From: Eledone cirrhosa
Lineage: Eukaryota
NCBI GenBank assembly: GCA_964016885.1
Contig: OZ024740.1
Span: 298,592,001 to 298,656,000, forward strand
Reading direction: 5' to 3'
DNA length: 64,000 bases
Within the stretch, counting starts at the first letter, position 1; each line of letters begins with the position of its first letter. Positions 1 through 64,000 of the stretch are shown here, piece after piece. The position numbers were made by a program, and so were the translations under genes. The notes beneath the pieces were generated by a model. It worked only from the letters and a program-made list of their open reading frames with translations, was not told the origin of the DNA and searched no databases.

Positions 1-1534
1 TGTAGCTCCATTATATACAATGATTGTAGCCATGGTTTGGTCAAAGAAGACTTATACATTTAGCCATGATGATTTTTGTCTCGTCATCAATATTTGTATT
101 TATTTTTAAAGATAGACGATGATATTTAAAAAAAGTTTTGACAAAGTTTTGTCAGAATTAAATTTAAAGTTATTCACAACTTGGGTAATCTTTCCTTTCA
201 GATTGTTTTAATCCTACAATTGTATTTAAATGTTCATAGTTAGCAGTTTTTTTGGTGAATTCTTTTGAAATGTTATTTCGCTTATTTCTTTATATGTGTA
301 ACACTACAATGTTAAATTATATGTAACATTTATATAGATATGTTACAATATATGTAATGTTTAAACACTTATGTACAAATATTTGTATGCAATCTTACCA
401 TATTCTGTATCTCAACTTTTCCAATATATAGTATTATAAGCAGTGATTACACATGTCTGAGTAACAGACTGACTACAATGGTTGCCATTGTGTATGTATG
501 AGTATATATATGCATGTATATGTATTTATGTGTGTGTGTGTGTGTCAAGTTCAATTGGGGGTAACCACAGTAAGTAAGATACTCAATACAGAGTAGAGTA
601 TAACTGTTTAATACAGAAATGGCTTCTACAGGACTAGAACTGTTTCATTCAAGGAAATTGTCAGGAAATATATATATCAACAGGTTAAAATTAACTTTGT
701 TTATTCATATTTGCTGTTATATATATATATATTCCGGTGATTACCATTATGCAACAGCTATGACTTCATCAGACAGCTAGAATTTGAACATAAAAAACAG
801 AATGATGGAATAAAGTTTACTTCTGTTATTTTGATTTTTTTTTACATGTCAGTGCTGAAGTATGGTATCTTTTCTCAAACCACTGGTTGCATATGATTTA
901 GAATGAATGAATTCAAGCATCAGTAGAATTCACCTCCTTCCCATAGGTCAGATTTAGTTTCACCATTTGCATAACAAGTCTATTGAATTTCTTAGGTCAG
1001 TTGTCCTGGAATCAGGTCAGTTGGTTAGGGTTGTTTTTAGCAACAAACAATAATAACTGTATATACTCTGAATATAAGGGTGATTTGTACTCTATGATCT
1101 CTGTAGTTGTATTAGTGGCAGTAGTGTTAATATACTACTACCACAACATACAACTTCCCTGATTGAAAGCAATTGTATTGGAGTTACTTGTGAAAATTTC
1201 ACATATTTAAAAAGATATGGGTTCATTTAGAAATGTGTATGCTTATCAATATTAAGAGTCATGATAATAAAGGTATTAAAATTATAATCCATATTGTAAA
1301 TATATAATACACACATGCACACACATATCTACATACACACATGCACACACATATTTACATACATATATACATATATAAACATATATATACACACACTTAT
1401 ATACAAACACACATATAGACAGATACATGTCCTTTAGAAAGGTGAAAGTAGAAATTACATGTATCTCCTATTTACTTATCAAAGTTTGTATTGACATTTA
1501 TGGACAAAAGGAATTAGGTTGGATATATATATAT

Positions 1535-4500
1535 ACAAATCTCAGAATTTGTCAACTCTTATTAATGGTCAGTCCACTTCTACGAACTTCTACGAAATGT
1601 AATGTAAAAATACCATTTTCTCCTTGCCTCCCCACCCTTTGGTTCATTCATCCATATATCTGTATAATCGCCCAGAATCCAAATCGTACTTCTTAATTGC
1701 TATTCTATAATTTTGTCTGGCTGTTCTAAATAATCTTCTCCACGCTAACTACCCCATACCCCTCCTGCCCGCCCCCACTCTCCACCTTTATTATTTGGAC
1801 CAATCACAAGTCAACGGCCTATGCACTTCTGGTTGCTTTTCGATATGATGGATGGACTAAGAAATTTCTGGAGAGCCTGAAGAATCTGGACACTCGAAGA
1901 CAATGCCAAAGATAACGACAAATTCACCTCATGCTGCCGGACGAAAGGGCAAGGCCCCCTCCTCTTTGTTGCGGCCGCGGATGGCCAACATAACCCCAAC
2001 CCCATCCCCCTCACCCCTCCCTGCGCCTCACCCACCAAACGCAATCCAAAACTTCAGAGTTGGTACCATGAATGTAGGCACCTTAAAAGCCGCTATAACG
2101 AGGTTGTAGAAATGCTTGAACATAAGGAGGTTGATGTTTGCTGTATCCAAGAGACCAGGTGGAGGGGTGGGTCTGCTAGATTCATTGTGGGTAAAAAACG
2201 ATGCTATAAGCTTTTCTGGGTGGGAAATGACAATGGGCTGGGTGGGGTAGGAATCATGTTAGCAGAAAAATGGGTGGATAAGATAATAGACGTAAATAGA
2301 GTGAATGACAGAATAATTAAAATAAGACTTGTTCTAAATAGAACTACTGTGACATTAATATCTGTGTACGCACCCCAATTCGGACTTCCTGGCGCTATAA
2401 AAGACAGATTCTATGAGACACTGATGCTCACTACCTCCCAAATAACCGACAGTGACTATATAATTATTGCTGGCGACCTAAATGGTCACGTTGGGTAACA
2501 TTGTGACAGTTATGACGGAATCCACGGAGGCTATGGGTTTGGTACTAGAATTCTGTGACGCAAATAACCTAACTATCTGTAACACTAACTTCAAAAAACG
2601 AGACAATCACTTGATCACCTACAGATCAGGGGAACATACCAGCCAGGTAGATTATATCCTTTCCAGAAGATGTGACAGAGTGTCTGTTGTAAACACTAAA
2701 TCCCTCCCCCATGAAGAATGCACCTCCCAACATAGACTGATAATTAGTGACCTCATAGTCAGGAGGAGACGTACTCGACAGCAGAAGAGGACTATCCTCA
2801 GGAGAAAAATATGGAAGTTAAAGGACCCCACAGCCAGTAATAAATTTAAAAGCATATTACTTGATGCTTTCGACAGTAAGGAAGAGCATTTAGAGTCGTA
2901 CACTAGAGAGGAACAGTGGGAATTCCTGAAAGCAAACCTGCTGATGGCGGCAGACGAAGTCTGTGGCTGGAGCAGGCCTATAGGCAGGAGGAGAGTAATA
3001 TGGTGGTGGAACAGTAAGGTGGAGGAGTCAATTAAGGCCAAAAAGCAGGCTTGGAAAGTATGGCGGGATGGGGGAAGTAGAGAAGACTATCAAGTGGCCA
3101 GGAGGGAAGCTAGGAGACAAGTGTACTTCGCAAGAAGGGAAGCAGAGGAAAGAAAGTTCAAGCATGTTCTACAACGCGAGGACCAAAAACGTGAGGTGTT
3201 CAGGATTGCTAGGCAATGTGTCAAGGAAAACCGTGATATTGTCAGGGAGAAGTGTGTCCTTAATGATGATGGTGTACTTGCCATCACTGACGCTGATAAG
3301 AAGGTAGCTTGGAAGTGTCACTACGAAAGGCTACTAAATGAGGAGAATAAATGGGAGAAAGACAGTCTCCCCCACATTGACCCAATAGAGGGACCAGCAG
3401 TGTTAGTCGAAGGTAGTATAATAAGTAAGGCAATCAAAGATATGAAGACGGGTAAGGCGGCTGGGCCTTCAGAAATAGTTGCTGAAATGCTGAAAGCTTC
3501 TGGAACGGTGGGACACACCATGGTCACCTGGATAGTAAACCAAGTCATACAGAATGGGGTTGTTCCGAAGGACTGGCGTAGCATCATCATCCTTAACTGC
3601 TACAAGGGTAAAGGAGATGCTCTAGATAGGGGAAACTATAGAGGCATTAAGTTAGTTGACCAGGTCATGAAGGTCACAGAAAGAGTTATAGCAGAACTAA
3701 TCAGAGAGCGAATTGATCTAGATGAAATACAGTTCGGGTTTGTGTCAGGTAAAAGTACCACAGACGCTCTTTTCATTGTACGACAAGTACAGGAGAAGTA
3801 CCTAGCTAAAAGTAAACCCCTATACTTAGCCTTTGTCGACTTGGAGAAAGCCTTTGACAGAGTCCCCCGTTCCATTATCTGGTGGGCTCTTAGAAAACTA
3901 GGTGTTGATGAATGGCTTGTGAGAGCTATACAAGCCATGTATAAAGAAACAGTCAGCAAGGTTAGAATTAACAACAAATATAGTGAAGAGTTTAGCGTAA
4001 AAATTTGTGTTCATCAGGGCTCCGTTCTTAGCCCCCTACTATTTATTATTGCCCTTCAGGCTATAACAGTGGAGTTCAAGACTGGCTGCCCATGGGAACT
4101 CCTATATGCAGATGATCTAACGCTCATAGCTGAATCAATGACCGAACTAGAGAAGAAATTCCAAACATGGAAGCATGGCCTAGAAGCAAAAGGCCTTAAA
4201 ATTAACCTGTCTAAGACTAAAGTTCTAGTTTGTAGAAAGGAAAATAGGGCGCCGGTCCCATCCAGGAAATGGCCTTGCCCAGTGTGTAGGAAAGGAGTAG
4301 GTAGAAACTTCATTTTATGTCCCAAATGCAAAGTATGGGTGCATAAAAGATGTAGTGGGATCACAGGTAAGCTAACTAAGAATATAGATTTTATATGTGG
4401 CCGGTGCTCTGGTGCAATAAGTAGCAGCAAGTGCCCACAGAATACTAGCTCATTCCATTGCACAGATGGTTCTATAGAAATAGTGGACAGCTTCCGTTAC

Positions 4501-5446
4501 CTGGGTGACAAAATCAGAAGTGGGGGAGGGTGCTCTGAAAGTACAGTAGCTAGAGTCAGAACTGGATGGAAAAAGTTCAGAGAGCTTATACCACTATTAG
4601 CCGCTAAAGGGTTCTCCCTAAAAATGAAAGGCAGGCTGTATGATGCCTGCATACGAACAGCAATGTTGCATGGCAGTGAGACCTGGGCATTGTGTGCAGA
4701 GGATATACGCAGACTGGAGAGGAACGAAGCTTGGATGCTCCGCTGGATGTGTAATAGTAATATACGTGAACGGCAAAGCATAAACGAACTAAGGGAAAAA
4801 TTAGAAATAAGAGGGATCAGATGTTGTTTACTCGAGAGAAGACTACATTGGCATGGTCACGTGATGCGCATGAAAGACGACAGCTGTATAAAAAAGTGCA
4901 GGGCAATAAAAATAGAAGGTAGCCACAGAGTAGGCAGACCCAGAAAAACCTGGGACGACTTCATAAATTCCGACCTCACACACTTGCACCTCTCCAAGAC
5001 AATGTCACTGGACCGAGATCTTTGGTGCTACACAGTAATACAGAAGACCCGCCTTACCTAAGTACAAAGCGAAACCTACTACAGTCAGTAGGCCCCTCTA
5101 ACAAAATACACCCCCGTCCCACTACCCCCACCCCGTCCACACCACCCCTTTCAATGTAAAAGTTATGTTGGTACCACAACATCCAGCCCGAAACAAATGA
5201 GGTCGTGTAGGCGTCACGATAAAAAAAACACAGTCCATGCTGTAATGTGGCCGTGTAGGTAACACGGTAAAAACCTCCCAGTTCCACACTGTAAATGTGG
5301 TTGGTGTTCGGAAGGGCATCCAGCCGTAGAAAACCCGCCAGACAGTCCTATGCGAGCATGACAACCACTCTTGCCTCAAGTGGGAAAACTCACGTCCAAA
5401 TCCATGCAAGCGTGGAATATGGACGTTAAACGATGATGATGATGAC
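1535..5446 (+). mobile_element. Near-full-length RTE-clade LINE (APE endonuclease + RT + PHD-type Zn finger) with (GAT)n tail; 5' boundary approximate
   Basis: APE motifs (VGTMNVGTL, CCIQETRW, GDLNGHVG, SQHRL), RT motifs (GNYRGIKL, QFGF, FVDLEKAFD, HQGSVLSPLLF, LLYADD), RTE C-terminus (HGSETW...GRPRKTW), tail gatgatgatgatga at ~5432-5445; TA runs on both flanks. Confidence 0.95.
1903..5061 (+). pseudogene. Disrupted RTE ORF (pieces 1903-2109, 2112-2498, 2482-5061)
   Basis: Frameshift near 2090, TAA after GHVG at 2496-2498 and a deletion/frameshift near 2540; the RT-containing 859-aa portion is open. Confidence 0.9.
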
Positions 5447-5595
5447 ATATATAGCCAAAGATTAATATGATTCATTGATTACTCAATGAATATAGTTTTA
5501 CAATAGATTAAAAGCACTCTACAATGAAATTTTCTGGAGTTATTAATATTATTCAAAATACTAATAAATGAAGACATTCACATAATCAAAATATG

Positions 5596-5657
5596 TTTTA
5601 TTATATATATTTCGAAGGTACTGTGCTGTTTTTTCAGTACGTCCTCGTCAGATAAAA
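5596..5657 (-). ncRNA. Minimal type I hammerhead ribozyme (left pLTR)
   Basis: UUUUAU CUGACGA GGACGUACUG-loop-CAGUACCUUC GAAA UAUAUA UA AUAAAA: complete core, 6-bp stem I, palindromic stem III, AUA site. Confidence 0.8.
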
Positions 5658-6438
5658 TACATGAATTAATGTATGACATAACTCAATGGTCTTGATGGTT
5701 CAATTGGCAGTGATTTATTACAACAAATCTCAATATTTATATACCCCAAATAATAACATGATAAACTTAAATTTAATGAAGAAGAGGATGTGGAGCGAGA
5801 TATAGGTATAAGGAGGAGGTGAGTATGAAGAAATGCAAGAAGAAATAAATAAATAAATACATACATAAATATTTAAATGCGTAAATATACGTGTTAGGGA
5901 AGAAAAAGGAAGAGAGAAGAAGAAAGACGTAACTGACCGTTGTTTTCAAATATTAAGTCAAATAGAAGCAACCAATTAAATACCATGAACATTTTTAATA
6001 TCTTTTGTATTTGGTTATGTTTAAGCTAATTATACTAATATATTATATCAAAATTAAACAATATAAAAATATTTTCTATGATAATCATAAGCATAGTTTA
6101 ATTAATATATTTACTAAATATTTTGTTACAAAATTAAAAAACATTTTTATCTATGAAGCAAGTTTAAATACATATTAAATATCTATTAGGATATTTACTA
6201 CAACCTATGCATATATCACCATCAGTATATGTATTTTATATAATGTTAAGAATTATTATCTGAATTATTCTATTTTCATTATAAAATCATTTCAATTCAT
6301 TGGTTGTCATTTCATTACAGGATTAATAAGTAGTTATATTTACTCTTAAAAGTATTATTATTTCGATTTTACTTCTGTAATTACATCTTATTATATATAG
6401 TTTCCCTTTAAGGATTTTTTGTATATTATTAAACTGTA

Positions 6439-6536
6439 AAATCCCGTTGAGGTTAACTTTGCCTTACGGGGTCGATAAAATAAAGTACCAGTAATACACT
6501 GGATAATTGCTGGCCTTGTGCCAAAAGTAGAAACAA
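6439..6536 (+). mobile_element. 5'-truncated tRNA-derived SINE with target-site duplication
   Basis: Matches the 3' part of the SINE at 15678-15866; flanked by duplicated ttattaaactgta. Confidence 0.85.
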
Positions 6537-6891
6537 TTATTAAACTGTATAAATCATGTTAAATATACATTATCAATCCATTTGAATAGAATTATTTACG
6601 AAGAATGTAAACAAAAGAGGATAACTCGTTCAACTTATGTGATCATTTATGATATTTAAGTGCTTTGAAAGCCAAAAGATATTTCAAACTGCAAATTAAA
6701 AAATTTCTGGTTATACAATGACCATTCTAAATCCGAACTTAAGATACTGAGTCTCATCATGAGATTAATTTACTATATAAAAACGATATACAATTTTTAA
6801 GGTAAGGCAAAACATTATATATATATATATAATAATAATAATAATAATATTTCAAGAATTATTAATAATAGTCAATATTTTTTCTTCATAG

Positions 6892-7260
6892 TCAGTATTT
6901 TTTTTCTAAATTTCTATAATGCTTGAAATGTTGACAAGTTCCGAATAATTCTCTTTTCTTATTAATTAAATTACCATAATTGGTAATTATTAATAGAGTT
7001 TCCAAATTGCAAAGATTGCAATTTGGTGAAATGGAAGCGTTTCGATAGGAATCAGAATTCTTTAGTTTACTCCAAGAAATTGAGTATTTAATATTTTTCT
7101 CTTTTAAAGACCATATTAATTGTGATAATGAATTAGAAATTTTTTTATCTGGATTAGAGAATGTATGTTTGTGATTGAAAAAGCGAAACTTAAAGTTCGA
7201 TGAAGTGGCACCTATGTAGTTATAAGTATTATTATTATTTGTCTTAATGGTACATTTATA
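6892..7260 (-). CDS. Penelope-like GIY-YIG endonuclease, 5'-truncated 122-codon open frame without ATG
   Basis: Manual translation: YKCTIKTNNNNTYNYIGATSSNFKFRFFNHKHTFSNPDKKISNSLSQLIWSLKEKNIKYSISWSKLKNSDSYRNASISPNCNLCNLETLLIITNYGNLINKKRELFGTCQHFKHYRNLEKKY*; shares motifs with the fragments at 29671 and 33018. Confidence 0.88.
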   Translation of the reverse strand, partial: YKCTIKTNNNNTYNYIGATSSNFKFRFFNHKHTFSNPDKKISNSLSQLIWSLKEKNIKYSISWSKLKNSDSYRNASISPNCNLCNLETLLIITNYGNLINKKRELFGTCQHFKHYRNLEKKY

Positions 7261-7565
7261 TTAGTATAATATAAGTATTATTATTATTTGTCTTAATGGT
7301 ACATTTATATTAGTATAATTAACTATATATTAGTATAATTAACAAAAGATATTAAAAAATTTTGTGGTATTTAATTTGTCACTTCTATTTGACTTAATAT
7401 TTGAAAACAACGCTCACGCATTATTTCTCTTTCTTCCTTCTTTCTTTCTTTCTTTCCTTTTTGCAGTTACGTCTTTCTTCTTCTCTCTTCTATCTCTCTC
7501 TTCCTTTTTCTTCCCTAACACGTATATTTACGCATTTAAATATTTATGTATGTATTTATTTATTT

Positions 7566-8685
7566 AATGCAAAGTATGGGTGCATAAAAGATGTAGTGGG
7601 ATCACAGGTAAGCTAACTAAGAACATAGATTTTACATGTGGCCGGTGCTCTGGTGCAATAAGTAGCAGCAAGTGCCCACAAAATACTAGCTCTTTCAACT
7701 GCGCAGAGGGCTCTATAGAAATAGTGGACAGCTTCCGTTACCTGGGTGACAAAATCAGCAGTGGGGGAGGGTGCTCTGAAAGTACAGTAGCTAGAGTCAG
7801 AACTGGATGGAAAAAGTTCAGAGAGCTTATACCACTATTAGCCGCTAAAGGGTTCTCCCTAAAAATGAAAGGCAGGTTGTATGATGCCTGCATACGAACA
7901 GCAATGTTGCATGGCAGTGAGACCTGGGCATTGTGTGCAGAGGATATACGCAGACTAGAGAGGAACGAAGCTTGCATGCTCCGCTGGATGTGTAATAGTA
8001 ATATATGTGAACGGCAAAGCATAAACGAACTAAGGAAAAAATTAGAAATAAGAGGGATCAGATGTTGTTTACTCGAGAGAAGGCTACGTTGGTATGGACA
8101 CGTGATGCGCATGAAAGTCGATAGCTGTATAACAAAGTGCAGGGCAATAAAGATAGATGGTAGCCACGGAATAGGCAGACCTAGAAAAACCTGGGACGAG
8201 CTGATAAACTCCGACCTCACACACTTACACCTCTCCAAGACAATGTCACTGGACCGAGACCTTTGGCGGTACTCAGTAATAGAGAAGACCCGCCTTACCT
8301 AAATACATAGTAAAACCTACTACAGTCAGTAGGCCCCTCTAACAAAATACACCCCCGTCCCACCACCCCCACCCCATCCACACCGCCCCCTTCTATGTAA
8401 AGTTATGTTGGTGCCACACCATCCAGGCCGAAACAAATGAGATCGTGTAGGTGTCACGACAAAAAAACACAGTCCACGCTGTAATGTGGCCGTGTAGGCA
8501 ACACAGTAAAAACCTCCCAGACCCACACTGTAAATGTGGTTGGTGTTAGGAAGGGCATCCAACTGTAGAAAACCCACCAGACAGTCCTATGCGAGCAAGA
8601 CAATCACTCTTGCCTCAAGTGGGAAAACCCCCGTCCAAACCCATGCAAGCGTGGAACACGGACGTTAAACGTTGATGATGATGAT
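7566..8685 (+). mobile_element. 5'-truncated copy of the same RTE family (ORF 7580-8302), inserted in the right pLTR
   Basis: Highly similar to 4325-5446, with (GAT)n tail; the flanks rejoin to match the left arm. Confidence 0.95.
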
Positions 8686-8880
8686 TTCTTCTTGCATTTC
8701 CTCATACTCACCCCCTCCTTATACCTATATCTCACTCCACATCCTCTTCGTCATTAAATTTAAGTTTATCATGTTATTATTTGTGGTATATAAATATTGA
8801 GATTTGTTGTAATAAATTACTGCCAATACTGGAATTGAACCATCAAGACAGTTGAGGTATGTCATACATCAATTCATGTA

Positions 8881-8942
8881 TTTCATCTGACGAGGACGTA
8901 CTGAAAAAACAGCACAGTACCTTCGAAATATATATAATAAAA
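8881..8942 (+). ncRNA. Hammerhead ribozyme (right pLTR copy, one stem I mismatch)
   Basis: UUUCAU CUGACGA ... CUUC GAAA UAUAUA UA AUAAAA. Confidence 0.72.
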
Positions 8943-9338
8943 CATATATTTTAATTATGTGAATGTCTTCATTTATTAATATTTTGAATAATATATACAT
9001 ACATATATATATATATATATTCAAAACAGGAGGGTGCACAGGAGAAAAACAATGGAAAAAACAATGTAAAAGTGGACAGTCTTTATTTGCGTAATTCGTC
9101 AAAAGGCATAACTTGTCCCGTCTTTGTATTGAACTCTTTTGTTACATCCCAATGTGCATTGGAATGAATAGTATCAACCTTCATGTACCGAAACTGTAGT
9201 GATTTCCTGAGGCTGACTGAGGAAATGGGACTGTCTGTTTTTCCCATTGACTTTGTCCTTTGTACTCCCTGTTTTGAATTCATATTCTAAAGACTTAGTC
9301 ATGAGAGTCTTTTTGGAAACTATATATACATATATATA

Positions 9339-9491
9339 TACTAATAATAAGAAGGACAAAGTGTTAGGTCTTTATTACATTTATTGAATTGTGATGTGTG
9401 TTTTGCGATTGATCAGTTCAAGGTTCAATCTGTATCAATCTGGCCCAACTCTGGTTATAGTAATGACACTTCGTCCTTTTTGTTATTAGTA
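9339..9491. repeat. ~28-bp imperfect inverted repeat inside a (TA)n-flanked cassette
   Basis: tactaataataagaaggacaaagtgtta ... tgacacttcgtcctttttgttattagta. Confidence 0.75.
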
Positions 9492-10483
9492 TTACACTCT
9501 GCTTAGTACTACACCAATATACCTACTGGAAACTAAACATCGCGTGCTCACTCCAGTGAACATACAGTAACTGGACATTACATATATATATATATAAGAG
9601 GAAGTACTGGAATTGTTAGCAGAGAAGGCAGTTGATGATGTTGACTGGTGTATTGAGTGATATTCATGTAATTAGAGTTTGAATTGTTGATAGTAGGAAT
9701 GTGGATGGAAATGGAATGATGTGTTTCTGTGGAGAAAGAATTAGTTAAAATGTTTAGTAATAGAATTAGTAAAAGTGGTGATGGCAGGAAGGGGAGCAGC
9801 TGCATAGAGTTGAGGTTATTTAGCTTCTAGTGTGCTCTAATTCAGAAAGACTATTATGTAAGAAGTTCTAGCCAGGTCCTTGATGTGACTGAAGAGGTCT
9901 CCCTATTCTTATGGTATTTATGTTGGAATGCCAACGACGTTATGAAGTGTATCAATTGCATTCTATAGTGGTACCAACACTAGAGAAGTTGCTTTGTTCC
10001 AAGTCAAACATGATCAAAAATGAAATGAGAAATAGAGTGGAGGTTAAGAGGGAGAGATGCATGATGAGTGTGGCAGGGGAGACTGTTACTAATTCATTGG
10101 ATACTTTTTATTGTTTCAGGTATCACGAGATGAAGCTATCAGCCTAATTAGAACTGATGTTTTAGAAAAGGTGAAAGGTGAGTAAGAAATAATTAGAGTA
10201 GTTTTCTTCCTATTTTTTTTTTCAATTTGATAGAACAACTATTATTCCTTTGGATTTGACAGCTTGGACATTGCGAAAATCTGCAATCGGTAAAATACCA
10301 GGTTTATGAAATGGAGTTAACACATGTATTGGCGCAGGCATAGCTGTGTAGTTAAGCGGTTTGGTTTGTAATCATGTATTTATTGCTAGGTGTCTGATCA
10401 ATGCCCTGTGAATGAAATTTAGTAAATAGAAACTGTGCCAAACTCTGCTGTATATGTGTGTGTGCGTGTATGTATGTATGTAC

Positions 10484-10517
<34 letters not shown>

Positions 10518-10521
<4 letters not shown>

Positions 10522-11024
10522 TCATCATCATCATCGTTTAACATCCATCTTCCACGAGTGGTTGTCTTGCTCGCATAGGACTGTCTGGTGAGTTTTCTAC
10601 GGCTGGATGCCCTTCCTAACACCAACGACATTTACAGTGTGGAACTGGGAGGTTTTTACCGTGTTACCTACACGGCCACATTACAGCGTGGACTGTATTT
10701 TTTTGTCGTGACACCTACACGACCTCATTTGTTTCGGACTGGATGTTGTGGTACCAACATAACTTTACATTGAAAGGGATGGTGTGGATGGGGTGGGGGT
10801 AGTGGGACAGGGGTGTATTTTGTTAGAGGTGCCTACTGACTGTAGGTTTCACTTTGTACTTAGGTAAGGCGGGTCTTCTGTATTACTGTGTAGCACCAAA
10901 GATCTCGGTCCAGTGACATTGTCTTGGAGAGGTGTAAGTGTGTGAGGTCGGAATTTGTCAAGTTGTCCCAGGTTTTTCTGGGTCTGCTTACTCCGTGGCT
11001 ACCGTCTATTTTTATTGCCCTGCA
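10518..11024 (-). mobile_element. RTE 3' fragment with internal deletion, between TA arrays
   Basis: Reverse complement of ~4897-5444, starting at (ATC)n. Confidence 0.92.
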
Positions 11025-11040
11025 ATATATATATATATAT

Positions 11041-11177
11041 AGTAATAATAATAAATGTGAAGACTAAAATCCAAAGAGGGCTTGATAAGGATAAATATAT
11101 ATCAAATATAAAAGAACCCAAGAGCAAATATTTATTAAAATAACAGATTAAAGTTTAAGCAAAAAATTGCTGCTTTC
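11041..11177. repeat. Dispersed repeat, also present at ~32507-32644
   Basis: agtaataataataaatgtgaagactaaa...aagtttaagcaaa is shared, and both copies start directly after (TA)n. Confidence 0.85.
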
Positions 11178-11491
11178 ACCCATAACGAGATCTTCTGAAA
11201 CTAAAAAAAATCAATCTATGAACGCAGGAGTAAATATTTCGAAAAACGTTGCAACCGAAGGAAAACAGGAAGACGATACTTTGGTTTGTGAAGACGTTCC
11301 CTGGCAATGAACGGAAAAAAGCAAAGATAATAACATCATTGAACAAATACACGCAAAGACAAAACTACGTTTATAGTATAAATGGAGTCATTGACTAATA
11401 TTCTATTTAGGAAACCGAATGATTCTCGGCTTCGGAGTTAAGAATAATATAAATAAATTAGTAGAAGGAAAATGACAAAGGTTATTAAAGT

Positions 11492-11495
<4 letters not shown>

Positions 11496-11530
<35 letters not shown>

Positions 11531-11598
11531 AATAAAGATTCAGCGAGAATTGCATTTCGGCGGGCAGGAAAAGCCAAGCGAAACGCAAAAATCCGAAA

Positions 11599-11652
<54 letters not shown>

Positions 11653-11661
11653 TTCTTTCCT

Positions 11662-11705
<44 letters not shown>

Positions 11706-11714
11706 TTCTTTCCT

Positions 11715-11766
<52 letters not shown>

Positions 11767-11775
11767 TTCTTCCCT

Positions 11776-11818
<43 letters not shown>

Positions 11819-12053
11819 TAAAAAAATAATGAATAAAACAATGAAACAGTTCCTTATATTAAACAAAAAAAGTTCATTATTTAACGATCGTTTCTAGGAT
11901 ATATATGTGTTAGAATTTTTATCTTGACTCTGTATTCCGTTTATCTTTCACCGAAAGTGATTTTTCATTGCATCTCTTCTTTCCATGATATCCGGATTAC
12001 ATTGAGTTCTTCATACGGATTGGACACTACCGTAAACTCTTGGTAGATTTATC

Positions 12054-12084
<31 letters not shown>

Positions 12085-12101
12085 GCTTCTTCTTTCCTTA
12101 T

Positions 12102-12131
<30 letters not shown>
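11496..12131. repeat. (TA)n arrays with a recurring tgcttctttccttatta spacer
   Basis: Spacer variants at ~11650, 11703, 11764 and 12084. Confidence 0.85.
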
Positions 12132-12132
<1 letters not shown>

Positions 12133-12819
12133 GATGTTTGTTTATGTCATGCATACATGTGTCCTATTGCTCAGCAATTTCAACTCTAAAATTTGGTGAA
12201 ATAGATATCTTATTTGATTTTGAGTTTCATACTTAGAAACGAATATGGAATTATGCCAAGAAGTGTATCCAGTCATAGAATACTGCTTCAGAAAATATCT
12301 TGATTAACCCAATATGGAATTGCAGATGTAAAAAACAGATGATGGTGATGTTAACCTTTGGCACGCTAGTAATTGTTATGAGTTGTTTCCCTTGACACTG
12401 CATTATCTATTCAGGGGAGATTACTATATGGTGCATTTTGTCGCCTCCAGTGCCCAGAAAATTAAATACTTAGTGTATGAAACAGGAACTAGCTTACTCA
12501 TGGTTTTGAGCTGGAATAACATTAGAACTGTTTTCGTGTTACATTTCTGAGATAGATTAATTAGCATGTTACCCATTGGCAAAGATGTCTTTTCATTTAA
12601 CAATGTCAGCTAAAGTTAAAAATGAACTGTCATGTAAATAAAGTATTAACATATAAGTTGTGAGATTAACACCACTGCAGATGTGTTTCTTTTCTTATTA
12701 CCTTTGGTCTCGAGCAAGGTACAGTGTCCATGACCTTCATAGGATCTTTAATAGCTGTATGATTAATTCCATGGATGTCCTACATGAACTGATGGTAGTC
12801 AACACACTTACGAAAGACA

Positions 12820-13120
12820 TGCATAGGGAAGGAATTCCAGAGGGATGACATTCAGGGGACAAAGGGCTGGCTGTAGTGGTTAGAGGAGAGTTGAACACAA
12901 CATAGTTGTTGAAAAGTAGAGAAACAAATAAATGAATAGTGTCTGAATGGAGGTGGCATAAGGCCAGCTAGCTCTGAGGGGCAGAGGTCATTGTAGTAGC
13001 AGTAGAAGAGGTAGAGAGAGAGGAGACAGCAGGTCTGTGGATCAGAGGCTGGAGGATGTCTGTGTATGCAGTAGCAACACTGTCCCATATTTGGGAGCAG
13101 TCCTTTGAGTTTCACCCTAT
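12820..13120 (-). mobile_element. Decayed CR1/L2-type LINE ORF2 3' end
   Basis: Translation LYLFYCYYNDLCPSELAGLMPPP...NHYSQPFVP followed by MSSLWNSFP; related to 23290-23760. Confidence 0.7.
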
Positions 13121-13557
13121 GGCTGTCTGTGTATGCAGTAGCACCACTATCCCCTGGGTCTCATCCTGTGGCTGTCTGTGTATGCAGTAGCAGTACTGTC
13201 CTCTGAGTCACACTCTGTGGCTGTCTGTGTATGCAGAAGCAGCACTGTCCCATATTTGGGAGAAGTTCTCTGGGTCACACTCTGTGGCTGTCTGTGTATG
13301 CAGTAGCAGCACTGTCCCAGATTTGGGAGAAGTTCTCTGGGTCACACTCTGTGGCTGTCTGTGTATGCAGTAGCAGCACTGTCCCAGATTTGGGAGAAGT
13401 TCTCTGGGCCACACTCTGTGGCTGTCTGTGTATGCAGTAGCAGCACTGTCCCAGATTTGGGAGAAGTTCTCTGGGTCACACTCTGTGGCTGTCAGTGTAT
13501 GCAGTAGCAGCACTGTCCCAGATTTGGGAGCAGTTCTCTGGGCCACACTCTGTGACT
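13066..13557. repeat. 67-bp minisatellite (5 full units plus degenerate units)
   Basis: cactctgtg recurs at 13211, 13278, 13345, 13412, 13479 and 13546. Confidence 0.95.
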
Positions 13558-15466
13558 GTATACTTAATTCTTCAATGCTTGCATTAAAATAGCTCTATGG
13601 ATACAAGTATCTGACTCATTGGGGAATATTAATTGTGATAGTCTAGCATTAAGTCCAGGAGAAGGTTTATGACTTCTTTTCCTCACTGTTATAAAAAAAA
13701 GGAAGAAAAAGAAACAGTAATAGGTTTTACTCTTACTCAAACTCTTATTAGTTGTGTTTTTTTTACCATTCAGTCACAGAGGGAAGAACAATGCCCATGA
13801 CCGTTTTCAGGGCTTTCAAAACTTGTGGCAGGGGAGGAAGAAAGATATGGTCAGAATAGAAACCTGGCTTGAATGTTTACCTCTGAGTGGACCTGGCTAA
13901 AATTACAAAAAGTTCAGGCATTGGTATTTAACTGGGTGCCTAGTTAGTTCATGAAATTAATCTTTTCTGGTTTCAGGTGAAATAGTCTTCTGCTTTACCC
14001 GTTTATTTGGCTTGAAAAAAAGTAATAAGAATTAAAAAAAAAAAACAATAACAAAACATAATTTGAGTCTTTAGTTCTATATTTTAACCATTCATTTATT
14101 ATGGATTTCTTGCAATTGTAATATTTTATTTTACCTCTATATTTTGCTGGAATTATTAGAAGTTATGGCTTTAATTATTTTTTAGTTAGTTGTAATGTCA
14201 GAGGCTGTGTTATAAATGTGGTGTTTAGTTATTATAATTATTGCCAATCATCATTTTTGCTGGTAGTTTTAAAAACCATTTCTCCATGTCTGTATGGATT
14301 TAGACAAGTCTGTAGAAATGCTCCTCTTAAACTGTCTATTATAAAGTTTTAAAGTCATTTTCTAGTCTAGAGTAAAACAGATATTTTCTTTTTCTCCTCA
14401 TCTTTTGTTTTAAATATTTTACTATTTTTGCTTGCTTATTTTAATTTCAATGAGTGATTTTATTGTGTTTCGAATACTAGCTACAAGGCCAATATTTTAA
14501 ATATTGTTACAAAGTAGAAAAAAAAATAGTTGTATCTGCGTAATTCTAGCTTGTAAAATGAACAAAAAACAAAGAAAGAAAAAAATAAAAGAAAAAAAAC
14601 GTAACAAACATTTATTTCGACAATTTCAAGAAAATATTTCTAATTTTCAGAACTATCCATTTGAATTTCAATGTGAAACTGTAGGCATAAAAGGGGATTG
14701 AAGAGAATAAATTGTACCTTTAAAATTATATATAAGCTTATTATAGACAAAATGACAGGCATCTATCTGTAAGTTGAGAAACTGTCAGCTAGAATGGAAA
14801 CTGTTGCATTTCTGTGCATGGAATTATAGTACTTTATCAGTTCAGTTATGCAGCTAAATAGGTATTTATTGCAATTATAGAGACACTATTTCAATCAAAG
14901 TAAAACAACAGCGTGACCTCATCATGCTCACTTGTCACAGTCCACTCTCAACTTCTAGCATACAACTGCCTACATATGCTAAGATTCTCCATCATCAGTG
15001 ACCTTCCCCAAAACCTCATATTATATTGCCAAAATTACATCAAGGCAACATGGCTCTCTTTCTCTTTACAGTCAAGAAATATTTTGCTGAGGATTCTCAT
15101 TGAAGCATTTCAATGATTCATCATTACTGTCATTATTATTGTTATTATTATTATTATCATTTGTCTTATTTTCATTGCATGCTACCACTGCATTACTGAG
15201 CACAGTTGTGTGCCTTGGGTACATGCAGTGTTTTGTTTATGTTGTTTCTATTGTAATGAAAGTACATTGCATGTGGTGCCTATTTATTTCTATTTTCTGT
15301 ATGTTGTATATATTTATAAGTTCTGTGGTTACAGTTATGTATCCATGAGTGTGTGTATGTGTTGTACCATTCCCAGAGAACTTATAGCACCTCTTTCTGT
15401 TTACTTTGTTTACATTTCGGTTATCTCTATTTCCAGATTTTTATATTTGGATAATTTCTCATTATT

Positions 15467-15866
15467 GGATTGGCAGTATCGGTAGAGCATCAGACACCAT
15501 GCTTTGCAGCATAGAGTTGTGGCCCCTTACATTCTGAGTTCAAATCCTGCCGAGATTAGCTTTGCCTTTCATCCTTAGAGTGTCGATAAAATAAAGCACC
15601 AGTAATGCACTGGGGGTCGATTTAATCAACTCTCCCCTCCTCCTAAATTGCTGGCCTTGTGCCTACTGTAGAAATCTTGGCAGTATCAGTAGAGGGTCAG
15701 ACACCATGCTTTGACGCATAGAGTTACGGCCCTTGCCATTCTGAGTTCAAATCCCGCCGAGGTTAACTTTGCCTTTCATCCTTACGGGGTCAATAAAATA
15801 AAGTACCAGTAATGCACTGGGTAATTGCTGGCCTTGTGCCAAAAGTAGAAACAATTATTATTATTA
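15467..15866 (+). mobile_element. Two tandem tRNA-derived SINEs
   Basis: A box tggcagtatcgg, B box gagttcaaatcc, conserved gcctttcatcc...ataaaataaagtaccag core, (att)n tail. Confidence 0.88.
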
Positions 15867-15879
15867 TCCTCAGCATTTC

Positions 15880-17060
15880 ATTGTTCTGTCAGTATTTGGA
15901 TTGTTAAATATCAAGCTGTCTCCTGCAGCCTTAAGTATATCTAGCACCTTTTTTATAGTTCATGCTCTGCCAAGCAAACACACTTTCCGTAGAGTCAGGA
16001 AATTCACTTCCATATACAACATCTTCAACTAACCATTTAAACTTCTAGCCACTCTTTCTAAAGCTGTTATAGAACTCTACAGGTATTTGAAGTTCTCTGC
16101 ATTTCATATTTCAGGTGTTGGTATTTTTATATTTTCTCATGTTCTTTATCTCCCATTCTAGTTTCAAAAAGGCAAGCAGCATCGATTAGCTAACATGCTC
16201 TTTCCTCTTTATCAAGTTTAACAATATCTGGGCAAGAATGTTCCATTTGACTATCTATTTGAACTTTTATATCCCAAATCCTCTAAAAAACAATTAGCTG
16301 TGTTCAGACCTAGAGAGCGTTAGGCTCTGCCAGGTTTAAAAGAGCTCTAGACACGCCATATGATGGTGCCTCAATAACTCCACAAGGAGTTATAGGATCT
16401 TTATTTTTATCCCAAATCCCAAAGCACTTTTACATGGATGTTTTCAAGGGCATTTTCTGGTCTATGGTCATAACATTTTTTTGCATGCTCAAATTCAAAA
16501 TTTTTATACATCTACCAATTTGAAATTGTAGTGAATTTGTTGTGTCTCCAGTATTTATAATCATTCTAAGAGCACCTATTATCATAGAGGCTGTTTCTAT
16601 TTTCATCATCCACATTTGGGTTATTTCTATCTCCAGACCTTTATATTTGGATAGTTTCTCCATTTCCTTGGTAGATATATTGTCATCTGTGGGGATTGAT
16701 AATCAGTTAGAAGACATTTTTTTTCTTTGTATTCTTTAACTATAATGGTTTCTAATTTAGGCACAAGGCCAATAATTTTGGGCGAGAAAAATCGATTAAA
16801 TCGAACCCAGTATGTTACTGGTACCTTATTTTATCGATTCCATAAGGATGAAAGGCAAAGCTAACCTCGGCAGGATTTGATCTCAGAACGTAATGGGCCA
16901 TAACTTTGTGCCGCAAAGCATGTTGTTGAATGCTCTAGTGATACTCCCAATCCACTGCCTTAGTAGTCTTTAACTATAATATTGAGCCTGTTGGCTCTGA
17001 TCTTCCTGTCTGTATGTGTTGGCATATCCCTGTGTATGGTTGCTTTGTCATTCTGACACT
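15880..17060 (-). mobile_element. Decayed R4/Dong-like non-LTR element fragments (restriction-like endonuclease C-terminus)
   Basis: Minus-strand WDIKVQIDSQMEHSCPDIV, DMPTHTDRKIRANRLNIIVKD and EKLSKYKGLEIEITQMW...IIGALRMI. Confidence 0.7.
16747..16966 (-). mobile_element. tRNA-derived SINE with 14-bp target-site duplication
   Basis: tctttaactataat at 16733-16746 and 16967-16980; same family as 15467. Confidence 0.88.
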
Positions 17061-17669
17061 CCTCCTCCTCTTCCTTCTTCGTCTTCTTCTTCTCCTCCTC
17101 CTTCTTCTATGATACAAAACTATTTTTAAATGTTTATATTTACCTCAAAAACCCTCCAAAATAATTATATGTAAGAACTATTATTAAGCTCTGCTCCAGA
17201 CAACAGCTTGATAATGAGAAAGATAATTTGTATTAACTGGATCCCTCTAAATTCTTGATTAATTTTAAAATTGTGTTTTTCATGGTAACAAAAGGGTTAA
17301 TTAATGAAGAAAATTTTTTTGTTCCACTCGTAAATTAACATGGCTACAGAATACATAAATGCTCCACTCACATTACAAAATCCAAACAAAAGCAAACAGC
17401 TATTTACAGACAGTAAACAGAGTAAAACAAAACATCCAATTTTTCAGCCGAATACATATACTTCATAACTACAAAAATTAAATGATAATTTTATGACAGA
17501 AAATAACATTATTTTGAACAATTTAAACAACACAAATAATGATAACATCAGTAATGAAAACAACTTTCATTTTGCAAAATGAAAGAAAAAAAGGTAAGAA
17601 AATTGATGTAAGTGGTAAAGAAGACAATTTCAACCTTCTTTCGTTTTGCTTATGCAACCTTCAATAAAC

Positions 17670-18570
17670 ATGTTCTAGTTATGCATTGCAGCAAGGACCA
17701 CATGCGGGCTCTCTGCCCAGAGGAGGTAGAAATGAAAGGAGAAGCATAAACTTCAACATCATCAGGCCACATAATTGATTGCTTTCATGGCTCTATCAGT
17801 TCCTGTTCTAAACAGGACAGAAGTTAACACTTCCACCTCATTCCAAAGAACAAAAGCCTACATGGGCGAGCTCTGTGACAAAGAAAGATACATGCTTTCC
17901 CTAGATTCTTAACGAACAGTGAGAGAAAAACAATGTCTCTGTATCCTGAAAGCCAGGGAGGTTTATTTCATGTTCATGAAAGTGCAATTGCAGGCATCTC
18001 TGGCAAATGTGTAGAACAATAACTCCTCTATAGGCTGAGGAAGAAACTATGGAATTGTATTTAAAATTTAGAACAAGATAAAGAAGCATCCTGAGCTAGT
18101 GTCTTACACACATGCCCACTGTTGGGGGTGGTGTAACATAGGGGGTACAGTAAAGGATGTTGGTGATGACTTGGTTCGTTTTCACCTTTGTAGCATATAA
18201 TGGGCAGACAGTAACTGTTGAGGTTACCTGGAATGATATGCAGCTAGGTGGAATCAACAAGAAAATGCAAGTTCTAATAAACTCTAAAGAGAACAGATCT
18301 ATTCCAAAGCTGTGTTTTGTTGGTGCTACAGAAAGCAAAGCCACACGATTGGTGGTGCAAGGAAGAAAGCCCAGCTGCTACACATGTTGCAGTAAGTGCC
18401 ACTGAGGGCTTTCTGCCCAGAGGAGGTAAAAAGGTGGAAATGAAGAGAGCAGCATAAAATTCAACAACATCAGGCCAGAGAATTTACTACTTTCGTGGCT
18501 CTACCAGTTCCTGTTTTAAAAATAGCTGAAGTTAACACTTCTACCTCATTCCAAAGAAGGATGACAGCAG
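17670..18570 (+). mobile_element. Decayed L1/Tx1-like ORF1 with CCHC zinc knuckle, partly duplicated
   Basis: VVQGRKPSCYTCCSKCH..RAFCP (frameshifted) and CSKDHMRALCP; 17686-17870 resembles 18387-18558. Confidence 0.6.
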
Positions 18571-18744
18571 GAAACTGAGAAGGACGCCAACCAGTAAGCC
18601 ATTTACTATGAAATCAAGGATCAAGAATCTGTTGTAGTTGTTAGTTTTTTGAGTTGAATGTTTTTGTATATTTGCATCTTTGCATACATCTTCATCTTGA
18701 GTCATCTTACCTGTAATATCTGGAGGAGGATCCAACCTTTTTAA

Positions 18745-18965
18745 CCCTTTAGCATTTAAACTGGCCATATTCGGCCAGAATTCTCTTACCTCTTTCTGTT
18801 AAAACCTGCCATAACAGACTACTCATACTTATGTTAAGGTATTGTTCTCAAAATAAATAATATCACAATCTCATAGATTCGATATTATATGAGATAATTA
18901 TGTGAGGTACAGCCTTTACCTTGAAAATACAATAGTATATATAGCGTAATGTAAATGGTAAAGGG
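18745..18965 (+). mobile_element. piggyBac-type MITE, family A
   Basis: TTAA ccctttagcattt...aaatggtaaaggg TTAT. Confidence 0.85.
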
Positions 18966-19134
18966 TTATGATTGACCTAGCTCATTTTGTATCAGATTAT
19001 TCATGTTTTGTTTATAATCCTCTGCCACTACATTGTATTATACATCACATCCAACACACATTTTTGTTTAAATACATAACAACGCAGTTACCATCACTAA
19101 ATCTATGCTCATTGACGTCTTTGTGACTTTCACT

Positions 19135-19518
19135 ACTCTCAACTCCCAAATAATAGGGGGTGGGTGGAATAAGCAAGGAAGTTGGAATAATCGAGGAGGG
19201 AGTGTGTGGAAAATTGGTAATATTTTAGGTTGACTTTGTTGATTTTTAGTTTACATGTTGAGACCTCACCTTATCCTATTTATTTTAAAACGTATGAGAT
19301 TTCTAGTAATGTACTTTTTTTTTATGTATAATGTTTTTTATTGTATAAAGAAAACTAATTGGTGTAAGAATGTTACAACTTAAAATAACATTTTGCTAGA
19401 GATAGATTAGCAAAATTTAACAAGGTGGGGGTGGGTGTGGAATAAGAGCAGGGAATTTGGTAAAAATCTGAAAAATTAATTACAGTGAGGTGGGGGCATT
19501 ATTTGAAACCCAAGAATA
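19135..19518. mobile_element. Possible decayed non-autonomous DNA transposon (pogo-like TIRs)
   Basis: tactctcaactcccaaataata ... cattatttgaaacccaagaata (imperfect TIR) with internal ggaataag subrepeats. Confidence 0.4.
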
Positions 19519-20065
19519 CCTGGTGTTCAGCACTCATACTGTTTGTTAATTTAAGTTTGCAATCCTAACAGACTATATTTGCATCTTTTTAATTATCAAA
19601 AGGTCTTCTACTTTTACTGATCATCTTTCTGTAGAAATACTGTGTTGAAGAAAATTGGGAGAAATCTCAAACAACTAAAAAATCCCAATACAAAATCAGT
19701 GAAAGAAGCTGAATGTGAGATAGAGGAAGGAAATTTGCAATAGCTTCATTGATAAAGCAACAAGCATTGTTGCTTTGGAGGATGATAGATTGTTATGAAT
19801 CTTTGTTAAAACTTATGTCGCATTGGAAATTCAGCAATGTTAAATTATTTTACTGTAATTTTCAGCCAATTTACCCATGGGCTATTTTTTAAATGGGTAT
19901 CTCTGTATGCTTAGTAACACGAACAGTTATGATATAAATGTTTGCTAAATTGTCAGTTTCAGTGAAGAAACATACAACTGCAACAGCATCATTAACATCA
20001 ACAAAATTAATGTAAAACACACACACACACATATATATATATACATATGCACACACACACAGCCG

Positions 20066-20096
<31 letters not shown>

Positions 20097-20519
20097 TCAT
20101 ATACATATTATACATAGATAAACATATATATATATATATATATATAAGCAATCTAAAAATTTTTGTTTCCTGAAGACAAATAAACTCCGCAGAAAAGAAT
20201 ATGAGAAAATAAAAAATTAAAACAAACAGAAGATGAACAACAAATGAAAAACAGAAGGAAAGAAAGAAACTAATATATATAGCCTGTGGTTTGTTTTGCA
20301 TGAAACTATGTATTTAAAGGAAATATTGATATTTCTGCTATTGAAGAAATGGTTCTGTTGCTGTTGTTTTTGTTGTTGATTGTAACAACACAATAATACT
20401 GCTTATGATGGTGTTTATGATAGACATGATGCTGATGTGAATGATTATCAATATTATTATGGTAGTAGTAGTAGTAGTGGTGGTGGTGGTGGCGGCATTG
20501 ATATCGATGAGTGATATTT

Positions 20520-21322
<803 letters not shown>

Positions 21323-22619
21323 AGGAAAAAGTATGACCCCGACGGCAGAGCTCAAGCCATTTCTGGACTATATATATATATTCTGGGGAATTCTCTTAAG
21401 AAGTTTCAGTTCCATATAGATGGAGATAGATAGATAGATAGAGAGAGTAATTGGTGCTGGTAGTAGTGGTAGTGATGGTATTTTAACATGTGGTTTATTA
21501 ATGTTTAGTAAAAAGGCAGAGGAGTACATTAAATGAAAGACAAGTTCCATAACAAAGTAATCTTTTGAATTAAAGGCTGCATATAATGCTTGTTGCAACA
21601 CTTGAAAAATCACAGATTGCCAAGTTGATAGGATGTTGATCTACCAGCTAAAGTGTTGATGGTTCAAATACCAACACCTGCACTGTACACCATGAAAAAA
21701 AAAAAAAATTATATATCAAATGAGAAAAAATATTTATTTTTTTACATTTTATTTTTGCATGGGTTGGCTAGATCTACAAATTTCTTCAAGTATGCTTTTA
21801 AGTCTGATTTGCCTTCTTATATTGCCAGCTGGATCATGGGATTGGACTGCTGTTGATTTTCAGTTTTATGATGTGAATAAATTCTAACGCGAATTTCATT
21901 ATCACTCCGCATAATTTCTGCCTGTCTCTATGTCTGTCTCTCTGATAATATCTCGCAATCTAACACTAGGCTTTTGTAAACATGGAATTTTTTAGAAATA
22001 TGTCCTGTCTATGTACATTGTATATTTCTTCCCTGTTTTTTCATGGTTTCATGGAAGAAGGGAAGTGCCTTGTCCATGACCATTGTAGAGCTCCTGAGAC
22101 TGGGTGGAGTGACAGACTCATGAGAAACCTAATCTGAATGTTTGCAACAGTTTGAACTTTGCGAATGCACTATAGGACATGGGGATAGAAGTAACTCAGA
22201 TGACAGATTAGGCCTGTCATTCAAGAACATAACATAAAAGCTTCTACTCAATTACTTGATCTGCAAAAAAATATCAGCAAAGTTTCTGAGGTCACACCCT
22301 GCTATCTTTACCCCAAAAAAGGAAGCACACATTGGATAATATAATCCTGGGCATAAAAAATGATGAGATGGCCAAGCCTCAACATCTTTGATGATATGTC
22401 TGCTTGGTGAGGGTTGACTTGAGGTTAAACAACATACAAGTATGTGTAAAGTCTATCCAGTAGGCTCCTTTTCAGTTTCTGCCTACTCAATTTCTCCTAA
22501 AAGACTTGGGCCAACTTCAGGTTATGGTAAAAGATATGAACCGAAGGTATCACAGAGTGGAATCAAACTCAGGAGCACATGATTGCAAAATGAACTTTTT
22601 AACCACACATTCATGTCTT

Positions 22620-22790
22620 TCATCATCATCATCATCATCGTTTAACGTCCATATTCCACGCTTGCATGGGTTTGGATGGGAGTTTTCCCACTTGAGGCAA
22701 GAGTGGTTGTCTTGCTCGCATAGGACTGTCTGGCGGGTTTTCTACAGCTGGATGCCCTTCCTAGCACCAACCACATTTACAGTGTGGAAC
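22620..22790 (-). mobile_element. RTE 3' UTR/tail fragment
   Basis: Reverse complement of ~5281-5445. Confidence 0.9.
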
Positions 22791-23289
22791 CTGTCTTTGC
22801 CCATATATATAGACATAGTTCATTCCTTCAAGTTTACTGAACTGTTTTTTTTTTAACAGTTAGAACCAGGCTTGTGGTGTTTAACCAGACGATGGTCTAC
22901 CTCCCCAAAACTGAGAATGTACAAAATTCCACATAGTATCTCATTCAATGTTTTACTAAATCTGCCAACCCACCATCCTAGACTTATAGCTTATTGTATC
23001 AACTCCAAATGTAGGAAAGTTGATGTCAGTGGGATTTGAACTAAGGGGGCTGTGAGCTGGAACAAATGCTGCAAGGCATTTTATCTTATGGACTAACAAC
23101 TCTGCCAATTCACCATATGTCATAATGTTAATGGAAGTTATAGAAGACAGCCCAAGTCTCGAAATAAACCTAGTAACCTACTTTGTCATTGCAAATGAAA
23201 AGTACAAACCTGCCACCATGGTAAATAATAAAACAACTGATTTTAAAACAATCAATATAATAATGTTTGGAATTCCCTCTCTGGACCTG

Positions 23290-23760
23290 ATATCATTTTT
23301 GTTTAGTTGGTAGGTTTGGGGATGGTCTTCACATCTCTGAGACTAGGGAGATCGATGCTGTTTATGTCTTGCTTAAAGAGTTGAAATTCTGAGCAGGAAG
23401 GACTCTGCATAGTGGTTAGTTTTTCATTGAGGCCTAGGAGTTTGAACACAACATGGATAAAGGAGGAGGAGGAAACATGAGTGAATTAGGAGTGTCTGAG
23501 TAAAGGTGGCATGAGACTAGTAAGCTCTGAGGAGAAGAGACCATAGTAGTAGTAATAGTAGTAGTAGTGGATGCAGAAGTAGAAGAAGATAGCATGTCTG
23601 GGCTAGAGATTGAAAGAGTCTATAAGTGACTTTATATCTGTTCGCTGAGGAACTTTTCTATAGATACTGTCTAGGATGTTAGTGTGAGCAGAAGCAGTCA
23701 CGTTCCAGATGAAGAAGCAATACTATATTGTGGGTTTCACCTAAGCCTACTTGAGGGTCA
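23290..23760 (-). mobile_element. Decayed CR1/L2-type ORF2 3' end
   Basis: VKPTI*YCFFIWNVTASAHTNILDSIYRK...DIKSLIDS, resembling the CR1 VRPxMEYCSHIW...LDRIQRK motif. Confidence 0.7.
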
Positions 23761-23804
23761 TTATGACTTCCAACCACTATCCTATATAGAACAATTCATT
23801 TTAA

Positions 23805-24012
23805 CCCTTTAGCATTTAAACCGGCCATATCTGGCCAGAATTCCCTCACCTCGTTCTGTTCAAACTGGTTGTAACTAACCACTCATGCTTAGGTTAAGGT
23901 ATTATTCTCAAAATAAATAATATCAAAATCTCATAGATTCAATATTATGTGAGAAAAAGCCTTTACTGCGAAAATACAATAGTAAATGTAGAGTAATGTA
24001 AATGCTAACTGG
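23805..24012 (+). mobile_element. piggyBac-type MITE, family A
   Basis: TTAA target-site duplication on both sides; ccctttagcattt left TIR. Confidence 0.88.
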
Positions 24013-24674
24013 TTAAATATCCCTTTGCATCACCCTCACCAACCTATATCTCTAACTCTCAGTCTCTGAATACATTAGAGAGGTATGGACATTGTCCTAA
24101 TTAATGAAGCATTTTAAACAAAGAAAATAATACAAACATTAACTTTCAATGTGTATATCCACCTACTAGTAAGTAGGTATCATGGAGAGCCACTGCTTAG
24201 AAGTTTGTTGTTGCTGAAATACTTTTAATGGTCTGCAGAAACAACTTAAAAATATGATCTATTCTCTCTTAAATCAGCTAAGAGATGCACAATCTTCGGT
24301 GGTATTTGATTTTGTCTGATAAAGTATAACCCTTTTGATACCAACCAATTTAAAACTGCTTCTGGTTTTATGATACAAGTCTGTCTATTTTAACGTGCTT
24401 ATATTTATCTAAAAACCTATCATAATTTTATGTAAGAGCTTCTGGAAAGTTGTTTCAAACACCAGCTTAAGTTAACTGTATTACTAAACCCTGTCAAATT
24501 CTTGAATATTTTCGAATTTATTTGAAAACCATAGGCAGTGTCTTCTAGAAGAATGGTTATGAAAGAGTTAAGGAAAAAGATTTAGTATGACTGCTGAGAA
24601 CATAGAGTGGGGATAATAAATGTTCATGTGTGTGGAGAGTAAAGTAGTGGGAATTCAGTATTTTGAAAAGTATA

Positions 24675-24966
24675 TGCAGTGGTGAGATTTGAGCCCACAT
24701 CTCTGAAGAGAGTAGTGCCTTAACCCTTTAGCATTTAAACCGAATGTATCTGGCCAGAATTTTCTCACCTAATTCTGTTCAAACCAGGTGTAACTGGCTG
24801 CTCATACTGATATTAAGTTATAGTTCTCAAAATAAATAAATAATATAAAAATCTCAATGATTTGATATTAGGTAAGGTAAAGCCTTTACTGCAAAAATAC
24901 AATAGTAAATATAGTGTAAATGCTACAGGGTTAAACTAGCATCTTCGACCACTCAACCATGCTACC
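24675..24966 (-). pseudogene. tRNA-Leu(AAG) pseudogene interrupted by a MITE
   Basis: Removing the MITE gives ggtagcatggttgagtggtcgaagatgctagt ttAAGgc actactctcttcagagatgtgggctcaaatctcaccactgca, matching eukaryotic tRNA-Leu(AAG) including the long variable arm. Confidence 0.85.
24724..24930 (+). mobile_element. piggyBac-type MITE, family A
   Basis: TTAA at 24720-24723 and 24931-24934; TIR ccctttagcattt/aaatgctacaggg. Confidence 0.92.
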
Positions 24967-25188
24967 AGTTAGATGGAATAAAAAATTATTGTAAAGAATA
25001 AAAGGTTGAATGAAGAAATTGTGCAATAAGGAGTCAGAAGCTGATGGTGTTACTGACAAAAGTGTTGTGTTTTTGTAGCTTGTTCTATTTGTGGTTTTTT
25101 GCCATGAGGATTAGTAATGACTGTGAGGTTAAATTGCTAGTCCTTTGGTTTTAAACTGAAATCTTACCATTTTCTCTAAGTTAGGCAT

Positions 25189-26658
25189 GTGACTTTTGAT
25201 AGTAGGCCCAGTATTAGGAATGAAGTACCATGTATCACTTGGTTTAATACCACATGTTCTTGTGACTTGATAGTAGGCCCAGTATTAGGAGGGAAGTACC
25301 ATGTATCCCTTGGTTTAATACCACATGTTCCTGTGACTTGATAGTATGCCCAGTATTAGGAGATAAGTACCATGTGTCACTTGGTTTAATACCACCACAT
25401 GTGACTTGATAGTAGACCCAGTATTAGGAGATAAGTACAATGTGTCACTTGGTTTAATACCACCACATGTTCCTGTGACTTGATAGTAGACCCAGTATTA
25501 GGAGGGAAGTACCATGTATCACTTGGTTTAATACCACCACATGTTCCTGTGACTTGATAGTAGACCCAGTATTAGGAGGGAAGAATCATGTATCACTTGG
25601 TTTAATACCACTACATGTTCCTGTGACTTGATAGTAGACCCAGTATTAGGAGAGAAGTACCATGTATCACTTGGTTTAATACCACTACATGTTCCTGTGA
25701 CTTGATAGTAGGCCCAGTATTAGGAGGGAAGTACCATGTATCACTTGGTTTAATACCACCACATGTTACTGTGACTTGATAGTAGACCCAGTATTAGGAG
25801 AGAAGTACCATGTATCACTTGGTTTAATACCACTACATGTTCCTGTGACTTGATAGTAGACCCAGTATTAGGAGAGAAGTACCATGTATCACTTGGTTTA
25901 ATACCACCACATGTTCCTGTGACTTGATAGTAGACCCAGTATTAGGAGAGAAGTACCATGTATCACTTGGTTTAATACCACCACATGTTCCTGTGACTTG
26001 ATAGTAGACCCAGTATTAGGAGAGAAGTACCATGTATCACTTGGTTTAATACCACCACATGTTCCTGTGACTTGATAGTACACCCAGTATTATGAGGGAA
26101 GTACCATGTATCACTTGGTTTAATACCACTACATGTTCCTGTGACTTGATAGTAGGTCCAGTATTAGGAGGGAAGTACCATGTATCACTTGGTTTAATAC
26201 CACCAGATGTTCCTGTGGCTTGATAGTAGACCCAGTATTAGGAGGGAAGTACCATGTATCACTTGGTTTAATACCACCACATGTTCCTGTGACTTGATAG
26301 TAGACCCAGTATTAGGAGGGAAGTACCATGTATCACTTGGTTTAATACCACCACATGTTCCTGTGGCTTGATAGTAGACCCAGTATTAGGAGAGAAGTAC
26401 CATGTATCACTTGGTTTAATACCATCACATGTTCCTGTGACTTGATAGTAGACCCAGTATTAGCAGAGAAGTACCATGTATCACTTGGTTTAATACCACC
26501 ACATGTTCCTGTGACTTGATAGTACACCCAGTATTAGGAGGGAAGTACCATGTATCACTTGGTTTATTACCACCACATGTTCCTGTGACTTGATAGTAGA
26601 CCCAGTATTAGGAGGGAAGTACCATGTATCACTTGGTTTAATACCACCAGATGTTCCT
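25189..26658. repeat. 74-bp tandem minisatellite, ~20 copies
   Basis: Unit gtgacttgatagtagacccagtattaggagagaagtaccatgtatcacttggtttaataccaccacatgttcct; period 74 (25475, 25549, ...). Confidence 0.97.
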
Positions 26659-27344
26659 CGGGTGCCTTTAGCAGAGAACACCCTGTTGCAAGCATTAGGA
26701 ACAGAATACTTGTTCCTTTTCTCTTCAAGCTTTTTCTATGCATTGATTTCCCAACGTACAGGATGGGCATCAAACAGATCAAACCTTATCAGTCAGGAAT
26801 GGATTACAAAGGTCATGGGCACTTCCCTTCTTCCTTTGATTAACTTATAAAACAAACACACAAAACAACTACAAAAACAACTCTGCATGCTCCAGCTGGC
26901 ATGATTGGCAAGGTAGGACTCTCCCTCATACACCATTCTACTCTTCTATATCAGTCAAATTGTTAGAATATTACTGGAAAAACAATTGCTTCATCAGAAA
27001 GAAAAAAACCATAAAAAAACAAAAAAAAAAAAATCTCACTTATTCTAGTTTTGAAAAATGATTATAAAATATGAGTTGAATATTTTGTGTTTGAGAGAGA
27101 GAGAGAGAGAGAGAGAGGGGGGAGTACAGCATTTAGCTGGAGGTTGCTATAAAGTAAAAAAAAACAAAACATAGCTTATGGGCTGTAGAATGACATTATA
27201 ATGTAAGAGACACATCAAGTAGATGAGAGAGAGAGAGAGAGAGATCAAGAATAAACAAGAAAGATATAAAGGCAGGAAGAAGAGAGATCTATATAAATAT
27301 ATATATATATATATAAAAATATATATATATATAAATATATATAT

Positions 27345-27442
27345 AGTAACAAGATTAGATTGTATAGTAACTTCCAGTTAAGTACTGTAGCCTCTCTCAA
27401 TCTCTCTCTCTCTCACTCTTGGTGTGTATGTGTACATATATT

Positions 27443-27477
<35 letters not shown>

Positions 27478-27586
27478 TTATATATATATTTATATATATA
27501 TTTATATATATATATATTTTTATATATATATATTTATATATATATATTTATATATATATATTTATATATATATTTATATATATTTT

Positions 27587-27623
<37 letters not shown>

Positions 27624-27843
27624 ATTTATATATATATATATTTATATATATATATATTTATATATATATATTTATATATATATATATTTATATATATATA
27701 TATTTATATATATATATATTTATATATATATATTTATATATATATATTTATATATATATATTTATATATATATTTATATATATATATTTATATATATATA
27801 TTTATATATATATATATATATATAAAAATATATATATACATAA

Positions 27844-27876
<33 letters not shown>

Positions 27877-27945
27877 CACCAAGAGAGAGATTGAGAGAGG
27901 CTACAGTACTTGACTGGAAGTTACTATATAATCTAATCTTGTTAC
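27345..27945. repeat. ~90-bp inverted repeat enclosing a ~430-bp (TA/TTTA)n array
   Basis: agtaacaagattagattgtatagtaacttccagttaagtactgtagcc... versus ...ggctacagtacttgactggaagttactatataatctaatcttgttact. Confidence 0.9.
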
Positions 27946-29589
27946 TTGTGTATAGTTAAAGAGTGGTGGCGAAGTATGAGGGGGTGATAAAAGTAGTATT
28001 AAAGCAAAGTTGCTGTTGCAGTAATGTTATGGTAGAGCTAGTAGCAGTAGCTTTGATCAGGCTGATCTTTAGCACATGAATAATCATTTGAAATCTCTGA
28101 TAGTCTTACAATCTCAACACTAGGCATATTAACTATAGAATTGTTTAAAACTATATTCTGAGTGTATAAATTCTATGTATATGTATCTGTATGTGTGTGG
28201 GTTTGTGAATATGCTTACATTGTATATTTATATCAACAACTGCATAAATTCATGCACATATATCTTCCTTTAATTCCTATAACATCATCATCATTTTTAC
28301 ATCCATTTTACCATATATAAATTTATATATCTTCATCATCATCATACGTCTTTTGTTTTCCGCTTGCATGGGTTGGATGGGTCAGTTTTCTGTACGGCAT
28401 CTTTCCTCTTGTGTTCTTTTGTCATTTCCTCCATGAGCTTTAGTTATCTAAGATCAGTTCTCACCACTTCCATCCTGCTCTTCCTTGGTATACCCCCCCC
28501 TCTATCTCTCTCTCCATGTGCCAATTGAGCAGAGAGATATACTCAGAGCGCCTGTATTCCAAGTTTTCAGTAGCTGGATTTCAGAAATTGAGAAGGTGGT
28601 TATGTGTAATGGTTCAGAAAATCATGTGGTAGTTGGTGGTTGAATGCAGGTGTCGCTGGCCATTGTCTGCAGAAATGCTTTTGCAGTTTTGACCATGGGG
28701 TGTAGACGAAACACCACCCCAACCTAGGTGAAGAGTCTGTCACTCTTTCCCCTTCTTCTCTCTTTCTTCCGTTGTCTAATAGTCCTTGCTCTTTCCCTCA
28801 TTTTCTTTTCATTTATGGCATTTATAGTCCTTTCCTTTACTTTCCTATACAGCCAGATCTGCCCTTCTTAAACCTCTTCCTGCTTTCTTTTTATTACTTA
28901 ATGTTATTTTTATCCCTTTTTTAATATTTCCAACATTGTATAACTTTTCTTTGTAATATATAGTTGACATAAAATAAAAAATATTCAAAACATTAAAGAG
29001 GAGGGGTGTTGGTGTGGATGTGTATATCTCACCAAGGAAAAATGCCAGGGTGTTTGATAGTAAGGTTTGGCTATCGGAGTGTAAGTTATTTGGAGGTCGA
29101 GGATACTCATTTGGATGTCACGTAATTCCTCTTCTCACCCCACTTTCAGTCACTCAATCTCTCTCGTACTTAATCTGCATTGATTAGTTGACTTGATTTC
29201 TCTCCCTAGCTGCGAAAGGTCCCATTGGTTAAGCCCAAAGCTCATCAACCATCAACACAGACACACACAAATATGCATACAAAGTAAACACTTAAAGAAT
29301 TTAAAAGAATTTAAAAGAATTAGGTAATTCAGTCCTGTTCATAATCCTTATGAAAAGGACTGACATGTGCAGCCAGGTTGGAAAGGGTATTGAGACTGGC
29401 GGGTGTAGAATCAGTCGACTGGAATTTGTGTACAATATGGTACTATTTAGAAGGTTTGATGTTGAATACTGCATGGCAGGAATGAAAATCAGGAATTTTA
29501 GGATTCCAGCCAGATCAATTGGTGAGTTGCTTCTGACAGGACTCACTGCAAGGTGTGCTTGACGACACTGCCCCCCCCCCCCGGTTACT

Positions 29590-29994
29590 GGGTGCAGTTT
29601 TCATAGTGCTAGCACTGAAGTTACATCCACTTGACCGAATCAACAGCATGAGATCAAAACATAAGTAGGTATGTTGGAGGGCCGGTTTAAAGAATGCTTC
29701 CTTAATCATCAGATGACCTTTAGACACTCTGATAAGCGATCATCCATGAAGCTGCCAAGCCATGTATGGTCACACAAGGATGCAGACGTGAATTTCTCCA
29801 CTCAATGGAAAGTTCTAGTTAAATCCAGGCCATACGGAGATGGAACAGTGTCCTGTAAGCTGTGTATTGATGAAAGAGTGAATATCTTGCAGAGGTTATG
29901 TAATAGTACTTGGCTTAACACAAGAGCCAATGTTTTTAATTGCTGTCCCCACACTGTGAAGTATCTGTTACATAACTGGAAAGACCCAGGATAA
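29590..29994 (+). mobile_element. Penelope-like GIY-YIG endonuclease fragment (decayed)
   Basis: VGMLEGRFKECFLNHQMTF...LPSHVWSHKD...QWKVL...CKLCIDE...LNTRANVFNCCPH. Confidence 0.85.
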
Positions 29995-30501
29995 CCATAG
30001 GTCTAACCTGGAATGAACTCAAACGAAAATTGTCTCCTCCACAACAGTCTAATTTGAGTTGTCTCCCTTGTCACCAAACTACTGTCATCTGCTGTGCAGA
30101 ATCCAGTCAACTCATTTATACTTCTGTTCTCACCGCAGCCATATACACAGGTTGAAAATCGGTTTGGTGAAATATGTATCTCCGAGGATGGCTTGCTAAT
30201 TCTTTGTGGAACTAGCCCTAACTGAACTCATCCTTTGGACTGTGTGCTCTTCTTACTACGAATATAACTCCCCATTTTTTTTTACCACTATATATATATA
30301 TATACATATATATAGTGGTAAAATATATATATATATATATATAAATAGGATTTCGCTTCAAGCATAGCTTGATACAAATGTACACAAATTTCGTATTTCT
30401 AAAAAAACACGGTATGTTTACAGGAAACATTTAGGAAGCTGTAGCTATGCAAACACCGGGGCTAACGCCCTCTGGTGGTGTCCAGCAGAAGCAAGGGGGA
30501 C

Positions 30502-30547
30502 AACTGTCTATGCATTTCAGGCTTGACTGGCCTTCATCAGGACAGTC
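30502..30547 (-). ncRNA. Minimal type I hammerhead ribozyme
   Basis: GACUGUC CUGAUGA AGGC CAGUCAA GCCU GAAA UGCA UA GACAGUU. Confidence 0.92.
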
Positions 30548-30827
30548 CCTCCCACCGCTTGCAACTGCTGGACTTGAGAACAGTCAAGAGTATATAGTTT
30601 TCTCGTCTGTGTAAATGAGGCGATTAATCTCATTTGCATATGAAGCTGCATAAGTTGGCTCAACTTATAATAGAATAGAAATAGGATTTCGCTTCAAGCA
30701 TAGCTTGATACAAATATGTATAGAAATTTTGTATTTCTAAAGAAACACGGTATGTTTACAGGAAACATTTAGGAAGCCATAGCTATGCAAACACCCTATA
30801 GTGATGTCCAGCAGAAGCAAGGGGGAC

Positions 30828-30873
30828 AACCGTCTATGCATTTCAGGCTTGACCGGCCTTCATCAGGACGGTC
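30828..30873 (-). ncRNA. Minimal type I hammerhead ribozyme
   Basis: GACCGUC CUGAUGA AGGC CGGUCAA GCCU GAAA UGCA UA GACGGUU. Confidence 0.92.
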
Positions 30874-31013
30874 CCTCCCACCGCTTGCAGCTGCTGGACT
30901 TGAGAACAGTCGAGAATATATAGTTTTCTCATCTGTGTAAATGAAGTGATTAATCTCATTTGCATATGAAGCTGCATTATCAACTCAGAGAAATAATTGA
31001 ACATTAGTCTTAA

Positions 31014-31238
31014 CTCTTTAGCATTTACATTACTCTATATTTACTATTGTATTTTCTTGGTAAAGGCTTTACCTCACATAATTATCTCACATAATATCGA
31101 ATCTATGAGATTTTGATATTCATTTTCAGAACACTAATATGAGTGAAAGCATTAGTATGAGTGGCCAGTTAGGGCCGGTTTGAACAGAAAGAGGTGAGAG
31201 AATTCTGGCTGGATACAGCTAGTTTAAATGCTAAAGGG
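31014..31238 (-). mobile_element. piggyBac-type MITE, family A (opposite orientation)
   Basis: TTAA flanks; ends with aaatgctaaaggg. Confidence 0.88.
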
Positions 31239-31888
31239 TTAAGCCAAAATCTCGATTTGGGTGGGATATAAGCTAGACCGACTAAAATAAGTCAGTTTTA
31301 CTCATACAATTCCTCAACCATGATTTCAGGAATTCAAGAAACATTGATTATTTCAAAGCATTGGAATAACCAATATTGGAAGAATTTAAATTCTGTCATC
31401 GGGGAAAAATTCATTGGAATAAGAGGAGTTATTGAATATAAAGCATACTAGCCATGTCATTGCTGAAACTGCATGGTGTCCAATGGGTTGCGTCATTGAA
31501 TTCCTAAATGAACATATCTCTCTAAATGTATGAGGGAAATATGAAAGGCTTACAGTGATATTGGAAATAGCATCCAAATTTGATAATTCATTAGTGCATA
31601 TATATATATAAGTATGTATACGTACATACATATATGTATACAGACGTACAGTAGTATGTGTATATATATATATATATATATATACATACATGCACGTATA
31701 CATACTTATATTTAAGTAACAGCCGTACTAAGAGTGAGAAATGAAATTTCGTTTCATTTTTTCCGTTTATCGTTTTCGGTACCCCGGCCGATTAACTCAC
31801 TCGATATGCAAATTAGGCTGCTCAGCCGTTAATATGCATAAGGAAAGTATATACTTTCAGACGTTCAACCATCTGGCAGGAAGGTATA

Positions 31889-31929
31889 CGTTGCTGACGA
31901 TAGCTAATAAGCTTGAAACTAGTACAGCG
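31889..31929 (+). ncRNA. Minimal type I hammerhead ribozyme
   Basis: CGUUG CUGACGA UAGCU AAUA AGCUU GAAA CUAG UA CAGCG. Confidence 0.88.
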
Positions 31930-32075
31930 TTCCTTTCTCAGTGTTGAACAAATGAGCAACGGTGGTTGCTAGACACTGTACGGTTTAATTCGGGATGTTT
32001 GTTTACAAACACACCGAGCATTATAATAAATGTTCGGTGAATCCATACGTACATATATATATATATGTGTGCATG

Positions 32076-32111
<36 letters not shown>

Positions 32112-32212
32112 CTACTGTACGTCTGTATACATATATGTATGTACGTATACATACTTATATTTAAGTAACAGCCGTTCTAAGAGTGAGAAATGAATTTCGT
32201 TTCATTTTTTCC

Positions 32213-32252
<40 letters not shown>

Positions 32253-32642
32253 CTTTTCGTACCTCTGTTGTTTTCCTTGAACTATATCACCATCATCATC
32301 ATTTTACGTCCGCTTTTCCCTGCTTGCAAGGGTGGGACGGAACTGATTCTGGCTTGATTTCTACAGCTGGATGCCCTTCCTGACACCAACCTCATGTGCA
32401 GTGAGTGCTGGGTTCTTTTTTTCCGTGGTGCCTACACGTCTACTTTATATATATATAAAATACTTTTTGTACCCCTGTTTGTTGTTTCTTTGAACTATAT
32501 ATATATAGTAATAATAATAAATGTGAAGACTAAACTCCAAAGAGGGCTCGATAAGGATAAATATATATCAAATATATAAGGACCCTAGAGCAAAAATTTA
32601 TTAAAATAACAGATTAAAGTTTAAGCAAAGAATCACTGCTTT

Positions 32643-32678
32643 TCTTTTGATGAAGGACTAGCGTCCGAAACGTTAAGA
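32643..32678 (+). ncRNA. Minimal hammerhead with C3>U change
   Basis: UCUU UUGAUGA A GGAC UAGC GUCC GAAA CG UU AAGA; a more decayed relative lies at ~55497-55530. Confidence 0.7.
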
Positions 32679-32815
32679 CCCTCTTCCTGCTATATCAAGC
32701 GTTAACCTAATATATCCCTTCCATATATTGTACCGATTGTGTTGCTCTTCCTGTTGACCTTTTACATACATATATATATATAGAAGTGGTTACACAACAG
32801 TTAGTTCACCATACC

Positions 32816-32851
32816 GAGAACAATTGTTTCACCTTAGCGGATCCTCAGCTC
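32816..32851 (-). ncRNA. Minimal hammerhead 3' of the GIY-YIG fragment
   Basis: GAG CUGAGGA UCC GCUAA GGU GAAA CAAUUG UU CUC. Confidence 0.8.
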
Positions 32852-33017
32852 ATAATGGACATGGTTATATGGAACAGGAAGGACAACCTTACGAACGCGC
32901 ATGCGCAGAAACGATCACTTCACGCAAGCAATACTAAATTGCGTGCGAGAGGTGTAAGGGAGATAACTGCGAAAGTCCGAAAGTTTCTAGTTGATAAGAA
33001 AATTAGGATGTTGTAAT

Positions 33018-33300
33018 TCAATCTGGAGCTTTGTAGTTATGTAAGAGGTCTTTCCAGACGTGTGGACAACGTGTGAAGAATTCATTTCTCATGTTTAGGC
33101 AATCACTATTGTGTAATCTCTTTAGAATATTTATTCGTTCATCAATACATAGTCCACACAACGGATTGCCCCTTGCGTATGGTTTGGACTTAGTGATGGC
33201 TTTCCATTGGATGGAGTAGTCTATACTTGAGTCCTTGAGAGACCATACGTGGCTCGCGAGTTTTGTGGATGAACGTCTGTCCGGGTACCTAAATGTACTC
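33018..33300 (-). mobile_element. Penelope-like GIY-YIG endonuclease C-terminal fragment
   Basis: TFRYPDRRSSTKLASHVWSLKD...IQWKAI...CGLCIDE...LNMRNEFFTRCPH. Confidence 0.88.
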
Positions 33301-33374
33301 GGACCCACCAGTCGACCTTTAGGTATCTGGACAGACGTTCATCCATGAAACTTCAGGGTTAACTGGACCATCCT

Positions 33375-33550
33375 AAGCCTGAAATGCATAGAAGGTTGTC
33401 CCCCTTGCTTCTGCTGGACATCACCAGAGGGCGTTAGCCCCCCCCCACCTGGTGTTTGCATAGCTACGGCTTCCTAATACCGTATTTTCTTGGAGAAACG
33501 AAATATTTATACATATTGTATAAAGCTATGCTTGAAGCGAAATCCTATTT
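33375..33550 (+). mobile_element. Partial third copy of the retrozyme-like repeat (3' half of the HHR onward)
   Basis: aagcctgaaatgcatagaaggttgtcccccttgcttctgctggaca...cttgaagcgaaatcctattt is the reverse complement of ~30343-30524. Confidence 0.88.
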
Positions 33551-33563
33551 CATATATATATAT

Positions 33564-34635
33564 AATAAAGTATGTCCATAGAATCATTTGATAAAATATA
33601 TACATTATTTCCTCTCCCAATCAGCATAATCAACCACACAAAAAACCAATTAAACAAGGCTATAAGATTAAAAGACACCCATGAAGAAATAATAGATAAA
33701 TAAACGACAGCTGTCTATTCGCGATCAACAGCTATAGAATATTTACTCAGCACTTCTAATAGCATGTGGAAATCGATTAAATATATCGTCAACCATACAC
33801 AATTAGGTATAAAATCAAATTTAGAAGAAAAAATGTATATAAACATACCAGAATTACGTTTCTACCCCATGGGGTTTCATTTGCTTTTGGAAATATCCGA
33901 TCAAGGATAAATTCACGAGCTTCGAAATCATCAGGAAATAAACTCACTTGGACGAAGATTTTTCTTAAATGATCCCCGCCAGAAACAAATTCAAAATGGC
34001 TAAGAACTGTGACATGGCAGTGGTCAAGTCAGAAAGAATGTGATTGGTGCCTTACGGCGAGTGGGCTGGTTGCTAGAAAGCACAGCCTAATATTGCCTAA
34101 ATTGCATCTCAACCATATGGGAGATTATCAAATATAAAGATTTACATATACATAAACTAGACAAAGTCATTGATATATATATATATATGTTTTTGGCAAC
34201 CATTCATGATGTGGCTCAATGACGAATTAATTAATTAAATAATCAACAATCAGAGCAATATACAATAAAGTATGTCCATAGAATCATTTGATAAAATATA
34301 TACATTATTTCCTCTCCCAATCAGCATAATCAACCACACAAAAAAACCAATTAAACAAGGCTATAAGATTAAAAGACATCTATGAAGAAATAATAGATAA
34401 ATAAACGACAGCTGTCTATTCGCGATCAACAGCTATAGAATATTTACTCAGCATTTCTATTAGCATGTGGAAATCGATTAAATATATCGTCAACCATACA
34501 CAATTAGGTATAAAATCAAAGTTAGAAGAAAAAATGTATATAAACATACCAAAATTACGTTTCTACCCCATGGGATTTCATTCGCTTTTGGAAATATCCG
34601 ATCAAGGATAAATTCACGAACTTCGAAATCATCAG
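33564..34635. repeat. ~370-bp direct duplication (33564-33934 and 34264-34635)
   Basis: Near-identical blocks starting aataaagtatgtccatagaatc. Confidence 0.95.
33859..33938 (-). ncRNA. Hammerhead with long stem II and 10-nt palindromic stem III
   Basis: UUUC CUGAUGA UUUCG...CAAAU GAAA CCCCAUGGGG UA GAAA; second copy at 34560-34635 has UUUCG/CGAAU pairing but a disrupted stem I. Confidence 0.7.
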
Positions 34636-35154
34636 CTTCGAAATAAATAAATATATATATATATTTATTTTATTTTGTGCAATTGCTTACCACGTGTGTT
34701 TTATTTATTTATTTTTATTTGTGTTTTTTCTTCTTTCGTATTGCTGTCAACTTGCTAATTTTTTATTTTTTATTTTGACTTTATTTTTTACTAATTTATC
34801 TTGGCCAGTTGATGTAACTGCTTATTTTAGTATATGCACATGGTCGAGTGTGTATATGTTTGTTTATTTATCTTTACTTATTTTTATAATTATGCGTGTG
34901 AGTGTGTATATATATATATATCTATATATGTGTTTGTGTATTTATGTGTATGTATGTTTATATATATACATATGTATATATATGTATGTGTGTGTGTGTT
35001 TATATACTTATATATTTATAATTTTTTTTCTTCTTACCTGATCCTCATCATCATCATCAACGTTTAACGTCCGTGTTCCACGCTTATATTTTTGTTTTTC
35101 CACTTTCTTATATTTTTGTTTTCAAATCCACATTCAATAAAAACACCAGGACTT

Positions 35155-35214
35155 TTTCATTCTGACGACTGAAAGCAGATTTGTTTGCTTTCAAGAAACC
35201 ACTGGTAAATGAAA
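35155..35214 (+). ncRNA. Minimal type I hammerhead ribozyme
   Basis: UUUCAUU CUGACGA CUGAAAGCAGA UUUG UUUGCUUUCAA GAAA CCACUGG UA AAUGAAA. Confidence 0.88.
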
Positions 35215-35336
35215 TAATTATCTTATGTTGTTTATTACATCACTAATAAGCTCTGTAACCTACATAGAGCACTCTTTTTTCCTGGACCTTTCCGACGGAA
35301 TTATTTCACACACACATATATATATATATATATATG

Positions 35337-35495
35337 GAGGCACATGGCTTAGTGGTTAGAGCATTGGCCTTGCAATCGAAAGGTTGTATAGTTCAATTCT
35401 CAGACCGGGTGATGTGTTGTTTCCTTGAGCAAGACACTTTATTTCACATTGCTCCAGTTTACTCAGCTGTAGAAATGAGATGATAGGGACTGGGA
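35337..35495 (+). mobile_element. tRNA-derived SINE, second family
   Basis: A box tggcttagtgg, B-box-like agttcaattct, ccttgagcaagacacttt core; inverse copy at ~56120-56282. Confidence 0.85.
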
Positions 35496-35510
35496 TTTAT
35501 ATTATTCCAC

Positions 35511-35683
35511 TGCAAAGTGGACGTGTAGGCGCCACGGCAAAAAAGCACCCAGCACTCACTGTAAATGAGGTTGGTGTTAGGAAGGGCATCCAGCTGTAGA
35601 AATCAAGCCAGAATCAGTTCCCGTCCCACCCTTGCAAGCAGGTAAAAGTGGACGTAAAATGGTGATGGTGATGATGATGATGG
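35511..35683 (+). mobile_element. RTE-type 3' end, related subfamily (inverse copy at 32288-32445)
   Basis: ggttggtgttaggaagggcatccagctgtagaaa...ggacgtaaaatggtgatggtgatgatgatg. Confidence 0.8.
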
Positions 35684-36994
35684 AGGATGGATAGATAGAT
35701 AGATAGATAGATATGCTAGTGTTACCTGTCAAATGAAAGGTATTTTGAGGAGTGTACACTTGCAAATGTGGTTAACAGTAAGTAAATATATAAAAATGCA
35801 TAAATATATAAATAACATGAAATGAATAAATAAATTCACTATGCTTACATTTGGCTAAAATGATTCATTATCTAGCTAATGCCCAAACACTACAAATATA
35901 TTAGGGAAAGCAATGATTTAAGAAAAAGAAAAGAAAAGAAATTGAGATAAGACATATTTCATATTGTATATTCCATTTATCAAAAATAATGAAGAAAGAG
36001 TGAAAAGATGTAAACTTCATAGAAATGCTTGGTAGACAATTACTATGTGAGTGTATGTGTGCCTGTATGTGTGCATATGTGTTTGTATGCATGTCTCTAG
36101 TATATCATTCACTACTTCTCTACCTCTCTCTCACTTTTTGACTGCTTTTCTGTTGAGTATGTAAATTTCTTCAATCCATATGTTAATTCTCTCTCTATCT
36201 ATCTATCTATCTATCTATCTCTTACTCTCTCTCTGTCTCCTTTACTCTCTCTCTGTCTCCTTTACTCTCTCTCTCTCTCTCTCCCCCCCTTACTCTCTCT
36301 CTCTCCCTTACTCCCCCCTCTCTCTCTCAACCTTGTATGACATTGAACCAGTGAACCACTACATCAGATATTATATATTAGAGATAGCTGAGTTAATTCT
36401 GACATGAAATTTGCAGCAGTTTGTGCTTAACTCCTTTCTAACCCCTAAAGAGGTTGTCAGTCTATTTGCAAGTAATGTTTCCTTGTAATATTTGATGTAT
36501 GTTATTCATTTAGGTAAATTGGTGTGAGCAGAATTGTGTTACTCAGGGATGCAATAGAATGCCTACTAGCTGTGGCATTTGAACTGGTGACCTTTGTGCT
36601 GGTAGTCAAATATCCTCGCCACTTAGTCATTTCACCTCTTCAATCTTACTGAACTTCTTGCCAATAGTACAGCAGAGACCAACAAATATGATTAGTTTAT
36701 CATTCCACCTTTAATCTTCTTTGTTCTCACATTCTTCTATATTCTCCCTTTCTCTCCTTTTCTTCTTTCTTCTCTCTATCTCTCTATATTCTATCTTTCT
36801 CTTACATTCTTTTGTATTATTTCTTTCTTTTCTTTTTCGTGCTTTTTAAGCAACCACATGTATGCACACATGCAAACTTCAATATGCACTCATGCAGGTT
36901 TATATGCATGATTGCACTAGACATGTAAGCATATTCACATATTCATAAGCAAATTTGCATCTATATATGCATTGCATGCATAGTCAAACACATG

Positions 36995-37072
<78 letters not shown>

Positions 37073-38241
37073 CATATATACACACACATGCATATAGAAA
37101 AAGAAAATTTTTTCGAAAAGTTGGTTGGCAGTAACTTTCTAGAATTGTGGACTCTCCAAATGGTAGTATCTATTTTGAGAAATTGAATCAGGAGACATTT
37201 TCAGGGCCCTGGCACTGGCCCATTTGACAAGCTGTTGTAAAATTGGCTCTCCCATATCTATCATTTAGCATGGATATGTAATTTTAGATTTTTTCACTCT
37301 TGTCTCATTTTATGGAGGCTATTTTAATATCTACTTTTACACTATATATTTCTTTTTCTCTTCGTTGATCTTCATTATCTTATGTATTTGGTTGCATCGA
37401 TTTATTTTATGAGATTTGGTTTTCAATGAGGGATTTGTTTACATAACAACATGTATATCTAAACATATGCTTCTTTATTTTGTTGTTTATCCATAATTTA
37501 TTATTTGTTTTTTAAAATATATATTTTGGTAAATATTTGTGCAATTTTCTCCAGTACTGACATGAATTTTGATGAATTTCAGAAATTTAAATATTTGCAT
37601 GAATTGAGTTGTTAAATGCAAAGTATTTCTCAGTCAGAAGCTCTTTCTTTGTGTTAATAATAATAATTTGTCACAAGAACACAATATAGCAGCAACAACA
37701 ATAATAATCTCCATCATGTAGCTTTTAAAGCTGGAATGCTATTCTAATGTTATTCTCCTTCAAGGTTAAAGCTTAATGGCACAATGATCTCTGTGGTAAA
37801 AACTGTACCCAATGACTTTATCACTGAACCACCACCACCCTTCTCAGTTAGGTCAAGATGTTTCTCTGTAATCAGTAGCTACAGAGAGATTACCACAACC
37901 ACTATCATCAGCTAGTTTTCATCATGTTTCATGCAGTCTCAATTCTTATCCATAGTACCATAATATTTACCAATATTTTTGATATTTTCATCTCCAATTC
38001 AGCCTTTCTCATGAATGTTTTATGTAAATAAATCTTATGATTTACTAAGGAGCTTAAATTATTTCAAATTTGAAATCCAAATGCAGAAATTGCTATACAT
38101 AATAAAAGCTTAAGAAAATCAAGTACAGTACACTTAGAGACAGATAAAAGTGGCTGCTAGCATAAAGTGGTAACTGACAATGTTTTATTTTACTGCTGTT
38201 AAAATCATCTTGAGGTAGAACACAGTTATAAGCTGTGTTAA

Positions 38242-38515
38242 CTCTTTAGTTACCAACCTGGCCAAAATTGGCTCTGTTTCTATGAAATAATGTCACCCAT
38301 TTTAAAGGTTTTCCGTTTAAATTAAAATCTTCCAACATAATTTTATAAAAGAAGCTTACATTAAGTTACTATCTTAGTAATGAAATAATGAATAATTTAG
38401 TAAATGCCTTGAAATTCTTAATGAATTAATTAAAATAGAGTGTATTTCATTAGAAATCATCATCATCATCGTTTAACATCTATCTTCCACGCTAGCATAT
38501 GCGGTCATGAAAGGG
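38242..38515 (+). mobile_element. piggyBac-type MITE, family B (others at ~24330-24567, ~38898-39122 and 52843-53074)
   Basis: TTAA ctctttagttaccaacc...gtcatgaaaggg TTAA; carries an RTE-tail insert at ~38457-38498. Confidence 0.82.
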
Positions 38516-41488
38516 TTAAGGTAGTCAATTTCATATCTTGAAAGTCAGTTCAATGAAATACATATCATAATTGACCAATGACATATAAGTTTCCTGTCTC
38601 CTCTTTTGTTTTGAAGTTAAGAAGTGATACAGTTTGTGTTACTCTTGGTTGTGAACATATTTACATGTTCTACTTACAATATGTACTAACTCTGAGCATA
38701 TGGTTAACACACTGTTCTTTTAGTTATAGCTGCTACTTCATTCTCTATTACTATTTGGCCTCAGTACATGATCTCATGCTAGTTCAGTTGTTTGTTTCAC
38801 TTCACTAAATATTTTATTTTGACATTAGTTTCTTTTGTGGCACATTTCTCATTTATCTGTTGTTGCTACCACATACTGTACACATATTCTACTTTAACTC
38901 TTTTGATACCAACCCAACATTGGTCCTATGAAGCAAAACCACCAATTTTAAAGGGTTTCAGTATGAAAATCTTTCAATGTAATTTGATATAAGAAGCTTT
39001 TGTTAAGCTGGGTTACGAATACCATCCTAATAAGGAGAAAATTAATAATTTTAGTACATCTCTCAAAATTATTTAATAATTCAAATAGAGTGTACCTCAT
39101 TAGACATATGGTGATGACAGGGTTAAACGGGGTCCCTTTTCTAGCCACTTTAACCATACCTATAATTGTTATTATACACACTGTTATACAAATGATAATA
39201 TTTTACACTTTTTAATCATTTGCTCATGGTTATTTTATGTGTACTAGGTATCATATGGAAGGCATGCTGTGCATTCATAAACAGAATCCTTGAAAACATC
39301 CTCTATGACAACCTTCAGTGGTACCAAAACACATTGACTTCCATGATCTAGGCAGGTCTTGCTTAGGGATCCTGCCGGATCAGTTGGAGACAGTTGCTTC
39401 TGACAGGACCCGCAGGAAGGAGTGTTTGAGGACTCTGCCCCTACGACCCTCCCAGGAATAAGAGGGTGAAGATGAAGAAGAAACCAAGTATCCACTGTAC
39501 AATATTGTGAAAGCTGCATTTCAGCACTGAATCTTTCCATTGAGAAACAAGAAGTACTTCAGTCTGGATCAGTTGCTGACTCTCTTCAAAGCTCATATGT
39601 AAACTACATTAAGTTTATCATTTACATATGAGGCATGTGCTTCTGTTACACATGTAAACATTCTAGAGCATGGAACATGACTCTTATCCTTATGAACTGA
39701 GTAGGATGTTTCATTGTGAAAGTTCAATAAGGTTGAAACAAGTCTGTTGCTTTCACCAGTTGGTTATAACAGCTTTCAAAGATCAAATCTACTTCAATCT
39801 GAATTGTCTGTATTGCCCCAAATTTCAATCAACTCAACATATTAGAGTTAACATCCTTGTTTGTTGTTCTTAGAAACTGAGATTAAGGTCTTGTCTACTA
39901 ATTGCCCAGATAATCTCAGTTGATCAAATCACTATATTACATATGTATGACCCTATTGCATTTGTGTTTACTATGCAGAATGCTCCCCTGAAGTGTTCTA
40001 TTAACCATATTGGTGGTATTCATAATTAGTGTCATTACATTCCCTTGGTTTCTATGTGTTTATTAATCACTCTTGGCCTCGCTAAATGAATAGAATAGGC
40101 TTCATTGATAAGGGCAATTCACAAAAATCCCCTGATTCGATGATAAGGCCTAATAAGACAAAAACATCAGGTGATTAAATTCATTCCAACCTGCATTGTG
40201 TCTATTGTCTAAAATGCTTTATCAAGTGATCTTATTGGAGTTAACTCCCTTGCTTGTGTTTAGCATTTAGATACCCATAATTGGAGTTTTTACCCACTAA
40301 TTGCTTGGATAACCTCAGTTAATAGATGTTTTTCAATTATTATATTACATAGAGCCAACCATTTGGCTGATTAGTTGAAACTTATTTATCAGTACACTAT
40401 AACCTTTAATTCATGAGCAAACTGTTTCTCTTTACTCTCTTCTGCAATAATTGTTTCTGTCTTCTACTGTTATAATGGTTTACTGCATATGCTCAATGTA
40501 TTTCACCCAAAGCCACTTGATGTACCACCTCTCTACCATTGTAATACCTACTGTTTCTCCCCCCCAACCCATATTACTCAATGTTCCCTCAAGGAACCAC
40601 AGCCTGTTGTAATATTTTCCCTACTGGGGTCAATCTACATCAGTTCAAACTAAAGATCAATTACTTCAGTCTGAGAGGGCCTTCAAATGAATGATAAAAG
40701 AATAAACAAAATCATGCATATAACTTTGTTATGAAACATCTGCAATAAGTGTTTGAAGGCTATTTTCCCTACTAAACCAAGGGTTATCCTTGTGGGACCC
40801 ATGACAAATTTCTATGTTTTTTCCCCTATTGTATGTATTAACACCCCTCCTCCCCACAAACCTCTTAGCTCAGGTTTTATTTTAAGGAAATTTTAAAACT
40901 CCACAAATCTTTGTGGTAGGTGTCTATTTGATATTCTCTGCATTTGTAATGGCAATGTAGTATCTAATACAAAATGTAAACTTATTGCATAAAATGAGAT
41001 TTAGAACTGAACAAGCAGAGGTCAACTGCATGTTCAAATAATCCCTGCCCTGCCTTTCAATTCCTCCTCCATCATCTTTAGCCATGTCTTTCTTGGTTTT
41101 CCTCTTCATCTACTTCCTTCCACATTAATTTCCATCACTCCTCTCATCCAGTAACTTTCATTCTTCCTCAACCCCCGACTCAACTGTTTCATACCACTTC
41201 TCTCTACAACATTCATCATAGGCTCTATTCCTATCATCCTTGGCAATAAAACCTCCTTTGCTATGAAACTTCTAAAGGAATATAAATAGTTACAATACAT
41301 ATTTATATAACTATTGTGCATATATGAGTCTCTATTGTAGTAGTCATCAATGATGTTTTATTTTGATAGTCTTCACATTCTAACTTAGTGGATTCAGTAT
41401 ATATTTATAGATTTATCAGTGTTTTTATCTTTATGATGTAACCTTAATGTAATGAAAAATTCTTTTTTCTTATATTTTTTCTTTCTAG

Positions 41489-41585
41489 AAACCTATCTTA
41501 GTATTGAACAAACTGTTCTGACCCAGTCTTTTGGAAGTATTTTCAAGGAGATCTTTAGAAATCAAATTTTTGACACAGAAACCAG
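41489..41585 (+). CDS. Candidate host-gene exon, product unknown
   Basis: Strong acceptor (ttttttctttctag), donor CAG|gtaaaa, open frame TYLSIEQTVLTQSFGSIFKEIFRNQIFDTET. Confidence 0.35.
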
Positions 41586-41681
41586 GTAAAAAAACAATTA
41601 ACTTTTTCTTGTTTAACTAACTTTAATATTTTCAGATATGGTGTTCATGAGTATTGTCAGATATGGTGTTCATACATTGCG

Positions 41682-41771
<90 letters not shown>

Positions 41772-42175
41772 TTGGCTGGAAGTTTCTGTGCAGTATTACA
41801 CATCTTCAGATGATCTTCATGTTGAAAACAATTACAATCACAGGACACACTTTCCACTGGCTAACTGCATCTCTGTTTCACACTATTCTACAACCATTCA
41901 CCTTATTTTACCAATATTCCCCATTTGTTTCTTAACATCTCTCATTTTCCTTGCAATTTATTCTACCATGACTCCTTATCATTCTGTAGTTTGTATATTC
42001 ATGTGTGTGTGTGTGTGTGTGTGTGTGCTTTCATGTTTATGTGTATCTAAGCATCTGTACATGTTTGCATATGTATGTGTCAATGAGTGTTTATTATCCA
42101 TACATGTATACACACACGTACACGTACATGTATATGTGTACATAGGAACTAAAATATCTTCTTCACCCACTTATT

Positions 42176-42592
42176 TCTGAGTGGGATGTGGGGGCAGAGT
42201 CCTCAAACACTCCTTCCAGCAGGTCCTATCAGAAGCAACCATTTCCAACTGATCCAACTGGATCCCTAAGCAAGACCAGAGGAGATCATAGATGTTATCC
42301 AACCATCCTGCTTGGGGTATACCTCTGGGTCTCCTGCCAGTTGGTTTTGACTTTAAAACCTGTCTAGCCATTCTTTCCTAAGACATTCTAACCCCAGGAT
42401 CATAGCTGTAATCTCTCAATTTGGAGAAGTAATGGCTCTACCTGGAATGACTCTCTGATCTCCGAGCTACACACTCTGTCGAATATTGTTACTCCTAAGA
42501 CCCTTCGGAGGAACCCCATTTTGGCCGCTTGTATTTGTGCTCGTATTCTTTCGTTTATTACCCAAGATTCATGACCATAGGTAAGGCACTCC
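42176..42592 (-). mobile_element. Decayed 3' part of a second RTE family (3' ends also at ~29380-29582 and ~39340-39455 on +)
   Basis: LTYGHESW...AAKMGFLRRVLGVTIFDRV...GRRPRG...WLDNI...ASDRTCWKECL. Confidence 0.85.
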
Positions 42593-43033
42593 AATATATC
42601 CTTATTTATTCATTTATTTACTTTGTAAGCTCATCATATGGAAAATTTTGAATAACTTAGCTTGTTATGTAACTTAAATGAACCCTGCTGAATCTAGATA
42701 CAGTTTTTATGCATCAGTCACTCAGGACCTTGTTAGCTAAAGGAAAATATGTCTCCTGCCAACTTGTATTTTTCATCTGGCATTGTTATTGTTTTTCATT
42801 TTTGAAATAAAGGTCATCTGAGACATGCAATGCTGCTCAAAAACTCAGAGTAATGGCGAAACGCTCAATACTTAAATTAACTATACTCCCCTTCTTCTAT
42901 TAAATACTTTGCTCACACACAAACACATATATTTTTACTCTTTTTGGTCATTAGACTATGGCCATGCTGGGCAACTACCTTAAAAGGATTCAGTTGATCA
43001 TATTGACTCCAGTACATAGTTTTTTTAAGTCTG

Positions 43034-43072
<39 letters not shown>

Positions 43073-43073
<1 letters not shown>

Positions 43074-43226
43074 GTAAATGTGGTTGGTGTTAGGAAGGGC
43101 ATCCAGCCGTAGAAAACCCGCCAGACAGTCCTATGCGAGCAAGACAACCACTCTTCCCTCAAGTGGGAAAACTCCCGTCCAAACCCATGAGAGCGTGGAA
43201 TATGGACGTTAAACGATGATGATGAT
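43073..43226 (+). mobile_element. RTE 3' tail fragment inside (TA)n
   Basis: Matches 5290-5444. Confidence 0.9.
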
Positions 43227-43355
43227 ATATATATAGCTGCCCCTCTTTTTTGTATGCACCAAATACATAAGGATATATTTTATTTGAGAGGGTATAAAAA
43301 TGAAGCTATATACTGTAAAGAATTTAGATCAGTAGTGTTTATTTCTAACAGTGTC

Positions 43356-43412
<57 letters not shown>

Positions 43413-43425
43413 TGTATATATATGT

Positions 43426-44125
43426 ATATTATAATGAAATGACAGGAGGCTGGATTTGTGTAAATCCTTGAAAGGTTTATTATACTATGATCATTTCAAT
43501 GACCGGGTTCCGTATGAATCCGGTGATATCATCAGGTATTCGAAATATAATACGTGAATGTAATAGGTAAAATCCATGGGGCTGAAAATCGAGACCCGAG
43601 GGCGACCGCTATTCTGTTCCTTCAACCTCAGCCGGTCGCCCTGGAGTGACGTGGCTAAATTTTATAGTATGCTACTACCGGTCAGATGAACGAAAACAGA
43701 AAGAGATGGGAGCATAGGTTAACGTCGATCCCATGACACAAGGTAAAAGAAAGAAAGAAAGGAAGGAGAAGAAGGGGGAAGAAAGAAGAAGAGAAGTCAG
43801 GGTTAATGTCAGCTAAAAGAGGAAGGTAACTACTACTGGTCAGATATAGGCAAGCAAGAGGGGGAAGGAAGATAAGTCTGCGGGAGTAGGAGAGGAGAGA
43901 AGGAAGGGAAGAGAGAAGTAGAAAAGTAAGAGTTGATGGCTACAAGAAGGAAGATAGCCTCCTGTCATTTCATTATAATATTTAACTCCGTAATAGCACC
44001 ACCAACTACAAAAACAAAGACGGTTGAACTGCTTTACGTTGAGTACTCTCTATATTATTGCATTACGATTGACCATACGGAATAGACCAGCTCTATACAG
44101 TGGTGAACCTCAAACCTGAATAAAT
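43426..44125. mobile_element. (TA)n-flanked HHR-bearing cassette with a 26-bp inverted repeat
   Basis: atattataatgaaatgacaggaggct (43426) / agcctcctgtcatttcattataatat (43956-43981), then a ~145-bp tail to the next TA array. Confidence 0.8.
43482..43539 (-). ncRNA. Minimal type I hammerhead ribozyme
   Basis: AUAC CUGAUGA UAUCACCGGAUUC AUACG GAACCCGGUCAUU GAAA UGAUCA UA GUAU. Confidence 0.85.
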
Positions 44126-44128
44126 ATA

Positions 44129-44170
<42 letters not shown>

Positions 44171-44275
44171 CAAATATAGAGATTGAAAAATTAGCTTTTA
44201 ATTCAGTTTTAATTTCTTACACATATTTTAAGAGAGTTGTATATTAGATTATTTGAATAATGTTAGGTGAAAATT

Positions 44276-44541
44276 TGTGTAATCAAGATCTATTCATACA
44301 AAATGATATATAGGCATTTGTACTTCCCCATCTTTGGAGGATTAAAAAACAACATTAAATTGAAGCAGAATATATCTGAAATTCAAGTGGTGTAGGCCTG
44401 AGATGTTCTCTTCCTGTGTAAGGCAGGAATTGAATTTCAGATATATTCAGCTTCAATCTAATGTTTTTAAAAAAAATCCTCTGAAGATGAAGAAGTACAA
44501 ATACCTATATATCATTATGTATGTATAGATCTTGATTATAC
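44276..44541. repeat. ~110-bp imperfect inverted repeat with ~43-bp spacer
   Basis: taatcaagatcta...tatatctgaaattcaa / ttgaatttcagatata...tagatcttgatta. Confidence 0.88.
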
Positions 44542-46635
44542 GAACACTTTAAAACAGACAGGTTTGTAGCATAGAATGTATTGTGGTTAAGGACAGGTTG
44601 GTAGCAAAAGTGTTAAGATAGAGTTTTTTTTAGCTTAGCCTAGTTATTTGCAAGTAACACATACAAAGTAAAACATAGTTTTAATGCAATTGGTGTATTT
44701 AATTTTTTTACTTAATGTAAGCTCAGAGTGATGACATTCTACCAATTCACAGAGATACTCAGTATTTTACAATCCAGAAATCAAACATTTGGATATATAA
44801 ACAAACAAAGATTGTTCAAAGAATATGCATTTTGATATTTTCATATAGTTTCTACTGCTTCACAGTTATACATATATTTTTCATGCTAGTATTGTTTTTG
44901 GAAGTATTTTTAGTTGTTGATACAGTTTTTCTTTTTTTTCAATAACTACCTACTTAATCATGAAATAGTAGTGGAATTTCTTTTTTAATTTGTCTGGCAC
45001 ACTGGAAAAAGCAAAGATATCTGCTTTGCTTGAGGGCCCAATATGAAAATCTTTGTTATAAGGTTTGATCTTATGATCATGTAGTCAATGGTCTAATATC
45101 TCAACTTCAAAGTCATGCCTGTATTTGTGTGTATGCATGCCTGTGTGATTAAAGGGCTTGCTTTGCATCCATGTGGTTTTGGGTTCTCTCATGATCTATG
45201 GCACCTTGGGCAAGTGCCTTCTACTATAGTCTTGAATTTGGTAGCTGGAAACTGCAGAAGCCTCTCTCATCTTCTATGTCATATTCTAGGCCCCCCTGGT
45301 CCCATTGTAGTCACCATGCTCAAAACACTGGCTTTTTTGAATTTTCTCCAAGCTTATGTTTTTCCTGCAGTTGAAGACTTGCAGCTGTTGAAATGGAAAA
45401 TTAATGAGAAGAGGTTGTGAGAGTTGATCTCACATCACTAAATCTCACAGTTAAGTTGATGAAGGATTGTGATGAGTGGAGAAATGCTGTGCAGGAAAAG
45501 ACCCAGCTAACCCATGCAAGCATGAAAAAATGGACAGGTGATGATGATGATGACGATGACACTAGAGGCTTATCAGGCTGGCACTTATCCCAGTGTTATT
45601 GGTGTTAAGTGACTGAGAGTACTAGACTCCTTATTTTCAGCAGAATGGACTGGAGCAATGTGAAAGTGTTTTGCACAAAGATATAACACACCACCTGCTC
45701 CAAGAATTGAACCAGCAGCACTATGATTGGGAGCCCAACCTCCTAACCACTAGGCTATGCTGCTGCCATGGCTTCTGCTTCAGAAAGACCCTAAAAAAAT
45801 AGTTATAAAAAAAGTGTCTTTACATGTCAATTTGTAAATATTCACATGTTCTTATTGTTATTAGGAAATAAAATAAAAGTTACTGTCAGTTGTGCTGTCA
45901 TTGATTTAAGTAATTGAGCTAGTGACTAAAATGTCAGTCAGCACATCTTAACGTCCTGCACACTAGATATAGCTTACATGCATCATTAGACAGTGTTTGG
46001 TTGTTATTGCCTGATCAAGTTGACCTATGGTCAAGGACAATCCAACACTGACTATCCTATATTTTTAGGAATATATAAGAAAACAAGATTGTCCAACATG
46101 TTTTCTTTTATGATTTGAGAGTCATTTGGCTGCTATTTCTAGAGGTTCCCAAATGGCAGTATGATCATATTCCCACTAGTCTGATAATTTAGCCAGTTCA
46201 TATGTTTAAGATAGAGGTGATTATGCTAGAGATGGCCAAGTTGAACTAGATTTGGAGTCTGGTAGCTTTGATCTTTCTAGATATATCATTGTGGTTGGGT
46301 GGGATTCAACAGTTTTGTATATATTTTCACAATTTTTTAACTGATGGAATGAAGGCAGAAGTTATATATGTGCACACAGGACTTAAAACTTATTACTTTC
46401 ATGTTTCCAAATTGGAACACCAGCAGGGGGTCTGGCTGTATTTACTACTACTACTACTAGTACTACTACCACCACCACCACCACCACCAGCATCGCCATG
46501 TGCTTAAACTGGGAGCAGTAAATGATAAAGTTTTCTCTGAAATAAATGCATGTCTGCTTTAGATGCCATTGATTTCATTGGTTGGCCAGGGTTATGATCT
46601 AATTCTTGCATACTTATATATATATATATATATAT

Positions 46636-46731
<96 letters not shown>

Positions 46732-47135
46732 TCATTTAACGTTTGATTATATATATATATATATGTGTGTGTGTGTATGTTTGTGTGTGTAGACATATAC
46801 ATAGACACACACATGCATATAAAAGTTATTGAAATGAAACTATGTTCCATTGGCACAATCTCAGCATGTGAAGACGCCTTTAGCTTTCTTTGACAGCCCT
46901 ATTAATTTGGGTAAGTTTTTGGCAACCAGAACAATGTCAGCCTACCATTTCCCAATAATAATCTGTTATGCTGGAAAATATATCTCGTGCTTTCTTTCCT
47001 TCACTCAATCACAATTGTACACATGCATTTGCACATACGTGTACAAGCTGATGTAATTTATAATAATAGATATACTTACATACAGTCATTTGCCTAGACA
47101 TGCTTGTATATGATACACACACACACATACATATA

Positions 47136-47188
<53 letters not shown>

Positions 47189-47280
47189 TGTATATATATG
47201 TGTATATATATGTGTATATATATATATATTTATATGTGTACATGTATATGTATATATATGTGTATGTATTTTTATGAATA

Positions 47281-47323
<43 letters not shown>

Positions 47324-47446
47324 TTACAGTTATAGATATGTATATATGTGTACTTATGCATGTGCAAATATTCACCTGCGTAATCATTTATTCATATGTG
47401 CACTCTTACAAACATCCATCCATCACAATAGCATTATGTCAGACTG

Positions 47447-47980
47447 GCACACATATTTAGATATGTGTACACATTCTTACACACATATTTAGATATGTAT
47501 ACACATCCATACATACACATTTAGATATGTATACTCATCCATACATACATATATAGATATGTATACACATTCATACATACACATTTAGATATGTATACTC
47601 ATCCATACATACATATCTAGATATGTATACATACACATTTAGATATGCATACACATTCATACATACACATTTAGATATGCATACACATTCATACATACAC
47701 ATTTAGATATGCATACACATCCATCCATACATATCTAGATATGTATACGCATCCATACATATATAGATATGTATACACATCCATACATACATATCTAGAT
47801 ATGCATACACATTCATATATGCATATCTAGATATATATACACATCCATACACACATTTAGATATGTATACACATTCATACATGCATATATAGATATGTAT
47901 ACCCATTCATACATACATATCTAGATATCCATACATACACATTTAGATATGCATACACATTCATACATACATACATACAT
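47447..47980. repeat. ~30-bp low-complexity minisatellite
   Basis: Repeats of acacatttagatatgtatacacatccatacat-like units. Confidence 0.9.
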
Positions 47981-48887
47981 AATATTCTATCTCATACTGA
48001 TTTTCATCTTATTTGTCTATGTATATATGTATGTATGTGTACATATATATGCATACCTGTACACATACACATACATACATATAGCATTCTCTCATTTCTA
48101 ATGCATGGCTCTCAACTTCTGTTTGCCTGTTGATATTCAGCCAGATGTATTTTATTGACATTCTTCAAAAGTTAAATACATTAGCATCTGCTATTTACCA
48201 AACTTGGTTCTGCTTTGAATAGTTAACCGTTTTTGTTAAAAATTTGTTTTTATTTCAATATTCTGGTGTAAACGTGAGGACAAGTGATGAGATAGTTGGA
48301 CCAAGTTTCTCTCCATGTGGAATTGAAGTGGAGTTGATGTGATTAAAGTATACTATAGATACTGTTGATGCAATTTTGCTATTCCTATAGCATTTTTGGC
48401 TTAGAGTGAGGCGCTATTGTTACAGTGAAATTGTTCTAGTAGGAATTGCTCTAAGAATCTGTCAATGGATAATGTTTTAGTAGGGTATGAGGTTAATGCA
48501 GCTGGCATGGACAATAGATAGTTGTCTTACATGTCTTATAGTATATAGTTTAGTTAGTTGTGTAGCTTTTTTAAGTTCAAATCTTGTTGCTGACTCTAAC
48601 CTTCTCTCATCTAATGAAGCTTGGTATATATATATATATATATATAAAAAATGGGTTGTTATATACTTTCTATGGATCCTCTGTTAAATAATGTTTAACC
48701 ACAGGCATGAGTGTGTGGTCAGGTTTGCTTTGCAGTCATATATATGCTTTTTAGCTGTATTTCACTACCTGGTATGATGGACGAGTGTCTTCTATTATAG
48801 CCTCAAGCTGACCAATACCTTCTGAGTGAATTAGGTAGATGGAAACTATGGAATCTTGTTATGCATGTGTGTGTGTATGTATATATG

Positions 48888-50244
<1,357 letters not shown>

Positions 50245-50695
50245 GGAATAACAAAATTACATCCAGTATCTATAGTATACTTTAATCACATCAACTCCAC
50301 TTCAAATGTGTATATATCATCATTATCATTGTCATCAGTTTATACACACACATCCATTTTTCCACACTAGCATGGGTTAGACAAGTTGTCCTGTTGTGAG
50401 AAATGCCAGGTCAGGTGACCATGTCTTACTCATACAGAACTGATTTTGGCTTTCTTTCTACAGTCATGGCCATCTGACCTTGCCTATCTCACAATGGGAC
50501 AACTTGTCTAATCCATGCTAGCTTAGAAAAATAAACATTAAATGGTGATGATGATAATCTACTGTATCCTCCTCCAATAAATTATTATCATAAGGAAAGT
50601 GGCAGCACCAAAGACTTAGTTTTTAGTTTCATGAACCATTTCATTACTATGTTTCTAATAAAAGACTCAGCCTATGATTTAAAATTTTCCTTTAA

Positions 50696-50901
50696 CCCTT
50701 TAATGTTCAAACCGGCCAGAATTCTCTACCTCTTTTGTTGAAACTGGCTGTAACTGGTTGCTGAAACTGATGTTAAGGTTTTGTTCTCAAAATAAATACT
50801 TTCAAAATCTCATAGTTTCGATATTATGTGAGATATTATGTGAGGTAAAACCTTTACCATGAAAATACAATAGTATATAGAGTAATGTGAATGCTAAAGG
50901 G
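50696..50901 (+). mobile_element. piggyBac-type MITE, family A
   Basis: TTAA ccctttaatgtt...aatgctaaaggg TTAA. Confidence 0.88.
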
Positions 50902-53900
50902 TTAAATACAAGATATGAAGAGGCTTAATAATATAACTTTCTATTTAATTTAGTGTTTAAAACATAATAAAGATTCTTACATACAATTATAATGGAACAT
51001 TGAAATCTAAACATGTACACTTTAAAACAAGTGGCATTTCATTATAGAATCAGGGGCAGTTTCAAGCAGGTTGGTATATCACATTCCTCACCATAACATC
51101 AGGTCTTCATTTAGCTGCAGTTGATCCTCATTCAGTAAAAACAAAGTTTTATTTTATTTTTCTGATTGAATAAAGAGAGGATATTGTATGTGAGAATTGT
51201 CAACTATCTTAACCCATTAGAGCTGATTTGTAGATATATAACTAATTTGAAATCTAATTTTTCTTCTTGCCACTTTAATCACAAGATCTGTGACATATTA
51301 CTAGCATTAAATTTCTTCAAGAGCAGTTATTGACTTAAAAGGGTTAGTAGTTTTTTTAGTTATTTCGTATATTTTGAGGCAGTTTGATGCCTTAAGAGGG
51401 TGGGTCAACAGAAAACATGTTAACCATTTCCGAGGCAGTTTCTTGCTTCCAAGGAAATTTAAGAAGTAAAAGGAAAAAAAGAGGAAAATTGGAAATTCAA
51501 AAGATCTGATAATAAACTTCAAAGAAATGGAATGGAAATTTTTCTTTTTTTCCTTTTCAGAAGCTTTTAAGAAAAAAAGGAAGTGATTTTATTTATATAT
51601 TTTTGTTATTTGGTCATAAACTTTAAAGAGCTGAATATTTTAGAATCAAGTATGTAATCATTTATGCATAGTCATACAAAGGCATCCACACATATAGAGA
51701 AGCAAAGGCATTTGTTTATGTATATATATATTCACACTGAGTTGAATTTCTGGTAGGAAATCCTGCTTCTTGTTGGAAAATATATGACAGGTTTAATTGA
51801 TGTTGACATAATGTTTTCAAGCTCTTACAAAGTATTCCATCTCTCTATATGCTGTATTCCTTCATATTAAGTCCACGTTATCATGATGGAATAGTTTGAT
51901 TTATCATGGACTAAGACCACATGCAAAATTAAATTTAACACTATAAATTAACCAAAATCGTTATTGCTGCTCATTTCCAGTGGCTAGCTGTATTACATGA
52001 TGGTATCTTATTTATAATGGAATGAATTAGGTGAGAGTTAAGTGATGACATATAAGCCAGGGGTTACACCTGGTACTTAAGCCACAACATGCAGTTTTAA
52101 AATTCAAAGCTATATAATTGAATTAGAGTACATATAACATGTATATACTGTTTCTACTGCAGTATTTCATAAAAATATAAAAACATTATATGAAAATCAA
52201 ATTTTTTTTATTTGCATTTCTTTATATATTTTAGGTATGCACTGCATACAGTAAACATCACTAATATCAACCATTGACTCTTAGATAAATAAATAATGTT
52301 GCTTTATTGACTCAGCTATATATTGACACCATACACTTCATTGATCATGAGAATTCTTAATAACTGATTAAGATATCTGATGTCCACCCAGTGGTAGATG
52401 CTTTGTATTTGGGATAAGCTATTGCCTTTCAGTTGTCTTCAGCCATATCATATGCAGGATGTAATTGGAAGAAAAAGAAAAAAAGGATAAGGCAAAAAGC
52501 ATATAAAATATGCCAAGAAACAACTAAGGTCAGTCCCAATTGAATACTTCTAGTATTAAAGGTATTTCATTCATGACCTTTCCATCTTTCACTTAGACAT
52601 AATGTATCCAACATGTATTTTATTTTTGAAGATTGTAGGATATGATTTAGGGGAGATTTAGCTTATTTTTCTTTTACCAGGTTGAGTGACCATCCAAAAC
52701 TCTATTTGCTGGTGTTGTTGGAGTTGTTGGTCAGTTTTAATCAAATAGATCTATGAAAAGAGGCATTTCCACCTTAATTTTCCTGTTTTTGTTTCCAGAC
52801 AAGGTGTATCTAAGATTACATTATCTAGTGTAATGTTTTTAACCCTTTCATGACCACATTTTTAATGAAATACACCCTATTTTAATTAATTAATGAAGAA
52901 TGTTGAGAGATTTAGTGAAATAATTTATTATTTCATTTCTAAGATAGTAACTTAATGTACAGTTCTTATATAAAAGTATGTTGGAAATTTTTTATTTAAA
53001 TTAGAAACCTTTAAAATGAGTGATTTTATTTCATAGAAATAGAGCCAATTTTGGCTGGGTTGGTAACTAAAGGGTTAAGGTGATAAAATGTGATTTGAGT
53101 GAGATTTTGCTGCTATATCTTGCAGATCAAGCAACAACACAGATGTTCACTGTTCATATAAAGAATCAAGTTTATTTTCTTGGAGCTACTTTCTTTAAAT
53201 CCACTTTTCCATGCTTATGTGATTTGAATTGGTTTGTGATTTAGATATTTGGATTGTTAAGTGCTCTTCATTTACAGTATTTGAATCAGACATACTTTCA
53301 GTTTTGCACACTCACCACAAACAATTAGAGGAAACACATAAAGACTATTTGACTGTGACTCAATGTTATTTCATCCTACATCTGCCCTAGTCGGCTCTGC
53401 ACAACGATGCTTTGGGATCGCTGGCTTAGGATGACCCTGGTCTGGTCGAGCAAGAGCAAAAAGAAAGATCTGCCCTGGTTGTGTAGACCCATGATCAACC
53501 CTTCTAGCTGTGACTATTCATTCTTTTCTGACAATTTTTGTCTCAGAATACATTATTTAATGACTTTTTCTTTTTTTTTTTTAATGTGGTGGGAGTACGA
53601 TTTGAGAGAGATTCAGCTGCAATTTGTAACAAGTTAAGCAATGGTGTAAAAGCTTTGGTTTGCTAATGTTGTAGTTGGATATTATAACAGTGGTGGTGGT
53701 AGTAGGGGTACCAACAATGGCAGCAACAGTCTCATAGTGGATAATTTAAAGAAATTCAAGAAAAGTAAAAATCTAACATTTGGAATTAAAATCTTTTCTT
53801 TAAGTTAATAGATAAATTCATGCAAATCAAAAGTATCCTGAATTACTCTACATTCTAACATTCGAATACATGACAGTTGTTAAAGCTCGGTTGAATATAT

Positions 53901-55634
53901 GGACCCACTTTCCAATTTATTTCAATATTTAATTTAACTCCTTAAAAAAAATTTAAAATTATAAAAAGAATAGGCTAAACACTGTGAAATAATTATTTTT
54001 GAGCCAACAAGTATTTGAGTTTGTGCTTGTGGAGCTCCAGAACAGTGAAATTGTTGTTGACAAAAGTAGAAATGTGTAAAATATACTCCAAGCTGAAGTT
54101 AAAATAGAAAATATACAAAAAAGTTAGATTCTTTTTAGGGTTTATTATTTATTTATTTATTTGTTTGTTTTGTAAAATGATAGTATTTCCTATGATAATT
54201 ATTTTCTTTATTATTTATTATTTTTGTTATTGTCTTTTTTTGTTTTCTTTTTTAATATTTACTCTGAGATGGATATTTCTAGAATTTTCATTCTCTACTT
54301 AATCTTTCATAAATTTATATTTCAACTTTCAACATCTAACATATTTTTTTTTAGAATTTATTTTTTGTTGTAATGCTCAAAAATACAAACCTCTTGTATC
54401 TATCTTATCTCTTTTCATGATTTCTTTAGCAATGTTTCAGCATGTAAGACTAGTAGATATCATGTGGTTTTAGTGTAGTCAATAGCTCAAAGGTTTGCTA
54501 CCTTCTCAGTTATTGCACTCTTTTACATTTTTCATATGCAATGTTTTATCACAGAGATAAGTAATAAATATTCAACTTCAGAATGAAAAAGGATTCAACT
54601 TTATTTGCCATTCTATTTCATGTAGAATTATACATGATGGAGAGAACAAATAAATCTCTTACCCAAAATATATTCCCGCAATCTCTTGTTTTTCTATCAT
54701 CCAACTCCAGTTATACTTTTATAATCTCTGCTTTTACTATCATACGAAAAAGAAGAAAAGGACTGTACACTTTTACATACAGCTTGCATTACTGGGCACT
54801 CCCTTCAACAGCTGTTGACTAGAGATCACAACAGAAATATATATGTATCCTGGTTCCATCCCTCTTGATGTCTGCATCTGCCTTCATCTTTTAGAAGTTT
54901 AGCAGGTGGCAGCTGTACTGTTTTTGTGTCATACATCATTGCTTTATGCTTACTGCCTTACGCTTATAGCCTTCTGCCAAATTGTTCTCTTAGATCATAC
55001 TCATGATATTGCAAGTGGTACTTTGCATGCATGTGTCACTGTTATTCTCCCTCTGCACCGTATGAGGAGCACTTCTACCTGTGTGTGTGTGCATCTATGT
55101 GTATGCATATAATATTGACCGACCTTATATATATGTGTATGCATACACACACACACCTAGCATGTCTGTCACTGTCAACTCACTATGCTGTTCAGCTCAT
55201 GGACATACACAATAATACATAAACAATAATTCACCACCTGTGGTCAATGTCTAACATGCACTACCACCCACATACCTTCACAGATTTGTACAAACACAGA
55301 CACTCACAGAGACACGCATACACATTTTCTACCCCCTTCCAGCTTATCTCCCTTTGATAGTTCTTCAACATTCTACCCTCATTCTGAAATGCTTTCACTC
55401 TTATCTACTTTTCCCTCATTTTTTTTTCTTTTTTAAACTTGTCTATCTTTTCTCTTTCTTCTGCTTCTCAAACACCCTTTTTTCTCCCATTCTACCCTCT
55501 GATGAAGGACTAGAGCCCCAGACATTAAAACTCTTAACATATATACCTTCACTTACACCTCAAATCATCATCATCACTGTTTAATGTCTATTTTTCCACA
55601 CTTGCATGGGTTAGATAGACAATATAAATATATA

Positions 55635-56402
55635 CAGAGTGGGTGGAAAGAAACTCCCTATTGAAAACTACTTATTTGGTCTACTGTGACCACTTGGACA
55701 ACATCAATGATCTCATATTCATGCAAGATGGGTACCCTCCTCATTTTCTATGCACTGACCATGAGTGGCTTGATGTCCATTTCTCAGGACATTGGCTGGG
55801 TCATTGTGGTCCACATTAATGTCCAGCAAGAAGCTCTGACTTAATGCCATGCAATTTTTTCTTGTGGGAGGGGCAAAAGAAGAAATTTATAGCTCAAAAC
55901 CCCAAACTCTGACTCAATTGGAGGAATGCACTGACCAATATATTGCCTGATTTCCTGATGAAGTAAGTCAAGGATATACCCAGATGATTACTAACACAAG
56001 TGGACAATGCTGATGGCTATATAAAATGGTAACAGTGTGTGACAGCTCACACCTCTGCAGGTTTAGCTGGCCTCCTCCAAGGAATATTTCGTTGGAGGTG
56101 TCTTGGGTAATTTAATGATAGGGACCCAGTCCTATCATCTCATTTCTACAGCTGAGTAAACTGGAGCAATGTGAAATAAAGTGTCTTGCTCAAAGAAACA
56201 ACACATCACCCGGTCCGAGAATTGAACTCACAACCTTTCGATTGCAAGCCCAATGCTCTAACCACTAAGCCATGCGCCTTCACGACAGTGTACTGTACTA
56301 ATACCATTATACTGTTCAGAATAAGACGTTTTATGAAAATTGACCAATAATTAATAAAGTTATTAACAATTTTAAATCAGGAGTTTCTTGCCACTCAGCA
56401 TG
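55635..56402 (+). mobile_element. Internally deleted Tc1/mariner element (DD41D-type spacing), interrupted by a SINE
   Basis: TA flanks; TIR cagagtgggtggaaagaaactccc / aggagtttcttgccactcagcatg; IFMQDGYPPHF...CPARSSDLMPCNFFLW. Confidence 0.82.
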
Positions 56403-56546
56403 TATGTATGGATGTATGCCTGCCTGTGTGTGCGTGTGTGTCTGCATCATCTGAGCAATTCACTGTCATTCACGATGGAATTCTGTATTTGTAATTGCTG
56501 TTGCTCATTTAGAAACATTACACTCAGAAATAGGATATATATAAAT

Positions 56547-56772
56547 CATCATCATCATCATTTTTATGTCCATTTTTCCATGCTTGCATGGGTTGAATGG
56601 GTCATAGCATCTCTCCACTCGTCGTATCCCTTTGTCATATCCTCTGTGAGTCTCAGTGATTTGAGGTCAGCTCTCACAACCTCTGCCCAGGTCTTTCTTG
56701 GTCTACTTCTACTGTGGCTACATTTCGCTGGCATTCCCAGGCATTTCTTCACTCATCAAGCATTGTCCATGT
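56547..56772 (-). mobile_element. Diverged RTE 3' fragment (similar pieces at ~45395-45560 and ~28334-28490)
   Basis: RSRPRKTWAEVVRADLKSLRLTEDMTKGYDEWRDA plus (cat)n tail. Confidence 0.82.
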
Positions 56773-59355
56773 GCACAGAAATAACAAAGCAGAAAAACAG
56801 TACAATAACATTTTTTTGTACGTTTTTCTAGGTTGAATGGATTTGAAATTGCTCACTTGATTGGCCCGTGTAATTTTCGATGATGGGTGTTCCAATTGTT
56901 TGATTAATGGAACAGCCTGCTCATGAAATTAACCTGCAAGTGGTTGAGAATTCCACAGACACATATACCATTAACATAATTCTCAAAAAGATTAAGCATG
57001 ACACAGGTGCATGGCAACGTTAGCGCTTTCATTATTACATCTCTGTTTTCCTGAAGTAGTAATCGCTACCAACATATCAGGCCAACATCGAATTGCTACC
57101 TTTATGAATTGTACCATTGTGAATCTCTCTTGTATGTCTTTCTCCTACCATTACAACAAAAGTACTTATTACTAAAGTGGTGACCCCTTTCTGTGAAACA
57201 TTTTCAACACCTCCTTGAGGGAAGAAACTTTACTGTTTACACTGACCAAACAGTTTCACACACAAAGCATGGGTCGACATGGGGGCTATAGTAAATGTCA
57301 CTTGTTCAATATGCCATGCAGTAGGGTTAAATCCGGGACCTAATGAATGCAAAGTGAATCTCTCAACCATCTGATCATACAACATCCATGGATTTGAAAT
57401 AATGCTTCTCCAAACATCTGAAGCTAATATTGTTAATTCAACTGTACATCCATATCTCTGATATATGTCTCATATAGATTGTCTTTCATGCAAGAATCCA
57501 GAAGGATTAGCATTGTAACTAACTTCCACATTGTTGAGTGGGTGTTTGGAGCTTAACATAAATCTTTTTACATGAAGTTACGATGGAAGGAGAAACGGTG
57601 AATTGGCAGAGTTGTTAGAACCTCAGATAGAAAGCTTTGCTGTATTTGTGTCAGCTCTTTGCTCTCTGAGTTCAAATTCTGTCATGGTCAACTTTGCCTT
57701 TCATCCATTTGAGGTTGATAAAAAAAGTACCAATCCAGTACTGGCGTTAATTCTTCCACTATATCTCTTTCTCACTTTAATTCTCTCCCTCTCTTTACCC
57801 TTCTTGGGAAGAAATTTGCTGTATTCATATCTGAAAAGGGAATGGGCTCCACCATGTTTAAAAATGCCTTTAAAACACCTTATGTCAATACGGTGCCCCT
57901 ATGACTCCATCAGGAGTTATGGTACTAGAAGATGATGGAAGGGTTTTAGATAAATATGAACACTTTAAAACAAACATCTTTGCATTGTAGAACTGAGGGT
58001 TGGGGTGAGGCATTTTTGTATCAAATACAGCATACAGAACTGAGGTCAAGAAAAACAATGTAGAAACATATTACCTCTCTTGCAATTATTTTACTTGTAA
58101 GATATGCCCTGCATTGGCTTTGTTTACTTTATTACTCTACCATGTGTTCCAGCACCCAGGCTGAGGCACTGCCATTATTATACATATTTTGATTTTATAT
58201 AGACCAATTATTTTGCTGTATGAATATTTCTATCTTCATTATTTAGTCCATTAGTATGGGATTCCTGCAATTTCCTTCCCTTAGTATATTTCTTATTTGT
58301 TACTGCAGCACTAGTAATTTAGGATAACTAATTGCTGTAAAGCTAGCTTTACCAAGGGAGTGAGTGATGAGTATGACAAGAATCTGTCCTGATGCTTTCA
58401 GCATCTCAGCAATTATCCCTGAATGTCTGACAACTTCCAAATGTATTCATCATGTCATTAATTTCTCTGCTCATTATCTCCTCTGGCCTCTGTAGTGGGT
58501 TTCTCTGTTGGCATTATCAGGTGTTGACTTTCTCTATTTTATATTTACACTTTTTCATTGAATAATCTCTCAGAGTGACATATCCTCATCACCAACAATT
58601 CATATTCTAGCTTTGTTAATGTAGTTAGAAATCTTTTCACTATTTTTTCTTTTGTCATGAAAATAAGAATAATTTTTCAATATTAAAAAGAAAAAAAATT
58701 ATCCAATGGTTTTAGCAGTATTTTCATATGGGTGAAAGTCTCTCCTTGAAACTATTGTAATGTAAATTTAATTGCAACTTTAGCCTTGTGAGGCTTTTAA
58801 GTGTCAGTACTTACCATATATACTTGTGTATAAGTACACACACCCATTTTATCTATGAAAAATGGACAAATTTCCAAACCTAGATGGCATGGTTTTTTAA
58901 ATTACTACAAGTGGAAAATATTTTTATGAAGTTTTAATATTTTGATATTTGAAAGGTTTTTGAGTGTCGTTTAGAGTATAGTTTTTGTTTCACAACATCA
59001 TTACTTAATGATTTTACCATTTCATCTGTTTTATATAGGTTTCTTAAATTTTTGTTTACTTCCTTTTAGCAAACAACAATAGTGCTATCTTTTGAATGTA
59101 CCAGGTTTTTATTTAACATACAAATTGAGTGAAATATATGCCATAAAAAACTTGGAAATAATTTAACATCCAATGAGTAGATCAATTTTTGTGAAGTTAT
59201 TAAAGCTTTATCTAGTGAACTTGATACCCATATATTGTACAATAGGAAAATAAAAGCTTGAGTGAAAAAATAACTTGAATGTATTATTCTCAAAATAATT
59301 AAAAACACAAATGTTTAATTCACATTATTTTCAATAAATATGTACACAATAAATA

Positions 59356-59392
<37 letters not shown>

Positions 59393-59526
59393 ATGTATTG
59401 GTTAAGTGTATAACTACAGTTACAGGTTGTGTGCCATTTGAAGCACTCGATGCTGTTAAGAGATCCAACTCATGTTGAGTTTTGTATTCAAGAGTTAAGG
59501 TGACTGTAGTGTGCAAAGTGTAAATA

Positions 59527-59771
59527 AAGGATTGAAGTCACTGTTGCAGCATATATATTACAATTGTTTCAATATTGATCAGCTCAGGGTACAATCATAA
59601 TGACTGTGGCCTGACTTTTACTTGACATCTCATCAGGTATGTGAGTTTATATGTGGAAAGACACATCCTGGCCAGGACCTGACTCTTACTCAACATTATG
59701 AATGTACCCTGAGCTGATCAGTATTGAAATGATTGTAATATATATATGCTGCAACAGTGACTTCAATCCTT
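59527..59771. repeat. ~75-bp inverted repeat overlapping a decayed minus-strand hammerhead (59554-59641)
   Basis: aaggattgaagtcactgttgcagc...agggtaca / tgtaccct...gctgcaacagtgacttcaatcctt; minus strand CUGAUGA GAUGU...AUAUU GAAA CAAUUG UA. Confidence 0.8.
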
Positions 59772-60636
59772 CCTACTTACTTTATATCATCATCAGCATT
59801 GTCGATTAACGTCTATCTTCCACACTAGCATGGGTTAGACGGGTTTGTCCCAATTATAAGCAAGTTGGGTCAGGAGACCATGTCTCGCTCATATAGGAGA
59901 GTTTTTGGCTGGTTTTCTACGGCTGGATGCCCTTCCTAATGCCAACCACATTTACAGTGTGTGCTGGGTACTTTTTGTTGTGACACCTACATGATATATA
60001 TATATATTTAGTGAAAAATAAGTATGCATAATGGCATTTTGCAACAATTTACAACAGATAGGGGAGCTGATATTGAGAGAGAGAGAGAGAGGATTGAATT
60101 TTATCAATTCCCTTATCTCTCCACCTTGCGTTCTCCAGAGAACCAGGGGTGGATAAAATAATGTTCGGAAGACCATCTGAAGAGGCCAGATTGATACTAT
60201 GGAACCAACACACTGCATAGTCGTCAAACCCATTGAAACATTTATAATGGAAAATTTCCGAATAAATTATTGTAAAAATCCATTATGTATACTCAGCCTT
60301 GGACACCAGATATAATCCGAGATGCTTCAGGATGTTGGGTGCTTATCTCAGGATACTTCAAAATCTACCAGTTTGAGTCATCATCATCTTCGTTTAACGT
60401 CCATCTTCCACGCTAGCATGGGTTAGACATTTAAGTGTTGGATACAATGTCCTGATTGGTCGTCTACCCACATATAATATAATATAAAACTCATAAGCAC
60501 TTGAAGAATGGTCACTAATTTGTATTCTGGAGGTATGGTCAAATTTGGGCCTTGAAACCTTGGGCAGCGACTTTGTTCTGTGTATGAATATAAATAAATA
60601 ATATAGTATATATATGTGTGTATATATATATATATA

Positions 60637-60748
60637 TGACATACACCTATGGTCACGTAAATGTAAATAGACTATGTGTGCGTGTATATATATATATACA
60701 CACACACACATAGTCTGTTTACATTTATGTGACCATAGGTGTATGTCA
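60637..60748. repeat. Near-perfect palindrome centred on (TA)n
   Basis: tgacatacacctatggtcacgtaaatgtaaatagactatgtgtg / cacacatagtctgtttacatttatgtgaccataggtgtatgtca. Confidence 0.9.
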
Positions 60749-61967
60749 CTGTCTATGCATGATTATAGATTTATATGTGTGTGTATGTGTCAGTATTTCA
60801 ACATAAAGAGTATGTTTGTAAGTTTCTATAATCATCGTAACAGCACTACAATATATTTTCTATAAATAAATTAATTTAGGTAATACATCATTTTAAGATC
60901 ACAGAGAACTGACAGTATGTACGATGATAGAAAATGGCATTTTTTTTTTCAATTGTATCAACATAATCATTATCTATACCGACAAAATATATCTCTGAAA
61001 AATATACATTATTAAAAAGTTATGAAGAAACTAAGTCAGGTATGTGTATGGGTGTGTGTGTAGTTCTCTATATTTGTGTTGTATTTTGTATTTGTATCTT
61101 TATGTATGTGCATAACTGCAATGTATTGTCCCTACCTCAATTTGTTTCCTCACAGCTTCTGCAAAATTGCATATTTTGCAGATATATTTTTTAAATGTGA
61201 ATATGATAAGTTTTTGAAATATTTAAATATTCACTCACGGAAATTACCGGCAGTATCCATATGTATCCAGATATTTTGCCGCCTTTATTATATTGATGTT
61301 GAAGTTGGTGAAAATCAGCAAAATAACGACCTTGAATATAAGTCGACCCCCACCCCCTCTCCCCTTCCCTTCAATTCATCATCTTTTTTTTTTTTTCACA
61401 TATTTATATATGGTGGTTCTGTTTTTGTTTTAATTTTTATTAGGCTGATGACAGATGAATGTCTTCTAGATAGGTTGTCAATCTAGCCAAGTTAACTTTC
61501 CTAAATCATCTGTTACTTTTGCCCAACAGTGATGTGAATTGAGGCAATGTAGAAGTAAAGTATTTTATCTAGAAATACAATTATGTGCTTGCTCATGTTC
61601 TATGTTCAGATAATTCACTACTAAACGTTGCTCAGTCAACCAGCTGCTACAACTGTCATGTTTTTTTGTGTGGCTCCAATACAATACAAGACAAGTTGCC
61701 TATCTTAGTCAAAAGTCTTTTTGTGCTCTTTCTTAGTTTTTAAAAATTATTATTGTTGTAGCATTGGACAAAGTCTTTTACAATAGTTATGATTCTTTAC
61801 ATTCCAAGTTCAAATCTTGTTACGGTTATCTTTGTTTTCACCCTTCAGAGGTTGATAAAATAAAGTACCAGTCATGTACCAGGGTTGATTTAATCAACAT
61901 ACCCCTTCCTTAAAATATAGCACAAAACTTACATTTGAAACTATTATTATTATTATTGAGCACCTTA

Positions 61968-62182
61968 GGGTGGTGGATTGGCAGTATCAGTAGAGCACCT
62001 GACATGCTTTGTAGCATACAGTTACATCCCTTTGTGTTCTGAGTTCAAATTCTGCTGAAGTTAGCTTTACCTTTCATCCTTACAGGGTCATTAAAATAAA
62101 GCACCAGTAATGGACTGGGGTGGATTTCATCAACTTTCCCCTCTCCTCTAGGCTTTGTGCCTATAGTAGAAATCCTTATTAT
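61968..62182 (+). mobile_element. tRNA-derived SINE (older copies at ~57597-57745 and ~61755-61957)
   Basis: ggattggcagtatcagtagagc...gagttcaaat...ctttcatccttacagggtc. Confidence 0.85.
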
Positions 62183-63702
62183 TGATCACTTTATTTGCTT
62201 AGATGAACTCCTTACACTACTACACTACTACATATGAACATCAGCAATAGTAAAAAAGAACAGTGTGAGGAGGTTGCAAGTGATTTGAAAACTGTATATC
62301 AGAAGCTATTTTTAGTTGGCTCATCATTTTTAATGATCATACCTGAATGTGAGGTCTTGTGTAACCCAGAATAAAAAGAATGGCACAAGATAAAAGAGTT
62401 TGAAGAAATATTACTTAGCTTAGCTTGGAAAAAGTTGTATTTTCTGTGATTCTATAGCTGAGTTAATGTTCAATTACATATTTTAATTCTTGTTTTTATT
62501 TTCTTAACATTTATTTTCTCACTTGCTGTATGTATCACCTGCTGTTCCAGTATGTTAAGACAGTCGGCATTATATTTTCTATTTTCAATAGCTTATTCTT
62601 GTCTTTTAAGCACCTTTTTCTTACTGTTCTCTTTCTATCTCTCTTATATATTTTATTACGCATATGTATATTGTCATTGTCATTGTCTATTGTAATCCAG
62701 TTAGTCACTTACACATGAAACACACAAATATTCTTTACTGAAGCAAATTATGAGTATTGTTGACTTATAGTAATCTCTGTGTTGATATCAGGCTTCCATA
62801 TGTGTACAATGCATAAACAAAACCTATAAGATTTGTATTTGAATGCATTTTGTTAGCAGTAGTCTCTCACTTCAGTTCAATTCAAATTTAATATCTTATT
62901 ATTTGTATAAAATACAATGAACATTTTGTTGCTACCAAAGTTAAAATTTTAACAACAATGAAAATATATCAAATAACAATAATAATACTATAATAGATAT
63001 GAACTATAATAGTAAGTACAGTAATTTACAATAATTTCAATGTAACATGATTATAAATAGATGTCTAAAGATATAGCAGCATTCCATCATTAGTAGAGTG
63101 TAGTATTCAACTCTGGGACATCATCTCTAACAACACTATCAACTCTGTTTTCAATTTTATCCTGTACACTCTTCTTTCTATACAACACTAATCTACTTGA
63201 TGTTATCTCGCCCATTCCTATGCAGATGATATCACTCTTCATTCCTCCCCAAAGTGTTGTCCACAATCATGCTAGTCACCTCATATCAAACCTGTAATGT
63301 CTCCTTGGATAGAGCCCTAAAATACGTCCTCCAATAAGTCATTTCCACCTTGTTGATTTCAGCTGAAAGACACAATCACTACACATATCATGAAAACAGA
63401 TCTTACTCTGAACATGAACAGCATTCAAGCTTGCTATAACTACTACCATACTACACCTCTTCATCACTAAGCTTCTTTTTAGGCAAACACATATCATCAA
63501 CACACCAAATAATGCATCTTAAAGGCTGATTTTCTTCTTCATGATCATAGCAACTACTAACCTACAAAACCCAAGTCACAATGGAATATTGCTCCTTCAT
63601 TTGGGATAGTGCTGCTGTTACCCATACAGGCATCCTATAAACTGCATTCCCCAAAAGGCCACCTGTCTGATTGGCATGAAGCTGCTCACCAATACACTTT
63701 AA

Positions 63703-63913
63703 CCCTTTAGTATTTAAACTGGCCATATTCGGCCAAAATTCTCTCACCTCTTTCTGTTCAAACCGGCCATAACCGACAACTTATACCAGCGTTATGTTAT
63801 TGTTCTCAAAATAAATAATATCAAAATCTCATAGATTCAATATTATGTGAGGTAAAGTCTTTCCCATGAAAAAAACAATATAGTAAATATAGAGTAATTT
63901 AAAGGCTCAAGTG
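63703..63913 (+). mobile_element. piggyBac-type MITE, family A
   Basis: TTAA ccctttagtatttaaactggccatattcggcc...; decayed right TIR, then TTAA. Confidence 0.82.
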
Positions 63914-64000
63914 TTAATGTCTGACCCACAGTCATACTGTTGCTTCTCTCTTTCTTTTCTACCACTCCTACATCAACCTCTTCTCACATATGGCTGGTCT

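Follow-up and report, generated by a model that had tools for sequence, protein, structure and literature searches.

Metazoan non-LTR retrozymes have been defined as non-coding tandem repeats with a unit of a few hundred nucleotides, a GC content below 45% and one type I hammerhead ribozyme per unit, with a self-paired monomer that leaves the ribozyme free, thousands of copies per genome and co-existing Penelope-like elements (PLEs) (PMC7229834). The available text of that study demonstrates circular RNAs in mussel, coral and axolotl, and proposes PLEs as the movers. Newt satellite 2 and axolotl HHR_Amex1 have units of ~330 nt and a 1-bp helix III with a palindromic tetraloop, and their cleavage is dimer-dependent; newt satellite 2 carries an internal snRNA-type Pol II promoter, as cited in PMC2220036 and PMC6765202. 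The hammerhead repeats of schistosomes have a Pol III promoter (PMC2220036; PMC6765202), and in Sm-alpha each unit consists of promoter then hammerhead, so that tandem copies are needed to keep the promoter (PMC6765202). On these accounts, internal promoters read by either polymerase have precedent. Hammerheads with a palindromic helix III are also described from the terminal pseudo-LTRs (pLTRs) of PLEs, which form partial tandems and inverted 5'-truncated copies and insert at (TA)n targets (PMC4209133; PMC8557442; bioRxiv 10.64898/2026.07.22.740005). The last of these, as far as its text is accessible, derives vertebrate retrozymes from pLTRs and reports in vitro cleavage of one of nine predicted Xenopus dimers.

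Here we describe a hammerhead-repeat dimer in a window of 64,000 nt from the cephalopod Eledone cirrhosa (assembly GCA_964016885.1, contig OZ024740.1, positions 298,592,001 to 298,656,000). Its unit, hereafter family A, shares the listed features of the metazoan non-LTR retrozymes. It differs from those of PMC7229834 in that it is mostly dispersed as insertions of 0.25-2 units with 5' inversions, and in that it is known here from sequence alone; and it carries an octamer-type motif and a TATA box, whereas retrozymes have no evident promoters according to the available text of a review (PMC7761336). The resemblance to newt satellite 2 and HHR_Amex1, in a different phylum, is one of description only and covers unit length and helix III; unlike those repeats, family A has a TATA box, and its motif is the element of host U6, RNase MRP and tRNA-Sec genes, not of U2 or U5. 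From schistosome Sm-alpha, whose Pol III promoter consists of tRNA-like A and B boxes, it differs in that no such boxes were seen by eye. The likeness to PLEs and their hammerheads covers all the traits given above. Unlike PLE pLTRs, the unit has no ORF and is not homologous to the PLE terminal repeats examined, and a search of 38 PLE loci, retrieved with a single query, gave 34 hammerheads in PLE terminal repeats, none of them preceded by the motif.

The Two-Unit Locus and Its Ribozymes

The minus strand of 30343-30986 contains just under two head-to-tail units with a period of 326 nt (Table 1). A head-to-tail repeat of a ~330-bp non-coding unit had been proposed in a first-pass annotation of the window, and TRF (30339-30977, period 326, 1.9 copies, 89% matches), alignment and profile all confirm it. 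The upstream unit is truncated at its 5' end in the linker and has a 12-nt deletion past the ribozyme; the downstream unit stops at the usual family A 3' end, with the end motif at 30343-30359. Only stop-to-stop frames of 50-70 aa are present, and the GC content of the region is 0.37. The dimer ends within a (TA)n tract that is likely its insertion target, and no target-site duplication could be seen where its 5' end joins the flank. In view of its pair of intact hammerheads, a non-coding low-GC unit whose period falls within the 150-450 nt of such elements, and a genome-wide family, the locus is a non-LTR retrozyme dimer, a known kind, as that annotation had suggested. A scan of a phage collection and metagenomes gave no match.

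Table 1. Features of the dimer and its neighbours in the window
Feature	Position	Strand	Remarks
Upstream family A unit	30679..30986	-	Profile match positions 13-323, and alignment
Downstream full unit, 336 nt	30343..30678	-	Profile match 1-323
Octamer-type motif (11 nt), upstream unit	30955..30965	-	Likely promoter element
TATA box, upstream unit	30917..30922	-	43 nt past motif start
Type I hammerhead 1	30828..30873	-	Predicted cut after AUA, 30835/30834
Extended helix I	30806..30899	-	30884-30899 pairs with 30806-30821 past internal loop (fold)
Octamer-type motif, second unit	30629..30639	-	Inside predicted monomer
TATA box, second unit	30591..30596	-	43 nt past motif start
Type I hammerhead 2	30502..30547	-	Predicted cut 30509/30508; stem I with both CpG-type changes
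Monomer or circle of 326 nt (predicted)	30509..30834	-	Ends paired; 62% of bases paired as circle
(TA)n tract at dimer 3' end	30289..30342	.	Shared tail-to-tail with PLE fragment on left
5'-truncated PLE end	29620..30288	+	GIY-YIG region to stop at 29994, then own 3' UTR
Family B retrozyme	31585..32218	+	~449-nt period; ends in (AT)n
Chimeric insertion	32763..33551	.	PLE 3' end, inverted PLE piece, family A part

The two hammerheads expected 326 nt apart on the minus strand are found there. In each, CUGAUGA is followed by a stem II of 4 bp that closes a 7-nt loop, by GAAA, and by a palindromic AUGCAU and an AUA triplet. Both copies thus have the type I core (CUGANGA, GAAA and an NUH triplet, with three helices), and stem I (7/7) and stem II (4/4) are fully paired. 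Their earlier description as perfect minimal hammerheads is right for the core, which is intact in both, and wrong for the class: a min-HHR has no helix III or loop 3, whereas here a 1-bp helix III is capped by the palindromic tetraloop UGCA, and helix I runs in the predicted fold past an internal loop into 5 + 9 further base pairs. Hammerheads of this build are classed as canonical metazoan type I, as distinct from the min-HHR, by Cervera and de la Pena (2014; PMC4209133). The AUGCAU palindromes of the two hammerheads can pair as a 6-bp duplex, the dimer form that the available text of the same paper reports for such motifs (PMC4209133).

Both ribozyme regions fold better than shuffled sequences (z -3.5 and -4.0; 0/200 shuffles as good). 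The 326-nt monomer from 30834 to 30509, as already proposed, follows from the predicted cut sites; it out-folds all 100 shuffles (z -4.2) and its ends pair. Rfam gave no hammerhead among 150 of the 192 rows listed for the window, and none among the four rows obtained for 30350-31000 at E up to 10. The dimer RNA would be expected to cleave itself into the 326-nt monomer, which would likely close into a circle.

Other parts of the window contain a 74-bp minisatellite (25196-26658, ~20 copies, 94% matches) and LINE-like endonuclease and reverse transcriptase frames of 205 and 859 aa, with a second 3' fragment (1881-5061 and 7568-8302, plus strand), which resemble an RTE-type element. A long near-perfect hairpin surrounds a microsatellite core at 60635-60750, where miRNA models match below threshold only.

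Stem I Differences and Covariation

One stem I pair differs between the two hammerheads at both bases with pairing kept, and this had been put forward as a compensatory change. Across 231 ribozyme-spanning copies the pair is C-G in 180, C-A in 21, U-G in 17 and U-A in three, one of which is the dimer locus. The left base alone is changed in 24 copies, the right alone in 24 and both in three, against 3.2 expected (Fisher P 0.64); among 88 rows chosen without regard to the ribozyme there are no double changes, against 0.7 expected. The alignment behind the larger count retained 231 of 418 rows, 187 being dropped as not spanning the ribozyme, and used L001 in place of the three rows from the window. 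Family A columns change at a rate of 0.149 at CpG, 0.092 at other C/G and 0.057 at A/T, and 659 of 1,029 changes at CpG columns are C>T or G>A. As both bases of the pair lie in CpG and double changes occur at the level of independent mutation, the stem I difference is read as decay, and its CpG context and chance-level frequency rule it out as a sign of selection.

CpG decay was in turn ruled out for the difference in loop II, where the upstream copy carries a private A-to-G change. True covariation does occur elsewhere. In stem II, G-C is replaced by A-U in 16 of the 231 rows, which form one subfamily and so probably record a single event. It is also seen between families, as the stems of families B and C (described below) are wholly different from those of family A and are still paired.

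Family A and Its Relatives in the Genome

A search of the 3.0-Gb genome with the unit gave 2,965 first-look candidates, and the best other copies are 84-91% identical. Exact patterns counted genome-wide give at least 212 ribozyme cores and at least 1,171 3' ends (controls 0), both of them lower bounds. The loci examined number 183, of which 103 are non-redundant and chosen on the unit or ribozyme and 80 were chosen on the 3' end; each search contributed loci from among the first 100 places in its listing, and hence they lie mostly on contigs 1-3. Duplicates were removed beforehand (17/120 in the ribozyme set, 12 of them from one segmental repeat, and 5/85 in the 3'-end set). Seven near-identical copies spaced ~60 kb apart (L002-L008, G000:C1 143.35-143.80 Mb) come from a large tandem segmental repeat.

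Family A arrays reach at most ~2.2 units. Tandem ribozyme pairs occur at 7 of the 80 and 9 of the 103 loci (16 in 183), counted by motif, profile chain counts being inflated by the unit's own inverted repeat. Of 95 ribozymes in the unbiased 3'-end set, 47 are intact, and two intact ribozymes stand in tandem at 4/80 loci, the rarer kind to which the dimer belongs. Ribozyme columns are not better conserved than their flanks, which indicates that most copies decay neutrally. Family A is old and decaying; the dimer locus, one of a small number in which both ribozymes are intact, may or may not be transcribed today.

About 800 nt from the dimer lies a retrozyme of a second family, B, with the same layout and a different ribozyme: motif at 31806-31816, TATA box at 31848-31853 and, at 31889-31929, a type I hammerhead with a GUA triplet and the palindrome ACUAGU. 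Family B gave 1,179 first-look candidates, and its younger variants form tandem arrays of 100% identical units. A third family, C, is built of 466-469-nt units, 14 to ~30 of which make up an array at 99% identity, and these arrays are the best candidates for currently active retrozymes. They were seen at L279-L286 (G000:C1 ~5.738-5.752 Mb) and L363, and their stem II shows covariation from one array to another. Families B and C are mutually related, and T5-T7 runs occur in both; the 30 best BLAST rows include no match between these two and family A. At L362:963-1110 the same motif, with a TATA box at 40 nt, is followed by a degenerate hammerhead whose helix III has 4 bp; it possibly represents a fourth, older family.

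An Octamer-TATA Layout and Its Counterpart in Host Genes

If such units spread through a genome, what transcribes them? Read-through transcription had been assumed for this locus, and that account is incomplete: it missed the layout within each unit, where the motif is followed by a TATA box 43 nt past its start and by the ribozyme core 56 nt past the TATA. The octamer and TATA of each unit are likely a built-in promoter, for which a start site near 30892 is predicted if the TATA box lies at -30.

The 11 nt of the dimer motif at 30955..30965 are identical (11/11) to those before a U6 gene (L031) and the RNase MRP gene (L287). In host genes the motif lies at -76 to -79 and the TATA box at -30/-31 (upstream regions of L031, L032, L033, L101, L287, L372 and L373). 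Both precede 7 of the 25 U6 matches viewed, in three locus types; the other 18, without the motif, comprise four with an insertion and 14 that are pseudogene-like. In some genes (L037, L038, L041 and L042) of a U6 tandem array on contig 19 a repeat is inserted between motif and TATA. The motif also precedes the best of eight U6atac matches (one mismatch, by eye), the single RNase MRP gene (1/1) and both full tRNA-Sec genes, and it is absent upstream of U2 (0/6 loci) and U5 (0/9 loci). Upstream of U2 and U5 there are two other motifs, at about -88 and -57, along with a TATA-like box.

A motif-TATA-core pattern has 27,123 matches genome-wide and none in the reversed control; these are copies of a few families and not independent cases. 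The first 100 matches listed comprise 55 of family C, 39 of B, five of A and one degenerate other, where A and B match by construction, the pattern having been built on them, and C was not used. Among 133 units measured across the three families, 131 have a motif-TATA spacing of 42-43. In host Pol III genes it is 46-48, so that the units are 4-5 nt shorter and fall outside that range.

For the polymerase, Pol II is given an even chance, Pol III a clearly smaller though substantial one, and the lack of any promoter a small one. Pol II is placed ahead of Pol III because none of the Pol III genes seen has so short a spacing and because the sister families have T5-T7 runs. In the strongest competing account the retrozyme has a genuine Pol III promoter of the U6 type; most of its transcripts would stop at the T-rich end of the unit, and only read-through would yield dimers. 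It would explain the 11/11 identity to the U6 and RNase MRP motifs, the absence of the motif from U2 and U5, and the one preferred 3' end at a T-rich tract, with T4-T6 in 11 of 16 natural units, and the Pol III-transcribed hammerhead repeats of schistosomes (PMC2220036; PMC6765202) offer a parallel. It is at odds with the spacing, 4-5 nt shorter than in U6, U6atac, RNase MRP and tRNA-Sec genes, and with families B and C, whose arrays are young and near-identical (99-100%) in spite of their T5-T7 runs. A further point against it is that the bases flanking the octamer in the units may simply reflect the POU consensus. We regard the Pol III account as possible and somewhat unlikely.

The 326-nt monomer itself (30509..30834) has no run of four T, and T4 or longer is found in 12 of 15 other natural units and in the dimer locus's own second unit. 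Avoidance of T4 in the monomer was considered as a sign of Pol III and set aside as not significant (221/2000 shuffles).

Insertion Marks and Penelope-Like Elements

Family A insertions bear the marks of PLEs, and the copies end in (TA)n. A head-to-head inverted, 5'-truncated copy is present at 50/80 loci of the 3'-end set and 52/103 of the ribozyme/unit set (57/103 when counted by BLAST), and a microsatellite follows 116/138 and 123/168 chains. Inversions and (TA)n targets are reported for PLE insertions in the available texts of PMC8557442 and its preprint. Two preferred internal AU-rich 3' ends account for 57 and 50 of 174 anchored copies. No chain ends 3' at the predicted cleavage site (0/138 and 0/168), and simple 5' ends do not pile up there (3/38, against 2.2 expected). 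The template was therefore not a cleaved linear monomer read from end to end.

The PLE end to the left of the dimer (61% identity to the L219 PLE protein) is a separate insertion on the opposite strand. To the right, a chimeric insertion consists of a PLE 3' end on the minus strand (~32777-33296, 95% to L219), followed by a short stretch of PLE in inverted orientation (33302-33350) and, on the plus strand, by the 3' portion of one family A unit (~33355-33551), with (TA)n at both outer ends. A ~400-nt direct duplication adjoins it (33558-34635, 700-nt spacing, 95-97% identical). A second head-to-head PLE-unit fusion with (TA)n outside, at L336/L365, involves another PLE family, and at L020 PLE and unit are fused in sense. 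We read these fusions as probable products of twin-priming or template switching, and the three cases suggest that PLE enzymes may act on unit RNA.

The 3' terminal repeat of the neighbouring PLE contains a hammerhead (window ~32800-32860, minus strand) that is kept in other copies, and no octamer motif was found upstream of it. A more divergent PLE endonuclease fragment, the third in the window, lies at 6916-7215 on the minus strand (~35% identity). Pfam gave no family for four window ORFs or two long PLE ORFs; we took these elements for PLEs from reverse transcriptase and GIY-YIG motifs recognised in the sequence, and the assignment also draws on Atlas look-alikes with RVT_1 and GIY-YIG.

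In another account the copies arise from linear multimeric RNA with no circle, the element behaving as a short non-autonomous PLE whose ribozyme only trims or is a relic. Arrays of family A rarely exceed two units and tandem pairs are as infrequent as given above; a linear read-through template explains such short arrays (up to ~2.2 units) as well as a circle does, and uncleaved oligomers have been proposed as a PLE template (PMC6765202, in its available text). A linear route would, however, lose the first promoter in each round, yet 78/138 chains join pre-start sequence to a downstream part, a count that may include some self-complementary mis-hits, and the mussel, coral and axolotl retrozymes do form circles (PMC7229834). 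On balance we find the linear route doubtful.

A Proposed Cycle

The reading that we favour, and hold to be reasonably probable, is that the locus is a two-unit copy of a dispersed hammerhead repeat in which octamer and TATA likely act as promoter. Its RNA would cut itself to a 326-nt monomer, which would likely circularise, and PLE enzymes are the likely agents of its re-insertion at (TA)n. The first step of this cycle builds on the observed motif and TATA box in every full unit, the motif also standing before type 3 Pol III genes of the host. Transcription would start ~25 nt ahead of hammerhead 1 and continue through the promoter of the next unit. The two palindromes would then pair, and, to judge from known type I ribozymes, only tandem RNA would be cleaved, since a 1-bp helix III needs palindrome pairing. 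A long end-to-end helix could hold the 5'-OH and cyclic-phosphate ends together for ligation. PLE reverse transcriptase would prime at the AU-rich internal sites and copy across the cleavage site, so that a copy longer than one unit would regain the promoter. The PLE-type insertion marks and the PLE-unit fusions are the observed part of re-insertion.

Could the octamer and TATA serve no promoter function at all, any expression being read-through from neighbours and the motif being kept for RNA structure? The family A motif forms one arm of a predicted hairpin, and retrozymes seem to have no promoters in the view of the review cited above (PMC7761336, available text). Nor do 5' ends pile up at the predicted start: simple 5' ends there number 2/38 against 2.2 expected and 4/64 against 3.7, and an apparent pile-up nearby (17/106, P 0.001) was rejected as an artefact of the unit's inverted repeat, being gone in simple truncations. 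Against this, motif and near-fixed TATA distance recur in families without BLAST similarity to family A, the same motif stands before host genes of all four type 3 classes, and a 326-nt unit would contain such an 11-mer by chance with a probability of ~0.001; we judge a promoter-less unit improbable.

A last alternative, raised in the first-pass annotation itself, takes the unit for the pLTR of a coding PLE and the dimer for a pLTR-only remnant, and although PLE fragments flank the dimer, PLE coding sequence lies nearby at 18/183 loci and Xenopus retrozymes are homologous to pLTRs (bioRxiv 10.64898/2026.07.22.740005, accessible text), it is very improbable, and largely refuted for PLEs detectable with one protein query, because with that query no locus (0/183) has a PLE RT-EN ORF running in sense into the unit, family A units being preceded by the end of another unit or by unrelated DNA, and because the PLE families followed carry their own, different 3' repeats, that of the neighbouring PLE having its own hammerhead.

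Implications for Retrozyme Biology

The suggestion that this is a cephalopod retrozyme family, perhaps undescribed, stands in so far as our literature search found no paper on cephalopod retrozymes and needs qualifying in that retrozymes are known from molluscs (mussel). The main text of PMC7229834 does not mention cephalopods, octopus or squid, and the available text of a 2026 octopus repeat annotation (PMC13282606) mentions neither ribozymes nor hammerheads. The same search, whose coverage excludes most subscription papers and supplements, found no U6-type element in retrozymes, and on that footing a promoter-like layout common to tens of thousands of units is unreported.

Taken alone, the dimer locus is one old copy of a known class. 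With more than 27,000 units in at least three families, it can be proposed, tentatively and at somewhat less than even confidence, that the circle encodes a promoter that was captured from U6-type genes of the host and had its spacing changed by half a helical turn, that insertions longer than a unit would express themselves, and that the PLE fusions would be direct genomic evidence of copying by PLEs. As a by-product, the analysis defines an upstream element common to the host's U6, U6atac, RNase MRP and tRNA-Sec genes, of use in building vectors for small-RNA expression. The papers of 2020 assumed promoter-less read-through and only proposed PLEs as partners, so that both the abundant transcription of retrozymes and their mover are at issue. 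The fixed motif-TATA-hammerhead layout makes the question of transcription testable, and the PLE-unit fusions point at the mobilising enzyme.
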